In this document: in pieces, positions 1-64,000 of the stretch
How the letters are laid out: each line of letters opens with the position of its first letter
Numbering within the stretch: the stretch's first letter is position 1
Assembly: GCA_963422365.1 (NCBI GenBank)
Contig: OY729426.1
Location: 1,952,001-2,016,000, forward strand
DNA length: 64,000 nucleotides
Direction of reading: 5' to 3'
DNA from: Nitrospirales bacterium
GTDB lineage: Bacteria > Nitrospirota > Nitrospiria > Nitrospirales > UBA8639
Notes under the pieces: generated by a model
What the model was told of the DNA's origin: nothing
The model's database searches: none
What the model saw: only the letters and a program-made list of their open reading frames with translations
Translations under genes and position numbers: made by a program

Positions 1-489
1 GGGCTCACTCGCAACCATTATATCGGCCGAACGTTTATCGAACCCGAACAATCCATTCGACACTTTGGCGTGAAGTTGAAATTAAACGTGGTGCCCGATG
101 TCCTGAAAGGACGTCGGGTGGTGGTAGTGGATGATTCCATTGTCCGTGGCACGACAAGCCGGAAAATCATAAAAATGATCCGTAACGCCGGGGTGAAAGA
201 AGTGCATATGCGCATCAGTTCTCCACCGACGATTGCTCCGTGTTTTTACGGCATTGATACTCCCACCCAAAAAGAACTCATCGGTTCACGCCATTCCATC
301 GAGGAAATCCGCCACTACATCACCGCCGATAGTCTGCGATACTTAAGCTTAGAAGGCATGCTCGACGCAGCCCCAGGGCGAAACGACCATTACTGCCACG
401 CCTGCTTCACCGAACACTATCCCATACCCTTCACCAAAGCCGAAGAACGGCAACTCGGCTTGTTCGATGCGAATTCGGCTAATCGTTAG
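1..489 (+). CDS. purF: amidophosphoribosyltransferase, C-terminal part (starts before the window)
   Basis: Open frame from base 1: [16 protein letters not shown]-binding [20 protein letters not shown]-terminal CHAC Fe-S cysteines. Confidence 0.97.
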
Positions 490-559
490 TTGTTGCCAAG
501 GATGATATCGACAATGCATCGTTCCCGGCAGCCCTTGCCTCTTCGTAGCAACCAGGAAT

Positions 560-1492
560 TCTGTCACCGATTCATCTCTGGCAGCAAACAAAACCTGCAC
601 GAGGAAGAACAGCAACAGCCGCTACAGTAAAAGGAAGTCACCTTTCTTGATTCGATCCTTAACGCTTATCGGGCGAAGAAGGTTGAGCACTTCGCCGTCT
701 TCCATGACAAAAAAGCCGGGCGGCTGTGGGCCGGTCAAATTACCCGTCACCCGCCTGTTTGTGGAAGAGATTATTCTGGAGTGAAAGCATCACTTCGAGT
801 TTGAGATGGGTTGTTTCCCAACATGTTGGACAAGGCGCGTTCTACAAGCATTGACATTGCGCCCCAACACCCCTGCCTGGGTCTTCGACAAGCGGGTGGT
901 GGAGAAGAACCAAGTGGTGCTCCACGACGTGGCATTCATTGAAGTCAAACCGCACGTGAAAGCAGGCAAGAAGAACTAGACCGTGGCAGCGGAACTTACG
1001 GATTTCTCGGTTTTTTCTTCGCAGGACTCAATCGCCAATGCTGAGATAGCCCTCTCGACGAACAAGAAAGCCGACAGCAGGACCGTGGTGGAAAAGGGCT
1101 GGATTGTGAAGGTGTGCAAGGACAAAAATGGCGTCATGAAACGCGAGACGCTGACCCTGCACTGGACGCACTGGATCGGCTACTGGAGCGTGGATTTCGA
1201 CTTCGAGAGCACACGCTAGATCACCCGCGTCCAAAGAGAACTTTCGCGAGATGCGCAAACAATCCTCGAAGGCATGGGCGATGAACAGCAAAATCTGCCA
1301 GTATGGGAAGAGCAGTATACCGGCGACTCCATCTTCGAGAACGAATGGCAGAGTTTCCGCATGAAAAAAGACCGCTCGCTGGAACTCAAAAGCGTAGCCC
1401 ACGAATGCCCGCCAAGCCGCCACAAACTGGCGGTGAAGGTGTTGGACATCTTCGGCAACAACATCATGACGATCATGGAGGTGAGAGTATGA
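560..1492 (+). pseudogene. degraded C-terminal part of a Type III R-M DNA methyltransferase (Mod)
   Basis: Frameshifted fragments with stops, recognisable as this Mod family's C-terminus: ILNAYRA, LPVTRLFVEEIILE, FEFEMG, VFDKR..EKNQVV.HDVAFIEVKP, ELTDFSVF, WIGYWSVDFDFES, FENEWQSFR..KDRSLEL, AVKVLDIFGN. The N-terminal catalytic part is missing. The start is approximate. Confidence 0.8.
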
Positions 1493-4107
1493 AGAATTGG
1501 GATTTCCACGGCGCAAAGTGGTGGAAATTTGACTTTCATACACATACACCTGCATCAGCCGATTTTACAAAGCCGGAAGTTACCTGCGAAGACTGGCTGC
1601 GTGCATATATGGAGAGAGGCATTGATTGTGTAGCGGTCACTGACCATAACTGTGGTAAATGGATTGATGAACTGAAACACACGCTCCGCGATGTGGAAGA
1701 ACAAAATCCTGAATGGTATAGACCTTTCTCTCTGTTTCCAGGCGTCGAAATTTCTGTCAGTGGTGGCGTACATTTGCTCGCCATATTTGATCCAGGAAAA
1801 AAGACAGCGGATATCGATTCATTATTGGGTGCAGTAGCGTATGGTGGAAACAAGGGAAAGAGTGATGCCGAGACCAAAAAGAGCTTGAGTGATGTGATTG
1901 ACGAAATTGTTCAAGCAGACGGTATTGCTATTCCCGCCCATGTGGATAGGAAGAAAGGGCTCTTCAGCTTAAAGGGGATATCACTTGAACAAGTATTGGA
2001 CAATCCTAATATCTACGCGATGGAGTTGTGCAATAAGGATTTTCCCAAGCCTGAGTTGTATAGCTCTAACAAGACTGACTGGACAGAAGTCTGTGGCTCG
2101 GACTTTCATGGCGACCCATCAGGTGTTTTCACCTGGGTAAAGATGGAGGATCCCTCTATTGAGGGGCTTCGCCTTGCCTTGATTGATGGGGATTCGTCGG
2201 TTAACCGGGATATGGACGTAGAGCCAAACCAGTACGCAGAATATGTGATCGAAGAAATCATTGTTGAGAAAGCTAAATATATTGGACGCCCCGAGGCTCT
2301 AACCTGCCAATTCAGCCCTTTTCTGAACACGATCATCGGCGGACGTGGCAGCGGCAAATCCACTTTGCTGGAATTTATGCGTTTAGCCTTGAGACGAACA
2401 CAAGATCTGCCGACTAGACTCAAAGATGACTATCAAGGCTATTTCAGAACAGACGAGGCGGGTGGACTCCTGACTCGAGGTAGCAGTCTGCGCCTTGTCT
2501 ATCGTAAAGGAGATACTCGCTATTGTCTCAACTGGAACGCGACTTCTGCCCCCCCCTCATTAGAAGAGTGGGATGAAGCAGCAGCAGATTGGCAGGAGGT
2601 AGAGGGCGAAATCGAATCGCTGTTTCCGGTCAGTATCTATAGCCAAAAGCAGATTTTTGAATTGGCAAGCGAACCACAAGGGTTGCTGGGGATCATCGAC
2701 AGGGCACCCGAGGTCGAGTTTGACGAATATCACGGGGCATTTCAGGATTGCAGCAACAGTTGCAAGCAAATCATTCAGCAGAAGACTCAACTAACTCAGA
2801 AAATCGACGAAGAAACTAAATTAAAGGGGCAATTGAATGACCTGACACGACAGATTGAACAGGTGGAAAAATCCGGACACAAAGATGCGTTGCAGAAATA
2901 TCGATTACGTCAACAGCAGTTAACTGAGATTAAGTATGTTGAGCAACACTGGGAAGGGTTTTGGGATGGCATGCGCGAGGTGCTCGCCGAGGCAGATGTG
3001 GCAGCAGTTGATAAGAATTTTTTTACCCAACACCCAGAGATATTGACTTCGTTGCAAGGCCAACAACATCAATGGCGAGAGCAGATCAACCAAATACGCA
3101 AGATTGTCGAAAAGCAGGGAGAAGACCTGAATCAATGGCAGACCGAAAAGCAGAAGCAGACTTGGATGAAAGTACTCAATCGGGATTTGCAACAGTACGA
3201 GCAGTTACGCGCTCAGTTGGAGCAACAAGAAATTGATCCGCAAGCCTATCCCAATTTATTGCAAAAATATTCGTGGGTAGAGAAAGAACTCCAACAAATA
3301 GCAGACTATAAGGCGCAAAGAGATAGATTAACAAAACAATGCCGGGCGAAATGTTCAGATGCCAAACGCCACAGGGAGGAATTGACGGAACGAAGAAGAT
3401 GTTTCCTCAGACGTGTTTTGGAGGGCAATGAATCAGTCAAGATAACCGTTCAACCTTTTGCCGAGCCCTGGGCGGATATAGAGAAAACAATCAGGGAAAT
3501 ATTGCAGGTAGGGGATCGTTTTGACAGAGACATTGAGGCACTGAAACAGGTCATTGACGAAAAAGGATGGGAGCCAGCAAAGCAAAGAATATTCGATATT
3601 CGAGGAGGTAAGGACCCTGCCAAAGACTCACGCTTTCAAAGCCATTTACAAGGCTTGCCCAACGAATCGTTACTAGATCTGCGGCTGTGGTTTCCTGAAG
3701 ATGCCTTGCAAATCACCTACGGGGAAAATGGCAAAAGGATCCATGAAGGCTCTCCGGGGCAAAAATCTGCGGCGTTGTTGGCATTTATCCTTGCCCATGG
3801 TGATGAACCTCTCCTGCTTGACCAGCCAGAGGATGATTTGGACAACGACCTTATTTATAGTTTGATCGTGCAGACCATGAGAGCCACTAAAACCAAACGG
3901 CAAATTATTGTTGTGACCCACAATGCCAATATCGTGGTCAATGGTCATTCTGAAATGGTGCACTGTTTGAATGTGGCGAACGGACAATCGCACGTGACAT
4001 CTAAAAGCCTCCAATCCGAAGCCATCAGGAAGCGCATTTGCGATACGATGGAAGGCGGTAGCAAAGCCTTTGAGCAACGCTACAAGCGCATCCATCTAGA
4101 GAGTTAG
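1489..4107 (+). CDS. PHP-domain + ABC/SMC-like ATPase (TrlF family, Ppl-like anti-phage protein), 872 aa
   Basis: PHP motifs DFHTHT, AVTDHN, PGVEI, IPAH, GSDFH; Walker A GGRGSGKST; long coiled coil; signature SPGQ; Walker B LLLDQPEDDLD; H-loop VTHN. ATG at 1489 overlaps the mod stop (ATGA). Confidence 0.88.
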   Translation: MKNWDFHGAKWWKFDFHTHTPASADFTKPEVTCEDWLRAYMERGIDCVAVTDHNCGKWIDELKHTLRDVEEQNPEWYRPFSLFPGVEISVSGGVHLLAIFDPGKKTADIDSLLGAVAYGGNKGKSDAETKKSLSDVIDEIVQADGIAIPAHVDRKKGLFSLKGISLEQVLDNPNIYAMELCNKDFPKPELYSSNKTDWTEVCGSDFHGDPSGVFTWVKMEDPSIEGLRLALIDGDSSVNRDMDVEPNQYAEYVIEEIIVEKAKYIGRPEALTCQFSPFLNTIIGGRGSGKSTLLEFMRLALRRTQDLPTRLKDDYQGYFRTDEAGGLLTRGSSLRLVYRKGDTRYCLNWNATSAPPSLEEWDEAAADWQEVEGEIESLFPVSIYSQKQIFELASEPQGLLGIIDRAPEVEFDEYHGAFQDCSNSCKQIIQQKTQLTQKIDEETKLKGQLNDLTRQIEQVEKSGHKDALQKYRLRQQQLTEIKYVEQHWEGFWDGMREVLAEADVAAVDKNFFTQHPEILTSLQGQQHQWREQINQIRKIVEKQGEDLNQWQTEKQKQTWMKVLNRDLQQYEQLRAQLEQQEIDPQAYPNLLQKYSWVEKELQQIADYKAQRDRLTKQCRAKCSDAKRHREELTERRRCFLRRVLEGNESVKITVQPFAEPWADIEKTIREILQVGDRFDRDIEALKQVIDEKGWEPAKQRIFDIRGGKDPAKDSRFQSHLQGLPNESLLDLRLWFPEDALQITYGENGKRIHEGSPGQKSAALLAFILAHGDEPLLLDQPEDDLDNDLIYSLIVQTMRATKTKRQIIVVTHNANIVVNGHSEMVHCLNVANGQSHVTSKSLQSEAIRKRICDTMEGGSKAFEQRYKRIHLES

Positions 4108-4109
4108 CC

Positions 4110-5351
4110 ATGCTTAATGTCGCACAGATTATAGAAAAGATACGCATCGGTGAAAATTCAGGAATTGAATTCAAGGAAGCCCGCATCAGCAATGATAAAG
4201 TAATGGTGCCTCATCGTGATAATTTGTCGGATGAGTTGGCAGCGTTTGCCAATCACTCCGGTGGTATCATTATTTTTGGCGTTGCGGATAAGACCCGACA
4301 GATTGTCGGCGTTGATCCCTCAAACGTCAGTACGCTGGTCAGCTACATTAGCGAAATTTGCTGCGATTCCGTTGCTCCCCCCATCGTGTATTTTTATGTG
4401 GATAGCGTTCAGGTGACGGATGAAGCAGGTAAAGAAAAGCATCTGGTTTATGTGCAAGTTGAAAGAAGTCTTTGGCTCCATAAAAGCAAAAACGGCTATT
4501 TTTACCGGCATGGGAATAGCAAAAGAGAAATGAGCTCTGAGCATCTGCTGCGGGTAGGGCAAAGCCGCTCACAAGTACGTATTGTTCTCTTTGATGAGCA
4601 GGCCGTCCCCAATACCAGCCAAGACACTCTGCAAAAAGATCTGTACATGCGGTTTGTCGCTGACGACAAGCCGTCATCACTGTGCAAACGCCGACTGCTG
4701 GTGTCACACAACGATAATTTTCATGCAACCGTTGCCGGGGTTTTGATGTGTAGCCCCACGCCCGATGAGCATCTCTACAACAGTTACATTCAAGCAGTTT
4801 CTTACAGCGGTCAAACCAAGGATGCTAATTATCAGATTGATGCGAAGGATTATCGCGGTCCTTTGGATAAACAAATCATTGGGGCCTATCATTTTGTCAA
4901 CCAACACAACCGGATTTCGGCAAAAAAAGAGATGGGCAGAGAAGAAAAACCACAGTACAGCATGAAAGCCGTGTTCGAAGCATTCGTGAATGCGGTTGTA
5001 CACAGGGATTATTCCATACACGGCTCCAAAATCCGCTTATTCATGTTTACTGATCGGCTTGAGCTATATTCGCCTGGAGCACTTGCCAACACGTTAACGA
5101 TTGACAACTTGATTGATAACCAGTTTACGCGCAATGAATTACTGTCTCGTCTGCTGTCTGATTCGTCAATAGATGATGAAATAGGTCATGCCGTGAACCG
5201 AAGATATTTTTTGGAACGTCGTGGCGAAGGTGTCGGTATTATCCTCAATGAGAGTGAGAAACTTAGTGGCAAGCGACCAGTGTATGAACTACTTGGCGGA
5301 GAGCTGAAATTGACCATTCATGCCGCAAAATCATTGCAGAAATCCGATTAG
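4110..5351 (+). CDS. Schlafen/AlbA_2-domain protein with C-terminal HATPase_c_4-like domain
   Basis: N-terminal ENSGIEFKE and LAAFANHSGG.IIFGV (AlbA_2); C-terminal EAFVNAVVHRDYS, DRLELYSPG, RNELL, ERRGEGV. Confidence 0.85.
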   Translation: MLNVAQIIEKIRIGENSGIEFKEARISNDKVMVPHRDNLSDELAAFANHSGGIIIFGVADKTRQIVGVDPSNVSTLVSYISEICCDSVAPPIVYFYVDSVQVTDEAGKEKHLVYVQVERSLWLHKSKNGYFYRHGNSKREMSSEHLLRVGQSRSQVRIVLFDEQAVPNTSQDTLQKDLYMRFVADDKPSSLCKRRLLVSHNDNFHATVAGVLMCSPTPDEHLYNSYIQAVSYSGQTKDANYQIDAKDYRGPLDKQIIGAYHFVNQHNRISAKKEMGREEKPQYSMKAVFEAFVNAVVHRDYSIHGSKIRLFMFTDRLELYSPGALANTLTIDNLIDNQFTRNELLSRLLSDSSIDDEIGHAVNRRYFLERRGEGVGIILNESEKLSGKRPVYELLGGELKLTIHAAKSLQKSD

Positions 5352-6700
5352 TGCCCCTCCACCCCGACTTCCCCATTCTCCCCACGCCGCACTAAACCCC
5401 GATGTACGCTGGTTTCCAGCCAATGAAGCCCTGCGTGAGACAACGATGGATAAACTCATGCCACCACTGGTGGCTGTCCTCCGCCGGAAGGTGAAGGAAT
5501 TTCGCGATAGCGGCTATGCGGGTGCGTCCACACTAGTCGCAGCTTGCTTAACGGGTGGTCCAAGAAACCACACTTGCTGGAGCAAGCCGATGACAGTGTG
5601 GCGGAGTTCCGCTATTTCTTCTCCCAGAGAGAGGCCATAGAGACAATTGTCTATCTCTACGACGCGGTCGGCGCGAAAGACAATAGGACTTGATGTGCTT
5701 CGACAGTAGCGGGGTGGTGTCGGCGGAAATGTTTGATGAAACTTGGCGGCGTTCTGTCATCAAGATGGCGACCGGTAGCGGCAAGACCAGGGTGATGAGC
5801 TTGGCGTTGGCGTGGAATTTTCTACCACAAGCTTTATGAGCCGGAGTCGGAGCTGTCACGCGACGTTCTGGTAATTGCGTCCGGCATCATCATCCTGGAT
5901 CGCCTGTATCGGTATTTTCAGGGCTTGCGGATTTTTTCGCCGACCCGGTCATTTCCGACAACGGCTTTCACGGTCACAACTGGCAAGACGGTTTTCAGTT
6001 GACCCTGCACAAACAGGACGAAGTGCGGGTGACACACCCAACGGGGAACATCTTCCTGACCAATATGCACCGGGTGTATTCCGGTGAGGACCTCCCCCGT
6101 CACTCGACGACGAGAACACGATGGATTACTTCCTCGACAAGCGACCCATGGGAGCCACAACGGATTCCAAGGTCGATGTGTGTTGGGCACGGATGCTTTC
6201 ATGGATTTCGTCGAGTCCATACAGGCGCGGGCGTGGAGTTGGAACGCAAGGCCATGGGTAAAGGCACCGGACCGAAAACGCCAGTAGTGGTAGAGATTGA
6301 TAAGAATAATAAGCAGAAAGATAGAGATGCTCTGGACATTGAGAGTCCGGTGCTGACGCCGCGTGTTTATCGGGAATACAAGAATCCGGCCGATCTTGAT
6401 GTCGCGACGCTGGAAGTCCAAACGGTTAACTCCCGACAATTCAGCGAGGAAGATCAGTGCGAGATCGTATTCAAGGACATCACCACCGGCGAAGTGACCC
6501 ATATGACCGTATTGGATGGCGCGGGAGTTGCTGACTACCACAGCATGATCGGCTACTTCGCACAGACGGTAATGAGGAACGGCGACTGGTGAGCAGTTAC
6601 GATGTGCTCTACGGTAAAATCAAGGGCTCTGTGCGGGATGAGTTATATGGGGAGACGGTTGAACTTGAATCCCCGAACACACTTCGCAATCTTTCCAGGC
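5351..6700 (+). pseudogene. degraded Type III restriction endonuclease (Res, DEAD/DEAH helicase)
   Basis: GTG at 5351, then frameshifted fragments PLHPDFP/HSPH..PDVRWFP, REAIETIVYLYD, Walker A KMATGSGKT, IFLTN.HRVY. An apparent internal deletion jumps to GTDAFMDFVESIQ, PRVYREYKN, IVFKDITTGEVTH, YDVLYGK. The end is approximate. Confidence 0.82.
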
Positions 6701-6903
6701 GTGCAGCGACGTGGTGTCGTACGCGAAGAACTACCTGGCGGTGAATTTCAAATTATGTCTCCATCTCAAAGAGTTAAGAGATAACAGAGTCTCCCGCTTT
6801 TATCTGAATTGCCCATCTGAAAAATCGTGTGGTAAGATCCAAAAGTTGTTTGAGGTCTGTCGGTGTCTACCTTGACCGCTTCTTACTAAATTGGAGGATG
6901 CCA

Positions 6904-7449
6904 ATGAAACGCCAATGCTCTCTCTTTATACTCGTTACGTTTTTTCTCACCATGCTGACGACGGCCTGGGCTGGTGGATTTTTTAAGGTCGGGGAGTCGG
7001 CCCCAACCTTCTCGCTTACCTCAGTCACAGGGGAAACCGTCTCGCTGCAAGACTTCCAAGGCAAAGTAGTGGTGCTTGGACTTTTTCACATTTGCGAACC
7101 CTGCCGCATTCAAGGTACGAATTTACAAAAAGTGCATGACGCCACGCGCGGACAAAACGTCGCGGTGATCGGCGTGAACTCCTCAGGCGATTCCCAAGCC
7201 GACGTGCTAGAATTTCTCAGCGTCTTTCCCGTGAACATCACGTATCCCTATCTCACGGATCCAGACCAAATGACCGATAAATTATATGGCGGCGGACGCT
7301 TTATTCCGAACGTCTATATTCTGGATCAAAATGGCGTGATTCGATGGCAACAAGTCGGCAACATGGATTTGGCGAATCATACGGCGATCCTGGATGAGGT
7401 GAATAAATTATTGGCCGGTGAGCCATCATCCGGATCGACCGACTTATAA
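6904..7449 (+). CDS. exported TlpA/redoxin (AhpC-TSA fold) thiol-disulfide oxidoreductase
   Basis: Signal peptide (..TTAWA), APTFSL, CxxC (CEPC), IPNVYILDQNGVIR; GGAGG RBS at 6893-6897. Confidence 0.85.
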   Translation: MKRQCSLFILVTFFLTMLTTAWAGGFFKVGESAPTFSLTSVTGETVSLQDFQGKVVVLGLFHICEPCRIQGTNLQKVHDATRGQNVAVIGVNSSGDSQADVLEFLSVFPVNITYPYLTDPDQMTDKLYGGGRFIPNVYILDQNGVIRWQQVGNMDLANHTAILDEVNKLLAGEPSSGSTDL

Positions 7450-7579
7450 TTGTACTGGCATGTTTTCAGGCCGTATCAGATGCCGCGGTTCAAGACGGTT
7501 CTTCCGATGAAGCAGTATAAGCTGCAGCAGCTACAATTATTGCGTTCCTGTATGGAAGTGAAAGGATTCAAGAAACGAA

Positions 7580-7819
7580 ATGGATGAGTTTGAAGAGGGG
7601 AAAGCCAAGCTCCTTGAACTGGTGAGAGGCATCGCGAGCGCGGTCGAGGTGGTCATTCCGGTTACTCCTTCCCAGGGCCGGTTTTTGATTTCTCTTACCA
7701 AAGGGGCCAATCGAAAATTTATCACGGTGCCGGAAGACGATATTCTTGATCTGCCTTTGGAAGAAGACATTCTTTCCAAAACAACGGCCCTGCTCCAGGA
7801 GACGATTGCCGAGCTATGA
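7580..7819 (+). CDS. hypothetical protein (79 aa)
   Basis: Protein-like composition; stop overlaps the next ATG (ATGA). Confidence 0.7.
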   Translation: MDEFEEGKAKLLELVRGIASAVEVVIPVTPSQGRFLISLTKGANRKFITVPEDDILDLPLEEDILSKTTALLQETIAEL

Positions 7820-8409
7820 AGCCGATTCTCCCTGGAGTCGCCACGTGGTCGTGGTTTTCTGAAGAAAAACAGATTAATTTTAACGGTCATTTATTGGACA
7901 TCGGCGAACATCGAATTCTGGTTGATCCGCCGCCTCTCTCGGATTCCGATTTGGCGCAGCTCGGCGCTGCCGGTCAAATTGATTACATCCTTCTCACCAA
8001 TCGAGATCACGTGCGTGAAGCCGCAACGTACAAGGAGATGGTGAACACGCGGGTGTACGTCCCGGAAAAAGACGCGTCGGAAATACCGGTGACTCCCGAC
8101 AAAACCTTTGTTGACGGCGAACTCCTACCCGGCGGGATTTGGGTCGTGCAACTCTCCAATCAAAAGTCACCTGGTGAGTCGGCCTTGTTTATCCAACAAG
8201 GACAGGGCATCCTGATTGTCGGTGATGCCTTGCTTGGCAAACCTGAAGGGTCGGTGAGTATGCTGCCCGCTGAAAAATATGCTGATCCCGCCACGGCACG
8301 TGAAGGGTTGCGCCGATTGCTGAAGTATCATTTTGATTCGCTCCTGGTCGGTGACGGGAGTTCCATCTTGACCGGCGCCAAAGCGGTCGTTGAGCAGGCG
8401 TTGCAATAA
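7816..8409 (+). CDS. metallo-beta-lactamase-fold protein with atypical metal motif
   Basis: ILVDPP, ILLTNRDH (variant of HxHxDH), SPGE, LIVGDAL, LLVGDG. Confidence 0.8.
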   Translation: MKPILPGVATWSWFSEEKQINFNGHLLDIGEHRILVDPPPLSDSDLAQLGAAGQIDYILLTNRDHVREAATYKEMVNTRVYVPEKDASEIPVTPDKTFVDGELLPGGIWVVQLSNQKSPGESALFIQQGQGILIVGDALLGKPEGSVSMLPAEKYADPATAREGLRRLLKYHFDSLLVGDGSSILTGAKAVVEQALQ

Positions 8410-8451
8410 GCGATGACTGTTTCCTTCCTTGTCTAGATTCATGATTCAGCC

Positions 8452-9288
8452 GTGACCATCTACATGCAACCGTCTCATTCGGCTCAACTCAATCAACAAG
8501 GTAATGCGCACTTTTCCCGAGGGTTCTACACGGAAGCCTACCAGTGTTATGCCAGGGCGTTGGAAGCTGATCGAAAAAGCGGCGATCCCAGGACACTCGC
8601 TGCGACATTGGGAAATCTTGGGAATATCTGTGCCGTAAGTGGTAAACGCCAACAGGCTCAAGAACATTATCAAGAGGTCTTGGAATTGCAGAAGACAATC
8701 GGGGACAATCGCGGGATTAGCGCAACACTTGCCAACCTCGGCAATTTGCATGTAGACGCCGGCGAATGGGAACGAGGCCGCGCTTACTATCTTGAGGCCT
8801 TGGACGGCATGGAGCTTTTTCAAGACGATGCGGCCAAGGCGGTCTTGCTCTCTGATTTAGGGTTAGTGGCAAAGGAAACTCGACACTTTGTGCAAGCCAG
8901 GGACTATTACTCGGAGTCGATTCCCTTAATGCAGCGAGTCGGAAATCACGCGGGTCAGGCCGACGTGTTTAAGATGATGGCGCGGATGTACGTGGCATGG
9001 GAACGTTATGATGATGCCATAGCCTGTGCGCAAACAAGCCTGGCCATTGCGGAGCGGCTTCATGATGAATTACGTATGGGTGGAGCTTGGTACGTGATGG
9101 CCGATTGCCATAACGCAAAGGGCGATGAGGATCAGGAAGCCCACTTCCTTCATCGCGTGGTTCGCGTGGATCGTAAATACGGTTTGCCCAAACTTGAAGA
9201 AAACACCAAGCGGCTTGAAGCGCTTCTGACTCGGCTGACGAGTAAACGTGCACAATCAATGGCCAGAGGCAAGGTGCCTCATGATTGA
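8452..9288 (+). CDS. tetratricopeptide repeat protein
   Basis: Repeated TPR units such as ATLGNLGNI, ATLANLGNL, AVLLSDLGLV with A..YY..AL. The start may be ATG 8464. Confidence 0.9.
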   Translation: MTIYMQPSHSAQLNQQGNAHFSRGFYTEAYQCYARALEADRKSGDPRTLAATLGNLGNICAVSGKRQQAQEHYQEVLELQKTIGDNRGISATLANLGNLHVDAGEWERGRAYYLEALDGMELFQDDAAKAVLLSDLGLVAKETRHFVQARDYYSESIPLMQRVGNHAGQADVFKMMARMYVAWERYDDAIACAQTSLAIAERLHDELRMGGAWYVMADCHNAKGDEDQEAHFLHRVVRVDRKYGLPKLEENTKRLEALLTRLTSKRAQSMARGKVPHD

Positions 9289-9715
9289 CGGATCTTGCCA
9301 GGGATGGCAACAAGTCCAAGACCATCTGAAGAAAACCACCCCAAACTTTGTACAATATCAACCCGGTGGCGCGTTAACCCTTGAATTGGATGATCAAGAT
9401 TGGCAACTCGAAATTACACCAGCCGGCTTCCTTGTTTGTCAGGCGGGGTATGCGCTGGAAGACATGCAGAGCCTGCTATCTGATGGCACGGCCGAAGATC
9501 TGGGAAGCGATGAATTGGCCAAACAAGCCAAGTTTTACATTCAACAGGTTGTCTCGAAATATCGTAATCATCTCATAAAGGACGGCTTTAGCGAACGCAT
9601 CGAAATGAATGATGAGTACGTTGCGGTGTTTTTCGAGCGTCCGGTGGATTTCGACAATCTGTCGCAACTTGAACAAGTGATCACACGATATCGACAGCAG
9701 TTTGCTGCCACCTGA
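9281..9715 (+). CDS. hypothetical protein
   Basis: ATG at 9281 overlaps the end of the TPR gene; 144-aa open frame with acidic, protein-like composition. Confidence 0.75.
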   Translation: MIDGSCQGWQQVQDHLKKTTPNFVQYQPGGALTLELDDQDWQLEITPAGFLVCQAGYALEDMQSLLSDGTAEDLGSDELAKQAKFYIQQVVSKYRNHLIKDGFSERIEMNDEYVAVFFERPVDFDNLSQLEQVITRYRQQFAAT

Positions 9716-9751
9716 AATATTCCTCATCTCAGTCTCAAAAGGGATTTTTTC

Positions 9752-10786
9752 ATGAATACTCAACTTCCCATTCGTACAATGGATGAATTTCGTGATGCTG
9801 TCTCTACCTTTCGCTTGTCACGTGTTTTTGCTACGGCATTGGATCTCGACCTCTTTACCTGCATGGGACATAGATTTTGGACCCCCAAAGCCTTGGCCAA
9901 AACGTTGAAGGCCAGTGAACGGGGAATCGAGATTCTCCTTCGCAACTTGGAAACCGCCGGCTTACTCAAACAACGGGGACCTTCCTATGGCGTAGAGAGA
10001 GTCGGTCGCACTTTTTTGAATCGAAACAGTCCGGCTTATCAAGGGGCCTATTTGGATCTCCTCCATCGCCAGTGGGAAAATTGGGCACAGCTCACTAATG
10101 CCGTTCGAACGGGCAAACCGATTGAAAATGAAGGACCGGATGAGCCGGAATATCGACGATCATTTACCTGGGCGATGCATCAGCGCTCCGTAAAGCCTGC
10201 AAAACAAGTGGCCGCCCAACTCAATCTGAACAACGCAAAAATGCTGTTGGACGTTGGAGGAGGGCCCGGCACGTATGCAGTAGAGTTTTTGAAGAAAAAT
10301 TCTACGTTGCAGGCAGGGATCTGGGATCGTCACCCAGCTCTTGAAGTCGCCCAAGAAATCGCCAAACCGTTACGACATGGCAAGCGACTGTCCTATTACC
10401 CAGGCGATCTTTTTGAAAGTCCGGTGCCTGGAAAATTTGATGTGATGTGGGTATCGAACGTACTGCACATTTTTTCGCCGACTGAAAATAAAACCCTACT
10501 CCGAAAACTCAAACGGGCGCTCAACCCCGGAGGACGCATTCTGATTCAAGATACCTTCCTTATGAACAAACCAGGATTCGACATCGCAGAAACCAACCTG
10601 TTTGCGATCACGATGCTCTTATTCACCCCAACGGGGAACACCTATAGCGCCCAAGACGTACAACAGTGGCTCAAGACCTGCGGACTCAAAAAAACCAGGT
10701 GCCTTCAGTTGAAAAAAGGAACCGGTGATTGGGACGGGGTCATTATTGAAGGAAAGGTGGAGAAGCCGTACATCCCCCATAAATAA
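9752..10786 (+). CDS. SAM-dependent O-methyltransferase (Methyltransf_2 with dimerisation domain)
   Basis: N-terminal ALDLDLF/winged-helix region, LLDVGGGPG, GDLF, SNVLH, LNPGGRILIQD. Confidence 0.92.
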   Translation: MNTQLPIRTMDEFRDAVSTFRLSRVFATALDLDLFTCMGHRFWTPKALAKTLKASERGIEILLRNLETAGLLKQRGPSYGVERVGRTFLNRNSPAYQGAYLDLLHRQWENWAQLTNAVRTGKPIENEGPDEPEYRRSFTWAMHQRSVKPAKQVAAQLNLNNAKMLLDVGGGPGTYAVEFLKKNSTLQAGIWDRHPALEVAQEIAKPLRHGKRLSYYPGDLFESPVPGKFDVMWVSNVLHIFSPTENKTLLRKLKRALNPGGRILIQDTFLMNKPGFDIAETNLFAITMLLFTPTGNTYSAQDVQQWLKTCGLKKTRCLQLKKGTGDWDGVIIEGKVEKPYIPHK

Positions 10787-10915
10787 TGTCGCAGCCGCAT
10801 CCCATGCGACCTAACCGCGTATCTGACTAACGACCTACCATCTATCGATGGTACTCAGGACAGGTAAGATCTCGCCGCGAAAAAATTCATTCGGATCCCT
10901 ACGACGCAGGCCTTC

Positions 10916-13411
10916 ATGACCTTTATACTGAACATTCTGTACCACGTTGTTATCCAGCCTCTGGAAATCAGTTTCGGATTTCTATTCCAGGCCTTTACCG
11001 AACAGACGACCGTCGGCATGGCCATTGTGCTGATTAGCCTGGTGGTCAATGTGCTGCTGTTGCCGGTGCAGTGGCACAGTGATACTGCGCTGGCGCGATT
11101 GCGGCAAAAACAGAAAGCCATCGAGCCGACAATCCATGACATCAAACGGGCGTATCGGGGATCAAAACGATTTTTCATGTTGCGTACGCTGTATCGGCAG
11201 GCCGATTATCACCCGGCCATGGAGCTGAAAACCACCCTCGGACTTATGGTTCAAATTCCATTTTTCATCGCCGCCTGGCGATTTCTAAGCCAGGAGCCGG
11301 CGCTGGTACAGACAGCGTTCGGGCCGCTGTCGGACCTCAGCCGTGCGGATGGCCTGGGACCGCTGGGGCTCAATCTCCTGCCGTTGCTGATGACCCTCCT
11401 GAGCCTCATCTCGGCCATGCTGTATCACCAACGCCACGGGCGCGGTGCGTGGCTTCAGACCGGCGGGCTGGCGGTGGTGTTTCTGATTCTGCTATATCCG
11501 TCAGCCTCCGGCGTGGTGGTGTACTGGACGGTCAACAATCTGTTTTCGCTGCTGAAACATATCGTTCCTCTGCGCCGTCCTGTCGCCATGACGGATGACG
11601 ACCCTGCCAGCCTCCTGTTTCTATCCTCATTGAGTGCGCGTCGAGTCCACGAAGTGTATGCGCTGTCGGTCTGCATTCTGCTGGCGACCATCTTTTATAT
11701 TGCGCCGCTCAATCTGTTCAATTCGGACCCGCTGGAGTTCCGTCATTTTTTCTCCGATATACTGGCGTTTCATTATTCGATCTTCGTGCGAATCGCCATC
11801 GTGTTGACTGTTGTGTACCTGTGCGCATCGGCGGGAATCAAACGGGTGCTTGCCGGCGTGGTGTTTTATGTCGCCTTGGTCAGTGCGCTCTATGGCTACG
11901 TGTTCAAGGGCGATTATGGGCCAATGACGGCCTTTACTTTCAACAATAACAATCTGTCCGAATTGTGGCCGGATATGGTCATTATGTATGACTTCGCCAT
12001 TGTGGTGGTCACGGCGGCGGGCTGCTGGTTGCTGCTGTCGCGGGCAGTCAAGCTGGTGCCCGATATTCTGCGCGTACTGAGCTTGAGTCTTTGTATTTAC
12101 GCGGTGTTTATCAGCGTTGAAGCCATAAAAGTGCTACCCCCCCCCCCCCCCCATAAAATTGAACGGCACGATATAGCGGTATTATCCGATCAGACCACGG
12201 CGGCCTCAGCCGAAAAGTTTTACGCCTTTTCCAGGGATCGGCAAAACGTGGTGGTGGTGATGTTGGATATGTTTGATGGCGGCGCGATCGATGAATTGTT
12301 GCGCCGCTATCCGCATTTAAGAGCCGAACTGGACGGCTTTATCTGGTATCCCAACACCGTGACTCCAGGCACCTCCACGCTCGTATCCGAGCCAGCCATC
12401 CACGGCGGTCACCGGTTTAGCCCTGAACACTTCGTCGATTCCATCAATGCTAATCCTCAGTTGGTTGACGATTATATCGTCGGCGGCTATGAACTCATGG
12501 TGGACGTGTTTGCGGAGGCCGACTTCCGTATTGCCCTGACCGGCGTGCAATCAATTGGATGTAGCCAGATTGAAGCCCGAATTGACTCGCCCCACCTCAC
12601 CCGTTGCATCGGCATGCACGACTATGGAACCGTATTTGCCGACTATTGGGCCACGGCTCACCCAGAGGAATTTTCGACCTTTTTCAATGGGGATCTGCGT
12701 CTGTCTAGACGGAAATCGATAGGGAGAAAATTACTGGGGGTGATAGGTCTGTTTCGTGTTGCACCCTATCGGCTCAGGCAACATATTTACCAGCGTCAGT
12801 GGTTGGGTCAAGTCAAGGGTACGGGGAAATGGAGACAGTTTTCTGCCCTGGCTTCTCTGCCCAGCGTCAGTTTTATCGATGACTCGCCTTTGCGTACCCT
12901 ACACTACCTGCAGACTCAGCTGACACATCACCCGTTCAATGTCAGCGAAGGGTGTCAGCTCTTGGTGCATACCGGCTATCATGAACAGGATAGGGCAACT
13001 TGGGCGCAATACTGTACGCTCAAACTCTTGGGCAACTGGATAACCTGGATGAAAGCGCACCACGTCTATGATAATACCCGGATTATTTTCGTCTCGGATC
13101 ATAATCTTTTCGAGGTGAAGAACGATCTGCCTGTGCTTATGAGCGTGCATGGGTTGATGATGATTAAGGATTTTGCATCTCATGGCCCGGTGAGGGAAGA
13201 TCGTCGGCTGCTATCCGCGGCAGATACCCTGGCCATTGCCTACTCCGGCTTTGGTGACGATGCCCGCCTGATTCAGGATCCGACCCGACACTCCATTGCC
13301 AACCGAAAGTTGCGGGTCAGTAAGTACAGTGGCAACCAAAAACGCATTATCGCCCAGTACGAAGTCACCGGATCTATTTTCGAGCCAGAGAACTGGAAGC
13401 AGATCAAATAG
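10916..13411 (+). CDS. fusion of a YidC/Oxa1-like membrane domain, extra TM helices and an alkaline-phosphatase-superfamily (LtaS/sulfatase-like) domain
   Basis: YidC-like N-terminus: GMAIVLISLVVNVLLLP, QIPFFIA, DLSRAD, NLLPLLMT, SGVVVYWTVNNLFSL. C-terminus: NVVVVMLD, candidate Thr nucleophile in GTSTLVS, THHPF, VYDNTRIIFVSDH. Confidence 0.8.
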   Translation: MTFILNILYHVVIQPLEISFGFLFQAFTEQTTVGMAIVLISLVVNVLLLPVQWHSDTALARLRQKQKAIEPTIHDIKRAYRGSKRFFMLRTLYRQADYHPAMELKTTLGLMVQIPFFIAAWRFLSQEPALVQTAFGPLSDLSRADGLGPLGLNLLPLLMTLLSLISAMLYHQRHGRGAWLQTGGLAVVFLILLYPSASGVVVYWTVNNLFSLLKHIVPLRRPVAMTDDDPASLLFLSSLSARRVHEVYALSVCILLATIFYIAPLNLFNSDPLEFRHFFSDILAFHYSIFVRIAIVLTVVYLCASAGIKRVLAGVVFYVALVSALYGYVFKGDYGPMTAFTFNNNNLSELWPDMVIMYDFAIVVVTAAGCWLLLSRAVKLVPDILRVLSLSLCIYAVFISVEAIKVLPPPPPHKIERHDIAVLSDQTTAASAEKFYAFSRDRQNVVVVMLDMFDGGAIDELLRRYPHLRAELDGFIWYPNTVTPGTSTLVSEPAIHGGHRFSPEHFVDSINANPQLVDDYIVGGYELMVDVFAEADFRIALTGVQSIGCSQIEARIDSPHLTRCIGMHDYGTVFADYWATAHPEEFSTFFNGDLRLSRRKSIGRKLLGVIGLFRVAPYRLRQHIYQRQWLGQVKGTGKWRQFSALASLPSVSFIDDSPLRTLHYLQTQLTHHPFNVSEGCQLLVHTGYHEQDRATWAQYCTLKLLGNWITWMKAHHVYDNTRIIFVSDHNLFEVKNDLPVLMSVHGLMMIKDFASHGPVREDRRLLSAADTLAIAYSGFGDDARLIQDPTRHSIANRKLRVSKYSGNQKRIIAQYEVTGSIFEPENWKQIK
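12137..12152 (+). repeat. poly-C homopolymer (16 C) inside the CDS
   Basis: gtgcta-C16-ataaaatt, encoding L-PPPPP-H. Confidence 0.95.
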
Positions 13412-13420
13412 CAAACCGCC

Positions 13421-14749
13421 ATGGCGCACATACCTTTGTCTATAAAGATATTGCCGACTGTTTTGATTATCCTGGTGCTGACCAGCACGCCGGCTTACGC
13501 CTATCTCGATCCGGGAACCGGCAGTCTGCTGTTCGCCGCGATCTCCGGGCTAGTGGCCAGCGCGTATTTCGCCTTGAAGGGGTTGATGTATCGGCTATCT
13601 TCCTTGATTGGTCTTGTGAACAAGACCTCAGCGAGGCACCGCCAGAAATATGGCATTGTGTTGTACTCTGAAGGCGGGCAATACTCTTCCACCTTTGTGC
13701 CGCTGATACAGGCGCTGGCGGAGCGCAACGTGCCCTGCGTTTATCTGAGTTCCGACCCGGACGACCCCGGACTGCGTGCCGACTATCCGCTGCTTGAAAC
13801 CGAGTTCATCGGCAGGGGAAACGCTGCCTACCGGCGGTTGAACTGGCTGGAAGCGGACCTGTGCGTGTTCACCACGCCTGGGCTGGACGTCTTGCAGATC
13901 AGGCGCTCCCCTAGGGTGAAACATTATTGCCATATCGTCCATGCGCCGACGGATATTTGGCTGTACGAGCTGTTTTCGTTCGACTATTTCGATACCTTGA
14001 TGTGCAGCGGTGAGCACCAGATCCGCAGCCTGCGAGCGCTTGAGCAAACGCGCGGCACGCCCCCTAAGACCTTGCTGAAAACCGGCTGTGTGTATTTTGA
14101 CGGCCTGCTCCGGCGGGCCCGTGCCGATGGCGCGGCGAACCCCTCACCCTCCGGTTCCTCGACACGTACCCTGTTGATTGCCCCCACTTGGGGCCAAAAC
14201 AGTCTGCTGCTGCGCTGCGGCAACGCCCTGTTGCATACCCTGCTGGACACCGGACATCGAGTGATCGTACGGCCGCATCCGCAAAGTTTCGTCTCCGACA
14301 AAACCTTGATCAATGACTTCGAAAAAACCTGGCAGGGTAGCGCCAATGTGCAGTGGGATACCAGCAACGACGCCTACTCCAGCATGGCCGCTGCCGCTGT
14401 GCTCATTTCCGATATTTCAGGCATTATTTTTGATTACGCCTTCGTCTTCGAAAAGCCGGTGATCACCATCGCCGCCCATCCCGACCTGTGCGGCAAGGAA
14501 GCCATCGACCTGCCTGAGGGCGAAACCATCTGGGAACTCGACGCCATCGGCAAACTGAGCACCGTCGTCCCAGTAGCCCAGATCGATCAGCTGCCGACCA
14601 TCATCCAACAACTCGCATTACCTTCGGCCCCGCGATCCCAGGCCCGCCGTCTATGTGCCGAATCACTCTTCCATTTCGGTGAAGCCGGCGCGGTCGCAGC
14701 CGAACAGTTGATCGCAATCCAGCAGGGGCTTGAGATCGATCGAAGGTAG
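13421..14749 (+). CDS. CDP-glycerol glycerophosphotransferase (TagF/TagB-like) family protein
   Basis: N-terminal AYAYLDPGTGS plus TM; LLIAPTWG, IVRPHPQ, LISDISGIIFDYAF..KPVI motifs. Confidence 0.85.
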   Translation: MAHIPLSIKILPTVLIILVLTSTPAYAYLDPGTGSLLFAAISGLVASAYFALKGLMYRLSSLIGLVNKTSARHRQKYGIVLYSEGGQYSSTFVPLIQALAERNVPCVYLSSDPDDPGLRADYPLLETEFIGRGNAAYRRLNWLEADLCVFTTPGLDVLQIRRSPRVKHYCHIVHAPTDIWLYELFSFDYFDTLMCSGEHQIRSLRALEQTRGTPPKTLLKTGCVYFDGLLRRARADGAANPSPSGSSTRTLLIAPTWGQNSLLLRCGNALLHTLLDTGHRVIVRPHPQSFVSDKTLINDFEKTWQGSANVQWDTSNDAYSSMAAAAVLISDISGIIFDYAFVFEKPVITIAAHPDLCGKEAIDLPEGETIWELDAIGKLSTVVPVAQIDQLPTIIQQLALPSAPRSQARRLCAESLFHFGEAGAVAAEQLIAIQQGLEIDRR

Positions 14750-14922
14750 GTGGATGGAAAATACCTCCAGTGTCTTCAATTGAACAAGGAACCGGTAATT
14801 GGGAGGCATGATTGAAGCCATAGAGAAGGAAAAGGAGGCGTAACAATACAGGAAAACACAACAAATTGCCTATCAGGCATATCCCCCTCGGGCTCAAGCT
14901 TCAGGCTATTCTCCCTCTCGTC

Positions 14923-15303
14923 TTACGAAGCAGAGAAGAGCCCATGTCCTCCCAACAGGATGAGGAAAAAATTCAAGACTGCACTTGTGACAAGAATACA
15001 GAAAAAGTGGATTGCCTCGTCAGGCCCAGGGCTGACCTGAGCCACCGTTGCAACATCCAATGCCAACCCGATTGTTCCATACATAACCCCAACCATAGAA
15101 GTCCATCGTTTTCCAGTCAGACAGACTCCACCGACTAGTAATGGAAGTCCGAATCCAAACCCGTACCAGATAGATTGATGGAGATTTAAGGTCAATTCTT
15201 TCTCAGGTTGAAGGGCATCGAAGGCCATGGCACTGACGAAAAGTCCAAAACAGAGCGTTGCCATCAGGCGATACGTCCAATTTCCTGCACCGGTTGGGGT
15301 CAT
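14923..15303 (-). CDS. hypothetical membrane protein (about 4 TM)
   Basis: Four hydrophobic segments; start chosen at ATG 15303. Confidence 0.7.
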   Translation of the reverse strand: MTPTGAGNWTYRLMATLCFGLFVSAMAFDALQPEKELTLNLHQSIWYGFGFGLPLLVGGVCLTGKRWTSMVGVMYGTIGLALDVATVAQVSPGPDEAIHFFCILVTSAVLNFFLILLGGHGLFSAS

Positions 15304-15443
15304 GAGAAGTCCATGGCTAAAGAGAGTATGTTGTAAAGGTCGTTTGTTTCCGTGGAGTTCCTCACACGAGTGGGCTCCGCTCTGATTCGAAACCATTTTG
15401 CCGTCATAGGATGTAAAGTCAAGGCCTAAGCCCCACTCGTCGA

Positions 15444-15473
15444 TTGACACTCCAATTCAGCCAAGCCTAGAAT
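15444..15473 (+). promoter_or_regulatory. sigma70-type promoter for the EF-G paralogue
   Basis: TTGACA-18 nt-TAGAAT, followed by a GGAGG RBS and ATG at 15500. Confidence 0.6.
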
Positions 15474-15499
15474 GCCAACAATCACAAGGGGGAGGGCGT

Positions 15500-17590
15500 A
15501 TGACACAATCTCATTCTATTCGAAACGTGGTTTTTACGTCATATGTTGGTACTGGAAAAACTTCTCTCGTTGAAGCCCTGCTGTTTTCTGCCGGTGTGAC
15601 GTCGTCGATGGGTACTACCGCTAATGGAACTACCGTGGCCGACTTCGAAGCAGAAGAGATTCAGCATCATCATTCCATGAATACGGCCCTTCTTCAGTAT
15701 GAGCACAAAGGGGTTCTCCTGACCCTGCTCGACACTCCAGGTTCGCTGGATTTTTTTGCTGATACCCAAAATACGATTCACGTAGCCGATGGCGCGGTGT
15801 TAGTCGTCAGCGCTTCAGGTATACGATCGGAACTGGATCGGGTCTGGGCTTCTATTCAAGCGCGTGAACTTCCCTGCCTTGTGTTTATTAATGAACTGAA
15901 TAAGGAACGAGCGAATTTTGAATCCATTTTAGAAGAGATTCAGAAAACGCTTGAGACCAAATGCGTGCCGATTGCCTATCCCATTGGCGAAGAAGCGAAT
16001 CTGCGAGGCGTGGCGGACTTGGTGACGCAGAAAGCCATAATCCCTGTACCCAACAGTCATAAAGTACTGGAAGAAGAAATACCTGCAGACCTGAAAGATA
16101 AAATTTCAAAATTCCGGAAACAATTAGTTGAAACCGTAGCTGAGACCAACGACGACCTGGTGGAAAAATATTTGAGCGAAGGTGATCTGACTCAAGAGGA
16201 AATCCTTCAAGGGCTGATCCTGAGCACGAAAACCCGTCAGTGTCTCCCTGTCTTGTGCGGTTCCGCGATCCTGAATCTCGGCTCCACCGTACTGCACAAT
16301 GCGATCATTCAATACCTGCCTTCTCCAGCAGAAAGAGCTGAAACGTTTCCGTTCACAGGATCTCATCCCCACACGAGTGAAGAACTCGTGCGGCCCATGA
16401 GCGCAGAGGAGCCCTTTTCCGGCTTTGTATTCAAGACGACCATCGATCCCTTTATGGGCCGACTCACGTATCTTAAGGTTTGTTCAGGAGTGCTCGAAGC
16501 CGATTCAACCTTTTTCAATTCCGTGAGAAACATCAAAGAAAAAGGGGGACATCTGTATTCTTTGCAAGGAAAGAAAAGCACTCAAACGCAACGAGCGACG
16601 GCAGGTGAGATTGTGGTCATGGGAAAACTCAAGGAGACCCAGACGGGTGAAACGATTTGTGCCGATAAGTCTCCGATTATTTTTCCTCCGGTGAAGCTCC
16701 GTCGGCCCGTGATGTCGTTTGCGCTTGAGCCGAAATCGAAGGGTGACATTGATAAAGTGAGTCTGGGTCTCCACAAGTTGGTCGAAGAAGATGCGTCATT
16801 AGAATTTATCAGAAATGATGAAACCAAAGAAATGTTGCTCAGTGGAGTCGGGCAAACTCATATCGAGTTGACCCTGGAAAAACTCCACCGGAAATACGGA
16901 GTGGACGTCAATCTTCATACACCGAAAGTCGCGTATCGCGAGACCATTCAAAAAATGGCCCAGGCCCAGGGAAAATATAAAAAACAAACAGGCGGCCATG
17001 GGCAATACGGTGATTGTTGGCTTCAGCTTGACCCTTTACCGCGCAATGGCGGATTTGAATTTCTCAATAAAATCGTTGGAGGGGTGATTCCACGGAATTT
17101 TATTCCTGCGGTGGAAAAAGGCGTCATTGAAGCCATGCACGAGGGCATTCTCGCAGGCTTCCCGGTCGTGGACGTGCAAGTGAAGGTCTATGACGGGTCC
17201 CATCATCCTGTTGACTCTTCGGAAATGGCCTTTAAGGTCGCGGCCTCGATGGGGTTTAAAAAAGCCATGGAATCGGCACAGCCCGTTCTCCTCGAACCGA
17301 TCATGATTGTTGAAGTGACGGTACCGGACGACGTGGTGGGCGCAGTGATTGGCGATTTAAACAGTCGGCGCGGTCGAATTCTGGGAATGGATACCAAAGG
17401 GCATAATCAAATCGTGAAGGCCGTAGTCCCGTTGGCTGAAATTCTGAAGTATGCGCCCGTCTTGACATCCATTACCGCTGGGAAGGGTTCTTATGCCATG
17501 GAATTTTCAGGCTATGACCAGGCGCCCCGTGAGGTGGTCAATAAGGTCGTCGAGGAATACAAAGCCGCGAAAGCGGCGGCTTCATCCTAA
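15500..17590 (+). CDS. fusA: elongation factor G paralogue (EF-G2-like)
   Basis: GTGKTS, DTPG, YRETI, KKQTGGHGQYG, DGSHHPVDSSEMAFK, LLEPI, GDLNSRRG. Not in an rpsL-rpsG-tuf context. Confidence 0.92.
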   Translation: MTQSHSIRNVVFTSYVGTGKTSLVEALLFSAGVTSSMGTTANGTTVADFEAEEIQHHHSMNTALLQYEHKGVLLTLLDTPGSLDFFADTQNTIHVADGAVLVVSASGIRSELDRVWASIQARELPCLVFINELNKERANFESILEEIQKTLETKCVPIAYPIGEEANLRGVADLVTQKAIIPVPNSHKVLEEEIPADLKDKISKFRKQLVETVAETNDDLVEKYLSEGDLTQEEILQGLILSTKTRQCLPVLCGSAILNLGSTVLHNAIIQYLPSPAERAETFPFTGSHPHTSEELVRPMSAEEPFSGFVFKTTIDPFMGRLTYLKVCSGVLEADSTFFNSVRNIKEKGGHLYSLQGKKSTQTQRATAGEIVVMGKLKETQTGETICADKSPIIFPPVKLRRPVMSFALEPKSKGDIDKVSLGLHKLVEEDASLEFIRNDETKEMLLSGVGQTHIELTLEKLHRKYGVDVNLHTPKVAYRETIQKMAQAQGKYKKQTGGHGQYGDCWLQLDPLPRNGGFEFLNKIVGGVIPRNFIPAVEKGVIEAMHEGILAGFPVVDVQVKVYDGSHHPVDSSEMAFKVAASMGFKKAMESAQPVLLEPIMIVEVTVPDDVVGAVIGDLNSRRGRILGMDTKGHNQIVKAVVPLAEILKYAPVLTSITAGKGSYAMEFSGYDQAPREVVNKVVEEYKAAKAAASS

Positions 17591-17654
17591 GGCAGGGTCT
17601 TGCCCCCGGTCCGAGGGCCCTCACGTCTGAGCTATATAAATCCCAGCACGTCTC

Positions 17655-19055
17655 TTAACTCGGGGGTTTTAATACGACAAAAAACGTTCTCGACTCTCGA
17701 AGGATCCGCAGGAGGATCGTCTCGCCAGGCTGAATCGCTTCGAGGGTTTGGCGAAATTCCCTCATGGTGGGCACTTCGGTGCGATTGACTTCCTCAATAA
17801 TATCTCCTTTTCGTAATCCCTCCGCATACGCGAGACTCCCCTGAGCAACTTGAACGACGAGTATGCCAGTCGTTTGGTCGATGGAAAACTTCTTGGCCAA
17901 CTCTTCGGTCATAGGAGATACATCGATTCCTAAATCAACTTCAGCGGGGGTTGGAGGTAGTAAAGCCACGATGGGCGTATCTTGTTTCACTCCCAACAAG
18001 ACGGGGAGTTGGAGTGGCGTCCCATCCCGTATGATATGGACCAATACCTGGTCACCAGGAGAAAAACTTGCGACCACCCGGGATAACTGATTGGGTGACT
18101 CCAATCGTTCATTCCCGATTTGGGTAATAATATCCCCGGATTTAATGCCCGCCTGGTCCGCTGGATCATCGGCAAACACTTCATTCACCAGAATACCTGT
18201 GACATCCGTGACACCAAATTTATCCGCGATCTGCTCGGTCAACGGCTGAATCCCAACCCCAAGCCAACCTCGAACTACTTTACCGCCTGTTTTGAGTTGA
18301 TCGATAATACGGCTCGCCATATTGGAGGGAATCGCAAAGCCAATGCCTTGGGCAAGATTAATAATGGCCGTGTTGATCCCAATGACCTCGCCTCGTAGAT
18401 TAAAGAGGGGCCCACCGGAATTTCCTGGATTGATCGACGCATCGGTTTGGATAAAGTTTTCATAACGGGACAAATTCATGTTTTCTCGTCCAATCCCACT
18501 CACAACCCCCAGGGTGACGGTTCGGTCCAATCCGAACGGATTACCCACAGCCAAGACCCATTGTCCGACTTTGACCGTACTGGAATCTCCAAATGTCGCG
18601 CTTGGCAGTTTGTGGTCTGCGTTGACTTTCAAAAGCGCAAGGTCGGTGTCGGGATCCTGCGCGACGATTTCTGCAATAAGAGTCAATTGATCGGAAAAAT
18701 GGACTTCGGCTTCCACGCCATTATTAATGACGTGATTATTGGTCACAATATAGCCATCTTCATGGATCACCACACCTGAACCCGATCCCGGTACCTTAAA
18801 GCGACCTTGACGTGGAATTCTTCCAGGCTGGGAAAGTTGTCGGATAGTGGACACTCCCACCACTGTCGGGGTGACGTGTTCGGCTAGCTGTGAAATAGCC
18901 TCTTGAATCTCTTCAAGGACTTGAAGCCCTTTAGACTCTTCTATTTGAGAAGCAACAGCCGTGGCATAAGCTGAAATAACAAGGACCGTGGTGACCGTAA
19001 GGAGAGAACGGAATGGAAAAACCCAAGGGAAAGGCCGAGTTGGCTGGGAGGGCAT
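17655..19055 (-). CDS. degP: Do/DegP/HtrA serine protease with two PDZ domains
   Basis: GSGSG, TNNHV, DTDLAL, IQTDASINPGNSGGPL, RGWLGV. The start is approximate. Confidence 0.93.
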   Translation of the reverse strand: MPSQPTRPFPWVFPFRSLLTVTTVLVISAYATAVASQIEESKGLQVLEEIQEAISQLAEHVTPTVVGVSTIRQLSQPGRIPRQGRFKVPGSGSGVVIHEDGYIVTNNHVINNGVEAEVHFSDQLTLIAEIVAQDPDTDLALLKVNADHKLPSATFGDSSTVKVGQWVLAVGNPFGLDRTVTLGVVSGIGRENMNLSRYENFIQTDASINPGNSGGPLFNLRGEVIGINTAIINLAQGIGFAIPSNMASRIIDQLKTGGKVVRGWLGVGIQPLTEQIADKFGVTDVTGILVNEVFADDPADQAGIKSGDIITQIGNERLESPNQLSRVVASFSPGDQVLVHIIRDGTPLQLPVLLGVKQDTPIVALLPPTPAEVDLGIDVSPMTEELAKKFSIDQTTGILVVQVAQGSLAYAEGLRKGDIIEEVNRTEVPTMREFRQTLEAIQPGETILLRILRESRTFFVVLKPPS

Positions 19056-19125
19056 CTGTTTACGGTACAAAAATGGCTTATCAAAAAAATGTCGCATAAT
19101 AATTATTATGTCAATTTATAGATTT

Positions 19126-19728
19126 TCATGGAAATCGCCCTATCCTTGGCTCGGTCCCGTCAAACAAACGGACGATATTGCTTTTATGCTTTCCAATGAT
19201 GAGTACACTTAAGAGAAGACTAAATATCGTAAAATGCAGATCAAGCGTCATAAACCAGCTTGCCACGGGAAACACCCCAAAAGCCATAAGCGCTCCACCG
19301 GACGAATATTTCCAAATTCCAACCGTTGCTGCCCAGACCAAAATCAGAAAAAGCCCTATGGGAAAGTGTATCCCCAAAATTCCTCCTAAACCCGTGGCAA
19401 CCCCTTTGCCGCCACGAAATTTTAAAAAAATAGGAAAGAGATGTCCAAGTACGACCAAGAGTACCGCCAGCAAGGCCCACAGGCTTGAAATAAATCCCAC
19501 ACTCACGATCCACCCTACCAGCCACCCTTTTCCTAGATCGCCGAGTAACGTAAGAAGTCCAACTTTTTTCCCCGATACTCGTAAGACATTCGTAAAGCCT
19601 ATGTTTTGACTACCGGCTTGACGAGGATCCGGCGCTCCCAACATATGCGAAAAAACGAGTCCGAATGGAATGGATCCCAGGAAGTAGGCTCCGAGGCAGG
19701 AAAGCGGCCCGAGAATTTCATGAGACAT
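19126..19728 (-). CDS. plsY: glycerol-3-phosphate acyltransferase PlsY
   Basis: YFLGSIPFG, GSQNIGFTNVLR, GHLFPIFLKFRGGKGVAT, KHKSNI. Confidence 0.96.
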   Translation of the reverse strand: MSHEILGPLSCLGAYFLGSIPFGLVFSHMLGAPDPRQAGSQNIGFTNVLRVSGKKVGLLTLLGDLGKGWLVGWIVSVGFISSLWALLAVLLVVLGHLFPIFLKFRGGKGVATGLGGILGIHFPIGLFLILVWAATVGIWKYSSGGALMAFGVFPVASWFMTLDLHFTIFSLLLSVLIIGKHKSNIVRLFDGTEPRIGRFP

Positions 19729-19742
19729 AGAGTGCAGCGACG

Positions 19743-20369
19743 TTATGAATGGAGCTCTTTTTTGGAAAATTCGTTCCAGGTCTCAAGAATATATTGTCCG
19801 GCAGAGACTAAAGAAAAGGCCAGAGCCAGATAGAGAGTCACAGTGCCGACCAGATGTAAACTCAACACGGGCACAGAAAACGCTCCCTCCAGAGTTAAAA
19901 GAATGATCGCGATAATCTGAAGTACAACTTTGTATTTCCCAAAAATCCCGGCGGCGATGATAAGTCCTCGACTCGCGGCAACAGCTCTGATTCCGGTTAC
20001 GGTAAGGTCACGGACAATGAGGACAATCGCTAGCCAGGCCGAGATTCGTTGAAATTGCACGAGTAACACCAACCCGGAAATCACAAGAAATTTGTCAGCA
20101 AGAGGATCGAAAAGGCGGCCGACTTTGGTGACTTGATCTCGTTGTCGTGCGATATGCCCGTCTAGTGAGTCCGTTAAGGCCGCGAAACCGAATACTGCCG
20201 CAGCGGCAATAGATCTCCCTACTGTTGGCGTCGAAAAGAGTCCAATATAAACTGGCACCAATAAAATTCGTAAAAACGTAAGCATATTCGGCAGATTGAA
20301 GGTCTGCTCAACGCTCTTGTTTGTAGCGGCAGCTTTGGGTTGGGCTTTAACGACGTGAGTGTGTGGCAT
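19743..20369 (-). CDS. pgsA: CDP-diacylglycerol--glycerol-3-phosphate 3-phosphatidyltransferase
   Basis: NLPNMLTFLR, TDSLDGHIAR..QVT..GRLFDPLADK. Confidence 0.94.
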   Translation of the reverse strand: MPHTHVVKAQPKAAATNKSVEQTFNLPNMLTFLRILLVPVYIGLFSTPTVGRSIAAAAVFGFAALTDSLDGHIARQRDQVTKVGRLFDPLADKFLVISGLVLLVQFQRISAWLAIVLIVRDLTVTGIRAVAASRGLIIAAGIFGKYKVVLQIIAIILLTLEGAFSVPVLSLHLVGTVTLYLALAFSLVSAGQYILETWNEFSKKELHS

Positions 20370-20371
20370 TG

Positions 20372-21211
20372 TTACAGCGTAACATTCGAGCCTTTTCCTG
20401 AAACCTGACAAATTTGCCTCAATTCCTGAAGTAACACTTTGACTTTGCTGAGCGGGACCATTGTAGGCCCGTCTGAGAGGGCATTATCAGGATCGGGGTG
20501 AACTTCCATAAAAAACCCATCACAGCCTGCCGCAGCGGCCGCACGAGCCAAGGGGGCAATAAATTCGCGTTGTCCGGATGAGTGCCTTCCTCCACCCCCG
20601 GGAAGTTGTACGCTATGCGTGACATCAAAGACCACGGGATAGCCTAACTCTTTCATGACCGGAAGGGCTCGCATATCAACGGCTAAATTATTATAGCCAA
20701 AGGAGGAGCCTCTTTCAGTAAGGACGATTTGATGTGTCCCGCTTTCTTCTAATTTTTTGACGACATTGCTCATATCCCATGGAGAAAGAAACTGTCCCTT
20801 CTTGACGTTGACGGTTTTGCCGGTTTGCGCCGCAGCAATAAGGAGATCGGTTTGTCGACACAGAAACGCGGGAATCTGCACAATGTCTACGACCTGCCCG
20901 GCTTGCCGAATATCCGCAACACTATGGACATCCGTCAGGACCGGTACGTGAACCTGTTCTTTCACTTCTTGAAGGATATCCAGGCCTTCTTGAATGCCAG
21001 GCCCTCGGTAAGAATGAATGGAGCTTCGATTCGCTTTGTCGTAAGACGACTTGAAGATATAGGGAAACCCTACTGCCTGAGCCACATCGGCAAGTTGAAA
21101 CGCCGTGTCCAAAACAATCTGTTCACTCTCAATCACGCAGGGCCCTGCAATCAGAAAATGAGGCTGAACTCCTCCACCTAAAAATTTTCCTAATGGAACT
21201 TCCCGCATCAT
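20372..21211 (-). CDS. kdsA: KDO-8-phosphate synthase
   Basis: IAGPCVIES, KSSYDKANRSS, QIPAFLCRQTDL, NVKKGQF, DVTHSVQ. Confidence 0.97.
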   Translation of the reverse strand: MMREVPLGKFLGGGVQPHFLIAGPCVIESEQIVLDTAFQLADVAQAVGFPYIFKSSYDKANRSSIHSYRGPGIQEGLDILQEVKEQVHVPVLTDVHSVADIRQAGQVVDIVQIPAFLCRQTDLLIAAAQTGKTVNVKKGQFLSPWDMSNVVKKLEESGTHQIVLTERGSSFGYNNLAVDMRALPVMKELGYPVVFDVTHSVQLPGGGGRHSSGQREFIAPLARAAAAAGCDGFFMEVHPDPDNALSDGPTMVPLSKVKVLLQELRQICQVSGKGSNVTL

Positions 21212-21346
21212 GGTGTCCTTGATATTCCCACCGCCATACCCGAATCGATCATCAGCGACGTTCCCTGTTGCACGGCACCTCTCCTTCAGCGACGCCAAAG
21301 GACTGCCTGAGTTCCATCTTCCGTTCAAGACGGCTGCCGACACCGG

Positions 21347-22990
<1,644 letters not shown>

Positions 22991-23794
22991 TCATCCTAAA
23001 CGGATTCTTTCTGTCATTCCGAGCAAAACGGCCTGTCCTGCCATGAGTTCGTCCCATGAAGCATTCGCCATTTCCAAATCCTCTTCGGTATCGATCCTGA
23101 GTGAGACATGGGCTGTCTCCCACACGTGAACAGGAATCCCATGTTCCAGGGCTCGTAACTGTTCAAGCTTTTCCGTCTGCTCCAACTCCCCGCTTGATAA
23201 TGCGGCAAATCGATTCAAGGTTTGTCGACGAAAAATATACACTCCTAAATGAAGAGAGGCAAAGGGTGGGACAAAAGCTCCGTGGACGTGATCACGACCA
23301 TGTGGAATCGGGGCTCGAGAAAAGTATAAGGCTCTTCCCTGCTGATCCGTAACCACCTTCACGACAGAAGATTGCGAAAATTCCTCATGGCGTGTCAGCG
23401 GACGACGCAGGGTACCCATTTCTGCGTCACTGGCAAGAAACGGATTGATTAAATCCAGCAAGAGATCGGGGGATAACAGGATTTCATCGGCCTGGAGGTT
23501 TACGACAATTTCACAGGGAAGCCCTCGGATCGCCTCGGCCACACGGTCCGTCCCTGTGCGGTAAGGACCGACAATTATCGAGGAACAGCCGCCAAAATTT
23601 TGCACGCTCTCGTGAATTCGAACATCGTCCGTTGCCACGAGAACCTGAGTAATCTTTGGGACTCGGATGGCTTGTTCATAGACATGCTGGATTAAGGGTT
23701 TTCCCGCGAGAAGCGCTAAGGGTTTGCCGGGGAATCTAGAGGATGCATAGCGAGCCGGAATGATAATCGTGACGTGAGGGTTATCCGCCGGCAT
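22991..23794 (-). CDS. kdsB: 3-deoxy-manno-octulosonate cytidylyltransferase
   Basis: IIPARYASSRFPGKPL, TGTDRV, ALYFSRAPIP, EKLEQLRALE. Confidence 0.97.
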   Translation of the reverse strand: MPADNPHVTIIIPARYASSRFPGKPLALLAGKPLIQHVYEQAIRVPKITQVLVATDDVRIHESVQNFGGCSSIIVGPYRTGTDRVAEAIRGLPCEIVVNLQADEILLSPDLLLDLINPFLASDAEMGTLRRPLTRHEEFSQSSVVKVVTDQQGRALYFSRAPIPHGRDHVHGAFVPPFASLHLGVYIFRRQTLNRFAALSSGELEQTEKLEQLRALEHGIPVHVWETAHVSLRIDTEEDLEMANASWDELMAGQAVLLGMTERIRLG

Positions 23795-24824
23795 AGCGAA
23801 GGGCCTCTTTCAGTTGAGTGTTGGTGATGGCCGCAGTCCCAATCATGCCCACTGCCACCCCTGCCGCATGGTTGGCTAAGATCGCACTTTCTTGAATAGA
23901 GGCGCCGACGCTCAGGGCTAAGGCCAAGGTACTGACCAGGGTGTCCCCGGCACCCGTGACATCATAGACTTGCCGAGCCATGGTTGGGATATGCCAACTC
24001 TTGCCCGTCGATTCACATAGGCTGATCCCCTGCTCGCCCCTGGTCACCAACACGGCTTCGCAGCCAAGCTTTTGGCGCAGTTGGTGACCGATATCATGGA
24101 TCGATTGGTGGTCGGATGCTGAACGGCCAGAGGCCTGCTGAGCTTCCAGATGATTAGGGGTGATGATCGTAACACCGGCATAACAGGAAAAATGTTCGAC
24201 TTTCGGATCAACAAGAATGGGAATGCGTTGGGTGTGCGCTAATTTTCCAAGCTGGGCCATTAGAGAAGGCGTGATGACTCCTTTGCAATAATCAGACACC
24301 ACGATACAGGAAATTGAAAACAAGTGAGTTTGAATATACTTCAAAATCTGCTTGGTGAGCAGAGGGGAAATATCATGATGCCGTTCCAAATCGTATCGAG
24401 CGACTTGCTGGCTATGGGCGATGATCCTGGTTTTTTTCGTCGTAGGTCGTGAGGGATCAACAAGAATACCCATCTGATTTTTTTTGCTCAGACGTGATTC
24501 GTTGATCAGAGCTTGCCCTGTGTCATCAGGACCAATCACGCCACAGAGTTGGGCTCGGCCTCCTAAGGACAGAATATTACTGTACACATTTGCAGCCCCC
24601 CCGAGCTGGAGCGATTCCCGCTCAACATGCACGACCGGAACCGGCGCCTCAGGAGAAATACGGCTGACGGCGCCCCATATGTAATGATCGAGCATGAGGT
24701 CGCCAAGAACCAACACGTTCCCGCGTGAAAATCGGCGAAGGTAGCGTTCCAAAGAAACCGGCGCGGTACGATCAACGGTCTTCTTTTGAGAAGAGGAAGG
24801 TCGTTTAGTCGACGACGGGGTCAC
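23781..24824 (-). CDS. rfaE1: D-glycero-beta-D-manno-heptose-7-phosphate kinase
   Basis: GDLMLDHY, RISPEAPVPVV, GGAANV, SDYCKG, DVTGAGDT. Confidence 0.95.
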   Translation of the reverse strand: MTPSSTKRPSSSQKKTVDRTAPVSLERYLRRFSRGNVLVLGDLMLDHYIWGAVSRISPEAPVPVVHVERESLQLGGAANVYSNILSLGGRAQLCGVIGPDDTGQALINESRLSKKNQMGILVDPSRPTTKKTRIIAHSQQVARYDLERHHDISPLLTKQILKYIQTHLFSISCIVVSDYCKGVITPSLMAQLGKLAHTQRIPILVDPKVEHFSCYAGVTIITPNHLEAQQASGRSASDHQSIHDIGHQLRQKLGCEAVLVTRGEQGISLCESTGKSWHIPTMARQVYDVTGAGDTLVSTLALALSVGASIQESAILANHAAGVAVGMIGTAAITNTQLKEALRYAGG

Positions 24825-24845
24825 AACCTGCCAATTTCGTGAAAA

Positions 24846-25604
24846 TCACTCAATAACTTTCCCAATGCGATTCCATCGAACCCATTCCATCAACGAACCT
24901 TGACCATGCCAGGACCAATAGACAAGAAAGGCACGGCCTTTGATTTTATGCGCTTGAACGTATCCCCAAAAGCGACTATCCAAGCTTTGGTCGCGGTTGT
25001 CGCCCATGACAAAATAGGAGTCCGGGGGAACGGTGATGGGCCCGAAATTATCACGGGGATTGATCCGACCATCGATCATGCCGGGATCCACGCGTTGGGT
25101 GAACGGTTTGTCTTGAAACGGCTCGCCATTAATATAGACAAGTTTGCTGTGAATTTGAATGGTGTCACCGGGCAAGCCAATGACGCGTTTAATGAAATCC
25201 TTCCGCTCATCTTCCGGGTATCGAAACACAATAATGTCTCCCCGCTGGGGTTTCTCAAACTCAACAAGCATGGTAGAGGAATAGCAGGTGATCGGAAGCA
25301 AGGAGGCCTCAAATTCGCAATCCTGAGGAATCTGCAGACCATAAGCGAGTTTATTGACCAAAATATGATCGCCAATCTGCAAACTGGGAATCATGGATCC
25401 CGAGGGAATCTTAAAGGCCTGAACAAGAAACACGCGGATGGTCAAGGCTAAGATGATCGCAATGATAATGGCTTCGACATATTCCCGCCATAATGATTTG
25501 GGGGGCGCCGTCTCACTCCGACTCTCTTTATGGAAAGAAGAAAAATCAGGGTCACCGGAAGAGGAATCCGTCGGCAGGACCGAGTTCGGCTTAGAATCAG
25601 TCAT
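24846..25604 (-). CDS. lepB: signal peptidase I
   Basis: IPSGSM, FIKRVIGLPGD, MGDNRDQSLDSRFWG. Confidence 0.97.
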   Translation of the reverse strand: MTDSKPNSVLPTDSSSGDPDFSSFHKESRSETAPPKSLWREYVEAIIIAIILALTIRVFLVQAFKIPSGSMIPSLQIGDHILVNKLAYGLQIPQDCEFEASLLPITCYSSTMLVEFEKPQRGDIIVFRYPEDERKDFIKRVIGLPGDTIQIHSKLVYINGEPFQDKPFTQRVDPGMIDGRINPRDNFGPITVPPDSYFVMGDNRDQSLDSRFWGYVQAHKIKGRAFLVYWSWHGQGSLMEWVRWNRIGKVIE

Positions 25605-27409
25605 TATTCATCCTTCACTTTCAAGAGAGCCAAAAACGCTTCTTGCGGGACTTCCACTCGCCCTATTTGCTTCATCCGCTTCTTGCCTTCTTTTTGTTTC
25701 TCCCAAAGCTTGCGTTTTCGGGTGATATCTCCCCCGTAGCACTTGGCCGTGACGTTCTTTTTAATGGCAGAAACCGTCTCACGCGCAATCACGCGTTTGC
25801 CGATCGCGGCTTGAATCGCGACCTCGAACATTTGCTTCGGGATCAACTCCTTCATTTTTTCCACTAACTGACGGCCACGAAAATAGGCTTTCTCTTTGTG
25901 CGTGATAAAAGACAGCGCATCAATGGTTTCGCCGTTCAGCAACAGATCGAGTTTCACTAAATCCGATTCCCGATACTCTGTCAATTCGTAATCCAATGAG
26001 GCATAGCCTTGGGTACGAGATTTTAATTTGTCGTAAAAATCCATCACCATTTCGTTCAATGGCAAAGCATAGACCAACATAATTCGGGTCGTATCCACAT
26101 ACTGTAAGCTTTTTTGTACGCCACGCCGCTCCTGGCATAAAGCGAGAATATTGCCGGCATATCGTTCCGGCGCAATGATCGTGGCTTGAATAAACGGCTC
26201 TTCCATGGTTTCGATGGCTTCGGGGTCGGGAAGTTTAGAAGGATTTTCAATGTCCAGCACCTCTCCGAGCAGAGTCCTGACCCGATAAATCACGGTAGGG
26301 GCCGTACTAATGAGCTCTAACCCATACTCACGATGCAAGCGTTCACGAATGATTTCCATGTGAAGCAGGCCCAAGAACCCGCAACGGAAGCCAAAGCCCA
26401 GAGCCAATGAAGACTCTGGTTCATACACAAACGAGGAATCATTCAGGCGGAGCTTATCGAGCGAGTCTCGAAGATCTTCATAATCCACATTGTCCATGGT
26501 ATAGAGCCCACAAAAGACCAGTGGCTTGACCTCACGATAACCGGGTAACGGCGTTGCAGTCGGTCGATCTGCAGCCGTAAGCGTATCGCCGATTTTTGTG
26601 TCCGACACGTCTTTCATGCCGGCGACGACATAGCCGACCGCACCGGCCTTTAGCTCCTTGGTTTTTGTTCGCTTGGGAGAAAAAATGCCGACCTCAGAGA
26701 CTTCAAATATGCGCCCAGTCGACATGAGCTGGATTTTCGTACCCGGTTGGACCACGCCGTCGAAAATACGAACCAACACAATCGCACCTTGGTAACTGTC
26801 AAACCAAGAATCAAAGATCAGCGCCTTCAGTGAGGCATTGACGGACCCTGTGGGCGGAGGTACTCGACGGACCATGGCATTTAGAACATCATCGACTCCA
26901 ATCCCTTGTTTGGCACTGACCAAGAGGGCATCTTCCACTGCCAGGCCCAAGACGTCTTCGATTTGGTGTTTCACGCCTTCGATATCCGCGCTGGGCAGAT
27001 CGATCTTATTAATCACGGGCAGAATCACGAGATCATTGGCCACGGCGAGATACGCATTGGCAATGGTCTGCGCTTCCACGCCTTGCGTCGCATCCACCAA
27101 CAATAACGCTCCTTCACAGGCAGCTAAACTGCGAGAGACTTCATAGGTAAAATCCACGTGCCCAGGAGTATCAATAAGATTTAATTGATAACCGTGTCCG
27201 TCATGCGCCTTATACAACGTCGTGACAGCGTGGGCCTTAATGGTAATGCCACGCTCACGCTCCAAGTCCATATCATCCAGGATTTGCTCGCGAAATTCCC
27301 TGGAGCTGATCGCTCCCGTTAGCTCCAGTAACCGATCAGCGAGCGTAGATTTCCCGTGGTCGATATGGGCGATAATGGAAAAATTGCGGATATGGGAAAG
27401 TTTGCTCAT
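25604..27409 (-). CDS. lepA: elongation factor 4 (LepA)
   Basis: [44 protein letters not shown]. Confidence 0.98.
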
Positions 27410-27710
27410 TGTAACAGCACAATTTATTGATTTTATTAGGGTTTCCACATCTTGTCAAAGAAAGAATGCACTCTTATAATCGCTGCTGCACTTCTTATCA
27501 CGTGGTCGGTACAAAAAATTTGGAATGATCAAGAATAGTTGACGTCCTTTCCGTATTCTAGCTGCATGATCTTATTCCACCGTCTTCTTGGCCGTATGAA
27601 ATGCGACCCTACAAATCAAAGTATTTTTCTAAGAAGAACTGTCATTGTCTCTTATTCTCAATAATTATTCTCAATTTTTTAAAAAATTAAAGTATTGCTA
27701 TAAATTAAAA

Positions 27711-29117
27711 ATGAAGCAATTTAAGAAAAAAGAGAGAAACAAGACTTCGTATTTTTCCTCTCAACTCTCAAAATGGGATCGGCAATACGTTTGGCACCCT
27801 TTTACCCAAATGAAAGAGTGGGAACAAGAAGACCCCTTGATCATCGAAAAAGGCAACGGCACTTACCTCTACGATATACATGGCAACAAATATCTGGATG
27901 GCACCTCATCCATTTGGGTCAATCTTCATGGACATCGACACGTCACACTCAACACGGCCATTCAAAAACAACTCGGCAAAATTGCCCACAGTACGTTGTT
28001 GGGTGCAGCAAGCCCTCCCTCCATTGTCCTAGCCAAGGAACTCGTCAAAATCGCCCCGAAAGGCTTGACGCGCGTGTTTTACTCAGACAATGGCTCGACG
28101 GCCGTCGAAGTGGCCTTGAAAATGGCAATTCAATATTGGCAGCAACAGAGTCCACCGCAAAAACAGAAAACGAAATTTGTTCGTCTGGATGACGCCTATC
28201 ATGGCGATACCATGGGGAGCATGAGTGTGAGTGGGGTCAGCCTGTTTCATGAACGCTTTCGGCCTTTGCTGTTTTCCGCCATATCGCTTGATGCCCCGTA
28301 CTGCTATCGATGCCCGCTGAATTTACGCTTCCCGTCGTGCAACACCGCGTGTCTCGATCCCCTGGAAGACATCTTGGCAACGCAGCATAATCAAATTGCC
28401 GGAGTCATCATTGAGCCCATGGTGCAGGCCGTGGCTGGAATGATGACGCAGCCGCCTAGCTATGTCTCACGCGTGCGAGAGTTATGCACGAAATACGATG
28501 TGCTGCTCATCGCGGATGAAGTGGCTACGGGCTTTGGCCGGACCGGCAAGATGTTTGCGTGTGATCATGAAAACGTGGCCCCGGATCTGATGTGTGTGGC
28601 TAAGGGGCTAACCGGGGGATACTTGCCGTTGGCCGCCACCATGACCACTCAAACAATCTATGAGGCATTTCTTGGAGAGTACGTCGAATTCAAGACCTTT
28701 TTTCACGGTCATAGCTACACGGGCAATGCGCTGGCCTGTGCCGCGGCCCTTGCAAACTTGGAAATTTTTAAAAAAGAGAAGACGCTTGCCCATGTCAAGA
28801 AAAAGGCACGACTTCTCCAAAAACTTCTCAAACCACTGGCGGACTTGCCGATCGTAGGAGACATCCGTCAATGCGGGCTGATGGCGGGTGTTGAATTCGT
28901 CAAAAACAAAGAAACACTGCAACCCTTTCCATTGTCCGAACGTATCGGCCACCACGTCGCGATGGAATGCCGTGGTCGCGGGTTACTCCTGAGGCCAATC
29001 GGGCATAGTGTGATCTTGGTGCCCCCACTCGCAACGCTCGAGCAAGAATTGCGGCAGATGGTGCATATCTTAATCGAGTCCTGTCTGGCGGCTTGTAAAG
29101 GTCTCGATGAATTTTGA
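27711..29117 (+). CDS. bioA: adenosylmethionine--8-amino-7-oxononanoate aminotransferase
   Basis: VWHPFTQM, SDNGSTAVEVALKMA, YHGDT, DEVATGFGRTG, KGLTGGYLP, FFHGHSY. Confidence 0.96.
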   Translation: MKQFKKKERNKTSYFSSQLSKWDRQYVWHPFTQMKEWEQEDPLIIEKGNGTYLYDIHGNKYLDGTSSIWVNLHGHRHVTLNTAIQKQLGKIAHSTLLGAASPPSIVLAKELVKIAPKGLTRVFYSDNGSTAVEVALKMAIQYWQQQSPPQKQKTKFVRLDDAYHGDTMGSMSVSGVSLFHERFRPLLFSAISLDAPYCYRCPLNLRFPSCNTACLDPLEDILATQHNQIAGVIIEPMVQAVAGMMTQPPSYVSRVRELCTKYDVLLIADEVATGFGRTGKMFACDHENVAPDLMCVAKGLTGGYLPLAATMTTQTIYEAFLGEYVEFKTFFHGHSYTGNALACAAALANLEIFKKEKTLAHVKKKARLLQKLLKPLADLPIVGDIRQCGLMAGVEFVKNKETLQPFPLSERIGHHVAMECRGRGLLLRPIGHSVILVPPLATLEQELRQMVHILIESCLAACKGLDEF

Positions 29118-29538
29118 TCCTGCCATTGCCGCGCAAGAAGCCTTGGCTCGTGCGTATGCCCATGACGAACTCGGTGATGCGCAACCCGATATCGAGGAAG
29201 CAGAGGAACTGTTTTCCACGGAAACCGGCGCAGACGCGAAACGAGCCTATGAAACCCTGATTGCCATCGGTGAGACCCTGCCACAGGCACAGGGCTTTCA
29301 AGAATTTCTCATCTTTATCACCTGGCAGCAGGTCACCGAGGAAACCATTCCTCGACATTTCCGGAAGGGCGTTCAGTTAAGCGGGCAGTTTCTCGATCGA
29401 TTCGGTGCTCGCGTTACCGGAAGCAACATCCACGAGCGCATTGTGGCCATTCAGCAGTCTTTTGCACAAGGATTAGGTAACCGCGTGGAATCGATTCAAG
29501 ACGAATACGATCAGGATGCCTTCGCCGGAGGCGATTGA
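29107..29538 (+). CDS. hypothetical protein
   Basis: 143-aa ORF overlapping the bioA end; acidic helical composition. Confidence 0.75.
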   Translation: MNFDPAIAAQEALARAYAHDELGDAQPDIEEAEELFSTETGADAKRAYETLIAIGETLPQAQGFQEFLIFITWQQVTEETIPRHFRKGVQLSGQFLDRFGARVTGSNIHERIVAIQQSFAQGLGNRVESIQDEYDQDAFAGGD

Positions 29539-31233
29539 CCGATCACTTAGCCGTAACCGATGCTGATTCTAATCTGGCTGACTCTGGCGGTTCCGATTTC
29601 GGATTTAATCCGCTTGCCAAAGCAATAGCAGACGGCATTTCAAAAATGCCGATGCCAGAGGGTACGGTTATTGCCGTCAATGGTCCATGGGGCTCGGGCA
29701 AGAGCCACGTTGTCAACCTTGTGTGGCATCATTCGAATGTGCCGGTTTGGAGATAGTTGATTTCAAATGCTGGTGGTTCCGTGGCGAGGAAGCTCTTACG
29801 ATTGCGTTCTTTAGTAGCGAACTTTACTCCGCGATGATCCCCCCCCCCATTGGCAGGAAAGCCAAGAAAGTCATCTCTAAATTGGGCACGCAATTTCTCC
29901 TTGAGGCGAGTCCGGTCGTAGGCTCAGTGCTGAACGTGGCAGTTACGCCTGGCTTAAGCTCAATTGCTCCCAAAGCGATAAGATTTATTGGCGGTCTTAT
30001 CAAGAAGAATGAGCCTGTCGAAAAGCTGTACAAGAAGCTTTCCGATGCTCTAAGGACGGACTTAAAAAGCGTTATTTGATTGTCATTGACGACATCGATC
30101 GCCTGTCACCTGACGAGACGATGCTGATTTTTCGTCTGGTAAAATCGGTTAGTGGATTACCGAATCTTATGTGCCGCTCGCCTACGATCGGCAACTTGCC
30201 GAGAAAATCGTCACTGAGCGTTATCCGTCTGAAGGTCTACATTATCTCGAAAAGATCGTTCAGGCATCCTTCGATTTGCCCGGGCCACGTCGATTATCGC
30301 TAAACTGGGAATTTTCGAGGTACTTGAACAGCACCATTGAAGAAGAAGAGTTCGGAAATGGGGTCTATTTCGGCAATCTGTTCCATAAAATCATCGCTCC
30401 TGAAATCAAAACGCCACGCGATATTCTCAGGATTTTGAATCCATTGAAAATCACTTGGGGAGCAGTCAAAGGCGAGGTCGATCCTACGGATTTTCTTTGT
30501 CTGGAAACTTAGAGCATTCAACGCCCAGAATTATACCGCACTTTGAGGTCAAACAAGGTCCGCTTGACAGAAACAGCACGAAACTCGACCACCCGAGAAC
30601 CAAATCATTTACGTCAAGAATACGATGATATTTTTCTTAACGTGTACCTGATTCGGAACGGGAAAGATTACGCCATGCCATGATGCAGTGATTCCCCGCG
30701 CTGAAAAAGGTAAGCCACGATGCAGGCATTCGTGAAGATTGGGAGTGCTAGCGCCGCGTCTGCTCACCCATACACTTCGACACCTATTTTCGATTCGCAC
30801 TGCCGAATGATGGGTTAAGCAGTCAAGAGATCGAGGAGCTTATTTCTCATTCCGGCGATCCGCCGTTCGTTCAACGTTTGTTTCTCGAGGCAGGAAGAAA
30901 GACCTGCCAAACGGTGGCACCAAGGCCATTCGGCTTCTTGAAGCACTCTGTCTTTATGCGGATGACGTGGCAGTAGCTCGGTTGGCGAAGGCATTCACCG
31001 GCTTATCGTCGAACAGCTACCTTGGGAATTCTGTCGCAAGGCGAAATCACATTGCCGTGACGGATACGTTGGAGTCTATCGTTGATTTGAGTGAATTTCA
31101 CGCGCGTGCCGAACAAGTGCAGGAGAAAAGGAACTTGAAAGCCGAGGATCACGAATCTTTGTCGATATTTCTCGACGCGTGGCAAGAACAAGACGTGCGA
31201 CGAAGACAAGAGGAGGGGAACAGTGAGGATTGA
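29535..31233 (+). pseudogene. KAP-family P-loop NTPase, multiply frameshifted
   Basis: Fragments in different frames: Walker A GPWGSGKS, F..WWF, Walker B IVIDDIDRL, YLEKIVQ, TPRD; several stops and shifts; a C10 run at 29839-29848. Confidence 0.85.
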
Positions 31234-31753
31234 TGACATTCATAGTGTCCTTCAAGTGTATTGCTCAGAATGCAGCACCCAAGTGGCGTCAAGTGCTAAG
31301 TTCTGCTCTACATGTGGTTCCGCTATGAGCGGAACTCTCCTGCCTGAAAGTGAAGTCGCAGTTAACCAAACAATCAAGCATCGCTAGCAGAGATCGTTGC
31401 TCCCTCCTCGCTTGGCACGAAGTGGCTGAAGTTCTGGAACTCGGTCTGCCAGTTGGAGAGGTTATTAGATTCCTGTTTGGACTCCTGTATGGTGCGAGTG
31501 CCATTCATCTTGGTGTGGCCTAGCGTCAGGCTGCATGGTCTTTCCTTTTTTTCAAAAAGACGAGCGTTATTTTCTTAGAAGGGAAATCATCGAAGATTAC
31601 CCAGAAGCTACAAGGCCACTGTTGTCTTATATTTGGTTACAGGAAAGAGGCTGCCTTACATGTGATCCGATCACTAATGGACGAATATCCGGCAAGTATC
31701 ACGGCCTCTATTCCAAATGAAAATTCGTGAAGCGATGAGCCCAGGAGAATGAA

Positions 31754-32450
31754 ATGAAAAAATGTGAGGTGCAACACGGCATGGCCGATTTCGATCACGA
31801 AGCTTGCAAATTCTTCCATGATCGCTGCCTCGAACGAGGTATTATCCCGCAACCCATACCCGTGAGCCAAAAGGCTACGGTTCGCCGACCGGATTTCAAA
31901 CTTTCGATTGATGCAGAACCGTCGTTGTCGAAGTCAAAGCAATCAAAGAGTCGAAAAATGATCGCATCTTTAAGGAAAAAATTGTAGCGCAGAACGTCTT
32001 TGAGAAAGATATTCCGCGAATCAGAAAAAAATCAGGAAAGCCAATCGACAGCTACAGCGATACTCGTATCGGGGGATTCCAGGTCTTGTTTGTATGATCG
32101 ATTATACGGGAGGAGGACTAACTTGGATTCCAGCGGACATGCACATCGCAATGTTTGGCCGTGATGCGGTTGTCATGTCGGTTCCGAGAGACCCCGCATA
32201 TCCGCCCCGTATCACAGGCAACACATCCGCCGGACAAGAAACACTGACACCAGAGCATAATACCTCGATTTCGGCGGTTTTGACTTTCCTGCCGGAACGT
32301 GACCGATACGTCACATGTCTCTGGCATAACCACTTCGCCCGCTGCCCAATTCCTGAAGATTGTGCGGCTCATTTTCTAAATGACCAATATCGGAGTGGTG
32401 AGAGAAATCGCCCAATAGATCTGTATTCGTGGCGAAGGTGGATGAAGTTT
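31754..32450 (+). pseudogene. frameshifted hypothetical gene with a PD-(D/E)xK-like motif
   Basis: RRPDF followed, after a frameshift, by VVEVK; then RKANRQL and the fragment ending NTSISAV...WHNHFA. Boundaries are approximate. Confidence 0.5.
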
Positions 32451-32477
32451 GGCAGGAACTGCCGTTCGCGGCAATGG

Positions 32478-32739
32478 TCAGAGAATCTTGATCGCGGCCA
32501 CGATCAGACTAGCGACACCGACGTTGACGGCGAACATCCATTTGATGAGCTCTGTTTTTGTGGCTTCGATGCCAGCTTTGGTTTCCTGCCGCAACGCTTC
32601 GATATCGGCTTTGGTGGCAAGATTCTGCTCGATCAACCTTGGCCTGCTGACGCACAACGGTCTCGGCTTGGCGCTTGGGCATGCCGGCGCTCACCAGTTC
32701 ATGGACTGCTGCATGCGTGTCGAGGATAAGGGTAGGCAT
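32478..32739 (-). pseudogene. DUF1640/CCDC90-like coiled-coil membrane-anchored protein, one frameshift
   Basis: LDTHAAVHELVSAGMP..QAE, then in another frame LATKADIEALRQE..ELIKWMFAVNVGVASLIVAAIKIL-stop. Confidence 0.7.
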
Positions 32740-32909
32740 ATGGGTCATGGTTTAAAGAATAGCGATTTTCTTAATTTGGGGACGAATCATACATACCCCA
32801 CAGAGCCGAGCGGTTTTGGTCAGCGTAGCGTCACTCACAAGACCATAAGAGGACTCCACAGAGAAAACAAGCCGGATTCAGAAAATCTTTCCCGATTCCT
32901 CGCCGTCCC

Positions 32910-33710
32910 TTATGTTATTTCAAGTACCGTGCCGGCTTTGATGCCAAATTTTTCCGCGACATTCACTTCTTTCATAAAGACTTCGAGGTACCCATTGCTG
33001 TTGATGAGGGCTTCGGGTTGTTTCGAAGAGCCCTGCTCATAATGCGTTTTGAGATGGTCGATCCTAACGCCGCCGATTTCAAACGAGATGCTCTTGCGCT
33101 TGCTGATTTCTTGGAGTGATTGAATGTCGGCTGGCGTGACGTCGGTGATTATGTTGCCAAACCGGTCGATATAGGCGATGCGACCGCGAAGGGTTCCCTC
33201 CCGCACTTCGGGTTTGTGAATCGGCAGTGTTTCATAATCAGAGATCAAGCGGCCATAGGCTCCTGGCATTTGTCCTCGCGTCAGCCAGGCGGCGGCCGGC
33301 GCGAATAAATCCCGGCCATCAAAGGTGGCGCCTTCCGAATCCAAGCGAAATTGACGATTTTCGATTTGCCGAACTTCCACGGAGAGTTCGTTTTCGAAGA
33401 TAGAAGTCAACACGCCATTATCGGGGGCCACAAAGAAAAATCGTGACGTCGTAACAAGCAACCCCCGGCGTGACGAGCCTACGCCCGGATCCACGACCAC
33501 GACGTGCACGGTTCCGTCCGGAAAATAGTGATAACAGGAATTTAAAAGAAACGCGGCTTCGTCAATAGAGTACGGGGTTACGTTATGCGTGACGTCGATG
33601 ATGCGCGCCTGATTGTTGATGCCTAAGATCACGCCTTTCATGCTGGCGACAAAATGGTCTCGAACACCGAAATCGGTCAGTAGAGTCAGGACAGATATGG
33701 CTGAAGGCAT
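32910..33710 (-). CDS. SAM hydrolase / chlorinase-fluorinase family (DUF62)
   Basis: LLTDFG, VVVDPGVG, APDNG, TFDGRDLFAP, IDRFGN. Confidence 0.93.
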   Translation of the reverse strand: MPSAISVLTLLTDFGVRDHFVASMKGVILGINNQARIIDVTHNVTPYSIDEAAFLLNSCYHYFPDGTVHVVVVDPGVGSSRRGLLVTTSRFFFVAPDNGVLTSIFENELSVEVRQIENRQFRLDSEGATFDGRDLFAPAAAWLTRGQMPGAYGRLISDYETLPIHKPEVREGTLRGRIAYIDRFGNIITDVTPADIQSLQEISKRKSISFEIGGVRIDHLKTHYEQGSSKQPEALINSNGYLEVFMKEVNVAEKFGIKAGTVLEIT

Positions 33711-33714
33711 GTGG

Positions 33715-34188
33715 TTACTCCGTGAAAAAGATTGCCTGAATTTCGTACTCGATCATCCCCGCCGGTCGGTTCACTTGCACCACGTCTCCAATGCGATGAC
33801 CAATTAACGCGCGTCCGATGGGAGATTGTACGGAAATCGAGCCGTGTTTGAGATCAGCTTCTTCTTGGCCAATGAGGGTATAGGTTTTCTGTTCTTCCGA
33901 TGGGACTTCCAGGAGGCGGACGGTCGTGCCAAAAACCACGGTTTCACTAGTCCCTGTGCCAGCCTCAATGACCTGTGCCTCTCCCAACATCCGCTGGATT
34001 GCACTCATCCGTGTATCAATATATTGCTGGCGCTCTTTCGCCGCTTTGTATTCGGCATTTTCTCGCAAATCACCATGTTCCCGCGCTTCGGCGATGTCTT
34101 GAATATTTTCAGGACGATCGACTTTCCGCAACCGGTCCAATTCGGCTTTGAGAGCCTCATATCCTTTTTTTGTCATCGGAACGCCCAT
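33715..34188 (-). CDS. greA: transcription elongation factor GreA
   Basis: AREHGDLRENAEY, ISVQSPIGRALIG. Confidence 0.97.
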   Translation of the reverse strand: MGVPMTKKGYEALKAELDRLRKVDRPENIQDIAEAREHGDLRENAEYKAAKERQQYIDTRMSAIQRMLGEAQVIEAGTGTSETVVFGTTVRLLEVPSEEQKTYTLIGQEEADLKHGSISVQSPIGRALIGHRIGDVVQVNRPAGMIEYEIQAIFFTE

Positions 34189-34240
34189 AATCCCTCCGAA
34201 CGAAACGCTGCATACTTCTAAAAGGTCAACATGGGTGATT

Positions 34241-34321
34241 GTCGCTACAGCATCTCATGCTGCCGAAAAACGTACCTGATAACGGGGCACAGGCCTGAGC
34301 GCCATAAGATGGCACAGCCAC
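34241..34321. repeat. inverted doublet of REP-like palindromes
   Basis: + strand GTCG-CTACAGCAT-CTC-ATGCTGCC at 34241-34264; - strand GTGG-CTGTGCCAT-CTT-ATGGCGC at 34299-34321. Confidence 0.55.
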
Positions 34322-34355
34322 AACGTTGTCAGATCAACAAAAGACATTCCTGTGC

Positions 34356-37300
34356 TCAGGTTGGATGATATTCTTGCAATGGTTGTATCGTGAGTGGAGA
34401 TTTCGTCATGGCCTCAATGGCCTTCACCGCCGCTTGAATGCCTTGAAGCGTCGTGAAATAGGGAATGTTCTGTTGAAGAGCTTCTCGTCGAATAGACAGC
34501 GAATCGTCTTGCGAGGAAGTGGTCCCCACGGTATTGACGACCAGATGAGCGTGGCGGTTTTTAATGTGATCCACGAGATGGGGACGCCCTTCTTTGACTT
34601 TATTGACGATTTCCACGTTGAGGCCGCGGTCGAGTAAATACGCGGCGGTTCCTCGTGTGGCTTGGATCCTGAACCCTAATGCTTGCAATCGTTCGGCGAC
34701 ATTGACCGTCCCGGGCTTGTCACCGTTTTTCACGCTCATGATGATAGTGCCTGCATGGGGCAAGCTCAGGCCTGCCGCCGCCTGAGATTTCGCAAACGCC
34801 CATCCAAAATCTTGATCGATCCCCATCACTTCCCCCGTCGAACGCATTTCAGGACCTAATAGTACATCAACGTTCCCTAGTTTCGTAAAGGGAAAAACCG
34901 ACTCCTTGACGGCAATATGCCGAATCACTGGAACCTCGGTGAAATTCAGGTCCTGAAGTGAATGCCCAACCATGGCTTTCATCGCAAGTTTTGCCAAGGG
35001 AACTCCAACCGTTTTGCTCACGAATGGGACGGTACGGGAAGCACGGGGGTTCACTTCCAATATAAACACGTCATTTTCTTGAACGGCAAATTGCACATTC
35101 ATGAGACCGACCACCTGAAGTTCACGGGCCAGGGCACCGGTCTCGTTGCGAATCCGATCAATCAACCCCGGTGTCAACGAGTACGGAGGAAGGGAACAGG
35201 CGGAATCTCCCGAATGGATGCCAGCTTCTTCCACGTGTTCCATGATGCCGGCCACGACAACATCGGTCCCATCAGAAACCGCATCCACGTCAACCTCAAT
35301 GGCATCGGTTAAATATTGATCAATTAAGAGTGGATATTGCTCGGTCGTCATAACCATGTTTTCGATATACAAACGAAGCGAGTCTTCATCGTAGACAATT
35401 TGCATCGCGCGCCCGCCCAAGACATACGATGGGCGTACAATGACCGGATAGCCAACATGCGAGGCAACGGCGGAAGCTTCCTTACGAGAGCGTGCAATAC
35501 CATTCCTCGGTTGCTGCAGGCCTAAGGTGGTGATTAACTGACTGAACCGCTCACGATCTTCAGCTCGATCAATCGCATCGGGACTCGTGCCTAAAATCGG
35601 AATCCCAGCTCGTGCCATAGGAAGTGCCAACTTGAGCGGCGTTTGCCCGCCGAATTGCACGACGACTCCCATGGGCTGTTCCACTTCCATGATGTTCAGC
35701 ACGTCTTCCTCGGTCAGCGGTTCAAAATAGAGTCGATCAGACGTGTCATAATCCGTGCTCACCGTTTCGGGATTGCAATTCACCATGATGGTTTCAATGC
35801 CCAATTCCCGTAAGGCCAAGGTGGCATGGACGCAGCAATAATCAAATTCAATCCCCTGCCCGATCCGATTCGGCCCGCCGCCTAAAATAACAACTTTTTG
35901 CTGGTTGGTTGGGCGTGCTTCACATTCTTGGCCATAGGTAGAATACAAATAGGGAGTCAGGGCTTCAAATTCGGCTGCACAGGTATCAACCCTTGAATAG
36001 GTCACGTGGTGTGAGGACAGACGGGTTTTTCGAAAAGTCCGGACGGCTGTGGCTGTCGTGTTGAGTAATTGGGCCAATCGTTGATCTGAAAACCCTAAAC
36101 GCTTTGCCTCTTTGAGCCGTTCAAGGCTATCAGGGTCATCAAACAGCGTGTTTAGTATCGTGGTGGCCACCACGTCCGTCTTTCGAGAGCATTCACGCAC
36201 TTGCGTCAGGAGTTGTTGTTCAAAGAGCACAAGTGCCTCTACTTGGTCCAAAAACCAGGGATCAACGTGAGTCACCGTAAAGATTTCGTCTTTGGAGATG
36301 CCGGTTCGCAGTGCATCCGCGATCTGCCACGGACGGTCCGGATGGGACGCTCGAATGGCGGTACGAATGTGCTCCAGCACAGACGGTTTGAGGGCATCTC
36401 CGGGAAGGTAATGGTCCAAGGCATTGAGGGAGATCAAGCCACAGCGGTCTGTTTCTAAGGACCGTAAGGCTTTTTGAAACGCTTCTTTAAATGTTCGTCC
36501 CAATGCCATCGCCTCACCTACGGATTTCATTTGGGTCGTGAGTGTGGGATTCGAGCCACGAAATTTTTCAAAGGCAAACCGTGGAATTTTGACGACGACG
36601 TAGTCAATCGTAGGTTCAAACGAGGCTTGAGTCACTTTGGTAATGTCATTGGCAATTTCATCCAAGGTATACCCGACTGCCAATTTCGCCGCGATCTTCG
36701 CAATCGGGAATCCGGTAGCCTTCGAGGCCAAGGCTGAACTCCGTGATACACGCGGGTTCATTTCAATCACAATCATTTCCCCGTTTTCGGGGTTGAGGGC
36801 AAATTGAATATTCGAACCGCCGGTATCAACGCCAATTTCTTGGATAATGCGAATCGCAGCATCCCGCATGCGTTGATACTCTTTATCCGTCAAGGTCATG
36901 GCCGGAGCGACCGTGATGCTATCACCGGTATGGATACCCATTGCGTCAAAGTTTTCGATAGGACAGACAATCACGACATTATCTTTCAGATCTCGCATGA
37001 CCTCGAGTTCATATTCTTTCCACCCAATTAACGACCGTTCGATCAACGCCTCCCCGACGGGACTCAGAAGCAACGCCCAATCAACATACTGCTCGAACTC
37101 TTCACGATTGTAGGCAATATTTCCCCCAGTTCCCCCTAATGTAAAGGAGGGGCGCACAACGGCCGGAAATCCGATGATGTCCAAAAAGCTCATGGCGTCT
37201 TCACGGGTTCGAATCAACCGGCTCAGCGGCGTGGCCACGCCGATGTTTTCCATGGCCTGCTTGAAGGCATTCCGATCCTCAGCCTTGTTGATGGCTTCGT

Positions 37301-37658
37301 AACTGGCCCCGATGAGCTGCACGTTATATTTTTCAAGAATACCCTGTTTCTGAAGGCTCATGGTCACATTCAGCGCCGTTTGGCCACCCATCGTGGGAAG
37401 CAACGCATCAGGACGTTCTTGCTCAATAATACGTTCCACCACCTCAACCGTAATGGGTTCAATATACGTGCGATCTGCCAAGTCGGGATCGGTCATGATC
37501 GTGGCGGGATTGCTGTTGATAAGCACCACTTCATACCCTTCCTGTTTCAGTGTTTTGCAGGCTTGGGTCCCGGAATAATCAAATTCGCAAGCTTGGCCGA
37601 TCACAATCGGTCCCGAGCCAATGAGTAAAATGCGCTGGAAGTCGGCTCGGCTCGGCAT
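34356..37658 (-). CDS. carB: carbamoyl-phosphate synthase large subunit
   Basis: [44 protein letters not shown]-terminal MGS domain. Confidence 0.98.
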
Positions 37659-37664
37659 AGGAGA

Positions 37665-38546
37665 TCAGTTCACCAGAGTTGAAGTCGTCGTCTGCACTGA
37701 GGGTTCGGATGTGTCCGGTTCAGTATGGTCACGGTCAGGCTGATAATGCCCCATGGCATCCGGAATCCAGTCCTCTATTTGTCGAATCCGCGTGGCATCC
37801 GAAGGATGCGTCGAAAGAAATTCAGGGATCGCCGCATTTGATCGGAAACAAAACCTTCCAATCATTTGTTTCGGGCATCCACTCATTCGCTCCCAAAAAC
37901 TGACAGCCTCATGCGGGTTATACCCGGCTTTTGCCATCAGTCGCAGGCCAATATAGTCGGCTTCCGATTCTTGCTGCCGATTGTGCGGAAGAGTGACTCC
38001 TAGGCCGTAAGCGTTCATGGCACTCATGGCAACCTGAGGGTTGACGGCTCCACTGGCAGCCCCGGCAATCATGCCTATTTGGGCAATTTGATCGAGAATC
38101 CCACGGCTCATGCGTTCTGCACCGTGTCGCTGAAGGGCATGCGCAACCTCATGGGCAATGACCGTGGCTAGTCCGTCTTCGGTCTTCGTGTGTTTCAAGA
38201 TACCCGTATAAATCGCAACCTTCCCCCCCGGAAGAGCAAAGGCATTAATCATTTCGTCGTCTTGAATGACGGCAAATTCCCAATGATATTCCGGTTTATC
38301 GGCCGCGGCGGCTATACGCCGGCCAACGCGGTTGACTATTTCATTGATTTCGGTATTGGCGCTGAGCCTGGCTTGTCGCAGGACATCACGAAAGGCGCTG
38401 ATTCCTAATGCAATTTCTTTTTCCTCCGGAAAAAAAATTATCTGGTCGCGCCCAGTCCCTGGTGCTTTGATACAGCCAGCCAAAAGCAGTAATCCGCAGA
38501 GGATCACAATCCTCTGGAGCGTGGGCACGGATACAAAAAGACTCAT
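37665..38546 (-). CDS. M48 family metallopeptidase (lipoprotein)
   Basis: Lipobox LLAGC, NAFALPGG, HEVAH, ESEADYIG, LSTHP. Confidence 0.93.
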   Translation of the reverse strand: MSLFVSVPTLQRIVILCGLLLLAGCIKAPGTGRDQIIFFPEEKEIALGISAFRDVLRQARLSANTEINEIVNRVGRRIAAAADKPEYHWEFAVIQDDEMINAFALPGGKVAIYTGILKHTKTEDGLATVIAHEVAHALQRHGAERMSRGILDQIAQIGMIAGAASGAVNPQVAMSAMNAYGLGVTLPHNRQQESEADYIGLRLMAKAGYNPHEAVSFWERMSGCPKQMIGRFCFRSNAAIPEFLSTHPSDATRIRQIEDWIPDAMGHYQPDRDHTEPDTSEPSVQTTTSTLVN

Positions 38547-38581
38547 CTTGTCGTGCGTTGTTCCGATTTCCTCTATCTTTC

Positions 38582-39559
38582 CTACGGAAGCCAGAGATAC
38601 AGAAAGGCTGGAGTGCCGCCCGCTATTAGGGTTGTCAGTGAAACAGGATCGAATCTCGGGAAAACCCAATCGGTGTCCCCCGTCAGCTTTCCAGATCCTT
38701 GAGCATAAATATTCGGGTGATATCCGCCTGCACGCTGATACATAATAACCTGAGCCTCTTCGATCCCTGCTTCGTGTTTAGCCAGTTGAAGAGCGTCATC
38801 GACATAACCTATCGCATCAATCAAGCCATGCTCTTTGGCCTGCGGCGCAGAGTAAATTCGACCATCAGCCAACTGACGAATGGTTTCAGGTTTCAGATTC
38901 GGCCTCCCTTGTTCGATGACGTGAAGAAACCTGGCATAAAAGGAATCAATCACTCCTTGAAAAATTACACGGTCCTGATCAGTCATGGTGCGGAATGGCG
39001 AGCCCATGTCCTTATGAGGCCCTGACGTGACCGTATCGGCCCGAATGCCTATTTTTTCCATCAGGCCTGACGCATTGAGCGTCAGCATAATGACGCCGAG
39101 GCTGCCCGTCACCGACGATGGATGCGCCACCACTCGATCAGCGGCCATTGCCACGTAATAACCACCCGAGGTGCCTAAGTCCATGATAGAGGCAATGACC
39201 GGGATCTTCCGGGTCTTTTTCAATTCCTGAATTTCATGATACAAAATATCTGCAGCCGTGACCGTCCCGCCCGGTGTATTGATCCGAAACACGATCGCCT
39301 TGACCTGCTCGTCCTCGGCGGCTTTGGTGAGCTCTTCCTTGAATCGTGTGGGTAAACTGAGACGATCAAAAAGCCGATTGAGAACACCGCTGGGCTTGGC
39401 CGAGGTTAAAATCCCGGAAATATCAATCAACAAGACCTTCTCGCGTCCCTTGCCTGAAAGCACGATTTCTTGTAACGGGCTCGTTTGGGGGAAGAAGGAA
39501 GGGGTCATACATCCCGTCGCCATCATCAGCACAAGGCCGAGAAACAGGAGTCTAGACAT
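38582..39559 (-). CDS. sppA: signal peptide peptidase SppA (S49), lipoprotein
   Basis: Lipobox-like ATGC, RINTPGG, SGGYYVA, TGSLGVI, ADGRIY. Confidence 0.93.
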   Translation of the reverse strand: MSRLLFLGLVLMMATGCMTPSFFPQTSPLQEIVLSGKGREKVLLIDISGILTSAKPSGVLNRLFDRLSLPTRFKEELTKAAEDEQVKAIVFRINTPGGTVTAADILYHEIQELKKTRKIPVIASIMDLGTSGGYYVAMAADRVVAHPSSVTGSLGVIMLTLNASGLMEKIGIRADTVTSGPHKDMGSPFRTMTDQDRVIFQGVIDSFYARFLHVIEQGRPNLKPETIRQLADGRIYSAPQAKEHGLIDAIGYVDDALQLAKHEAGIEEAQVIMYQRAGGYHPNIYAQGSGKLTGDTDWVFPRFDPVSLTTLIAGGTPAFLYLWLP

Positions 39560-40721
39560 GGGCGTGTTCCATCATGGATCGAAATTGACCAAACAGGTAG
39601 GAAGAATCATGTGGACCGGGAGAGGCTTCCGGATGATATTGGACCGAGAGAACCGGTGTGTTTTTTCCAACAAGACCCTCTAAACACTTATCATGGAGAC
39701 TCACATGCGTCGGTTCGAATTGCCCCCAGGGCGTATCCAAGACGCCCTGGTCATGTTCCGCTGAAGACATGCGAACTGCAAAGTTATGATTTTGTGAGGT
39801 GATTTCTACTTTTCTGGATCGTAAATCCAGCACCGGATGGTTGGTGCCATGATGTCCGAATTTTAATTTATACGTGGAGAGTCCTAACGCCAGCCCCAAC
39901 ATTTGGTGGCCCAGGCAGATTCCCATGATCGGCCGCCACCCAAGCAGATCTTGAATATGAGGAACCGCATACGACGCACCCGCAGGATCACCAGGTCCAT
40001 TGGACAAAAGAATGCCGTCTGGATTCATGGCTCGAACCGTCTCGGCAGTGGTGGATGCGGGAACCACGGTCACGGCACACCCTTCGTCCACCAGCCTCCG
40101 TAAAATATTCCGTTTCACACCAAAATCATAGACCACAACCTGGAATTGTCTTGTCGGACTCAGGTTGGCTTGGCCGATTGCATTCAAACGCTGAGGCCAA
40201 GACCCGGTGCCTTCTTTCCATTGATACGCAGAAGCACAGGTCACCGTCCCGACTAAATCTTGTCCGGAAATAGAGGGCAGCGCGTTTGCTTTTGCAACGA
40301 GATTGTCCGTGGGTCCATCGACATGGGAGATGACTCCTGCCTGCGAACCATGAGTACGCAGATGGCGCGTGAGATACCGAGTGTCGATTCCTTCAATGCC
40401 TATAATCCGATGACTCACCAAATACTCATGTAACGAAAGGTCCGAGCGCCAATTGCTGGGATGCCGAGAAGCCTCATGCACAATAAAACCCTCGGCCCAT
40501 GTGCACCGGGATTCGTTATCCTCTTGTGAAATGCCATAATTGCCGATATGCGGACAGGTCATCAGGACCATCTGTCCTGTGTAGGACGGGTCCGTGAGGA
40601 TTTCTTGATACCCCGTCATCGCGGTATTGAACACCACCTCACCGGACGTCTCACCCTTAAAGCCTAACGCCCGTCCTTCAAAGACGGTTCCGTCAGCTAA
40701 TGCAAGAATCGCTTTTTTCAT
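39552..40721 (-). CDS. carA: carbamoyl-phosphate synthase small subunit
   Basis: GEVVFNTAMTGYQE, SNGPGDP, GICLGHQ, QYHPEASPGPHD. Confidence 0.98.
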   Translation of the reverse strand: MKKAILALADGTVFEGRALGFKGETSGEVVFNTAMTGYQEILTDPSYTGQMVLMTCPHIGNYGISQEDNESRCTWAEGFIVHEASRHPSNWRSDLSLHEYLVSHRIIGIEGIDTRYLTRHLRTHGSQAGVISHVDGPTDNLVAKANALPSISGQDLVGTVTCASAYQWKEGTGSWPQRLNAIGQANLSPTRQFQVVVYDFGVKRNILRRLVDEGCAVTVVPASTTAETVRAMNPDGILLSNGPGDPAGASYAVPHIQDLLGWRPIMGICLGHQMLGLALGLSTYKLKFGHHGTNHPVLDLRSRKVEITSQNHNFAVRMSSAEHDQGVLDTPWGQFEPTHVSLHDKCLEGLVGKNTPVLSVQYHPEASPGPHDSSYLFGQFRSMMEHAHV

Positions 40722-40851
40722 CGAGCACCTATTCTTTGAACTTCAAAAAAATCTTCGGATGTCGCTACGCGACCCGATAACGACTTGTTAGCAGTGAGAA
40801 CGACTCCCGTAGCTCAGAGTGCCATGGAGGAAGCGCCGCTGAGGATGACTG

Positions 40852-41388
40852 TCATTCAAAACCGAACGCTCCTCTATTCCGAAGCCAGTGGCGGAATTTG
40901 ACTGCAAGCAGACTTATGGCAAGGGCGGCATTGACCAGATGAAAGGCACGCACGATCATATGCATTCGAAAAAAGGCCTCAAAGGCTGTTTTTTTCGTTT
41001 CCTGTGAATCTGCCGTGAACGCGGCCTCCTGTAATTCAACGGCCTCCGGTCCCAGTACCACCAGAACCAAAAACGTGACAACCGTGAGAGCCCCCAATAG
41101 GCTGATCTCGGATCGTCTCAAGGGCAGATTCCGGCTCGGCTCCTGTTGATGTTTCCAATATCGAAAGAGGGCCGTCCCGATCAACACCACGACAATGCCA
41201 CTGGTCAGGGCATTATAACCGTCAAAGACACGCCGTAAAAACCGCCCGCCCGTTTCCATTCCCAAGGTATTGAACACCGCAGGGATCACTGCCGTCAGGA
41301 GCACTGCCAAACCCCCGATCCAAACCATGAGGCCGAGCAATTCCAGTAACGAACAGGACAGTTGCCATCCTGAAGGGCTTCGAGCCAT
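40852..41388 (-). CDS. DUF4149/TMEM205-like membrane protein
   Basis: VWIGG..AVIPAVF..GRFLRRVF, F..MH; about 4 TM; start chosen at ATG 41388. Confidence 0.75.
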   Translation of the reverse strand: MARSPSGWQLSCSLLELLGLMVWIGGLAVLLTAVIPAVFNTLGMETGGRFLRRVFDGYNALTSGIVVVLIGTALFRYWKHQQEPSRNLPLRRSEISLLGALTVVTFLVLVVLGPEAVELQEAAFTADSQETKKTAFEAFFRMHMIVRAFHLVNAALAISLLAVKFRHWLRNRGAFGFE

Positions 41389-41443
41389 GCACGCCTCCCG
41401 CCGTGCAAAACGTACTGGGCAAAGCCATCCTTTCATCTTTGGC

Positions 41444-42763
41444 TCATCGCTTTTCCCGAATGACGGGTTTCTGGCCATACACCACGTGCCCGCCCACCAA
41501 CGTTTTGACAACCCGTCCCTTCATGGTCCAACCGGCAAACGGCGTATTGCGGCTGAGTGAATGCAGTCGAGGGGGATCCACAACCCATGTGGCATTCGGA
41601 TCGATCAACACGAGATCAGCCTCGACTCCTGGTACAAGGGTGCCATATGGCAGACGAAACACGCGAGCCGGTTCACGCGTCAGTTTGGCAATGGCTTGCT
41701 CCAACGTCAGTAGCCCCTCCTCGACAAGATTCAGGGTGAGCGGGAACGCCGTCTCCAAACCGATGATACCAAAAGGGGCTGCATCGAATTCCAATTGTTT
41801 CTCCTGAATGGCATGGGGTGCATGATCGGTAGCCACGATATCGATGGTATTATCTTGCAACCCTTCCTTGATCGCCTGCACATCCTCATCGGTTCGTAAG
41901 GGGGGATTCATTTTGGCATTGGCGTCAAAGGATCGAACGGCTTCATCCGTTAACGAGAAGTGATGCGGGCAAGCTTCGGCGGTGACGGGAACCCCGCGTG
42001 CCTTGGCTTCTCGTACCATCCGAACTGAGCCCACCGTACTGACGTGAGGCAGATGCAAGCGTGCACCGGTTAACTCGGCCAGGGAAATATTCCGGGCGAC
42101 CATAACTTCTTCGGCAGCTTTCGGGATCCCCTGAATGCCCAGTTCGGTGGATACCACACCCTCATGTATACTGCCGCCGTGTGAGAGCAGAGCATCTTCG
42201 CAGTGATCGACAACCGGAAGATGAAAAGCCGAGGCATATTCCATCGCTCGACGCATGACCAGGCTATTCATGACGGGATGCCCATCGTCGGAAATGGCCA
42301 CGCAGCCGGCATCGAATAATTCCCCAATCTCTGCAAGTTCCTCTCCTTTCGATCCTTTTGTAATCGCACCGATTGGAAAAACCCTGGCTTTTCGGGCCGC
42401 CGCAGCTTGGGCAAGAATAAATTCCGTGACCGACCGAGAATCGTTGACGGGCTGAGTATTGGGCATACAACACACCGAGGTAAAGCCCCCGGCCACGGCC
42501 GCTGCACTTCCAGTAGCAATCGTTTCCTTATGCTCGAATCCCGGTTCTCGAAAGTGGACATGCAGATCCACGAACCCGGGACACACGATCAGCCCTTTCG
42601 CATCGATCGTGGTCAGCGCCGTTGACTCTTGAAATCTTCGTTGAAGGTTCGGCTCCACCGCGCTGATTTTTCCCTCTTCGATCAGTACGTCGGACACGCC
42701 GTTCCATCGGCCAGGGTCGATCACCTGCCCTTCAGTGATAAGGATCTTCATCCAGTTCGCCAT
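41444..42763 (-). CDS. pyrC: dihydroorotase
   Basis: PGFVDLHVHFREPG, CCMPNT, KMNPPLR, ATDHAPH. Confidence 0.97.
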   Translation of the reverse strand: MANWMKILITEGQVIDPGRWNGVSDVLIEEGKISAVEPNLQRRFQESTALTTIDAKGLIVCPGFVDLHVHFREPGFEHKETIATGSAAAVAGGFTSVCCMPNTQPVNDSRSVTEFILAQAAAARKARVFPIGAITKGSKGEELAEIGELFDAGCVAISDDGHPVMNSLVMRRAMEYASAFHLPVVDHCEDALLSHGGSIHEGVVSTELGIQGIPKAAEEVMVARNISLAELTGARLHLPHVSTVGSVRMVREAKARGVPVTAEACPHHFSLTDEAVRSFDANAKMNPPLRTDEDVQAIKEGLQDNTIDIVATDHAPHAIQEKQLEFDAAPFGIIGLETAFPLTLNLVEEGLLTLEQAIAKLTREPARVFRLPYGTLVPGVEADLVLIDPNATWVVDPPRLHSLSRNTPFAGWTMKGRVVKTLVGGHVVYGQKPVIREKR

Positions 42764-42797
42764 AACACGTCTCTCGATAAGCTTGGCTGCAGCACGG

Positions 42798-44374
<1,577 letters not shown>

Positions 44375-44387
44375 TCATCACGACATT

Positions 44388-44420
44388 CCTTCCTCACCTC
44401 ACGGGATGAGTCTTAAAGGT
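44388..44420 (-). promoter_or_regulatory. PyrR-binding RNA loop
   Basis: Minus strand ACCTTTAAGACTCATCCCGTGAGGTGAGGAAGG matches the PyrR site pattern CUUUAA...UCCNGNGAGG...AAGG. Confidence 0.85.
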
Positions 44421-44426
44421 AGTATC

Positions 44427-44455
44427 ATCCTAAAAGTTCAAGAGGGTTTAGTCAA
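44427..44455 (-). promoter_or_regulatory. sigma70-type promoter of the pyr operon
   Basis: TTGACT-17 nt-TAGGAT on the minus strand, immediately upstream of the PyrR loop. Confidence 0.7.
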
Positions 44456-44477
44456 GCACTTCTTGTTGGGAACAGAA

Positions 44478-46259
44478 CTACCGTTTTTTGAGGATCCATA
44501 CAAACAGGCGAGGATTCAGCGTCGCTTTGGGCAAAATCGATTTATGTATATGAAAGGGCTGCGAATTTGAAGCCAGGTCGCCAAAGACAATTTCCAACGG
44601 GAGCCTTGAGACAAAGGAAGAAAGCGAGTCCGGTCCGGCAATAAACGCCAATGCGTTGGGCCGGAGCGCTCCGCTGATCCGGTGCAGATGGTCTTGTAAT
44701 GTTGCCGTGTCATGATATGAAGCAAACGGCAGCCAGACGTACATGAGATCATACAGGGTCTGATACACACCATGATGGAGCGAGTCTTCGCTCAGAAAAC
44801 GATAGGAGCCTTGCCAGTCGAGCCGGTTGTTCCGAGCGAATTGGTTCCAAGTCGCTTGGGCCTGTTTTTGGGCATAGGCTCCACGTGAATAGACAATTGT
44901 TGTCGATCGAGGTTGGTCAAGCGCCAATAAGGCGCCGATGACTGCGTCAAACCCATGAATGAGGATTTGTCCGGCTTGTCCGACTTGGACAGCCAGGCGT
45001 TGATTCTGTTCGATGAAGTCGTTCAAAAAATCAGCCACAAAGGGTTGGCTCGGAAGATCACTGATCGACGTGTCATCTTCTGGATAGAGCAACACAGCTG
45101 AGTAAGCATCTTGCGGCGAGACCACGGGAGCGCCATCAGAAAAAAACCCTTCCCAGGAACTTTCCCTCTTTGTCGTAGCCTGCTGTCTTGCATGCTGCTC
45201 TATCTGCTGCGTGATGCCCCAAGTTGCCTGTAAAGCAATCTCGTGTGAGGTCTTGTGGTCATACAGAAACAGTCGATCGGAGCTCACGACAATCTGTTTT
45301 CCGCAGGGCGCGAACCCTTGTTGATTCGGAGTCACAAACGGGAGGCCGCTGGTGTCATCCGTCTTCGTCACCTTGAGGACGTGTCCGTGTTTGACCGTCA
45401 GACACATCTGATGGCGCGGGTCGATATAGCGCACAGGCGGATGAGGATTCGGCAACCAATCGACTGCATGTGACCGAGGAGCATCCATGAAGATGGTAAA
45501 CGGACTTTCCCTGCCTCGGTGCGTGGCCGTAAAAAAATTGCTGAATAACCCGAAGGCCGCTGCCGACGGGTACGTTGGAATACCTCTGTATTGTAAGGAC
45601 CGCGGGTTCTGTGGGTTTTGATCATCATACAGCCCGCGAATCAATTCAAACGCGGCGCTGCCCGTTCCCGGCAATAAGGATTGAAATAATTCCACCACCG
45701 GCAAATAATCAATACACGCCCAATGCATGGCGCTCATGCAGGACATAAATTGCGCGTGTTCCCACGTGCCGTCTTCCAAGGCGTACAACGCGTCCTTCCG
45801 TTGGCGAATCGTGGCGTGTCCGGTTGGATCGAGTATCAGATCGTCATCCGTATAAAAAAATTCAACTTCTTCGAAGGCCACGCCCATCGCCTGAGCAGCC
45901 ATCATGCGAAGGTCCCGCCGAGTCAGGGTTTCCCACCCGGGTCGAGCAGACAGATCCAGATTCATGGTGTTGACCAACCCGCTGGGTTTCAGGCCGACCC
46001 ATTGTCCCCAATCCAAGTACATTCGGGCCGACACCAGATGGACCGTGCCGTCGGCACCTTCCCCCCACTCACATTCATGCAGCGGGTGACCCTCAGGATC
46101 CGCCAGCAGGATTCGCCGTCCTGATGGCCCATAGACCACCAGATGGCCTGTGGCAAGATGGTTGCATGTCATGCGATCCAACGACAAATTCGCAACAAGG
46201 GAGCAGTTGCCTTGGAGAGCCAAGGTACCAGGGTTTTGAAGCAGTGACGACAACATCAT
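44478..46259 (-). CDS. large hypothetical protein (about 593 aa)
   Basis: Long open frame, no recognised family; the C-terminus loosely resembles a methyltransferase fold. The start is uncertain. Confidence 0.8.
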   Translation of the reverse strand: MMLSSLLQNPGTLALQGNCSLVANLSLDRMTCNHLATGHLVVYGPSGRRILLADPEGHPLHECEWGEGADGTVHLVSARMYLDWGQWVGLKPSGLVNTMNLDLSARPGWETLTRRDLRMMAAQAMGVAFEEVEFFYTDDDLILDPTGHATIRQRKDALYALEDGTWEHAQFMSCMSAMHWACIDYLPVVELFQSLLPGTGSAAFELIRGLYDDQNPQNPRSLQYRGIPTYPSAAAFGLFSNFFTATHRGRESPFTIFMDAPRSHAVDWLPNPHPPVRYIDPRHQMCLTVKHGHVLKVTKTDDTSGLPFVTPNQQGFAPCGKQIVVSSDRLFLYDHKTSHEIALQATWGITQQIEQHARQQATTKRESSWEGFFSDGAPVVSPQDAYSAVLLYPEDDTSISDLPSQPFVADFLNDFIEQNQRLAVQVGQAGQILIHGFDAVIGALLALDQPRSTTIVYSRGAYAQKQAQATWNQFARNNRLDWQGSYRFLSEDSLHHGVYQTLYDLMYVWLPFASYHDTATLQDHLHRISGALRPNALAFIAGPDSLSSFVSRLPLEIVFGDLASNSQPFHIHKSILPKATLNPRLFVWILKKR

Positions 46260-46439
46260 GGAATGGTTTTTCAATATGCCTCGTACTGAAGATGCTGATA
46301 GCAGAAAGGTAATATATAAGATAGAGGAAACGAAAAGAGAAAGCGACTGTCTCAGGTTTGGCTTTACCCCTCCCCTAAAATAAAGTTCTTTACAATTTTT
46401 ATCCCTTGCAGCCAGACCATAACTCAACAGGAAAAATCA

Positions 46440-47803
46440 TTGATGAACAGATACAGACTCTTTATTTTCGTCGTAATGGTTCAGTCAGGTTGCAGCATCG
46501 GTGCTGGGGCCCACCAAGCCTGATTCCGGGTCAGACGGTTCTGTGTCAGCCCCAAGAAAACTTGCCCGAACCGCAACCCGAGCCAAAAACCATGCATCCA
46601 GACCCAAATCGAGACTCAGCCCTGGGCAGGAACCTTCATTGGCATTCTACCGGGCAAAGGCGTCACCGTCGGTGTGATCGATGCGAAGATGCCGACGGGC
46701 GAGAACGATCTCCATCCCTTTCTAGAGAGAACATCAGTAACGGAAACCATTCTTGACCCTTCCGTAAAGGATGACAATCCCGATGGGTGGAGCCACTCCA
46801 CCGCGGTCGTCAGCGTCATCGCCGCTTAGCCGCATCAGGATTATCGTGACGGATTCTACGGAATTGCCTGAGGCGCTGCCCCCTGCGGATGTTCCCTATC
46901 ACACTTGGCGTCGTCCCACCCCAAACCTATACGCCGATTCCCCTGGACGACTTGAACAAGTCGGATGCGAATTATGCGGGGCTGTTCACCACCGCCGTGA
47001 GTACGGATGTCGATACCCTGAATATGAGTTGGGCCGCTTCGGGGCTTATCGAAAACTACAGCGAAGCGGATTTGCGCGCTAATATTCCCGATACGATCAC
47101 CGCGTTGGCGCAGAACGCGGTGAAGGACAAGAAAATCCCGGCGAGCAGTCAGGCTCCTTTCGGTCTGACTGTACGTCTTTCGCCGCGCCGATGGTTTCGG
47201 CTGGTTCACCGTCATGAAACAGATTTTTCGCGGCCAGATGTCGAGCACCGAACTCGTGACGCGGCTATTTGCAACCGCCGACAAGAACGGTAAATTCGCC
47301 GACAGGGCAATCTACGGCCAGGGTTGCCTCGGGCAACATGGTCGCCAGTGCCGGCATCGGTCTGGAACAGACCGGCCTCAGTCTTGGCGGAGCGTTCGGC
47401 GATGGGCTGGGGTGTTCGCTGGCCTAGCAGGAAATCGCGGTATTCGACAGTCTCGGGCGCCGTTCTGGTTCAAGCTCGACGGCTTCCCTGGTACAGCCAG
47501 CGGCGACTGCCAAACGGCGGCTCATTTCGGATCTCGCTCTCGCAGCCCTTGCGGGTGGAGGGTGGCCGGACTGCGCTCTCCATTCCTATCGGCCGGACCA
47601 AGGACGGCAATGTTCTGCGCTCATCATTGGGTGCCGATCTGACACCGTCAGTCAAACAGCTCGATGTCTCGGCGCGATGGCACCACCCGCTCGCCAATGG
47701 CGGCAAGTTGCGCTTCGATGCCCCGTGGATGCGTAATCCTGGCCATAACGCATGCATCAAACCGGCGATGAGCTTCATGGCTAGATGGCTGTTCGAGTTT
47801 TAG
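46440..47803 (+). pseudogene. degraded S8 (subtilisin-like) peptidase with a beta-rich C-terminal domain
   Basis: Fragments FTGKGVTVGVID, HSTAVVSVIAA, LNMSW, ELVTRLFATADK..IYGQG, and C-terminal LSQPLRVEGG..PIGRTKDG..DLTPS; several frameshifts. The start is approximate. Confidence 0.7.
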
Positions 47804-47905
47804 GCGTGAGGTCGATACGTCGCTTACAGGACGTCTGAGTGGTGCTGTGTTTAAGCTGGCGTTACGTGAAGGCGGTCGCGGCTAATCTTATCCGCCGAAG
47901 TGTTC

Positions 47906-49249
47906 CTACTCCCGAACCTGTCCTGAACCATAGACCACATATTTGGAGCAGGTAAGGTCTTCTGGGCCCATGGGGCCACGGGCGTGAATACGGGTGGTGC
48001 TGATGCCGATTTCCGCGCCAAGGCCGAATTGGTAGCCGTCATTGAGTCGGGAGGAGGCATTGACCATCACCGCCCCTGCATCGACTTCTTGTAAGAATCT
48101 CATGGCACGACCATAGTCCTTGGTCACAATGACTTCGGTATGCCGAGATCCATAGGTGTGAATATGATTCATGGCATCATCTATATCTTTGACGATTTTA
48201 ACCGCCAACGTCAGTGAGAGAAATTCTTGGCCATAATCTTCTTCAGTCGCGATCTGGGCCTCAGGAATATACTGACGGGTTTGTTCACAGCCACGTATTT
48301 CCACTTTGGCCTTGGTTAAAGCCTTTCCCAACGCCGGCAAAAATTTTCTCGCAATATTATAATGAACCAGTAAGGTTTCCATGGCATTACACGTCGAAGG
48401 CCGTTGGACCTTGGCATTCACACTAATGGCTTCAGCCATCTTGAGATCGGCATCGGCATCGATATAGGTGTGACATACCCCTTTATCATGCTTGATAACC
48501 GGGATAGTCGAATGCTCGGTCACGGTTTTCATGAGCGATTCCCCGCCCCGCGGGATAATCAAGTCAATGAATTCGTCTTGTTTCAGCAACTCCATCACCG
48601 CTTCCCGTTCAGTCCGTTCGACCAAGGAGATTGCTCCTTCGGGGATGCCGGCTTTTTGTGCAGCTTCGGATAGGACGCGGGCAATGCCCATATTAGAATG
48701 AATGGCTTCCGATCCCCCTCGCAGCACGCAGACGTTCCCTGATTTGAGACACAACGCCGCGGCATCGGCTGTGACATTCGGGCGAGATTCATAAATGATC
48801 CCAATGACCCCAATGGGCACGCGGACCCGTCCGACTTTCATGCCGTTGGGCCGGTTCCACATGCCTAATGATTGACCAATGGGATCGCGCAGCTTGGCAA
48901 TTTGCCGAATACCGTCCGCCACATCGTGAATACGCTCGGGAGTGAGTTGAAGCCGGTCAGCCATGGCCTCGCGCCCGTTACTCGGATCAAAGGCATCGAG
49001 GTCTTTGGCATTTTCTTCCAGAAGCGCGTCGGTAGCTTCTTCCAGCCCTTTGGCCATGGCCAACAGCGCGATGTTTTTCACGGATGCCGTGACACTGCTC
49101 AGTTTGGTGGATGCCGCACGCGCCTGTTCAAGCAGATTGCGGAGATAGGTGGGGGTATCAATAAGCTCTTCTTCGGGAGATTCGGGTTCCTCTGTCGGCT
49201 CTTCCACCATTTTTTCTTGCATCTCTTCTTGAATTTCCTCTGCACTCAT
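47906..49249 (-). CDS. proA: gamma-glutamyl phosphate reductase
   Basis: PIGVIGIIYESRPNVT, LRGGSEA, IPRGG, CNAMETLL, GAEIGIST, HARGPMG. Confidence 0.97.
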   Translation of the reverse strand: MSAEEIQEEMQEKMVEEPTEEPESPEEELIDTPTYLRNLLEQARAASTKLSSVTASVKNIALLAMAKGLEEATDALLEENAKDLDAFDPSNGREAMADRLQLTPERIHDVADGIRQIAKLRDPIGQSLGMWNRPNGMKVGRVRVPIGVIGIIYESRPNVTADAAALCLKSGNVCVLRGGSEAIHSNMGIARVLSEAAQKAGIPEGAISLVERTEREAVMELLKQDEFIDLIIPRGGESLMKTVTEHSTIPVIKHDKGVCHTYIDADADLKMAEAISVNAKVQRPSTCNAMETLLVHYNIARKFLPALGKALTKAKVEIRGCEQTRQYIPEAQIATEEDYGQEFLSLTLAVKIVKDIDDAMNHIHTYGSRHTEVIVTKDYGRAMRFLQEVDAGAVMVNASSRLNDGYQFGLGAEIGISTTRIHARGPMGPEDLTCSKYVVYGSGQVRE

Positions 49250-49570
49250 ACTGTTCGGCCCTCAAAATGTGATGTATGGGGTAACGTCGGTGATTATCTT
49301 ACGTCGAAGCGAGAATACCCGTGCCTCATGAACAAGGTCAAGGTTCCACGGTGTCGGAGATGAAATCGGCGCATGAGATGCGTCCCTACAGGGCCGTGTT
49401 CTGACAACCTGAGTACCTACAATGGTCCCAGTCTTTTCCATGGGGTTGTCAAATGAGGCGTCGGTTGCGCAATCCCCTTGATTTTCTTTATGCAATCCTG
49501 TTACACAATGTCGCCTTCGCTGTTTCAGCGAATCGGCAATACGTTTCTTGCCAATCCACTCTTATCTCGT

Positions 49571-49646
49571 GCCGAGGTAGCTCAGTTGGCAGAGCACAGC
49601 CCTGAAAAGGCTGGTGTCGGCAGTTCGATTCTGCCCCTCGGCACCA
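49571..49646 (+). tRNA. tRNA-Phe (GAA)
   Basis: GCCGAGG/CCTCGGC acceptor stem, anticodon arm CAGCC-CTGAAAA-GGCTG, GTTCGAT T-loop, encoded CCA. Confidence 0.97.
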
Positions 49647-50043
49647 ATATTTCCAACAAGTTCGCGTCTCTTTTGGATTTGACCTAACATCCTAGCATTA
49701 TTTCAGGGCAATTCATGGCCCTTGCGCAAGTGGTCATCCCGTTCAGTCCATCCGTGCAAACAACATATATCCCTTTTTCATATCCTAAACACTCTGCCTG
49801 TGCTTTCTTGAAAGAAACATCAAAAATTCATGTAAACCTAAAGTTACCCTTAATCCAATATAGGAAAAGTTAAAGTTTTGGTTTCAATTTTAAGCGAGCC
49901 GCCATCCCAAGACCTTCAGGCTCTCGGCCAGAAGTATCCAGAGGCTTCTCCCTCAGATGCTATTTTCCAGGACAATACTAGACGGGAAATTGAGGGGAAG
50001 ATCACAACGAACAGAGAGACCATCGTCTAGTCGAGAAAGAACC

Positions 50044-50754
50044 CTACTCAGGGCACGGTTGCTGTGCCATGGTCGCATCGATCATAGAGCGAAACACTAA
50101 TTGCCCTGCTTGACTGCCTAACACGGATTCCGCACAGCGTTCGGGATGCGGCATGAGACCCAAAACATTGCCTGCTGTATTGCAAATCCCTGCAATATGA
50201 TCGAGGGAACCATTGGGATTAGCCTCTTCTGTGACGATTCCGTCTTCCTGACAATACCGGAACACGATTTGGGCATTGGCTTGGAGTGAGGCTAAGGTCA
50301 CCGGATCGGTATGATAATTGCCCTCAGCATGGGCAATGGGGAATCGTAGCACGTGTCCGGGTTCATAGTGTCGTGTAAACGGGGTATCGGCATGTTCCAC
50401 TCTCACCCAGACATCTTCACAAATAAAGGAAAGTCCAATGTTTGGCAGCATGGCTCCGGGCAATAACCCTGCCTCAAGCAAGATCTGAAAGCCATTGCAG
50501 ATTCCCAGTACCAACCCTCCTGCCTGGGCAAATTCTTTGACTGCGGGCATAATGGGCGATAACTGCGCAATGGCACCGGTACGCAGGTAATCTCCATAAG
50601 AGAATCCTCCTGGCAAGATGATCGCCTCTCTCTCACCCAGAGAAGTTTCGCCATGCCAGATGAGGTTGACGTCTTGCCCTAGCCCATCTGACAAAACATG
50701 CACGCAATCGCGATCACAATTGGACCCAGGGAAAACGATGACGCCCCATTTCAT
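50044..50754 (-). CDS. purQ: FGAM synthase glutaminase subunit
   Basis: [31 protein letters not shown]. Confidence 0.98.
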
Positions 50755-51017
50755 GATGGATGCACTGACGGCTGAAGTTCCAGTTCATACCGATATTCTT
50801 CAATGACCGTGTTGGCGAGTAGTGTTTCACACATGGCTTTTAGTTGCTCTTCTGCTTGAGCCGGGTCGTTTTCATTGAGTTTGATTTCCAAAAATTTTCC
50901 CACCCGGACATCGTTCACGCTGGAAAACCCTAAGGTCTCTAACGATTGCTGGATGACTCGCCCCTGAGGATCTAAAATGCCCGATTTCAAGGTGACGTGG
51001 ATTGTTGCCTTGATCAT
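50751..51017 (-). CDS. purS: FGAM synthase PurS subunit
   Basis: [19 protein letters not shown]. Confidence 0.96.
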
Positions 51018-52366
51018 GAGCGAGTCCTGCCTTTTCTCGCCTGTCCTTGCCCCACTTTTTTAGAGACGGTTTTTGAGCCAAAGACTCGACGATACACTTC
51101 GTTGAGGTGACGAACGTACCATTGCGGCTCGAAGCAGGCGTTGACCTCAGTTTGTGTCAACTTTTTTGAGATCAACGGGTCTTGAGACACGAGATCGTGA
51201 AAGGTCCCGTGCCCTTCCCAGGCTTTCATGGCATTGCGTTGAACCGCTTCGTATCCGGCTTTGCGTTCGATCCCGTGATTCACTAAAGCCAATAACACGC
51301 GTTGGGAGTATACCAACCCGCCGGTCAAGTTTAAATTTTTCAGCATCCGTTCCGGATACACCACCAGATTTTTCAGGAGTTGTGTTAAGCGCACGACCAT
51401 GTAATCAATCACCATCGTGCTGTCCGGAAGAATAATACGCTCGACCGACGAGTGGCTGATGTCACGTTCATGCCACAGTGCGACGTTTTCTAACGCGGCG
51501 AGACTATTGGCTCGGATGACTCGCGCAAGGCCACAGAGATTTTCAGAGCCTACCGGATTTCGTTTATGCGGCATCGCGGAAGACCCCTTTTGCCCGACGC
51601 TAAAATATTCCTCGGCTTCCAAGACTTCGGTTCGTTGAAGATGGCGAATTTCGGTGGCCACCTTTTCGATACTTGCAGCAATAAGGGCCAAGGTGGTCAC
51701 AAACGCGGCATGTCGGTCCCGTTGCACCACTTGATTCGAAACGGGAGCTGGTTTCAACCCCAGCTTCGCACAGATGATGTTTTCCATCCGCGGCGGAAGG
51801 TGTGCAAACGTGCCCATGGCCCCGGACAGTTTTCCAACGGCAATATCCTCCCCGGCAGTAATCAAGCGTTTGCGTTGACGTGTGAATTCCTCGTACCAAA
51901 TAGCAAACTTAAAGCCTAAAGAGATGGGTTCGCCGTGAATGCCATGGGATCGTCCTACCATTATTGTCTTTTGGTGCTCGAAGGCTTGAGCTTGTAGCAC
52001 GTTCAATAAGGCATCCAGATCTTCCAGGATAATTCCCACCGCCTCAACTAATTGGATGGCAAGTCCGGTATCGAGAACATCGGAGGAGGTCAGCCCCACG
52101 TGCAAATGCCGAGCTGGTGGGCCTGCCTGCTCAGCAACGGATTCTAAAAACGCAATCACATCATGTTTGGTAATCTGTTCAATTTCCTCGATTCGGTCCG
52201 GATCGAGGGTGACGTTTCGTTTGATCCGTCGTGCCACTCCCTTGGGGACTTCGCCCGTTTCTTCACGCGCGTCACAAACGGCCAGTTCGACTTGCAGCCA
52301 GGTTTCATACTTCCGTTTCCTGGTCCATACAGCCCCCATGCGGGGTAAGGTGTAGCGTTCAATCAT
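51014..52366 (-). CDS. purB: adenylosuccinate lyase
   Basis: MIERY, HDVIAF, GRSHGIH, GSSAMPHKRNP, WHERDISHSS. Confidence 0.98.
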   Translation of the reverse strand: MIERYTLPRMGAVWTRKRKYETWLQVELAVCDAREETGEVPKGVARRIKRNVTLDPDRIEEIEQITKHDVIAFLESVAEQAGPPARHLHVGLTSSDVLDTGLAIQLVEAVGIILEDLDALLNVLQAQAFEHQKTIMVGRSHGIHGEPISLGFKFAIWYEEFTRQRKRLITAGEDIAVGKLSGAMGTFAHLPPRMENIICAKLGLKPAPVSNQVVQRDRHAAFVTTLALIAASIEKVATEIRHLQRTEVLEAEEYFSVGQKGSSAMPHKRNPVGSENLCGLARVIRANSLAALENVALWHERDISHSSVERIILPDSTMVIDYMVVRLTQLLKNLVVYPERMLKNLNLTGGLVYSQRVLLALVNHGIERKAGYEAVQRNAMKAWEGHGTFHDLVSQDPLISKKLTQTEVNACFEPQWYVRHLNEVYRRVFGSKTVSKKVGQGQARKGRTRS

Positions 52367-52953
52367 GAGGCTGCCTTGTGCAGTTCGGGTTCGGTCGGTA
52401 CGTGCGGTAGCGCATCGCCTCCATGCCCGGGGCCGGAACTAATGATTTCGTTGAGACCCTCAATGACACGCGGCAAGTCTTCAGGCTGAAACGCCGTCAG
52501 ACGCTTTCCAATTTTTTCAACGGCAAGCGTGCGAACTTGCCTGATTTGCACCCATGACGGTCGCAGCAGCCTAGCTTCATGGAGTTCAAGTGTGAGAGAA
52601 AAGCCTGCATGTTGCGGTTGGCTGGTCAGCGCCACGACAATGATGGTGTTTGAAGGCTCGTTGAAGACGTCATGGCTGAGGATTCATACCGGTCGTTGTC
52701 TGGCATGCTCACGTCCTCGTACCGGATTCAACCGAGTCCTGGCAAATCCTTCTTCAACCAATGCCTTTTCAAAATTCGGATCGAGTTTCGCACACTCACG
52801 GGCCAAGCGTCCCTGTTCCAAGCGCGCCAGTTTTTCTTGCACCGCCACTTCAATGGCTTGACTCCTGCTGGGAAAGACGGACTCCGCCACTCACCCGTCG
52901 AGCTGTCGAAGCATCTGCTTATGAAGGGAAACAGCTACTTTAGATCGCGCCAT
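52363..52953 (-). pseudogene. degraded type II TA pair: RHH/CopG antitoxin + PemK/MazF toxin
   Basis: Antitoxin MARSKVAVSL..LDG-stop-VAESVFPSRSQAIE..LARECAKLD. It runs directly into toxin sequence LNPVRGRE..RPV / ILSHDVFN..VALTS..QVRTL..KIGK, which lacks its start and has a frameshift. Confidence 0.8.
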
Positions 52954-53058
52954 AACGTCTTTTCAAATGTCGTGATAAACGACCGGGTATCACCATGTGT
53001 CATACCAGACAGTTTGTTCATCACAGGGATATGGTCGATTCGCCACCACAAAAATGAG

Positions 53059-53562
53059 TTAAAGGGCGAGAGCACTGCGTTTGGGCTCCAGTCTCGCGTC
53101 TTGTTTGATGAATTGATCCAAGACCCCATTGACAAATCGTTTGGTCTCATCATCCGCAAAGCTTCCGGCTAATTGGAGAGCCTCATCCACCGTTACTTTT
53201 GCCGGCACGTCAGGGACCCAGAGCAATTCATACATTGCTTGTCGCAGAATATTGCGATCCACCACGGGCATGCGATCCACCGTCCAGTTTCGTGCATAGG
53301 TGGTAATGAGGTCATCGAGTTCAACTTGATGGGTTTGAACACCGGTGACTAACTGAGACACAAACACTCGAACCGATTGCGACGCTTTTCGTTGTGACCA
53401 AAATTGTTCCAGCCCAAATTCAGTAGACTGATGAAAATCCCATTGAAAAAGAATTTGAAGCGCCAATTCACGCGCATCATGCCGTGTATACCCTCGTCGG
53501 GGTTTGGGTAAAGAGTTATTGGATCGTTCCCGTATTGCCATGGCGGTCGTCTTCGCAGACAT
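53059..53562 (-). CDS. nusB: transcription antitermination factor NusB
   Basis: RHDARELALQILF, VDRNILR, DEALQLA, FVNGVLD. Confidence 0.95.
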   Translation of the reverse strand: MSAKTTAMAIRERSNNSLPKPRRGYTRHDARELALQILFQWDFHQSTEFGLEQFWSQRKASQSVRVFVSQLVTGVQTHQVELDDLITTYARNWTVDRMPVVDRNILRQAMYELLWVPDVPAKVTVDEALQLAGSFADDETKRFVNGVLDQFIKQDARLEPKRSALAL

Positions 53563-53568
53563 TTCTGA

Positions 53569-54069
53569 TTACCGTTGCCGGAAGCCGGTCGGCTTTCGAT
53601 CAATTTCGTGCAATTCCTTCATGAGGGTTGCCATTTCAATGGCGGTGCGCGCGGCTTCCGTACCGCGGTTAACTTCAGTGGTGCCTGCCCTGGCCAAGGC
53701 TTCTTCCGCGGTATTGGTCGTCAAGACCCCGAAGACAATAGGAATGCCCGTATCCCAAGAGGCTTGGGCAATGCCCCGACTCATTTCCGCACTGATATAA
53801 TCAAAATGAGGGGTCTCACCTTTAATGACGGCTCCTACACAAATCACGGCGTCGAACTGTCTGGAGCGGGCTAATTGCCTGGCCACTAATGGGATTTCAA
53901 ATGCTCCCGGAACCCGAACGATTTGAATGTTGTTCTCCGGTGAACCATGATTTTTTAAGGTCTCAAGCACACCAACTTCCAAACGACTGGTGACAAATTC
54001 ATTGAATTTACTCACCACAATTCCAAATTGCAGTTCCTGAGCATGCAGATTTCCTTCAGTGGGGTTCAT
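53569..54069 (-). CDS. ribH: 6,7-dimethyl-8-ribityllumazine synthase
   Basis: VPGAFEIP, GAVIKGETPHFDY, FGVLTT. Confidence 0.97.
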   Translation of the reverse strand: MNPTEGNLHAQELQFGIVVSKFNEFVTSRLEVGVLETLKNHGSPENNIQIVRVPGAFEIPLVARQLARSRQFDAVICVGAVIKGETPHFDYISAEMSRGIAQASWDTGIPIVFGVLTTNTAEEALARAGTTEVNRGTEAARTAIEMATLMKELHEIDRKPTGFRQR

Positions 54070-54120
54070 GGGAGGACAGGGTGATTCAACCTCTCTCTTG
54101 GCATTGAGAGGCTGAAACAC

Positions 54121-55326
54121 TTAGACGTTGTTTAACAGGTGACCCAGCTTGCTCTTTTTCGTTCGAAGATACCGGACATTCGTTTCTTGGGGATCGATTT
54201 CGATGGGGACGCGCTCGACCACCGTCAAGCCATATCCCGCAATCCCGACAATCTTTCGTGGGTTATTCGTCATGAGACGGATCTGCTTGAGTCCCAAGTT
54301 GACTAAAATTTGCGCACCGATGCCGTAATCTCGCAAGTCCGGTTTAAATCCTAGTTTGAGATTGGCTTCGACGGTGTCGCTGCCTTGGTCTTGCAGGTAA
54401 TAGGCTTTTATTTTATTCAGTAACCCGATACCCCGCCCCTCTTGATTCAAATACAGTAAAACCCCTTTACCTTCTTTTTCAATGACGGCCATGGCGCGGT
54501 GGAGCTGATCACGGCAGTCGCAACGCAAGGAGCCAAAGACATCCGACGTGAGACAGCCGGAATGCACTCGAACGAGGGTGGGCGATTCATCAATATGGCC
54601 TTTGACCAAGGCTATATGCGTTCCACTATCCAGTTCATTTTCAAAGACCCAGGCTTCAAAATTTCCAAAAATTGTCGGCAATTCGGCGCTCACGGATTTT
54701 TTGACAAAGGTCTCACGTGATAACCGATATTGAATGAGATCCTTGATGGTAATAAGCCTGAGGGCGTGTTGTTTGGCAAATTCCATGAGGTCCGGAATCC
54801 TTGCCATGGTTCCATTGTCATTCATGATTTCACAAATGACCCCAGCCGGATACCGGCCAGCCATACGGGCCAAATCAACGGATCCTTCGGTTTGGCCAGC
54901 TCGCTTGAGAACTCCTCCATCGTGAGCCCGTAGAGGGAAAATATGTCCCGGCTTCGCGAAATCAGAGGGTTTGGAGGAGAGGTTGACCGCCATGCGGATC
55001 GTCGTGGCCCGGTCTGCAGCCGAAATCCCTGTGGTCACATCTCGCGCGGCGTCGATGGACACGGTAAAGGCCGTTCCGAATGGCGCGGTATTGTCTGCAG
55101 TCTGAGGATGTAAATGAAGTTGGTTCGCTCGGTCGGCCGTGAGGGTCAGACAGATGAGACCACGGGCATGTTTGGCCATAAAGTTGATAGCATCCGGGGT
55201 GACGGATTCGGCAGCCATCACCAAATCGCCTTCGTTTTCACGATCTTCATCGTCTACCAGGATGATAAATTTCCCGGTACGAATGTCATCAAGGGCCTGG
55301 TCGATGGTATTAAATACGGGAGTCAT
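54121..55326 (-). CDS. ribBA: bifunctional DHBP synthase / GTP cyclohydrolase II
   Basis: [38 protein letters not shown]. Confidence 0.98.
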
Positions 55327-55505
55327 GCATGCAATCCCTTGTCAAATTTGAGGGGGGGGGTGTCCGCAGAAATGAGACCCTTTCCTGTTCAGAACGTCAT
55401 CCTGAAGCTTTCGGCGGTCTTCTGAGCAAATCCTTAAGTTTTATATGGGGTTTCTACTCGCCTTGTCAATGGAAAGTATACGAATCACAGCCTGCGAGAG
55501 TGGGA

Positions 55506-56717
55506 TTACAGCGGGTCTGAGGCTTCCTCTTTTCTCGAAATGGGCAAGGAGCGTTGAATGGAGATCACACTGCCGGTTGCAATCCCCGTCAGGACGACAA
55601 AGACCAGGAATCCGCTTGCATAGGTCCCTGTAAAATCCTTTAGCAGGCCAAACCAGAATGGGAGAAAGAATCCGCCGAGGCCACCGGCTGCTCCAATAAA
55701 TCCCGAAGCTGTTCCCATCATGTTCTGATAGCGTAGTGACGCCACCTGAAACACAACCCCATTGCCGAAGCCTAAGAGAAGAAGAGTTGTCACGGTTAAT
55801 GGAAAGGCCCATAAGGGCGGCGGCAACCATGCCAAGAGAAAGCACAACCCCCCGATAATGGGAAATCCCCCTTGGAGCAAGTTGAGGCCGCCAATCCGAT
55901 CGGCCCAATGGCCTCCCACCGGCCTTGCGATACTTCCTGCAAGCCCGCATAACGCCGTCATGGTCCCTGCCGTGATCATATCCAATCCATATTGATCATG
56001 AAAAAAAATCGGCAAAAAACTTGAAAATCCAACAAACCCTCCAAATGTCACTCCATAGAAGAAACACAACCTCTGCATGAATCGTTCCTGAAAGACCATG
56101 CGGAAAGAGGCTGTCAGGCTCTTCCTGCTTTGTGACGCATTTTGCAAAGGACGATCGTGGACAATCAGCGAAAACACCACGGCGGTGACCACGACAGGCA
56201 AGATCATCAAGCCAAACACCCCGTGCCATCCGACATGGGCTGCAATACGTGGGGCAAAAAAGGTTGCCAAGAGGACCCCGCTATTTCCAGTCGCGGCGAT
56301 TCCCATGGCCAGACCTTGACGCTGAGGCGGATACGCTCGACTCGCAACGGGAAGCGCAACGGCAAAACTTGCCCCTGCAGACCCAAGCAAAAGACTAATC
56401 CCAAGCATTTGGGCATAGCTTTGACCAAACAGCCATCCCAACAACAGGGCCACCACTTCCAGCCAGAGAATTCCGAGTCCTACCCGTTTCGCGCCGAACT
56501 GATCGGTGAAAGGCCCGACCACAATGCGTAACAGGGCCCCACCAAGTAAGGGAGTCGCGACCAACAACCCTTTCTGCGTGGCACTTAATGCGAAGTCCTG
56601 CGCAATGGCAACGCCCAATGCACCGATCAAAAGCCAGACGACAAAACTCACCTCAAAATGGAGCCAGCCGGCCAACAAAGAGGGCCAATGGCCACTTCTG
56701 AGCGCGTATGTTTTCAT
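55506..56717 (-). CDS. NarK/NasA-family MFS nitrate/nitrite transporter
   Basis: SGHWPSL, P.LGGALLR, GASFAVAL, G.AMGIA..GNSG, Y.VTFGGFVG, RPVGG.WADRIGG, GNG.VFQ, GGLGGF. Confidence 0.9.
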   Translation of the reverse strand: MKTYALRSGHWPSLLAGWLHFEVSFVVWLLIGALGVAIAQDFALSATQKGLLVATPLLGGALLRIVVGPFTDQFGAKRVGLGILWLEVVALLLGWLFGQSYAQMLGISLLLGSAGASFAVALPVASRAYPPQRQGLAMGIAATGNSGVLLATFFAPRIAAHVGWHGVFGLMILPVVVTAVVFSLIVHDRPLQNASQSRKSLTASFRMVFQERFMQRLCFFYGVTFGGFVGFSSFLPIFFHDQYGLDMITAGTMTALCGLAGSIARPVGGHWADRIGGLNLLQGGFPIIGGLCFLLAWLPPPLWAFPLTVTTLLLLGFGNGVVFQVASLRYQNMMGTASGFIGAAGGLGGFFLPFWFGLLKDFTGTYASGFLVFVVLTGIATGSVISIQRSLPISRKEEASDPL

Positions 56718-57123
56718 AGACAAACGCGAATCAAAAAATTGCAGGAAGTCAAGGAAGTAAGACTGTCAAGAGCCTTTTTGAATGATGAAATGAGTCTGAC
56801 AGAGCCCGTATCATACGGTATCATACGCAGTATAAAAACGATTATGAAAACGCAAAGATTATCCTACGGGCTTTCATCTCATAACTGAGGAGAAACGCAA
56901 ACACTGTCCAGAACATAGACGACTGGAGAGTGGAAATGATTTCAAAAATACTGAATGCTACCGCTTAGCTGGAAAAACAAGGGGACTCTGGCCAACGACA
57001 AGAAGCACATCGGCAATTGCTTGGAATCATTGTTGGCCGAATTATGAACGAGAGAAGAAATTGGCGCGAAGCCGAACCAAACAAATTTCGTTTTCGGTCA
57101 AACGCGGGGACGAGTATGGTTTT

Positions 57124-57627
57124 TTAGTTCGGCACTTCGATGTCAATATTTGTTGCTACAACGGCATGTCCTTGTGTTCCTTCTCCAAGAGTTGCTTCCC
57201 CACCTTTGTTTATCAGTGCTAAAGGACAAAGAACAACCCCAACAACGACAGTACCAGTAGTCTCGTCTTCGCCCACATACGTTTTGCTTCCTTGCAACAA
57301 TACTCTTTGTCCATCAACGGCGGTTGTGTTGACGAAATATATGGACAGTTTTCCCGCTCGCCCACCCATACGCGGTTCTTCAGCAAATGAGACAGTGGCT
57401 GTGACCAGCGTGTTGCTTTCAATAACCGTTTTGTCATCAACGACGACATCTGCGCCTACTCTGCACGGGAGAAAGTCTCCAGTATGGAGATCTCCGTAAG
57501 AAAGAGTTTGATTGAGAAGGACAGGAACGAATGTGCCAGCATTCAATTTAACCGTCTCTGCAAAAACAGGGCAAGACAGGAATTGAAAACAGATTATGAC
57601 CAACAAAATAGATCTTTTGTTTTGCAT
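57124..57627 (-). CDS. exported hypothetical protein, TrbI/VirB10-like beta domain with a hydrophobic hairpin
   Basis: Signal peptide ..PVFA; pattern L..GT...V.L...LS, DVVVD...I, G.AGKL, AVDGQ. Confidence 0.65.
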   Translation of the reverse strand: MQNKRSILLVIICFQFLSCPVFAETVKLNAGTFVPVLLNQTLSYGDLHTGDFLPCRVGADVVVDDKTVIESNTLVTATVSFAEEPRMGGRAGKLSIYFVNTTAVDGQRVLLQGSKTYVGEDETTGTVVVGVVLCPLALINKGGEATLGEGTQGHAVVATNIDIEVPN

Positions 57628-58106
57628 CGACCACCTGCAATAGTAAAAATTATTGCCGTTAATGAAGCAAGGGCCAGACCTGTCCCAACCCCTCCCATCA
57701 GGCCGCTGAGGAACCGCATTGGATTTTGGTCGCCTAATTCGATTAACGCTTCAATTATTGCGAGAATCAGGAATGTTGTTCCTAATGAGTAAAACGTCAA
57801 GTTTGTAATAGTGGAATGACTTTTTCTTTGAAAATAATAAACAAACGTTGTTCCAAGGATGATACCCAAATAACCTCCGCAACATCGAGCGCATAGACCA
57901 GTCGGATGCCCAAAAATAAAAAACACCTTGTAGAAATTCTGATGGCAAATATTAGCCAGAAAATTGTAGTACGGTTCTCCTGCCGGAAATGACAGACTGT
58001 TTAAAATTGGAGCGAGCACCGCAGACGTCAACAGCCCCACGCTGGCGGCTGCTACAGAAACAACCAACAGATTGCCCACGAGTTTTTGATAGTAAACAGC
58101 TTGCAT
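57594..58106 (-). CDS. DUF2085-like membrane protein
   Basis: ICHQ and CARC.G.Y.G motifs, N.MRFLSG..GG; 4 TM. The start is uncertain (58106-58166). Confidence 0.8.
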   Translation of the reverse strand: MQAVYYQKLVGNLLVVSVAAASVGLLTSAVLAPILNSLSFPAGEPYYNFLANICHQNFYKVFFIFGHPTGLCARCCGGYLGIILGTTFVYYFQRKSHSTITNLTFYSLGTTFLILAIIEALIELGDQNPMRFLSGLMGGVGTGLALASLTAIIFTIAGGRCKTKDLFCWS

Positions 58107-58500
58107 CTTACAGGATGGACTTTTCGTCAATGACATTGACAAACATCTCATTAAACGTCCGTTCACATATTGCCAGAGGCAATGATCTATAATGAACTTA
58201 GAACTCTGTCAAGCGGAAGATCCCTCTAGGCTCCTTTGTTCCCCTTTGGGCTGAGTTGATTCAATTTCTATTCTGGTTCGTTCTATGACGTTCCTGCCAG
58301 TTGTTTCTCTGAAAACCTTCCCCTTTCATGAGCGTTTTCTTATTGGAAACCGTCTGGCACTGAAACGAGACTTTTTTGTGATTCTCCAGGAGAGTGTTTA
58401 TAATTCTGGAACGTAGAAGTATCTTTATATGACCCTGCCGAGCATTCTTTATCTTTTTCGTTGATTTTTCAGAGTCTCGAAAAAAAACTGAGTTGTTTAG

Positions 58501-59547
58501 ATGAAAAACCTGAAACCTTCTCAGCAACAGGACCAGCCTCAGCTTGACGAGCAGGATTTTTCTTCGCCCGAGCAGGATCTCCCTCCACCTATCGACGCTG
58601 AATTTTCATTTGACCCTGAGGAGGAGAACGATCTCCCTCTCGATGTTGCGAAATCTGTGAGTGATTCTCCGTCCGAGCAAGCCGAGTCAACGGATCTTGT
58701 TCCCACCACGGCGCTGGGACGCTACCTCGTTGAAGTCCGTCGATACCCTTTTTTATCCAAGGAAGAAGAATTACATCTCTTTCACGAATATCGGGTAACA
58801 GGCAGTCGAGAGGCAGCTGTCAAGCTGATTTTAGCCAATCTCCGCATATCGGTGGCCATCGCTTCAGAATATGCTCATACCGGTGCCGATCAGATGGACC
58901 TCATTCAGGAAGGGAACGTTGGGTTGATGCAAGCCATGAAAAAATTCGACGTCTCCCGCAATGTACGTTTCTATGCGTATGCTGCTTGGTGGGTCAGAGC
59001 GCATATCCTCCGGTATTTGTTACAGTCCCATCGATTAGTGAAAATCGGGACGACACAAGAGCAACGAAAACTTTTTTATAACTTAAAGAAGGAAAAAGCC
59101 AAACTTGAACAACAGGGGTTCGTGCCGGATGCCAAACTTCTTGCTGATCGGCTTCAAGTGCGAGAACGGGACATTCTGGAAATGGACCAGCGGTTGAGCG
59201 GATGGGAATTCTCCCTTGACCAACCTATTAGCAGACACAAAGATGAAGGCACGTTTCTTGAGTTGCTCCCCGCCCCAATACTCCGAATCGACGAGGCCGT
59301 CGCCCAAAAGGAATTGAAGCTTTTATTTCGGAAAAAGCTTGGGGAATTTTCAAAGACCCTGAATGAGCGAGACGAGGATATCCTGCGAAACCGACTTCTT
59401 TCGGAAACGCCATTGACTCTTGAAGAAATCGGTCGAAAGTATTCCATTACGAAGGAACGATCAAGGCAATTAGAAGCTAGAATAATCAAGAGGTTACGTG
59501 ACTTTCTGAAAACAGAATTAAAGGATTTTGAAGCATTAGGGAACTAA
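58501..59547 (+). CDS. rpoH: RNA polymerase sigma factor, RpoH/sigma32 type
   Basis: DLIQEGNVGLMQA, YAAWWVRA, RpoH-box-like TTQEQRKLFYNLK, TLEEIG..ERSRQLE. Confidence 0.9.
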   Translation: MKNLKPSQQQDQPQLDEQDFSSPEQDLPPPIDAEFSFDPEEENDLPLDVAKSVSDSPSEQAESTDLVPTTALGRYLVEVRRYPFLSKEEELHLFHEYRVTGSREAAVKLILANLRISVAIASEYAHTGADQMDLIQEGNVGLMQAMKKFDVSRNVRFYAYAAWWVRAHILRYLLQSHRLVKIGTTQEQRKLFYNLKKEKAKLEQQGFVPDAKLLADRLQVRERDILEMDQRLSGWEFSLDQPISRHKDEGTFLELLPAPILRIDEAVAQKELKLLFRKKLGEFSKTLNERDEDILRNRLLSETPLTLEEIGRKYSITKERSRQLEARIIKRLRDFLKTELKDFEALGN

Positions 59548-59739
59548 TTCCAAGAAACCCCTCCGATCCTGCAGACTATCCACATTTTTTCATCTTTGGA
59601 TCTTGACTTTCATAAAACAGGCCTTACCTGTTGATCTAGCTATTGCATGAGATCTTCGAATCTCAGCATGTTCAAACAATATCGTCCATTCACTACACAT
59701 CAAGAGCCGATACTTTTAACCAAAGGAGGAAGTTGTCAC

Positions 59740-60054
59740 ATGGCCACACAAACAAAGGAAAAAGACGAAACCACGGGAACAGCAGCCAAAGGATTTTTGC
59801 CCCTAGGCGACCGAGTCTTTGTGACGTACACAGAAGAACTCGAACGCACGGCTGGAGGCATTTATGTACCTGACTCCGCACGAGAAAAACCCCAACGGGG
59901 AACGATTGAAGGGGTCGGAAGAGACGTCAAAACCTTAAAGGTCGGCGATCAAGTCCTGTTTGATAAGTATTCTGGAACCAAAATCCGAATTGAAAACGAT
60001 GATTGTTTGATTCTGAAAGAAGAAGACATCTTAGGAATCTTTGTTGATTCCTAA
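59740..60054 (+). CDS. groES: co-chaperonin GroES
   Basis: PLGDRV, TAGGIYVPDSAREKPQ, LKEEDILG; AAGGAGG RBS. Confidence 0.97.
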   Translation: MATQTKEKDETTGTAAKGFLPLGDRVFVTYTEELERTAGGIYVPDSAREKPQRGTIEGVGRDVKTLKVGDQVLFDKYSGTKIRIENDDCLILKEEDILGIFVDS

Positions 60055-60116
60055 ACAATTTGACCAATACCGAAGAACAAAATTTAAGTGATACTTTAAT
60101 TTAATGGAGGAAGATT

Positions 60117-61760
60117 ATGGCGAAGCAGCTACTGTATAGTGATCAAGGTAGGAGTGCGATTCTCCAGGGCGTGAATCAATTGGCTAATGCCGTGAAGGCC
60201 ACTTTGGGACCAAAGGGTCGGAACGCCATTTTAGATAAGAAGTTTGGCGCACCTACGATTACCAAAGACGGAGTGACCGTTGCGAAAGAGATTGAACTCA
60301 AAGATCCCTATCAAAACATGGGGGCCCAATTGGTTCGAGAAGTGGCCAGTAAAACTAGTGACGTGGCTGGTGACGGGACCACGACCGCCACGGTTTTAGC
60401 ACAAGCTATTTTCCGCGAAGGGGTGAAACACCTCAGCGCCGGTGCGAATCCTATGGAATTGAAGCGTGGCATTGATAAAGCCGTTGAAGTGGCCACTGCG
60501 GAGTTGAAGAACCTCAGCAAGCCCTGTCAAGACAAGAAAGAAATTGGGCAAATCGGCTCCATTTCCGCTAACAATGACCCCACCATTGGTGACCTGATTG
60601 CTGAAGCCATGGATAAAGTCGGGAAAGACGGCGTCATTACCGTTGAAGAAGCCAAGTCCATGAGCACCTCACTGGACGTGGTCGAAGGCATGCAATTTGA
60701 CCGCGGGTACATTTCTCCCTATTTCGTGACCAATGCGGAACGCATGGAGTCTGCTCTCGAAGATGCGTTCCTGCTCATCCACGAAAAGAAAATCAGTGCC
60801 ATGAAAGACTTACTCCCCATCTTGGAGCAAGTAGCCAAAATGGGGAAACCGTTAGTCATTGTGGCTGAAGATGTTGAGGGTGAAGCGTTGGCGACCTTGG
60901 TCGTAAATAAGCTTCGCGGCACGTTGAATATCGCGGCGGTCAAAGCCCCGGGATTCGGGGATCGTCGGAAAGCCATGCTGGAAGACATTGCCATTCTGAC
61001 AGGCGGCCAAGTTATTTCCGAGGAAGTGGGCGTGAAATTGGAGAACGTGAAACTCACGGATCTTGGTCGTGCCAAGAGAGTGACCATCGACAAAGATAAT
61101 ACCACGGTGGTGGAAGGTGCTGGAGATCCCAAGAAGATTGAAGGCCGAGTGAAGCAAATCAAGGCACAACTCGAGGAAACCACCTCAGATTACGACCGTG
61201 AAAAACTTCAAGAGCGGTTAGCAAAAATCGTAGGCGGTGTGGCGGTCATTAACGTCGGGGCTGCAACGGAAACCGAAATGAAGGAAAAGAAAGCCCGCGT
61301 TGAAGACGCTCTGCATGCGACGAAAGCTGCGGTTGAAGAGGGGATTGTCCCTGGCGGTGGAGTCGCGCTTCTTCGGGCCGTTCCCGCCTTGGAAAAAATG
61401 CAATTAGAGGGTGATCAACAATTTGGTGTCAATATTGTTCGGCGGGCGTGCGAAGAGCCGATCCGGTTGATTGCAGAAAATGCCGGAGTCGAAGGCTCGA
61501 TCATCGTCGACAAAGTACGCACTGCTAAGCCAACCCATGGGTACAATGCCGCCACTGACGAATACGTCAATATGGTTGAGGCTGGCGTCATCGACCCAAC
61601 CAAAGTCACGCGTTGTGCATTACAAAATGCATCAAGCGTTGCCGGGCTCATGTTGACCACTGAGGTGATCGTGACCGATTTGCCGGAGGAAAAGAAAGAG
61701 CCTGCCGGCGGCATGGGCGGCCATGACCACGGTATGGGCGGCATGGGCGGTATGATGTAA
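60117..61760 (+). CDS. groEL: chaperonin GroEL
   Basis: [28 protein letters not shown] tail. Confidence 0.99.
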
Positions 61761-61788
61761 CAACGCTCAAAGCGTTGTCTGTTCGTAT

Positions 61789-61829
61789 CGAAGGCCCGGG
61801 GAAATTTTCTCGGGCCTTCGTTTTTTTTT
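61789..61829 (+). terminator. rho-independent terminator after groEL
   Basis: CGAAGGCCCG...CGGGCCTTCG stem followed by 9 T. Confidence 0.9.
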
Positions 61830-62118
61830 GAGCCACATTCGTCTCTTGCACTATCCTTTTGTCGGCCTGATCAACGCGAAGGGTCTCATAGGGCCGAGGT
61901 CACGCTCGGAGCAAGGGTATGCCTTATCGCACCTCTTCTGGGCTGCATGAGACGCGGCCTACGAGATTCTTTCGCCTACGGCTCAGAATGGCACAGACAA
62001 GGCAATGACAGAACATTGGAAAAGGCTTGCTCTCGCTCCCTGAAGAGTTCTATAGTTCTCTGGTAAAGAACTCTCCCGCTGCTTCTGAAATGAGAAGATT
62101 CGAAAGAGGACTCGGATT

Positions 62119-62511
62119 ATGAAACACTTGGTACTGGCCGTCTTGGTGATATCTATGTTAAGCGGAATTTTATTCATGGATGGCTTGGCGGCCAATGCAG
62201 AACCTCGGACGGAATCGATTTGCAACATGGGCATGGTCAAGGGAGAGCAAGGTCGCACGTGTGAAGTGCCGATACCTTCAGGATGCCAAGTCGCAAACCT
62301 TCCTGGTTTTGACGCCCCGTGGATTGACGTCTCCAAAGGCGGCAAGACAAGCTGTGCAATTGATCAGGAAAAGACAGACTGGAAAACCAAGATTGTCGGT
62401 TCCTGTGGTCCTTGCGGCACTGATAATTGTTCGGCCCGCTTTAGCGTGATGTTGACGTGTGGAGACAGTCCTTCTGCGACCATTCAACCGAGAAAAATCT
62501 ATAAAGATTAA
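62119..62511 (+). CDS. secreted cysteine-rich hypothetical protein
   Basis: GAGGA RBS, signal peptide ending ANA, 8 Cys in the mature part. Confidence 0.8.
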   Translation: MKHLVLAVLVISMLSGILFMDGLAANAEPRTESICNMGMVKGEQGRTCEVPIPSGCQVANLPGFDAPWIDVSKGGKTSCAIDQEKTDWKTKIVGSCGPCGTDNCSARFSVMLTCGDSPSATIQPRKIYKD

Positions 62512-62549
62512 TCGGAGACGATCGAGGGTTTTCACTCCGCTTCCACCTT

Positions 62550-63569
62550 ATGTCTTCGACAACAAATCTTCTGAGACAAGCTGCACTCGAACGGGGTTTT
62601 CATGCGGTGGGCATTGCCCGCGTCTCATCGTCGACCACGGACCAAGATTCCTCTCCGACGAATCCTTCCTGCAAAGACCTTTTCGATCGCTTACAGAATT
62701 GGTTATTCCAAGGCTACCATGGCACGATGGAGTGGATAGGACGAAATCCTGAACGGCGTTCCGATCCCTCTCAGGTGTTGCAGAATTGCCGTTCGATTAT
62801 TTCCCTCGGCATCAATTACTGGACTGATATTGTTCCGGATGAACAACAGGGAAATGGGCGGATTGCCCGGTATGCCTGGGGTAAAGATTACCATCGTGTG
62901 TTCAAGAAAAAACTCAAGGCATTCGAACTCGTACTCAAGTCGCTTGAGCCGAATTGTCACACACGCAGTTATGTCGATACGGGCCCGGTGATGGAAAAAT
63001 TCTGGGCTCAGCAAGCTGGCGTAGGATGGATAGGCAAGCATTCCAATCTTGTTTCCCCTACCTTTGGGTCATGGCTTCTTCTCGGAGAAATTTTGACAAC
63101 CGCGGAGTTGGAAGCTGACGAACCGGGAGCCGACCTCTGTGGGACTTGCACCTTGTGTCTCCAAGCCTGTCCGACCGGAGCCATAGTCGAACCCTATGTC
63201 GTCGATGCCACAAAATGCATTTCGTATCTCACCATCGAGTATCGTGAAGACAGACATTCGTTGGCACAAGACCTACAAACCCACATGGGAAATCGCATCT
63301 TTGGCTGTGATGATTGTTTAGACGTGTGTCCGTATAATGCCTTTGCTTCGGCCACGGACGAACCGACCTTCTATCCTACCGGTCCGACACAGAGCCCAAA
63401 CTTATCTCGACTCTCGGCATTGAACGAGGAGGAATTTACCCGAACCTTTGCGACCTCCCCTATTCGACGCGCGAAGTTTTCAGGATTTCAGCGTAACGTC
63501 GCCATCGCCTTAACGAATGAACCTCCACATCGAGGTTCATCACCCGCTACGTCAACTCCGCCACGGTAA
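62550..63569 (+). CDS. queG: epoxyqueuosine reductase
   Basis: IARYAWGKDYH, VDTGPVMEK, CGTCTLCLQACPT, CISYLTIE, FGCDDCLDVCP. Confidence 0.96.
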   Translation: MSSTTNLLRQAALERGFHAVGIARVSSSTTDQDSSPTNPSCKDLFDRLQNWLFQGYHGTMEWIGRNPERRSDPSQVLQNCRSIISLGINYWTDIVPDEQQGNGRIARYAWGKDYHRVFKKKLKAFELVLKSLEPNCHTRSYVDTGPVMEKFWAQQAGVGWIGKHSNLVSPTFGSWLLLGEILTTAELEADEPGADLCGTCTLCLQACPTGAIVEPYVVDATKCISYLTIEYREDRHSLAQDLQTHMGNRIFGCDDCLDVCPYNAFASATDEPTFYPTGPTQSPNLSRLSALNEEEFTRTFATSPIRRAKFSGFQRNVAIALTNEPPHRGSSPATSTPPR

Positions 63570-64000
63570 CGCCATCTCCGCCTTCCTCCCGCATTCCCGG
63601 TCGAAACACTGATACATAGGCCGACTGCGCAAGAAAGTGTCGAATCGCGGCCTTGAGCTTTCCTGTCCCATGCCCATGAATAATTCGGACGGACTTGGAG
63701 TTGTGTAGCAAAGCCTGATCTAATTGAGTTATCAATTGTTCAAGGGCTTCTTCCGCCGTTTTTCCACGTAGATCAATCCTAGCGAAACCCGACATCGTTG
63801 ATCCCTGTTGCACGTCTTCGTCGGACAATGATGGCAGGCTCGGGTTCGACTCGCGCAGTGAGATTTTCTCAGGATGCGAGAACCTATCCAGCATGCCTTC
63901 CTCTTTTCTGAGCCCAACAAGTCGCTCGGTGTGAACGGACATTTCAGCTGCACCGACTTGCACACGAACGTGTTTCTTACCCTGAGGCTTTTCAAGGAGC
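63547..64000 (-). CDS. mutS2: MutS2 C-terminal KOW + Smr region (continues beyond the window)
   Basis: IDLRG..EEAL, IIHGHGTGKL, EGGDGVT. Confidence 0.85.
   Translation of the reverse strand, partial: LLEKPQGKKHVRVQVGAAEMSVHTERLVGLRKEEGMLDRFSHPEKISLRESNPSLPSLSDEDVQQGSTMSGFARIDLRGKTAEEALEQLITQLDQALLHNSKSVRIIHGHGTGKLKAAIRHFLAQSAYVSVFRPGMREEGGDGVTVAELT

Follow-up and report, generated by a model that had tools for sequence, protein, structure and literature searches.

A trlF-trlG cassette kept intact between decayed type III restriction-modification genes in a Nitrospirales bacterium

The window analyzed is a stretch of 64,000 nucleotides from a Nitrospirales bacterium (contig OY729426.1, positions 1,952,001 to 2,016,000 of the forward strand). 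Near its start, two intact genes, called gene A and gene B below, lie between the remnants of a type III restriction-modification (R-M) operon. The features of the locus, in window coordinates, are as follows.

490..570, no strand: deletion junction 3′ of purF (blastn blocks and local alignments)
571..1492, plus strand: type III mod remnant, codons ~450–773 of the intact orthologue (alignment to intact orthologues)
1477..1483, plus strand: Shine-Dalgarno-like GGAGGTG for gene A, within the mod 3′ end (sequence)
1489..4107, plus strand: gene A, trlF/Ppl-type PHP phosphoesterase with coiled-coil ABC ATPase, 872 aa (NF045780, PADLOC Ppl)
4110..5351, plus strand: gene B, trlG-type, AlbA_2 (15–142) plus GHKL ATPase HATPase_c_4 (305–403), 413 aa (Pfam, AlphaFold/Foldseek)
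5351..6755, plus strand: type III res remnant (alignment to intact orthologues)

Both R-M genes are destroyed. The mod remnant carries three frameshifts (near 727, 808 and 867) and three stops (at 628, 977 and 1217), and its methyltransferase domain and DPPF motif are deleted in the window. In res, eight one-base indels (near 5371, 5530, 5684, 5816, 5936, 6096, 6226 and 6575) are accompanied by two deletions (775 nt at 6178, 220 nt at 6696), an in-frame stop and loss of the 3′ end; the remnant ends at about 6755, slightly beyond the 6700 of a preliminary description of this DNA. The many lesions reported there are confirmed, mod and res together showing about 17 of them (frameshifts, stops and large deletions) relative to intact orthologues. 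The Mod N6 methyltransferase domain and the Res helicase motifs that mark a type III system are both destroyed in the window, and are present in three congeners (G019, G003 and G004), where mod, A, B and res follow one another with all four intact. Assembly error is ruled out as the cause of the breaks by exact matches in public contigs of two studies: one contig, which may be the source of the window, covers 400–7000 without a difference, and contigs of the second study show no difference across every listed piece.

The two genes in between are fully open and keep their catalytic motifs, and the junctions are as tight as first described. The mod TGA (1490–1492) overlaps the gene A ATG at 1489, two nucleotides (CC, 4108–4109) separate A from B, and the gene B TAG (5349–5351) overlaps the res GTG (5351–5353). 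The first two junctions are identical in all three congeners, whereas the B/res overlap occurs only in the window, the congeners having a short gap and an ATG. Upstream, about 2.15 kb of G003/G004 sequence (intergenic DNA, small ORFs and the 5′ 60% of mod) is absent at 490..570 by blastn and local alignments, and the native upstream region of the operon is therefore gone. Terminator and promoter scans performed at chance level (7 vs 7.1; 8 vs 7.9) and gave neither a terminator-like site 3′ of purF nor a plus-strand promoter-like site before 4246.

Gene A has the PHP plus ABC-ATPase architecture of Ppl, as had been proposed. Its PHP ligands (D15/H17/H19, D52/H53, E87, H95, H151, D205/H207) and ATPase motifs (Walker A G284–T292, signature S755–Q758, Walker B D778–Q779, H811) are complete and invariant in 10/10 aligned homologues. 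It matches the PADLOC Ppl model PDLC02208 over its full length (456 bits, E 8e-137, residues 8–868) and the NCBIfam TrlF model NF045780 at 584.1 bits (cut-off 350; residues 7–869 on model positions 1–944), and scores 547.6 bits with the NCBIfam Ppl model NF042955, below the cut-off of 1000. Matches to AriA were short and weak only (39 bits), and a PDB sequence search returned an ABC-F fragment and otherwise no solved relative.

The Schlafen assignment of gene B likewise proved right. SLFN_AlbA_2 and HATPase_c_4 (PF13749) both exceed their Pfam cut-offs, and the motifs comprise the triad E15-x4-E20-x-K22, the Schlafen box AAFAN (44–48) and the GHKL residues E290/N294. Across an alignment of 117 B-type proteins the triad is kept in 113 and the E..N pair in all 117. 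The AlphaFold model (pLDDT 88) is matched in Foldseek by 3LMM, Schlafens and histidine kinases; the PDB sequence search gave 3LMM and Schlafens only, and no AriB or TOPRIM match was obtained in gene B. Gene B is a candidate tRNase.

The pair was at first taken to be undescribed. That is wrong: gene A passes NF045780 and is followed immediately by an AlbA_2 plus HATPase_c_4 gene, as are trlF and trlG in the temperature restriction locus (TRL) trlR-trlF-trlG of Photorhabdus laumondii (Hapeshi et al., 10.1101/2020.06.02.129163; PMC7554251). The pair is common, and the locus itself is no discovery. The Photorhabdus TRL causes a TrlG-dependent growth arrest at temperature up-shift with heat-induced transcription, and the accessible part of that report (PMC7554251) proposes no defence role. 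A trlR search with the 79-aa gene of the Yersinia ruckeri plasmid homologue L049 (tblastn, E 0.01) found no match in the genome or the fetched loci, a search that a short, distant gene could escape.

Co-occurrence of the two genes extends beyond the three congeners. Gene A is present in 17/61 relatives, and a B-type gene stands directly 3′ of A in 17/18 relative loci, in 4/4 loci from the phylum and in 18/44 evaluable metagenomic loci, A lacking the partner in the other 26 (62 metagenomic loci were drawn from the best 80 of 557 hits). The distribution also includes 465 plasmid records. The genome itself holds a second pair, with trlF intact and trlG frameshifted, and a search of genome contigs with gene B alone gave one locus. 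None of four evaluable viral loci is paired, A being solo in all four; phage collections gave one partial match to gene A and 19 distant matches to gene B. The same type III chassis (Res 88–90%) holds different cargo in G018, G014 and G036, in agreement with the proposal that the mod-res interval is a cargo slot. Relatives of the pair often lie directly behind BREX, Hma or R-M methyltransferases. Neighbours were scanned at 16 of the 18 paired metagenomic loci (again from the best 80 of 557 hits): a PADLOC match lies beside the pair at 12/16, and in 9 of those 12 a PglX or HmaB methyltransferase is directly upstream. A defence role, as suggested previously, is likely on this context.

A and B are under purifying selection, and mod and res decayed around them. 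Were A and B hit as densely as the R-M genes (17 lesions in 2.34 kb), they would be expected to carry about 28, and none is observed (Poisson P ~6e-13, a rough value that assumes equal mutability). The dN/dS of gene A is 0.21–0.25 against three congeners, and that of gene B is 0.13 against its nearest sequenced gene. The claim that the pair is selected independently of the dead R-M system therefore stands. Window-private N/S is elevated in mod plus res (55/64 vs 24/122, p 2e-7) and not in gene A (34/54 vs 43/95, p 0.25); compared directly, gene A and mod plus res do not differ significantly (p 0.32). The dS of gene A is 0.5, lower than the 0.6–1.4 of flanking genes, and allele exchange may thus have helped to preserve it. 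Between G003 and G004, the dS of gene A is 0.15 vs 0.6–0.9 for mod/res. The 3′ two thirds of gene B is saturated against the congeners. In a relative at ~87%, the same B type runs into a res start without the first frameshift, so that this B allele is older than the decay of res, and a swap of the gene B allele as a recent rescue is unlikely.

The trees of A and B are congruent (Mantel rho 0.90 for 39 pairs and 0.77 for the 24 nearest pairs, three short B genes being excluded), the A tree being built from homologues of at least 780 aa with the DQPE motif (78 sequences, 47 of them from the 62 metagenomic loci). The two genes have co-diversified. Such congruence is equally expected from plain co-transfer.

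Coupling was surveyed in 18 loci at least 53% identical to gene B. The Schlafen triad is intact at all ten loci with trlF upstream, and is lost at three and kept at four of the seven without trlF; at the remaining locus both genes are broken. The association of triad loss with trlF loss has a Fisher p of 0.051. Two of the four loci that keep the triad are 96% identical, and these four thus represent about three events. At L048, where trlF is reduced to 49 codons, two of the five changes at conserved sites in its B gene strike the triad (post hoc P 0.003). Among more distant B genes, those of L159, L176, L179 and L187 are intact with trlF absent; B by itself is thus not harmful in every case. 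In Photorhabdus, trlG lesions were found in 20/29 sequenced isolates and two more, and trlF lesions in none that the accessible part of the report lists, trlF being the larger mutational target (PMC7554251). The pattern of triad loss, the L048 changes, these trlG-only escapers and the genome's second pair, in which trlG alone is broken, weakly favour a restraint of B by A. Eight long homologues were inspected; three join Ppl-type and Schlatpase parts, and these fusions were rejected as support for coupling, each missing part of an ATPase or Schlafen domain or having a frameshift-like junction.

The explanation we favour, held at somewhat short of even confidence, is that a trlF-trlG cassette in the mod-res slot was selected after the death of the R-M system, probably as a back-up anti-phage module in which A would restrain B. 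The cassette would have ridden in the slot of the type III restriction operon and been kept under selection once the restriction genes died. DNA ends and nucleotide depletion would be the signals that TrlF senses, as Ppl does, and TrlF probably keeps the predicted tRNase TrlG in check; infection would release TrlG, and growth would stop. The exonuclease and sensing role of gene A is suggested by the Ppl papers, and ATP-driven oligomerisation and tRNA cleavage by gene B are suggested by those on SLFN-pAgo and pSlfn5. The weakest links are the direction of coupling, in which A may restrain B in the way that AriA holds AriB in PARIS, and the idea that the Photorhabdus heat arrest might be a misfiring of the module. 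With rather less confidence, we propose that Ppl/TrlF proteins are more than solitary nucleases and in many genomes guard a Schlafen-GHKL tRNase, forming a PARIS-like back-up behind DNA methyltransferases that outlasts the restriction system.

Alternatively, two independent layers may travel together, A acting as Ppl alone and B as a separately triggered Schlafen effector, with nothing but a promoter and slot shared. This is the less probable account, though a substantial one. It draws on the solo A genes (26/44 among the best 80 of 557 hits), the intact B genes without trlF at 4/7 close and several distant loci, and the single-gene nature of E. coli Ppl. Missing trlF mutants among the Photorhabdus escapers reported also fit TrlF playing no part, and a PplA call lies near only 32/2017 pSlfn1 genes in the data accessible from PMC13056530. 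However, the trees are congruent across clades merely 25% alike, the tight A/B junction is conserved, and the triad is lost at 3/7 loci without trlF vs 0/10 with it.

It is rather unlikely that A senses infection and activates B, directly or through a PHP product, B being silent without A, as the preliminary description had it. Tolerance of intact B without A fits such activation, as does the inactivity of standalone Schlafen-HisKinase genes in the phage panel published (two pSlfn1 genes, each assayed by itself against 12 phages, conferred no defence, and no Ppl neighbour is listed for either; PMC13056530). B-type modules also occur as fusions with other sensors, namely pAgo and, in 3/8 long homologues, a Dsr1-like C-terminal region, and decay of B following loss of A also fits disuse. 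Nevertheless, activation predicts that the larger trlF should give the commonest Photorhabdus escapers, and it gives none beside the 22 trlG mutants reported; the few L048 changes cluster at the catalytic triad, which does not look like random decay. An obligatory switch of an RNase effector by an ATPase sensor is doubtful given the solo A genes and the lack of trlF escapers.

It is very improbable here that the pair only brakes growth in response to stress or temperature and plays no part against phages, which is the role proposed for the locus in Photorhabdus. Heat-induced arrest and transcription make up the sole trlF-trlG phenotype in the published texts consulted, yet the distribution is patchy and horizontally moved (17/61 relatives; 465 plasmid records), relatives sit inside BREX, Hma and R-M operons, a TrlR match is absent from the genome by tblastn, and gene A resembles Ppl more than it does Yersinia TrlF (PADLOC Ppl 456 vs 119 bits). 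Equally improbable is a pair silent since the upstream deletion, its intact look owed to recombination refresh or to decay not yet begun: the ~2.15 kb loss, the movement of A and B alleles between lineages and the saturated B 3′ region fit it, but the missing ~28 lesions, the nearest known A allele at dS 0.5, a B allele older than res decay and, by a scan at chance level, no terminator blocking purF read-through do not.

The locus is a clean natural experiment, in which the cargo was kept, the host restriction operon decayed and intact congeners are available for comparison. The tendency of TrlG to lose its active site with trlF makes the A-B coupling testable. If the guard reading is true, some members of the most common class of bacterial Schlafens would gain a regulator, and temperature restriction in Photorhabdus would have to be seen as autoimmunity. 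That class, the HTH-less HisKinase Schlafens (pSlfn1), accounts for 2017/5930, or 34%, of prokaryotic Schlafens (PMC13056530), and the accessible parts of the literature searched name no trigger for it. In Supplementary Table 3 of that report, Schlafens with a PplA neighbour are of this type in 32/35 rows, which are not independent.

Among the closest known systems is TRL. In Photorhabdus and on the Yersinia plasmid, trlF is likewise followed by a tightly linked trlG, and TrlG (AlbA_2 14–128, HATPase_c_4 298–365) has the architecture of gene B. The window pair differs in being nested in a type III R-M operon without a trlR match, and shares 26–27% identity with the Yersinia proteins, falling in a separate clade in both trees. 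Gene B has E-E-K where Yersinia TrlG has E-Q-K, with Q at the second acidic position. Given this identity and the Q, the Photorhabdus genetics may not apply to the window pair.

Gene A matches Ppl over the full length and in every motif, but its 548 bits fall short of the NCBIfam cut-off of 1000; it also has a Schlafen partner, whereas the Ppl of E. coli works from one gene. The Ppl mechanism was reportedly worked out by Xu et al. (Mol Cell 2026), as cited by others. Ppl is described as a 3′-5′ ssDNA exonuclease that is freed by NTP depletion and 3′-OH ends and protects against phages (PMC12904381, PMC13648713). The A gene of L051, 36% identical to gene A, appears under the name Gao_Ppl PplA in Supplementary Table 3 of PMC13056530. 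No tested anti-phage trlF-trlG or Ppl-Schlafen pair was found in the openly accessible literature searched.

Gene B has the features of Schlatpase/pSlfn1: SLFN_AlbA_2 with PF13749, E(x)4(D/E)xK, a SAFAN-like box and the GHKL E..N pair of ATP ligands (E314/N318 in the former, E290/N294 in gene B). Unlike the Schlatpase examples, it has no fused Argonaute or other sensor. In the accessible parts of the reports, an ATP-driven oligomer that cleaves tRNA is described for RzAgo only (10.64898/2026.05.29.728809; PMC13056530). In PARIS, the ABC ATPase AriA sequesters the tRNase AriB and releases it on infection (PMC11464382). The window pair lacks the AriA-type ATPase and TOPRIM AriB of that system: gene B has a Schlafen instead of a TOPRIM fold, and gene A brings a PHP nuclease of its own and is often found without a partner. 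PARIS is thus an analogue that works like the proposed module, not a family to which the pair belongs.

Two open reading frames lie between what is left of mod and res, the flanking type III restriction-modification (R-M) genes:

1489–4107, gene A, TrlF/Ppl-type PHP and ABC ATPase, 872 aa, open
4110–5351, gene B, TrlG-type Schlafen protein, 413 aa, open

Both open frames and the three tight junctions reported in the preliminary description were found as described. The order mod-A-B-res is intact in three same-genus genomes (G019, G003 and G004), in two of the three at the same site after purF. Relative to these congeners, a segment of about 2.15 kb downstream of purF is missing from the window, and with it the 5′ 60% of mod together with its methyltransferase domain; the native upstream region of A-B is deleted, and a terminator scan after purF found none. 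The mod remnant carries 3 frameshifts and 3 stops; res is broken by 8 one-base indels, one stop and two large deletions, and its 3′ end is missing. At the R-M rate about 28 lesions are expected in A and B, against 0 observed. One public contig shows zero differences across the stretch and may be the source of the window; contigs of a second study match it exactly over the pieces listed. In L021 and L022, the purF-mod segment lost here holds a putative HNH-like ORF and a small cysteine-rich ORF, both read by eye. Elsewhere in the window, an 831-aa membrane-protein-like ORF with a 442-aa ORF after it (10916–14749) lies in a segment whose G+C exceeds that of its flanks.

The dN/dS of A to three congeners, proposed earlier as a check on selection, is 0.21–0.25 and not near 1. 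Window-private changes in mod and res are enriched for amino-acid changes (55 nonsynonymous/64 synonymous vs 24/122 in relatives, p = 2e-7) and those in A are not (34/54 vs 43/95, p = 0.25), the difference between A and mod plus res being not significant (p = 0.32). B looks mosaic from its sequence. Codons 1–150 follow the congeners (pS 0.3–0.6); the remainder is saturated against them and is nearer to L048, which comes from a gammaproteobacterium and shows 78% identity. In an approximately 87% identical relative the same B type runs into a res start lacking the first frameshift, and therefore the B allele exchange is older than the decay of res. Since the dS of A is below that of flanking genes, allele exchange may have helped A.

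A scores 584 bits against NCBIfam TrlF (cut-off 350), 548 bits against NCBIfam Ppl, below its cut-off of 1000, and 456 bits against PADLOC Ppl across its full length. None of its PHP metal ligands or ABC motifs varies among the 10 aligned homologues. B comprises AlbA_2 and HATPase_c_4 domains, and its confidently predicted fold matches 3LMM, Schlafens and histidine kinases. It retains E15/E20/K22 (the Schlafen triad), AAFAN and E290/N294, motifs defined for Schlafen-Argonaute. Three longer homologues (P0123, P0124 and P0125, 915–916 aa) carry the Schlafen-GHKL module fused with a segment that matches Dsr1 in its C-terminal part, by sequence an apparent effector swap.

The two genes do co-occur elsewhere. 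A B-type gene follows A in 17/18 relative loci and 4/4 loci of the phylum, and in 2/3 plasmid, 18/44 evaluable metagenomic and 0/4 viral loci. The A and B trees are concordant, with a Mantel rho of 0.90 over 39 pairs and of 0.77 over the 24 nearest, a concordance that could arise from co-transfer alone. PglX or HmaB lies directly upstream in 9/16 paired metagenomic loci with scanned neighbours, and 3/16 more have a downstream defence gene; solo A genes occupy the same kinds of slot. Of the 35 Schlafen genes that Supplementary Table 3 of PMC13056530 lists with a PplA neighbour, 32 belong to the HTH-less HisKinase type. Schlafen-histidine-kinase genes are noted in PMC12839542 as back-up effectors in BREX; a word search of the main text of that paper gave no mention of Ppl or PHP. 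B relatives of 583–585 aa (38–41%) with a C-terminal extension and without trlF sit behind apparent type I methyltransferase genes (L043, L044, L045 and L047). Genes other than A and B fill the mod-res operon in G018, G014 and G036; the slots at L138:7212–9089, L139:9731–11677, L141:7249–9067 and L137:6895–8750 hold an NsnB/AriA-like ABC ATPase with a 138–140 aa gene without PADLOC match (3 genomes), or three small PADLOC-negative genes. Outside the window, contig C1 of the same genome (G000) has a type III-like locus with open mod- and res-like frames around a 271-aa gene (644169–651561), and a further, fragmented one (400113–404764). It also bears a second, distant trlF-trlG pair (L031:6863–10824, ~1305.9–1309.8 kb; 25–30% identity), in which trlF is intact and trlG, compared with the G017 gene, has lost one base and is thereby split.

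Ppl is described as a 3′-5′ exonuclease on ssDNA that NTP depletion and 3′-OH ends set free, and as toxic without RecBCD (PMC12904381 and PMC13648713, citing Xu et al., Mol Cell 2026). The Argonaute-fused Schlafen-GHKL module is reported to form a tetramer upon ATP and to cleave tRNA (bioRxiv 10.64898/2026.05.29.728809). By analogy, we infer a Ppl-like exonuclease activity for A, and ATP-driven oligomerisation and tRNA cleavage for B. Tentatively, restraint is the best-fitting coupling: A would hold B in check, for which PARIS gives a precedent of partner restraint. Of 18 loci at least 53% identical to B, all 10 with trlF upstream keep the triad; of the 7 without trlF, 3 have lost it and 4 keep it (Fisher p = 0.051); in the remaining locus both genes are broken. 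In L048, trlF is cut to 49 codons, and 2/5 changes at 150 conserved sites fall in the triad. At L048:5849–7242 (= L170), L171 and L178, trlF is deleted or decayed and the Schlafen site of trlG altered (G-E-Q; E-E-E) or deleted. Also relevant to coupling, A frequently persists alone, as at the second G000 locus with its split trlG. Restraint is not absolute, because intact B genes without trlF exist. That A and B are independent layers is a doubtful second choice. Activation of B by A, the sensor-effector model first proposed, is unlikely: in PMC7554251, 22 heat-tolerant escape mutants of Photorhabdus had lesions in trlG and none had one in trlF, although it is the larger gene, a pattern that speaks against TrlF being an activator on which B depends. 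When two Schlafen-HisKinase genes were challenged with 12 phages, no defence was seen; neither is the window pair or has a listed Ppl neighbour, and one of them, located in a P2-like prophage, is split. The literature searched yielded no phage test of trlF-trlG. The pair is real and under selection; that it is a growth brake outside defence is very improbable, and a silent relic equally so.

The preliminary description did not recognise the pair as a described system, yet it is already named: the Photorhabdus temperature restriction locus contains trlF-trlG in this gene order and with this domain architecture. A tblastn search with the 79-aa gene of L049 (E 0.01) gave no trlR match in the genome or the fetched loci. 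The window pair is a member of this named pair, and it falls in a separate clade from the Yersinia ruckeri plasmid homologues, at 26–27% identity.

Follow-up and report, generated by a model that had tools for sequence, protein, structure and literature searches.

Enzymes of the LtaS/EptA group (LtaS/LtaP, EptA, MCR-1, EptC, BcsG and PbgA/YejM) join a five-helix membrane part to an outer catalytic fold with a Thr/Ser candidate nucleophile and an Asp...His...Asp-His set, and the known enzymes of this type take head groups from bulk phospholipids. The Gtr and Arn three-component relays handle undecaprenyl-phosphate sugars by means of GT2, GtrA or ArnEF and GT-C proteins, which load inside, flip and transfer outside. 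In DltX-DltB-DltD and PatA-PatB, according to the part of PMC12148441 consulted, acyl groups pass through the funnel of an MBOAT protein and reach the serine of an SGNH protein, and a small membrane peptide, free or fused, with an FxYxxF motif and an invariant C-terminal Tyr outside, sits between the loading enzyme and the outer transferase. Bacteria are believed to produce phosphonates mainly for modifying the cell surface (PMC6697681); in the Pnt pathway (Ppm, Ppd, AEPT, PntC), PntC makes CMP-AEP, the steps beyond are poorly known, and the portion of PMC6697681 consulted mentions neither a transferase nor a transport step that would follow CMP-AEP.

The cassette analyzed here lies in a 64,000-nt stretch of contig OY729426.1 from a Nitrospirales bacterium (the window) and encodes a module of four parts: a YidC-like domain, an LtaS/EptA-like part, a TagF-like transferase and a YxDPG membrane peptide. 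The LtaS/EptA-like part shows the membrane and catalytic architecture and the residue set of its group (Z 18-21.5), but only 8-15% identity in structural alignments, and the module adds the YidC-like domain and obligate TagF-like and peptide partners. With TagF, TarL and Cps3D (PF04464), the gene 2 product shares the GT-B fold, the LRMH/FRGH histidine and an invariant H174; it differs in about 15% identity, in its N-terminal YxDPG membrane peptide and in genomic partners that make CMP-AEP, CDP-choline or similar compounds, rarely CDP-glycerol. The likeness to DltX/PatA is drawn as an analogy; the module has no MBOAT/SGNH partners, and none of the Gtr/Arn folds is used. The Pnt pathway supplies CMP-AEP (PMC6697681, part consulted); genes of its types occur in the host and close to many loci of the module, and the module is a candidate for the transfer/transport step after CMP-AEP. 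The features are as follows.

9752..10786, + strand: O-methyltransferase gene, left flank (profile match and comparison with relatives)
10916..13411, + strand: gene 1, YidC-like domain, five further TM helices and LtaS/EptA-like domain (ORF, Pfam, AlphaFold, fold search)
10916..11575, + strand: YidC-like domain, aa 1-220, five TM helices and a cytoplasmic helical hairpin (Pfam, alignment, fold search)
11636..12133, + strand: second membrane region, aa 241-406, five TM helices (model, alignment, topology, fold search)
12137..12152, + strand: linker C16 tract that keeps the reading frame in this copy (sequence, compared with other runs)
12221..13408, + strand: alkaline-phosphatase-superfamily domain, aa 436-831, predicted outside (Pfam, alignment, topology, fold search)
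13421..14749, + strand: gene 2, 442 aa, signal peptide, YxDPG membrane peptide and TagF-like transferase (ORF, Pfam, fold search)
13421..13501, + strand: predicted cleavable signal peptide, aa 1-27, ending A-Y-A (sequence, pattern shared by relatives; cleavage presumed)
13502..13585, + strand: aa 28-55, with the YLDPGTG motif and a TM helix of low hydrophobicity (sequence, alignment)
13646..14746, + strand: cytoplasmic GT-B domain, most like TagF (alignment, fold search)
14762..14850, + strand: degenerate repeat of the left-flank methyltransferase gene's 3' end (core 14783-14804, 91% like 10713-10734)
14923..15450, - strand: small membrane-protein gene, right flank; its true start may be further in (ORF)

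The two open reading frames (10916-13411, +, 831 aa, and 13421-14749, +, 442 aa) are separated by 9 nt. The gene pair is an insertion in the chromosome: it is present in two of 38 genomes of the genus, and in relatives without the cassette the left-flank O-methyltransferase gene stands immediately before the right-flank gene. The first-pass annotation had proposed horizontal acquisition and described the block as GC-richer than its flanks. The GC3 of the two genes (0.64 and 0.71) is indeed above that of 11 neighboring genes (0.46-0.58), but the overall GC (0.550) lies near the genome mean (0.534) and is matched by 21% of the 3.8-kb windows of the genome; GC content was discarded as weak proof of transfer, and patchy presence together with the empty sites was used in its place to support horizontal gain. 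The degenerate methyltransferase copy at 14762..14850 is a possible insertion scar, although it was not seen at the corresponding place in G001, a genome carrying the same fusion with 79% identity. An assembly artefact is excluded by this fusion, by the 95 homologues and by the single contigs of four runs that cross the block. In a quick tree, from which no donor lineage is named, the TagF-like protein of the window groups (99%) with those of G001, G040, Neptunomonas, Sutterella, a Desulfovibrionaceae member and one Treponema copy. Promoter and terminator scans of the locus gave chance-level results. The C16 tract reads C15 or C17 in three of the four run contigs spanning the block, and either length would end the protein before the catalytic domain. 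The tract is a candidate on/off switch or a sequencing error; since its length differs between runs, gene 1 may be phase-variable, and it may be frameshifted in much of the population.

The N-terminal part of gene 1 had been called YidC-like from the letters alone. Residues 34-217 match PF02096 (E 2.7e-20, 73 bits against a cut-off of 35), and residues 1-220 of the AlphaFold model (pLDDT 86 for the fusion) match YidC of B. halodurans (3wo7_A) with Z 18.1 and an rmsd of 3.4 Å over 208 residues. The Foldseek pdb search with the whole fusion model had no YidC among the matches listed; the wider fold search found YidC. With the YidC/Oxa1/Alb3 proteins (E. coli YidC, B. halodurans YidC2 3wo7 and T. 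maritima 5y83) the domain shares the fold, the 5-TM core, the cytoplasmic hairpin, Q113 and the YW..N residues. It differs from them in having no large periplasmic domain, in scoring below the NCBIfam TIGR03592 cut-off (68.3 against 84.3 bits) and in being accessory to a housekeeping copy. This separate canonical yidC, whose existence the first-pass annotation had asked about, was found elsewhere in the host at G000:C1:726078, 3' of a gene that we take to be yidD-like, and gene 1 is therefore excluded as the housekeeping yidC. A further difference is in the groove. N45 aligns with E. coli R366, Y203-W204 with Y516-Y517, and K214 with the last-helix Gln of canonical YidC. Among 72 homologues, the R366 position holds Asn in 46, Ser in 17, Thr in four, Gln in three, Gly in two and Arg or Lys in none, while K214 is Lys in 68 and Arg in four, which keeps one positive charge on the last helix. 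Y203, W204, N207 and T160 are kept in 72/72 and Q113 in 66/72, so that a hydrophilic groove with an aromatic cap is recognized by sequence alignment, not by measured geometry. A relocation of the groove arginine is not described in the literature searched.

E. coli YidC R366N still complements if residue 517 is aromatic (PMC8920935); given these data and the kept groove residues, the argument that a domain without the arginine is not an insertase was dropped. As far as the alignment goes, the retained residues are also compatible with insertase activity, and the groove might plausibly carry a substrate linked to a lipid. In vitro, lipids are scrambled by E. coli YidC, according to the part of 10.1101/2023.09.01.555937 consulted. 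Conservation within the fusion is highest in the YidC part, with a mean identity of 52% compared to 38% for the catalytic domain (61 pairs). Distances of the fusion parts and of TagF correlate at 0.74-0.81 over these pairs, a sign of common ancestry that does not help to choose between the rival readings.

The second membrane region (aa 241-406) aligns with the membrane parts of PbgA and MCR-1 and shows two conserved outer-loop residues, P264 and G335. Beyond it, an alkaline-phosphatase-superfamily domain with a metal Asp, a candidate Thr and an SDH motif had been predicted, and the fold agrees with this: residues 440-831 match LtaS, LtaP, PbgA, MCR-1 and sulfatases at Z 18-22, a search that cannot separate transferases from hydrolases as sulfatases rank as high as LtaS. 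PF00884 covers aa 443-729 with E 1.9e-5 and 24.5 bits, just below the cut-off of 25. D451 and H671 are kept in 72/72 homologues and D728 and H729 in 69/72 each, and the candidate nucleophile T488 is Thr in 68 and Ser in four; residue by residue, we take these positions to be equivalent to the LtaS motifs. The C/S-x-P-x-R sulfatase motif is found at the nucleophile in 0/72 homologues and, with PF00884 below its cut-off, a formylglycine sulfatase is excluded. A positive-inside pattern across the 10 helices predicts that the catalytic domain is outside.

The gene 2 product had been assigned to the CDP-glycerol glycerophosphotransferase family, and it carries PF04464 above cut-off (E 2.4e-8) with TagF as the best fold match of its GT-B domain (E 2.4e-13). 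H174 and H286 are invariant in 56/56 aligned proteins; H286 aligns with the LRMH/FRGH histidine of TagF, and H174 presumably corresponds to TagF H444. The first-pass annotation missed the fourth part, an invariant YxDPG membrane peptide ahead of this domain, as well as a donor pathway elsewhere in the host. Y, D, P, G34 and L37 of the peptide are invariant in 56/56 aligned proteins, and 117 of 150 distant representatives hold the motif, all with Tyr and never Phe. A leader of at least 14 residues, mostly ending A-x-A, precedes the Tyr in 80 of the 117, and cleavage of the signal peptide would make Tyr28 the first residue, on the outer face. The helix is weakly hydrophobic (1.79). The host has a second YxDPG peptide at a methyltransferase-linked locus, where its neighbors are a sulfatase-like gene and a cytoplasmic enzyme of another kind; no YidC paralogue was found beside it in the 17 kb listed.

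The same parts recur in three layouts: YidC-LtaS with peptide-TagF, as in the window; LtaS with YidC-TagF and a 70-aa YIDP peptide (L145); and a 230-aa YidC with peptide, TagF and LtaS in one chain (L146 and L147). A Sphaerochaeta-type family has its TagF-like and LtaS-like domains in a single chain. The peptide is N-terminal in all three and becomes a separate gene where YidC is fused ahead of TagF, and in L145 the positive groove charge is a Lys at the canonical site. Because four parts recur in three fusion layouts, they likely form one machine. Linkage of the fusion to TagF-like genes, on which the earlier proposal depended, was borne out by a TagF-like gene in 55 of 78 fusion loci (within 400 nt in 50), by TagF-like genes elsewhere in 18/18 genomes tested among those whose locus has none, and by a YidC-like or LtaS-like part in 66 of 74 TagF-anchored loci. 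The fusion has 95 homologous proteins at E<=0.001, its patterns match an estimated 4,200 GTDB stretches, roughly, and it occurs in Bacillota, Spirochaetota, Pseudomonadota, Thermodesulfobacteriota and the Nitrospirales host lineage.

The host has lpxC, as expected from the earlier view of it as an LPS producer. It also has an AEP gene set elsewhere in the genome (PEP mutase, Ppd-like, AEP-transaminase-like and PntC-like), in which the Ppd-like subunits and the transaminase score below NCBIfam cut-offs and the Ppd-like beta subunit scores higher for sulfopyruvate decarboxylase. The AEP operon includes a CDP-alcohol phosphotransferase and an LPG-synthase-type membrane protein, and the host likely makes a phosphonolipid; with both already in this operon, a second lipid-loading route could be redundant. 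Neither TagD nor choline kinase was found in the host genome (98.6% complete), whose three PF01467 proteins are CoaD, RfaE domain II and NadD. In 24 other module genomes, TagD is above cut-off in one and PEP mutase is found in 18; in one family sample, whose kin genomes are not independent, PEP mutase is found in 5/7 genomes with the module compared to 7/94 without. Head-group activation genes occur in 31 of 78 loci (LicC/PntC-like 26, PEP mutase nine, choline kinase eight, NTP-transferase with PLP enzyme six), TagD-like genes in four, and the fetched stretch of 47 loci shows no activation gene.

We propose that the four-part machine probably relays a CMP-activated phospho-head group, here likely AEP, from inside to an acceptor at the outer face of the inner membrane; that the carrier is a lipid is put forward more tentatively. 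The observed host genes would yield CMP-AEP, and the TagF-like domain, judging by its fold and His residues, would attach AEP to a hydroxyl of a carrier in the membrane, for which a lipid is the likeliest choice. The carrier would cross at the hydrophilic groove of the YidC-like fold, with the YxDPG helix tethering the TagF-like enzyme to the membrane unit. Thr488, from the conserved residues, the predicted topology and the chemistry of LtaS/EptA, would accept the group and hand it on to an envelope glycan, LPS or glycoprotein. We counted for the relay the three-layout coupling, the linkage, the activation genes, the PEP mutase enrichment, the host's AEP gene set in a genome where neither TagD nor choline kinase was found, lipid scrambling by YidC and the missing sulfatase motif. 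Against it we counted the putative nature of carrier, donor and acceptor, the 47/78 loci without a nearby activation gene, the level rank of sulfatases and LtaS, the low Ppd-like and transaminase scores, the possible frameshift of gene 1 and the retained groove residues, a combination with which E. coli YidC can still insert proteins (PMC8920935). A lipid carrier also leaves the invariance of the peptide tyrosine unexplained.

That invariance (56/56, and all 117 motif-bearing representatives) would be accounted for if the tyrosine itself were the carrier, which is possible though somewhat unlikely: Tyr28 would receive AEP from the TagF-like enzyme, the groove would bring the short loaded N-tail across the membrane and Thr488 would take the group. 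The YidC paralogue would be a group-transfer channel ferrying a Tyr-loaded peptide arm (AEP or phosphocholine) to the LtaS-like enzyme, by analogy a phospho-version of the DltX/PatA acyl shuttle with an insertase as channel. The leader pattern, the N-terminal position of the peptide and its own gene when YidC precedes TagF, the weakly hydrophobic helix, the single groove charge in both forms (Lys in L145, K214) and the host's second peptide with its different enzyme fit such a shuttle, which has a precedent in the part of PMC12148441 consulted, but there the tyrosine remains outside. Tyr28 is predicted on the outer face, three residues from the helix, while the TagF active site is cytoplasmic, and in fused layouts a single use would cost a protein of 440-1000 aa per group. 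No YidC paralogue was found within the 17 kb listed around the second peptide, characterized LtaS/EptA-type enzymes take lipid donors, and we know of no precedent for repeated back-and-forth movement of an N-tail. A quite unlikely alternative dispenses with a relay: the YidC-like domain would serve the acidic YxDPG N-tail and the membrane helices as a private insertase/chaperone, a lipid-linked glycan would be decorated inside by the TagF-like enzyme, and the LtaS-like enzyme would separately use a phosphonolipid, PE, PC or PG outside. The E. coli R366N result (PMC8920935), with Asn/Ser at this position and an invariant Y203-W204 in the homologues, the high conservation of the YidC part and the likely phosphonolipid favor it. 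It has to contend with the housekeeping YidC, with a YidC paralogue that every one of the three layouts retains, whether on its own or joined to one of the two enzymes, and with the TagF-like/LtaS-like single chain, which points to one pathway.

Two further readings concern the product and the outer domain. The first-pass annotation favored a teichoic-acid-like polymer, with the TagF-like enzyme polymerizing a CDP-polyol and the fusion exporting or transferring the chain. The best fold match to TagF, both kept His residues and the TagD-like genes of four loci agree with it, but we now consider this highly improbable because no TagD was found in the host, and TagD is so rare in module genomes (1/24); moreover, the flanks of the cassette hold no genes for priming or export, and AEP, choline and ethanolamine lack the second hydroxyl that chain extension requires. 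Envelope decoration, the general role proposed at the same time, is supported. It is also very unlikely that the outer domain regulates in the manner of PbgA, or that it is a hydrolase (phosphodiesterase) trimming or recycling head groups: Foldseek ranks PbgA first across the membrane and outer parts, and sulfatases and phosphonate monoester hydrolases score level with LtaS, but the domain occurs together with a transferase and with genes for biosynthetic activation, and shows the sulfatase motif in 0/72 homologues.

No functional description of the module was found in the literature searched (the part of PMC7618853 consulted held nothing relevant), nor was any account of a route by which these four parts, as is likely, bring a small phosphonate head group from inside to the surface. 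The module is a widespread, concrete candidate for the poorly known steps after CMP-AEP and, if the relay is true, a YidC paralogue has been built into a biosynthetic machine. It would make lipid scrambling by an insertase, or a new peptide shuttle, testable by single mutants (Y28F, T488A, H174 and K214). If the tyrosine carrier is true, YxDPG peptides would be a general class of phospho-group shuttles that includes the second, methyltransferase-linked locus of the host. With just two genes, the copy in the window is a minimal cassette; it could draw on an AEP supply that serves the whole host, and it may be phase-variable.

The cassette comprises two genes separated by 9 nt:

10916-13411, forward strand: gene 1, an ORF of 831 aa encoding a YidC-like domain fused to an LtaS/EptA-like domain.
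13421-14749, forward strand: gene 2, an ORF of 442 aa encoding a YxDPG membrane peptide and a TagF-like transferase.

Gene 1 shows PF02096 over cut-off at residues 34-217 and a weak match to PF00884 at residues 443-729, and PF04464 was found on gene 2. The AlphaFold model of gene 1, built from alignment A2 (72 of 95 homologues), has a mean pLDDT of 86. Structure comparison of this model matched residues 1-220 with the YidC of B. halodurans (Z 18.1, rmsd 3.4 Å, 208 aligned) and residues 440-831 with LtaS, LtaP, MCR-1, EptA and sulfatases (Z 18-22), while the alignment with PbgA and MCR-1 begins at residue 237. According to the family Lys/Arg pattern around ten helices, the catalytic domain, whose catalytic residues are conserved, is predicted to lie outside. 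The model of gene 2, built from 56 of 60 homologue matches, shows a pLDDT of 90 and TagF as best match (E 2.4e-13). Both the YidC-LtaS/sulfatase-like fusion and the adjacent TagF-like gene, read from the sequence in the first-pass annotation, are thus borne out. Each part is a member of a known superfamily; the fusion fails the tests that define a canonical YidC (the arginine and the TIGR03592 cut-off).

The same fusion is found at the same site in the relative G001, with 79% identity, which rules out an assembly artefact as its source. The host genome (G000, contig C1) also contains a separate canonical YidC of 576 aa (G000:C1:726078), as well as lpxC. Screening recovered the fusion from 2 of 37 genomes of the genus and from one of 24 further genomes in the order; for the TagF-like gene, the count within the genus was 2 of 38. 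The flanking genes of the cassette are adjacent in the four relatives without it (4/4), and a deep contig of sequencing run X6 connects window position 10743 directly to 15056. These distributions, the empty site and the junction identify the cassette as an insertion, in agreement with the horizontal gain proposed earlier. The proposal that it is richer in GC than its flanks stands for GC3 (0.64 and 0.71 in the two genes, against 0.46-0.58 in 11 neighbours); total GC is only mildly raised (0.550 vs 0.534 for the genome) and is equalled by 21% of genome windows. Just after the cassette, and in G000 only, there is a degenerate copy of the 3' end of the left flanking gene. The reading frame of the upstream methyltransferase stops with a TAG in five relatives and extends six codons further here (window 10763-10786).

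Elsewhere in the window, positions 1303-5351 contain two genes of low GC (0.45-0.47), one of 934 aa, which we take to be PHP-plus-ATPase-like, and one of 413 aa with a presumed AlbA/ATP-dependent helicase-like look; this region is a possible defence island. The ends of C1 repeat over 58 kb at 99.8% (G000:C1:1-58333 and 2437343-2495695), probably as an untrimmed circular overlap, and genes there are present twice; the window lies outside this repeat. Repetitive, adhesin-like ORFs of great length, containing 8-kb repeats that are about 90% identical, are found at G000:C1 ~10274-47600.

The linker that joins the membrane part of gene 1 to its catalytic domain contains a C16 tract (window 12137-12152), in which one base lost or gained ends the protein at residue 419 or 413. 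Contigs spanning the tract show C16 in run X1, C17 in X2 and C15 in X3 and X4, and those of X5 break at it. X1 and X2 are from the same sample. The differences in length may be phase variation or homopolymer error, which are inseparable here because the contigs have no recorded platform and X1-X4 may include the source of the assembly. In G001, the tract is an interrupted C8, in frame.

The GTDB scan gave at least 560 fusion relatives among at least 622 pattern matches (about 4,200 stretches estimated), and 78 fusion loci were kept from among the matches listed. The same TagF-like subfamily is present in 55 of these 78 loci, within 400 nt in 50; 18 genomes of the other 23 loci were searched, and all 18 have the gene elsewhere. 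In the reverse direction, 66 of 74 TagF-anchored metagenome loci show a YidC-like or LtaS-like part, and seven of the eight without partner have the gene at the end of the stretch. The linkage of fusion and TagF-like gene proposed in the first-pass annotation therefore holds from both sides. Database names of members are YidC/Oxa1 or CDP-glycerol glycerophosphotransferase only. In the P0095 cluster (Helicobacter cinaedi) the fusion is whole (894 aa) or split into pieces of 494/424 aa or 389 aa. A few loci of Lachnospiraceae (L026, L030, L020) show recurrent CotH-kinase, VTC-domain, DUF4956 and PMT_2 membrane glycosyltransferase genes near the module.

All 56 aligned TagF-like proteins open with Y-[IL]-D-P-[GA]-[TS]-G followed by a membrane helix. 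The YxDPG motif was found in 117 of 150 distant representatives, with Tyr in all 117, and many of the 33 without it look truncated. The predicted signal peptide of gene 2 ends in A-Y-A, and its cleavage would leave Tyr28 as first residue on the outer face. Besides the window layout, L145 shows an arrangement in which the LtaS-like gene lacks a YidC part (E 7.5e-27 against A2), YidC is fused to TagF, and the YIDP peptide, of 70 aa, has its own gene. In L146 and L147 a stand-alone 230-aa YidC-like gene precedes a single chain of about 1,010 aa, with the order peptide-TagF-LtaS. Retention of all four parts across the three layouts, with the peptide N-terminal every time, is the main evidence that they act as one machine. 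At another locus of the host (G000:C1:963625-966768, reverse strand, equivalent to L113:11626-14769), a second YLDPG peptide of 80 aa (AHA-YLDPGS) is encoded by a stand-alone gene; 41 homologues of this peptide were found. Next come a 464-aa methyltransferase, presumably NoeA-like, and a membrane plus sulfatase-like gene that occupies two overlapping reading frames. The locus lies close to tmRNA, and no paralogue of YidC was seen in its vicinity.

In the YidC-like groove, the position of E. coli R366 is occupied by Asn45, and none of the 72 homologues has Arg or Lys there; at K214, where canonical YidC carries Gln, all 72 have Lys or Arg. The YidC part of the L145 layout keeps the canonical pattern, a first-helix K and a last-helix Q, so that the one positive charge of the groove appears to be kept in both forms, having moved. 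Loss of the arginine is no proof of lost insertase activity, since E. coli R366N is reported to complement if residue 517 is aromatic (PMC8920935) and Y203-W204 is invariant among fusion homologues. Lipid scrambling in vitro has also been reported for E. coli YidC (10.1101/2023.09.01.555937), and the groove may serve as insertase or as lipid path.

Activation genes were found in 31 of the 78 loci and none in the fetched stretch of the other 47. LicC/PntC-like genes are the most frequent (26 loci), followed by PEP mutase (9), Ppd (9), choline kinase (8), 2-aminoethylphosphonate (AEP) transaminase (7), an NTP-transferase with a PLP enzyme (6) and, outside PEP mutase loci, TagD-like genes (4). 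Among 24 module genomes, which include two PEP mutase carriers already known from the loci and two host relatives, 18 have PEP mutase, eight choline kinase and one TagD over cut-off; phosphonate makers are reported as about 5% of bacterial genomes (10.1101/2021.04.07.438883). Within one family of 101 genomes, PEP mutase is present in 5/7 with the module and 7/94 without it, counts taken from non-independent kin around a centre genome picked for having the module. The host PEP mutase is over cut-off, and the enzyme is present in 38/38 genus genomes, fused to an NTP-transferase in all 38; in the host, an aldo-keto reductase gene follows it. The host operon encodes Ppd-like subunits and an AEP-transaminase-like protein (both scoring below NCBIfam cut-offs), a PntC-like protein, a CDP-alcohol phosphotransferase and an LPG-synthase-type protein. 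AEP/phosphonolipid genes lie in two places, G000:C1:300-5983 (reverse strand; L119) and 2321328-2322959 (forward strand; L103). Directly upstream of PEP mutase, and divergent, there is a 1174-aa gene (L103:5713-9237; G000:C1 ~2317700-2321200) that we take to be type ISP-like restriction-modification. Neither TagD nor choline kinase was found in the host genome. With this gene set, CMP-AEP, the reported product of PntC (PMC6697681), would be the likeliest donor in the host. This argues against a teichoic-acid polymer, and the teichoic-acid-like product suggested earlier is not supported, as the system fails the TagD test for teichoic acid; a polymer is the least probable reading.

We propose a relay, which we consider probable, in which the TagF-like domain (H174/H286) would load a group inside, the group would cross at the YidC-like groove, and Thr488 would hand it outside to an envelope acceptor. 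A minority of loci have neighbouring genes which, from their sequence, are presumably glycosyltransferase and rml-like. Our favoured, still tentative, version has a lipid carrier, because the membrane part resembles the LtaS/EptA enzymes, which use lipids, and YidC can scramble them. Alternatively, the peptide Tyr itself could be the carrier, which would account for its invariance and for which DltX and PatA (PMC12148441) offer a precedent, but this requires back-and-forth movement of an N-tail; we regard this as unlikely. The groove residues would also suit a private insertase uncoupled from the other parts, a reading that is less probable still alongside the retention of the parts in every layout. 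The fusion fails the tests that define a sulfatase, and a function as hydrolase or regulator is very improbable.

No description of the module was found in the literature searched, which was judged by title and start of abstract and mostly covered papers outside subscription; supplements of phosphonate papers may show such genes. The module is real and widespread, and the relay is offered as a proposal for its mechanism. Tandem fusion arrays were observed in L029 (six copies), L080, L025, L032 and others. More than one long fusion copy is present in 16 of the 78 loci. These copies commonly share just one peptide-TagF gene, an arrangement suggestive of one loading enzyme serving several acceptors. 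In the host, the 17 C or G runs of at least 11 nt, the C16 tract among them, could be screened for contingency genes.
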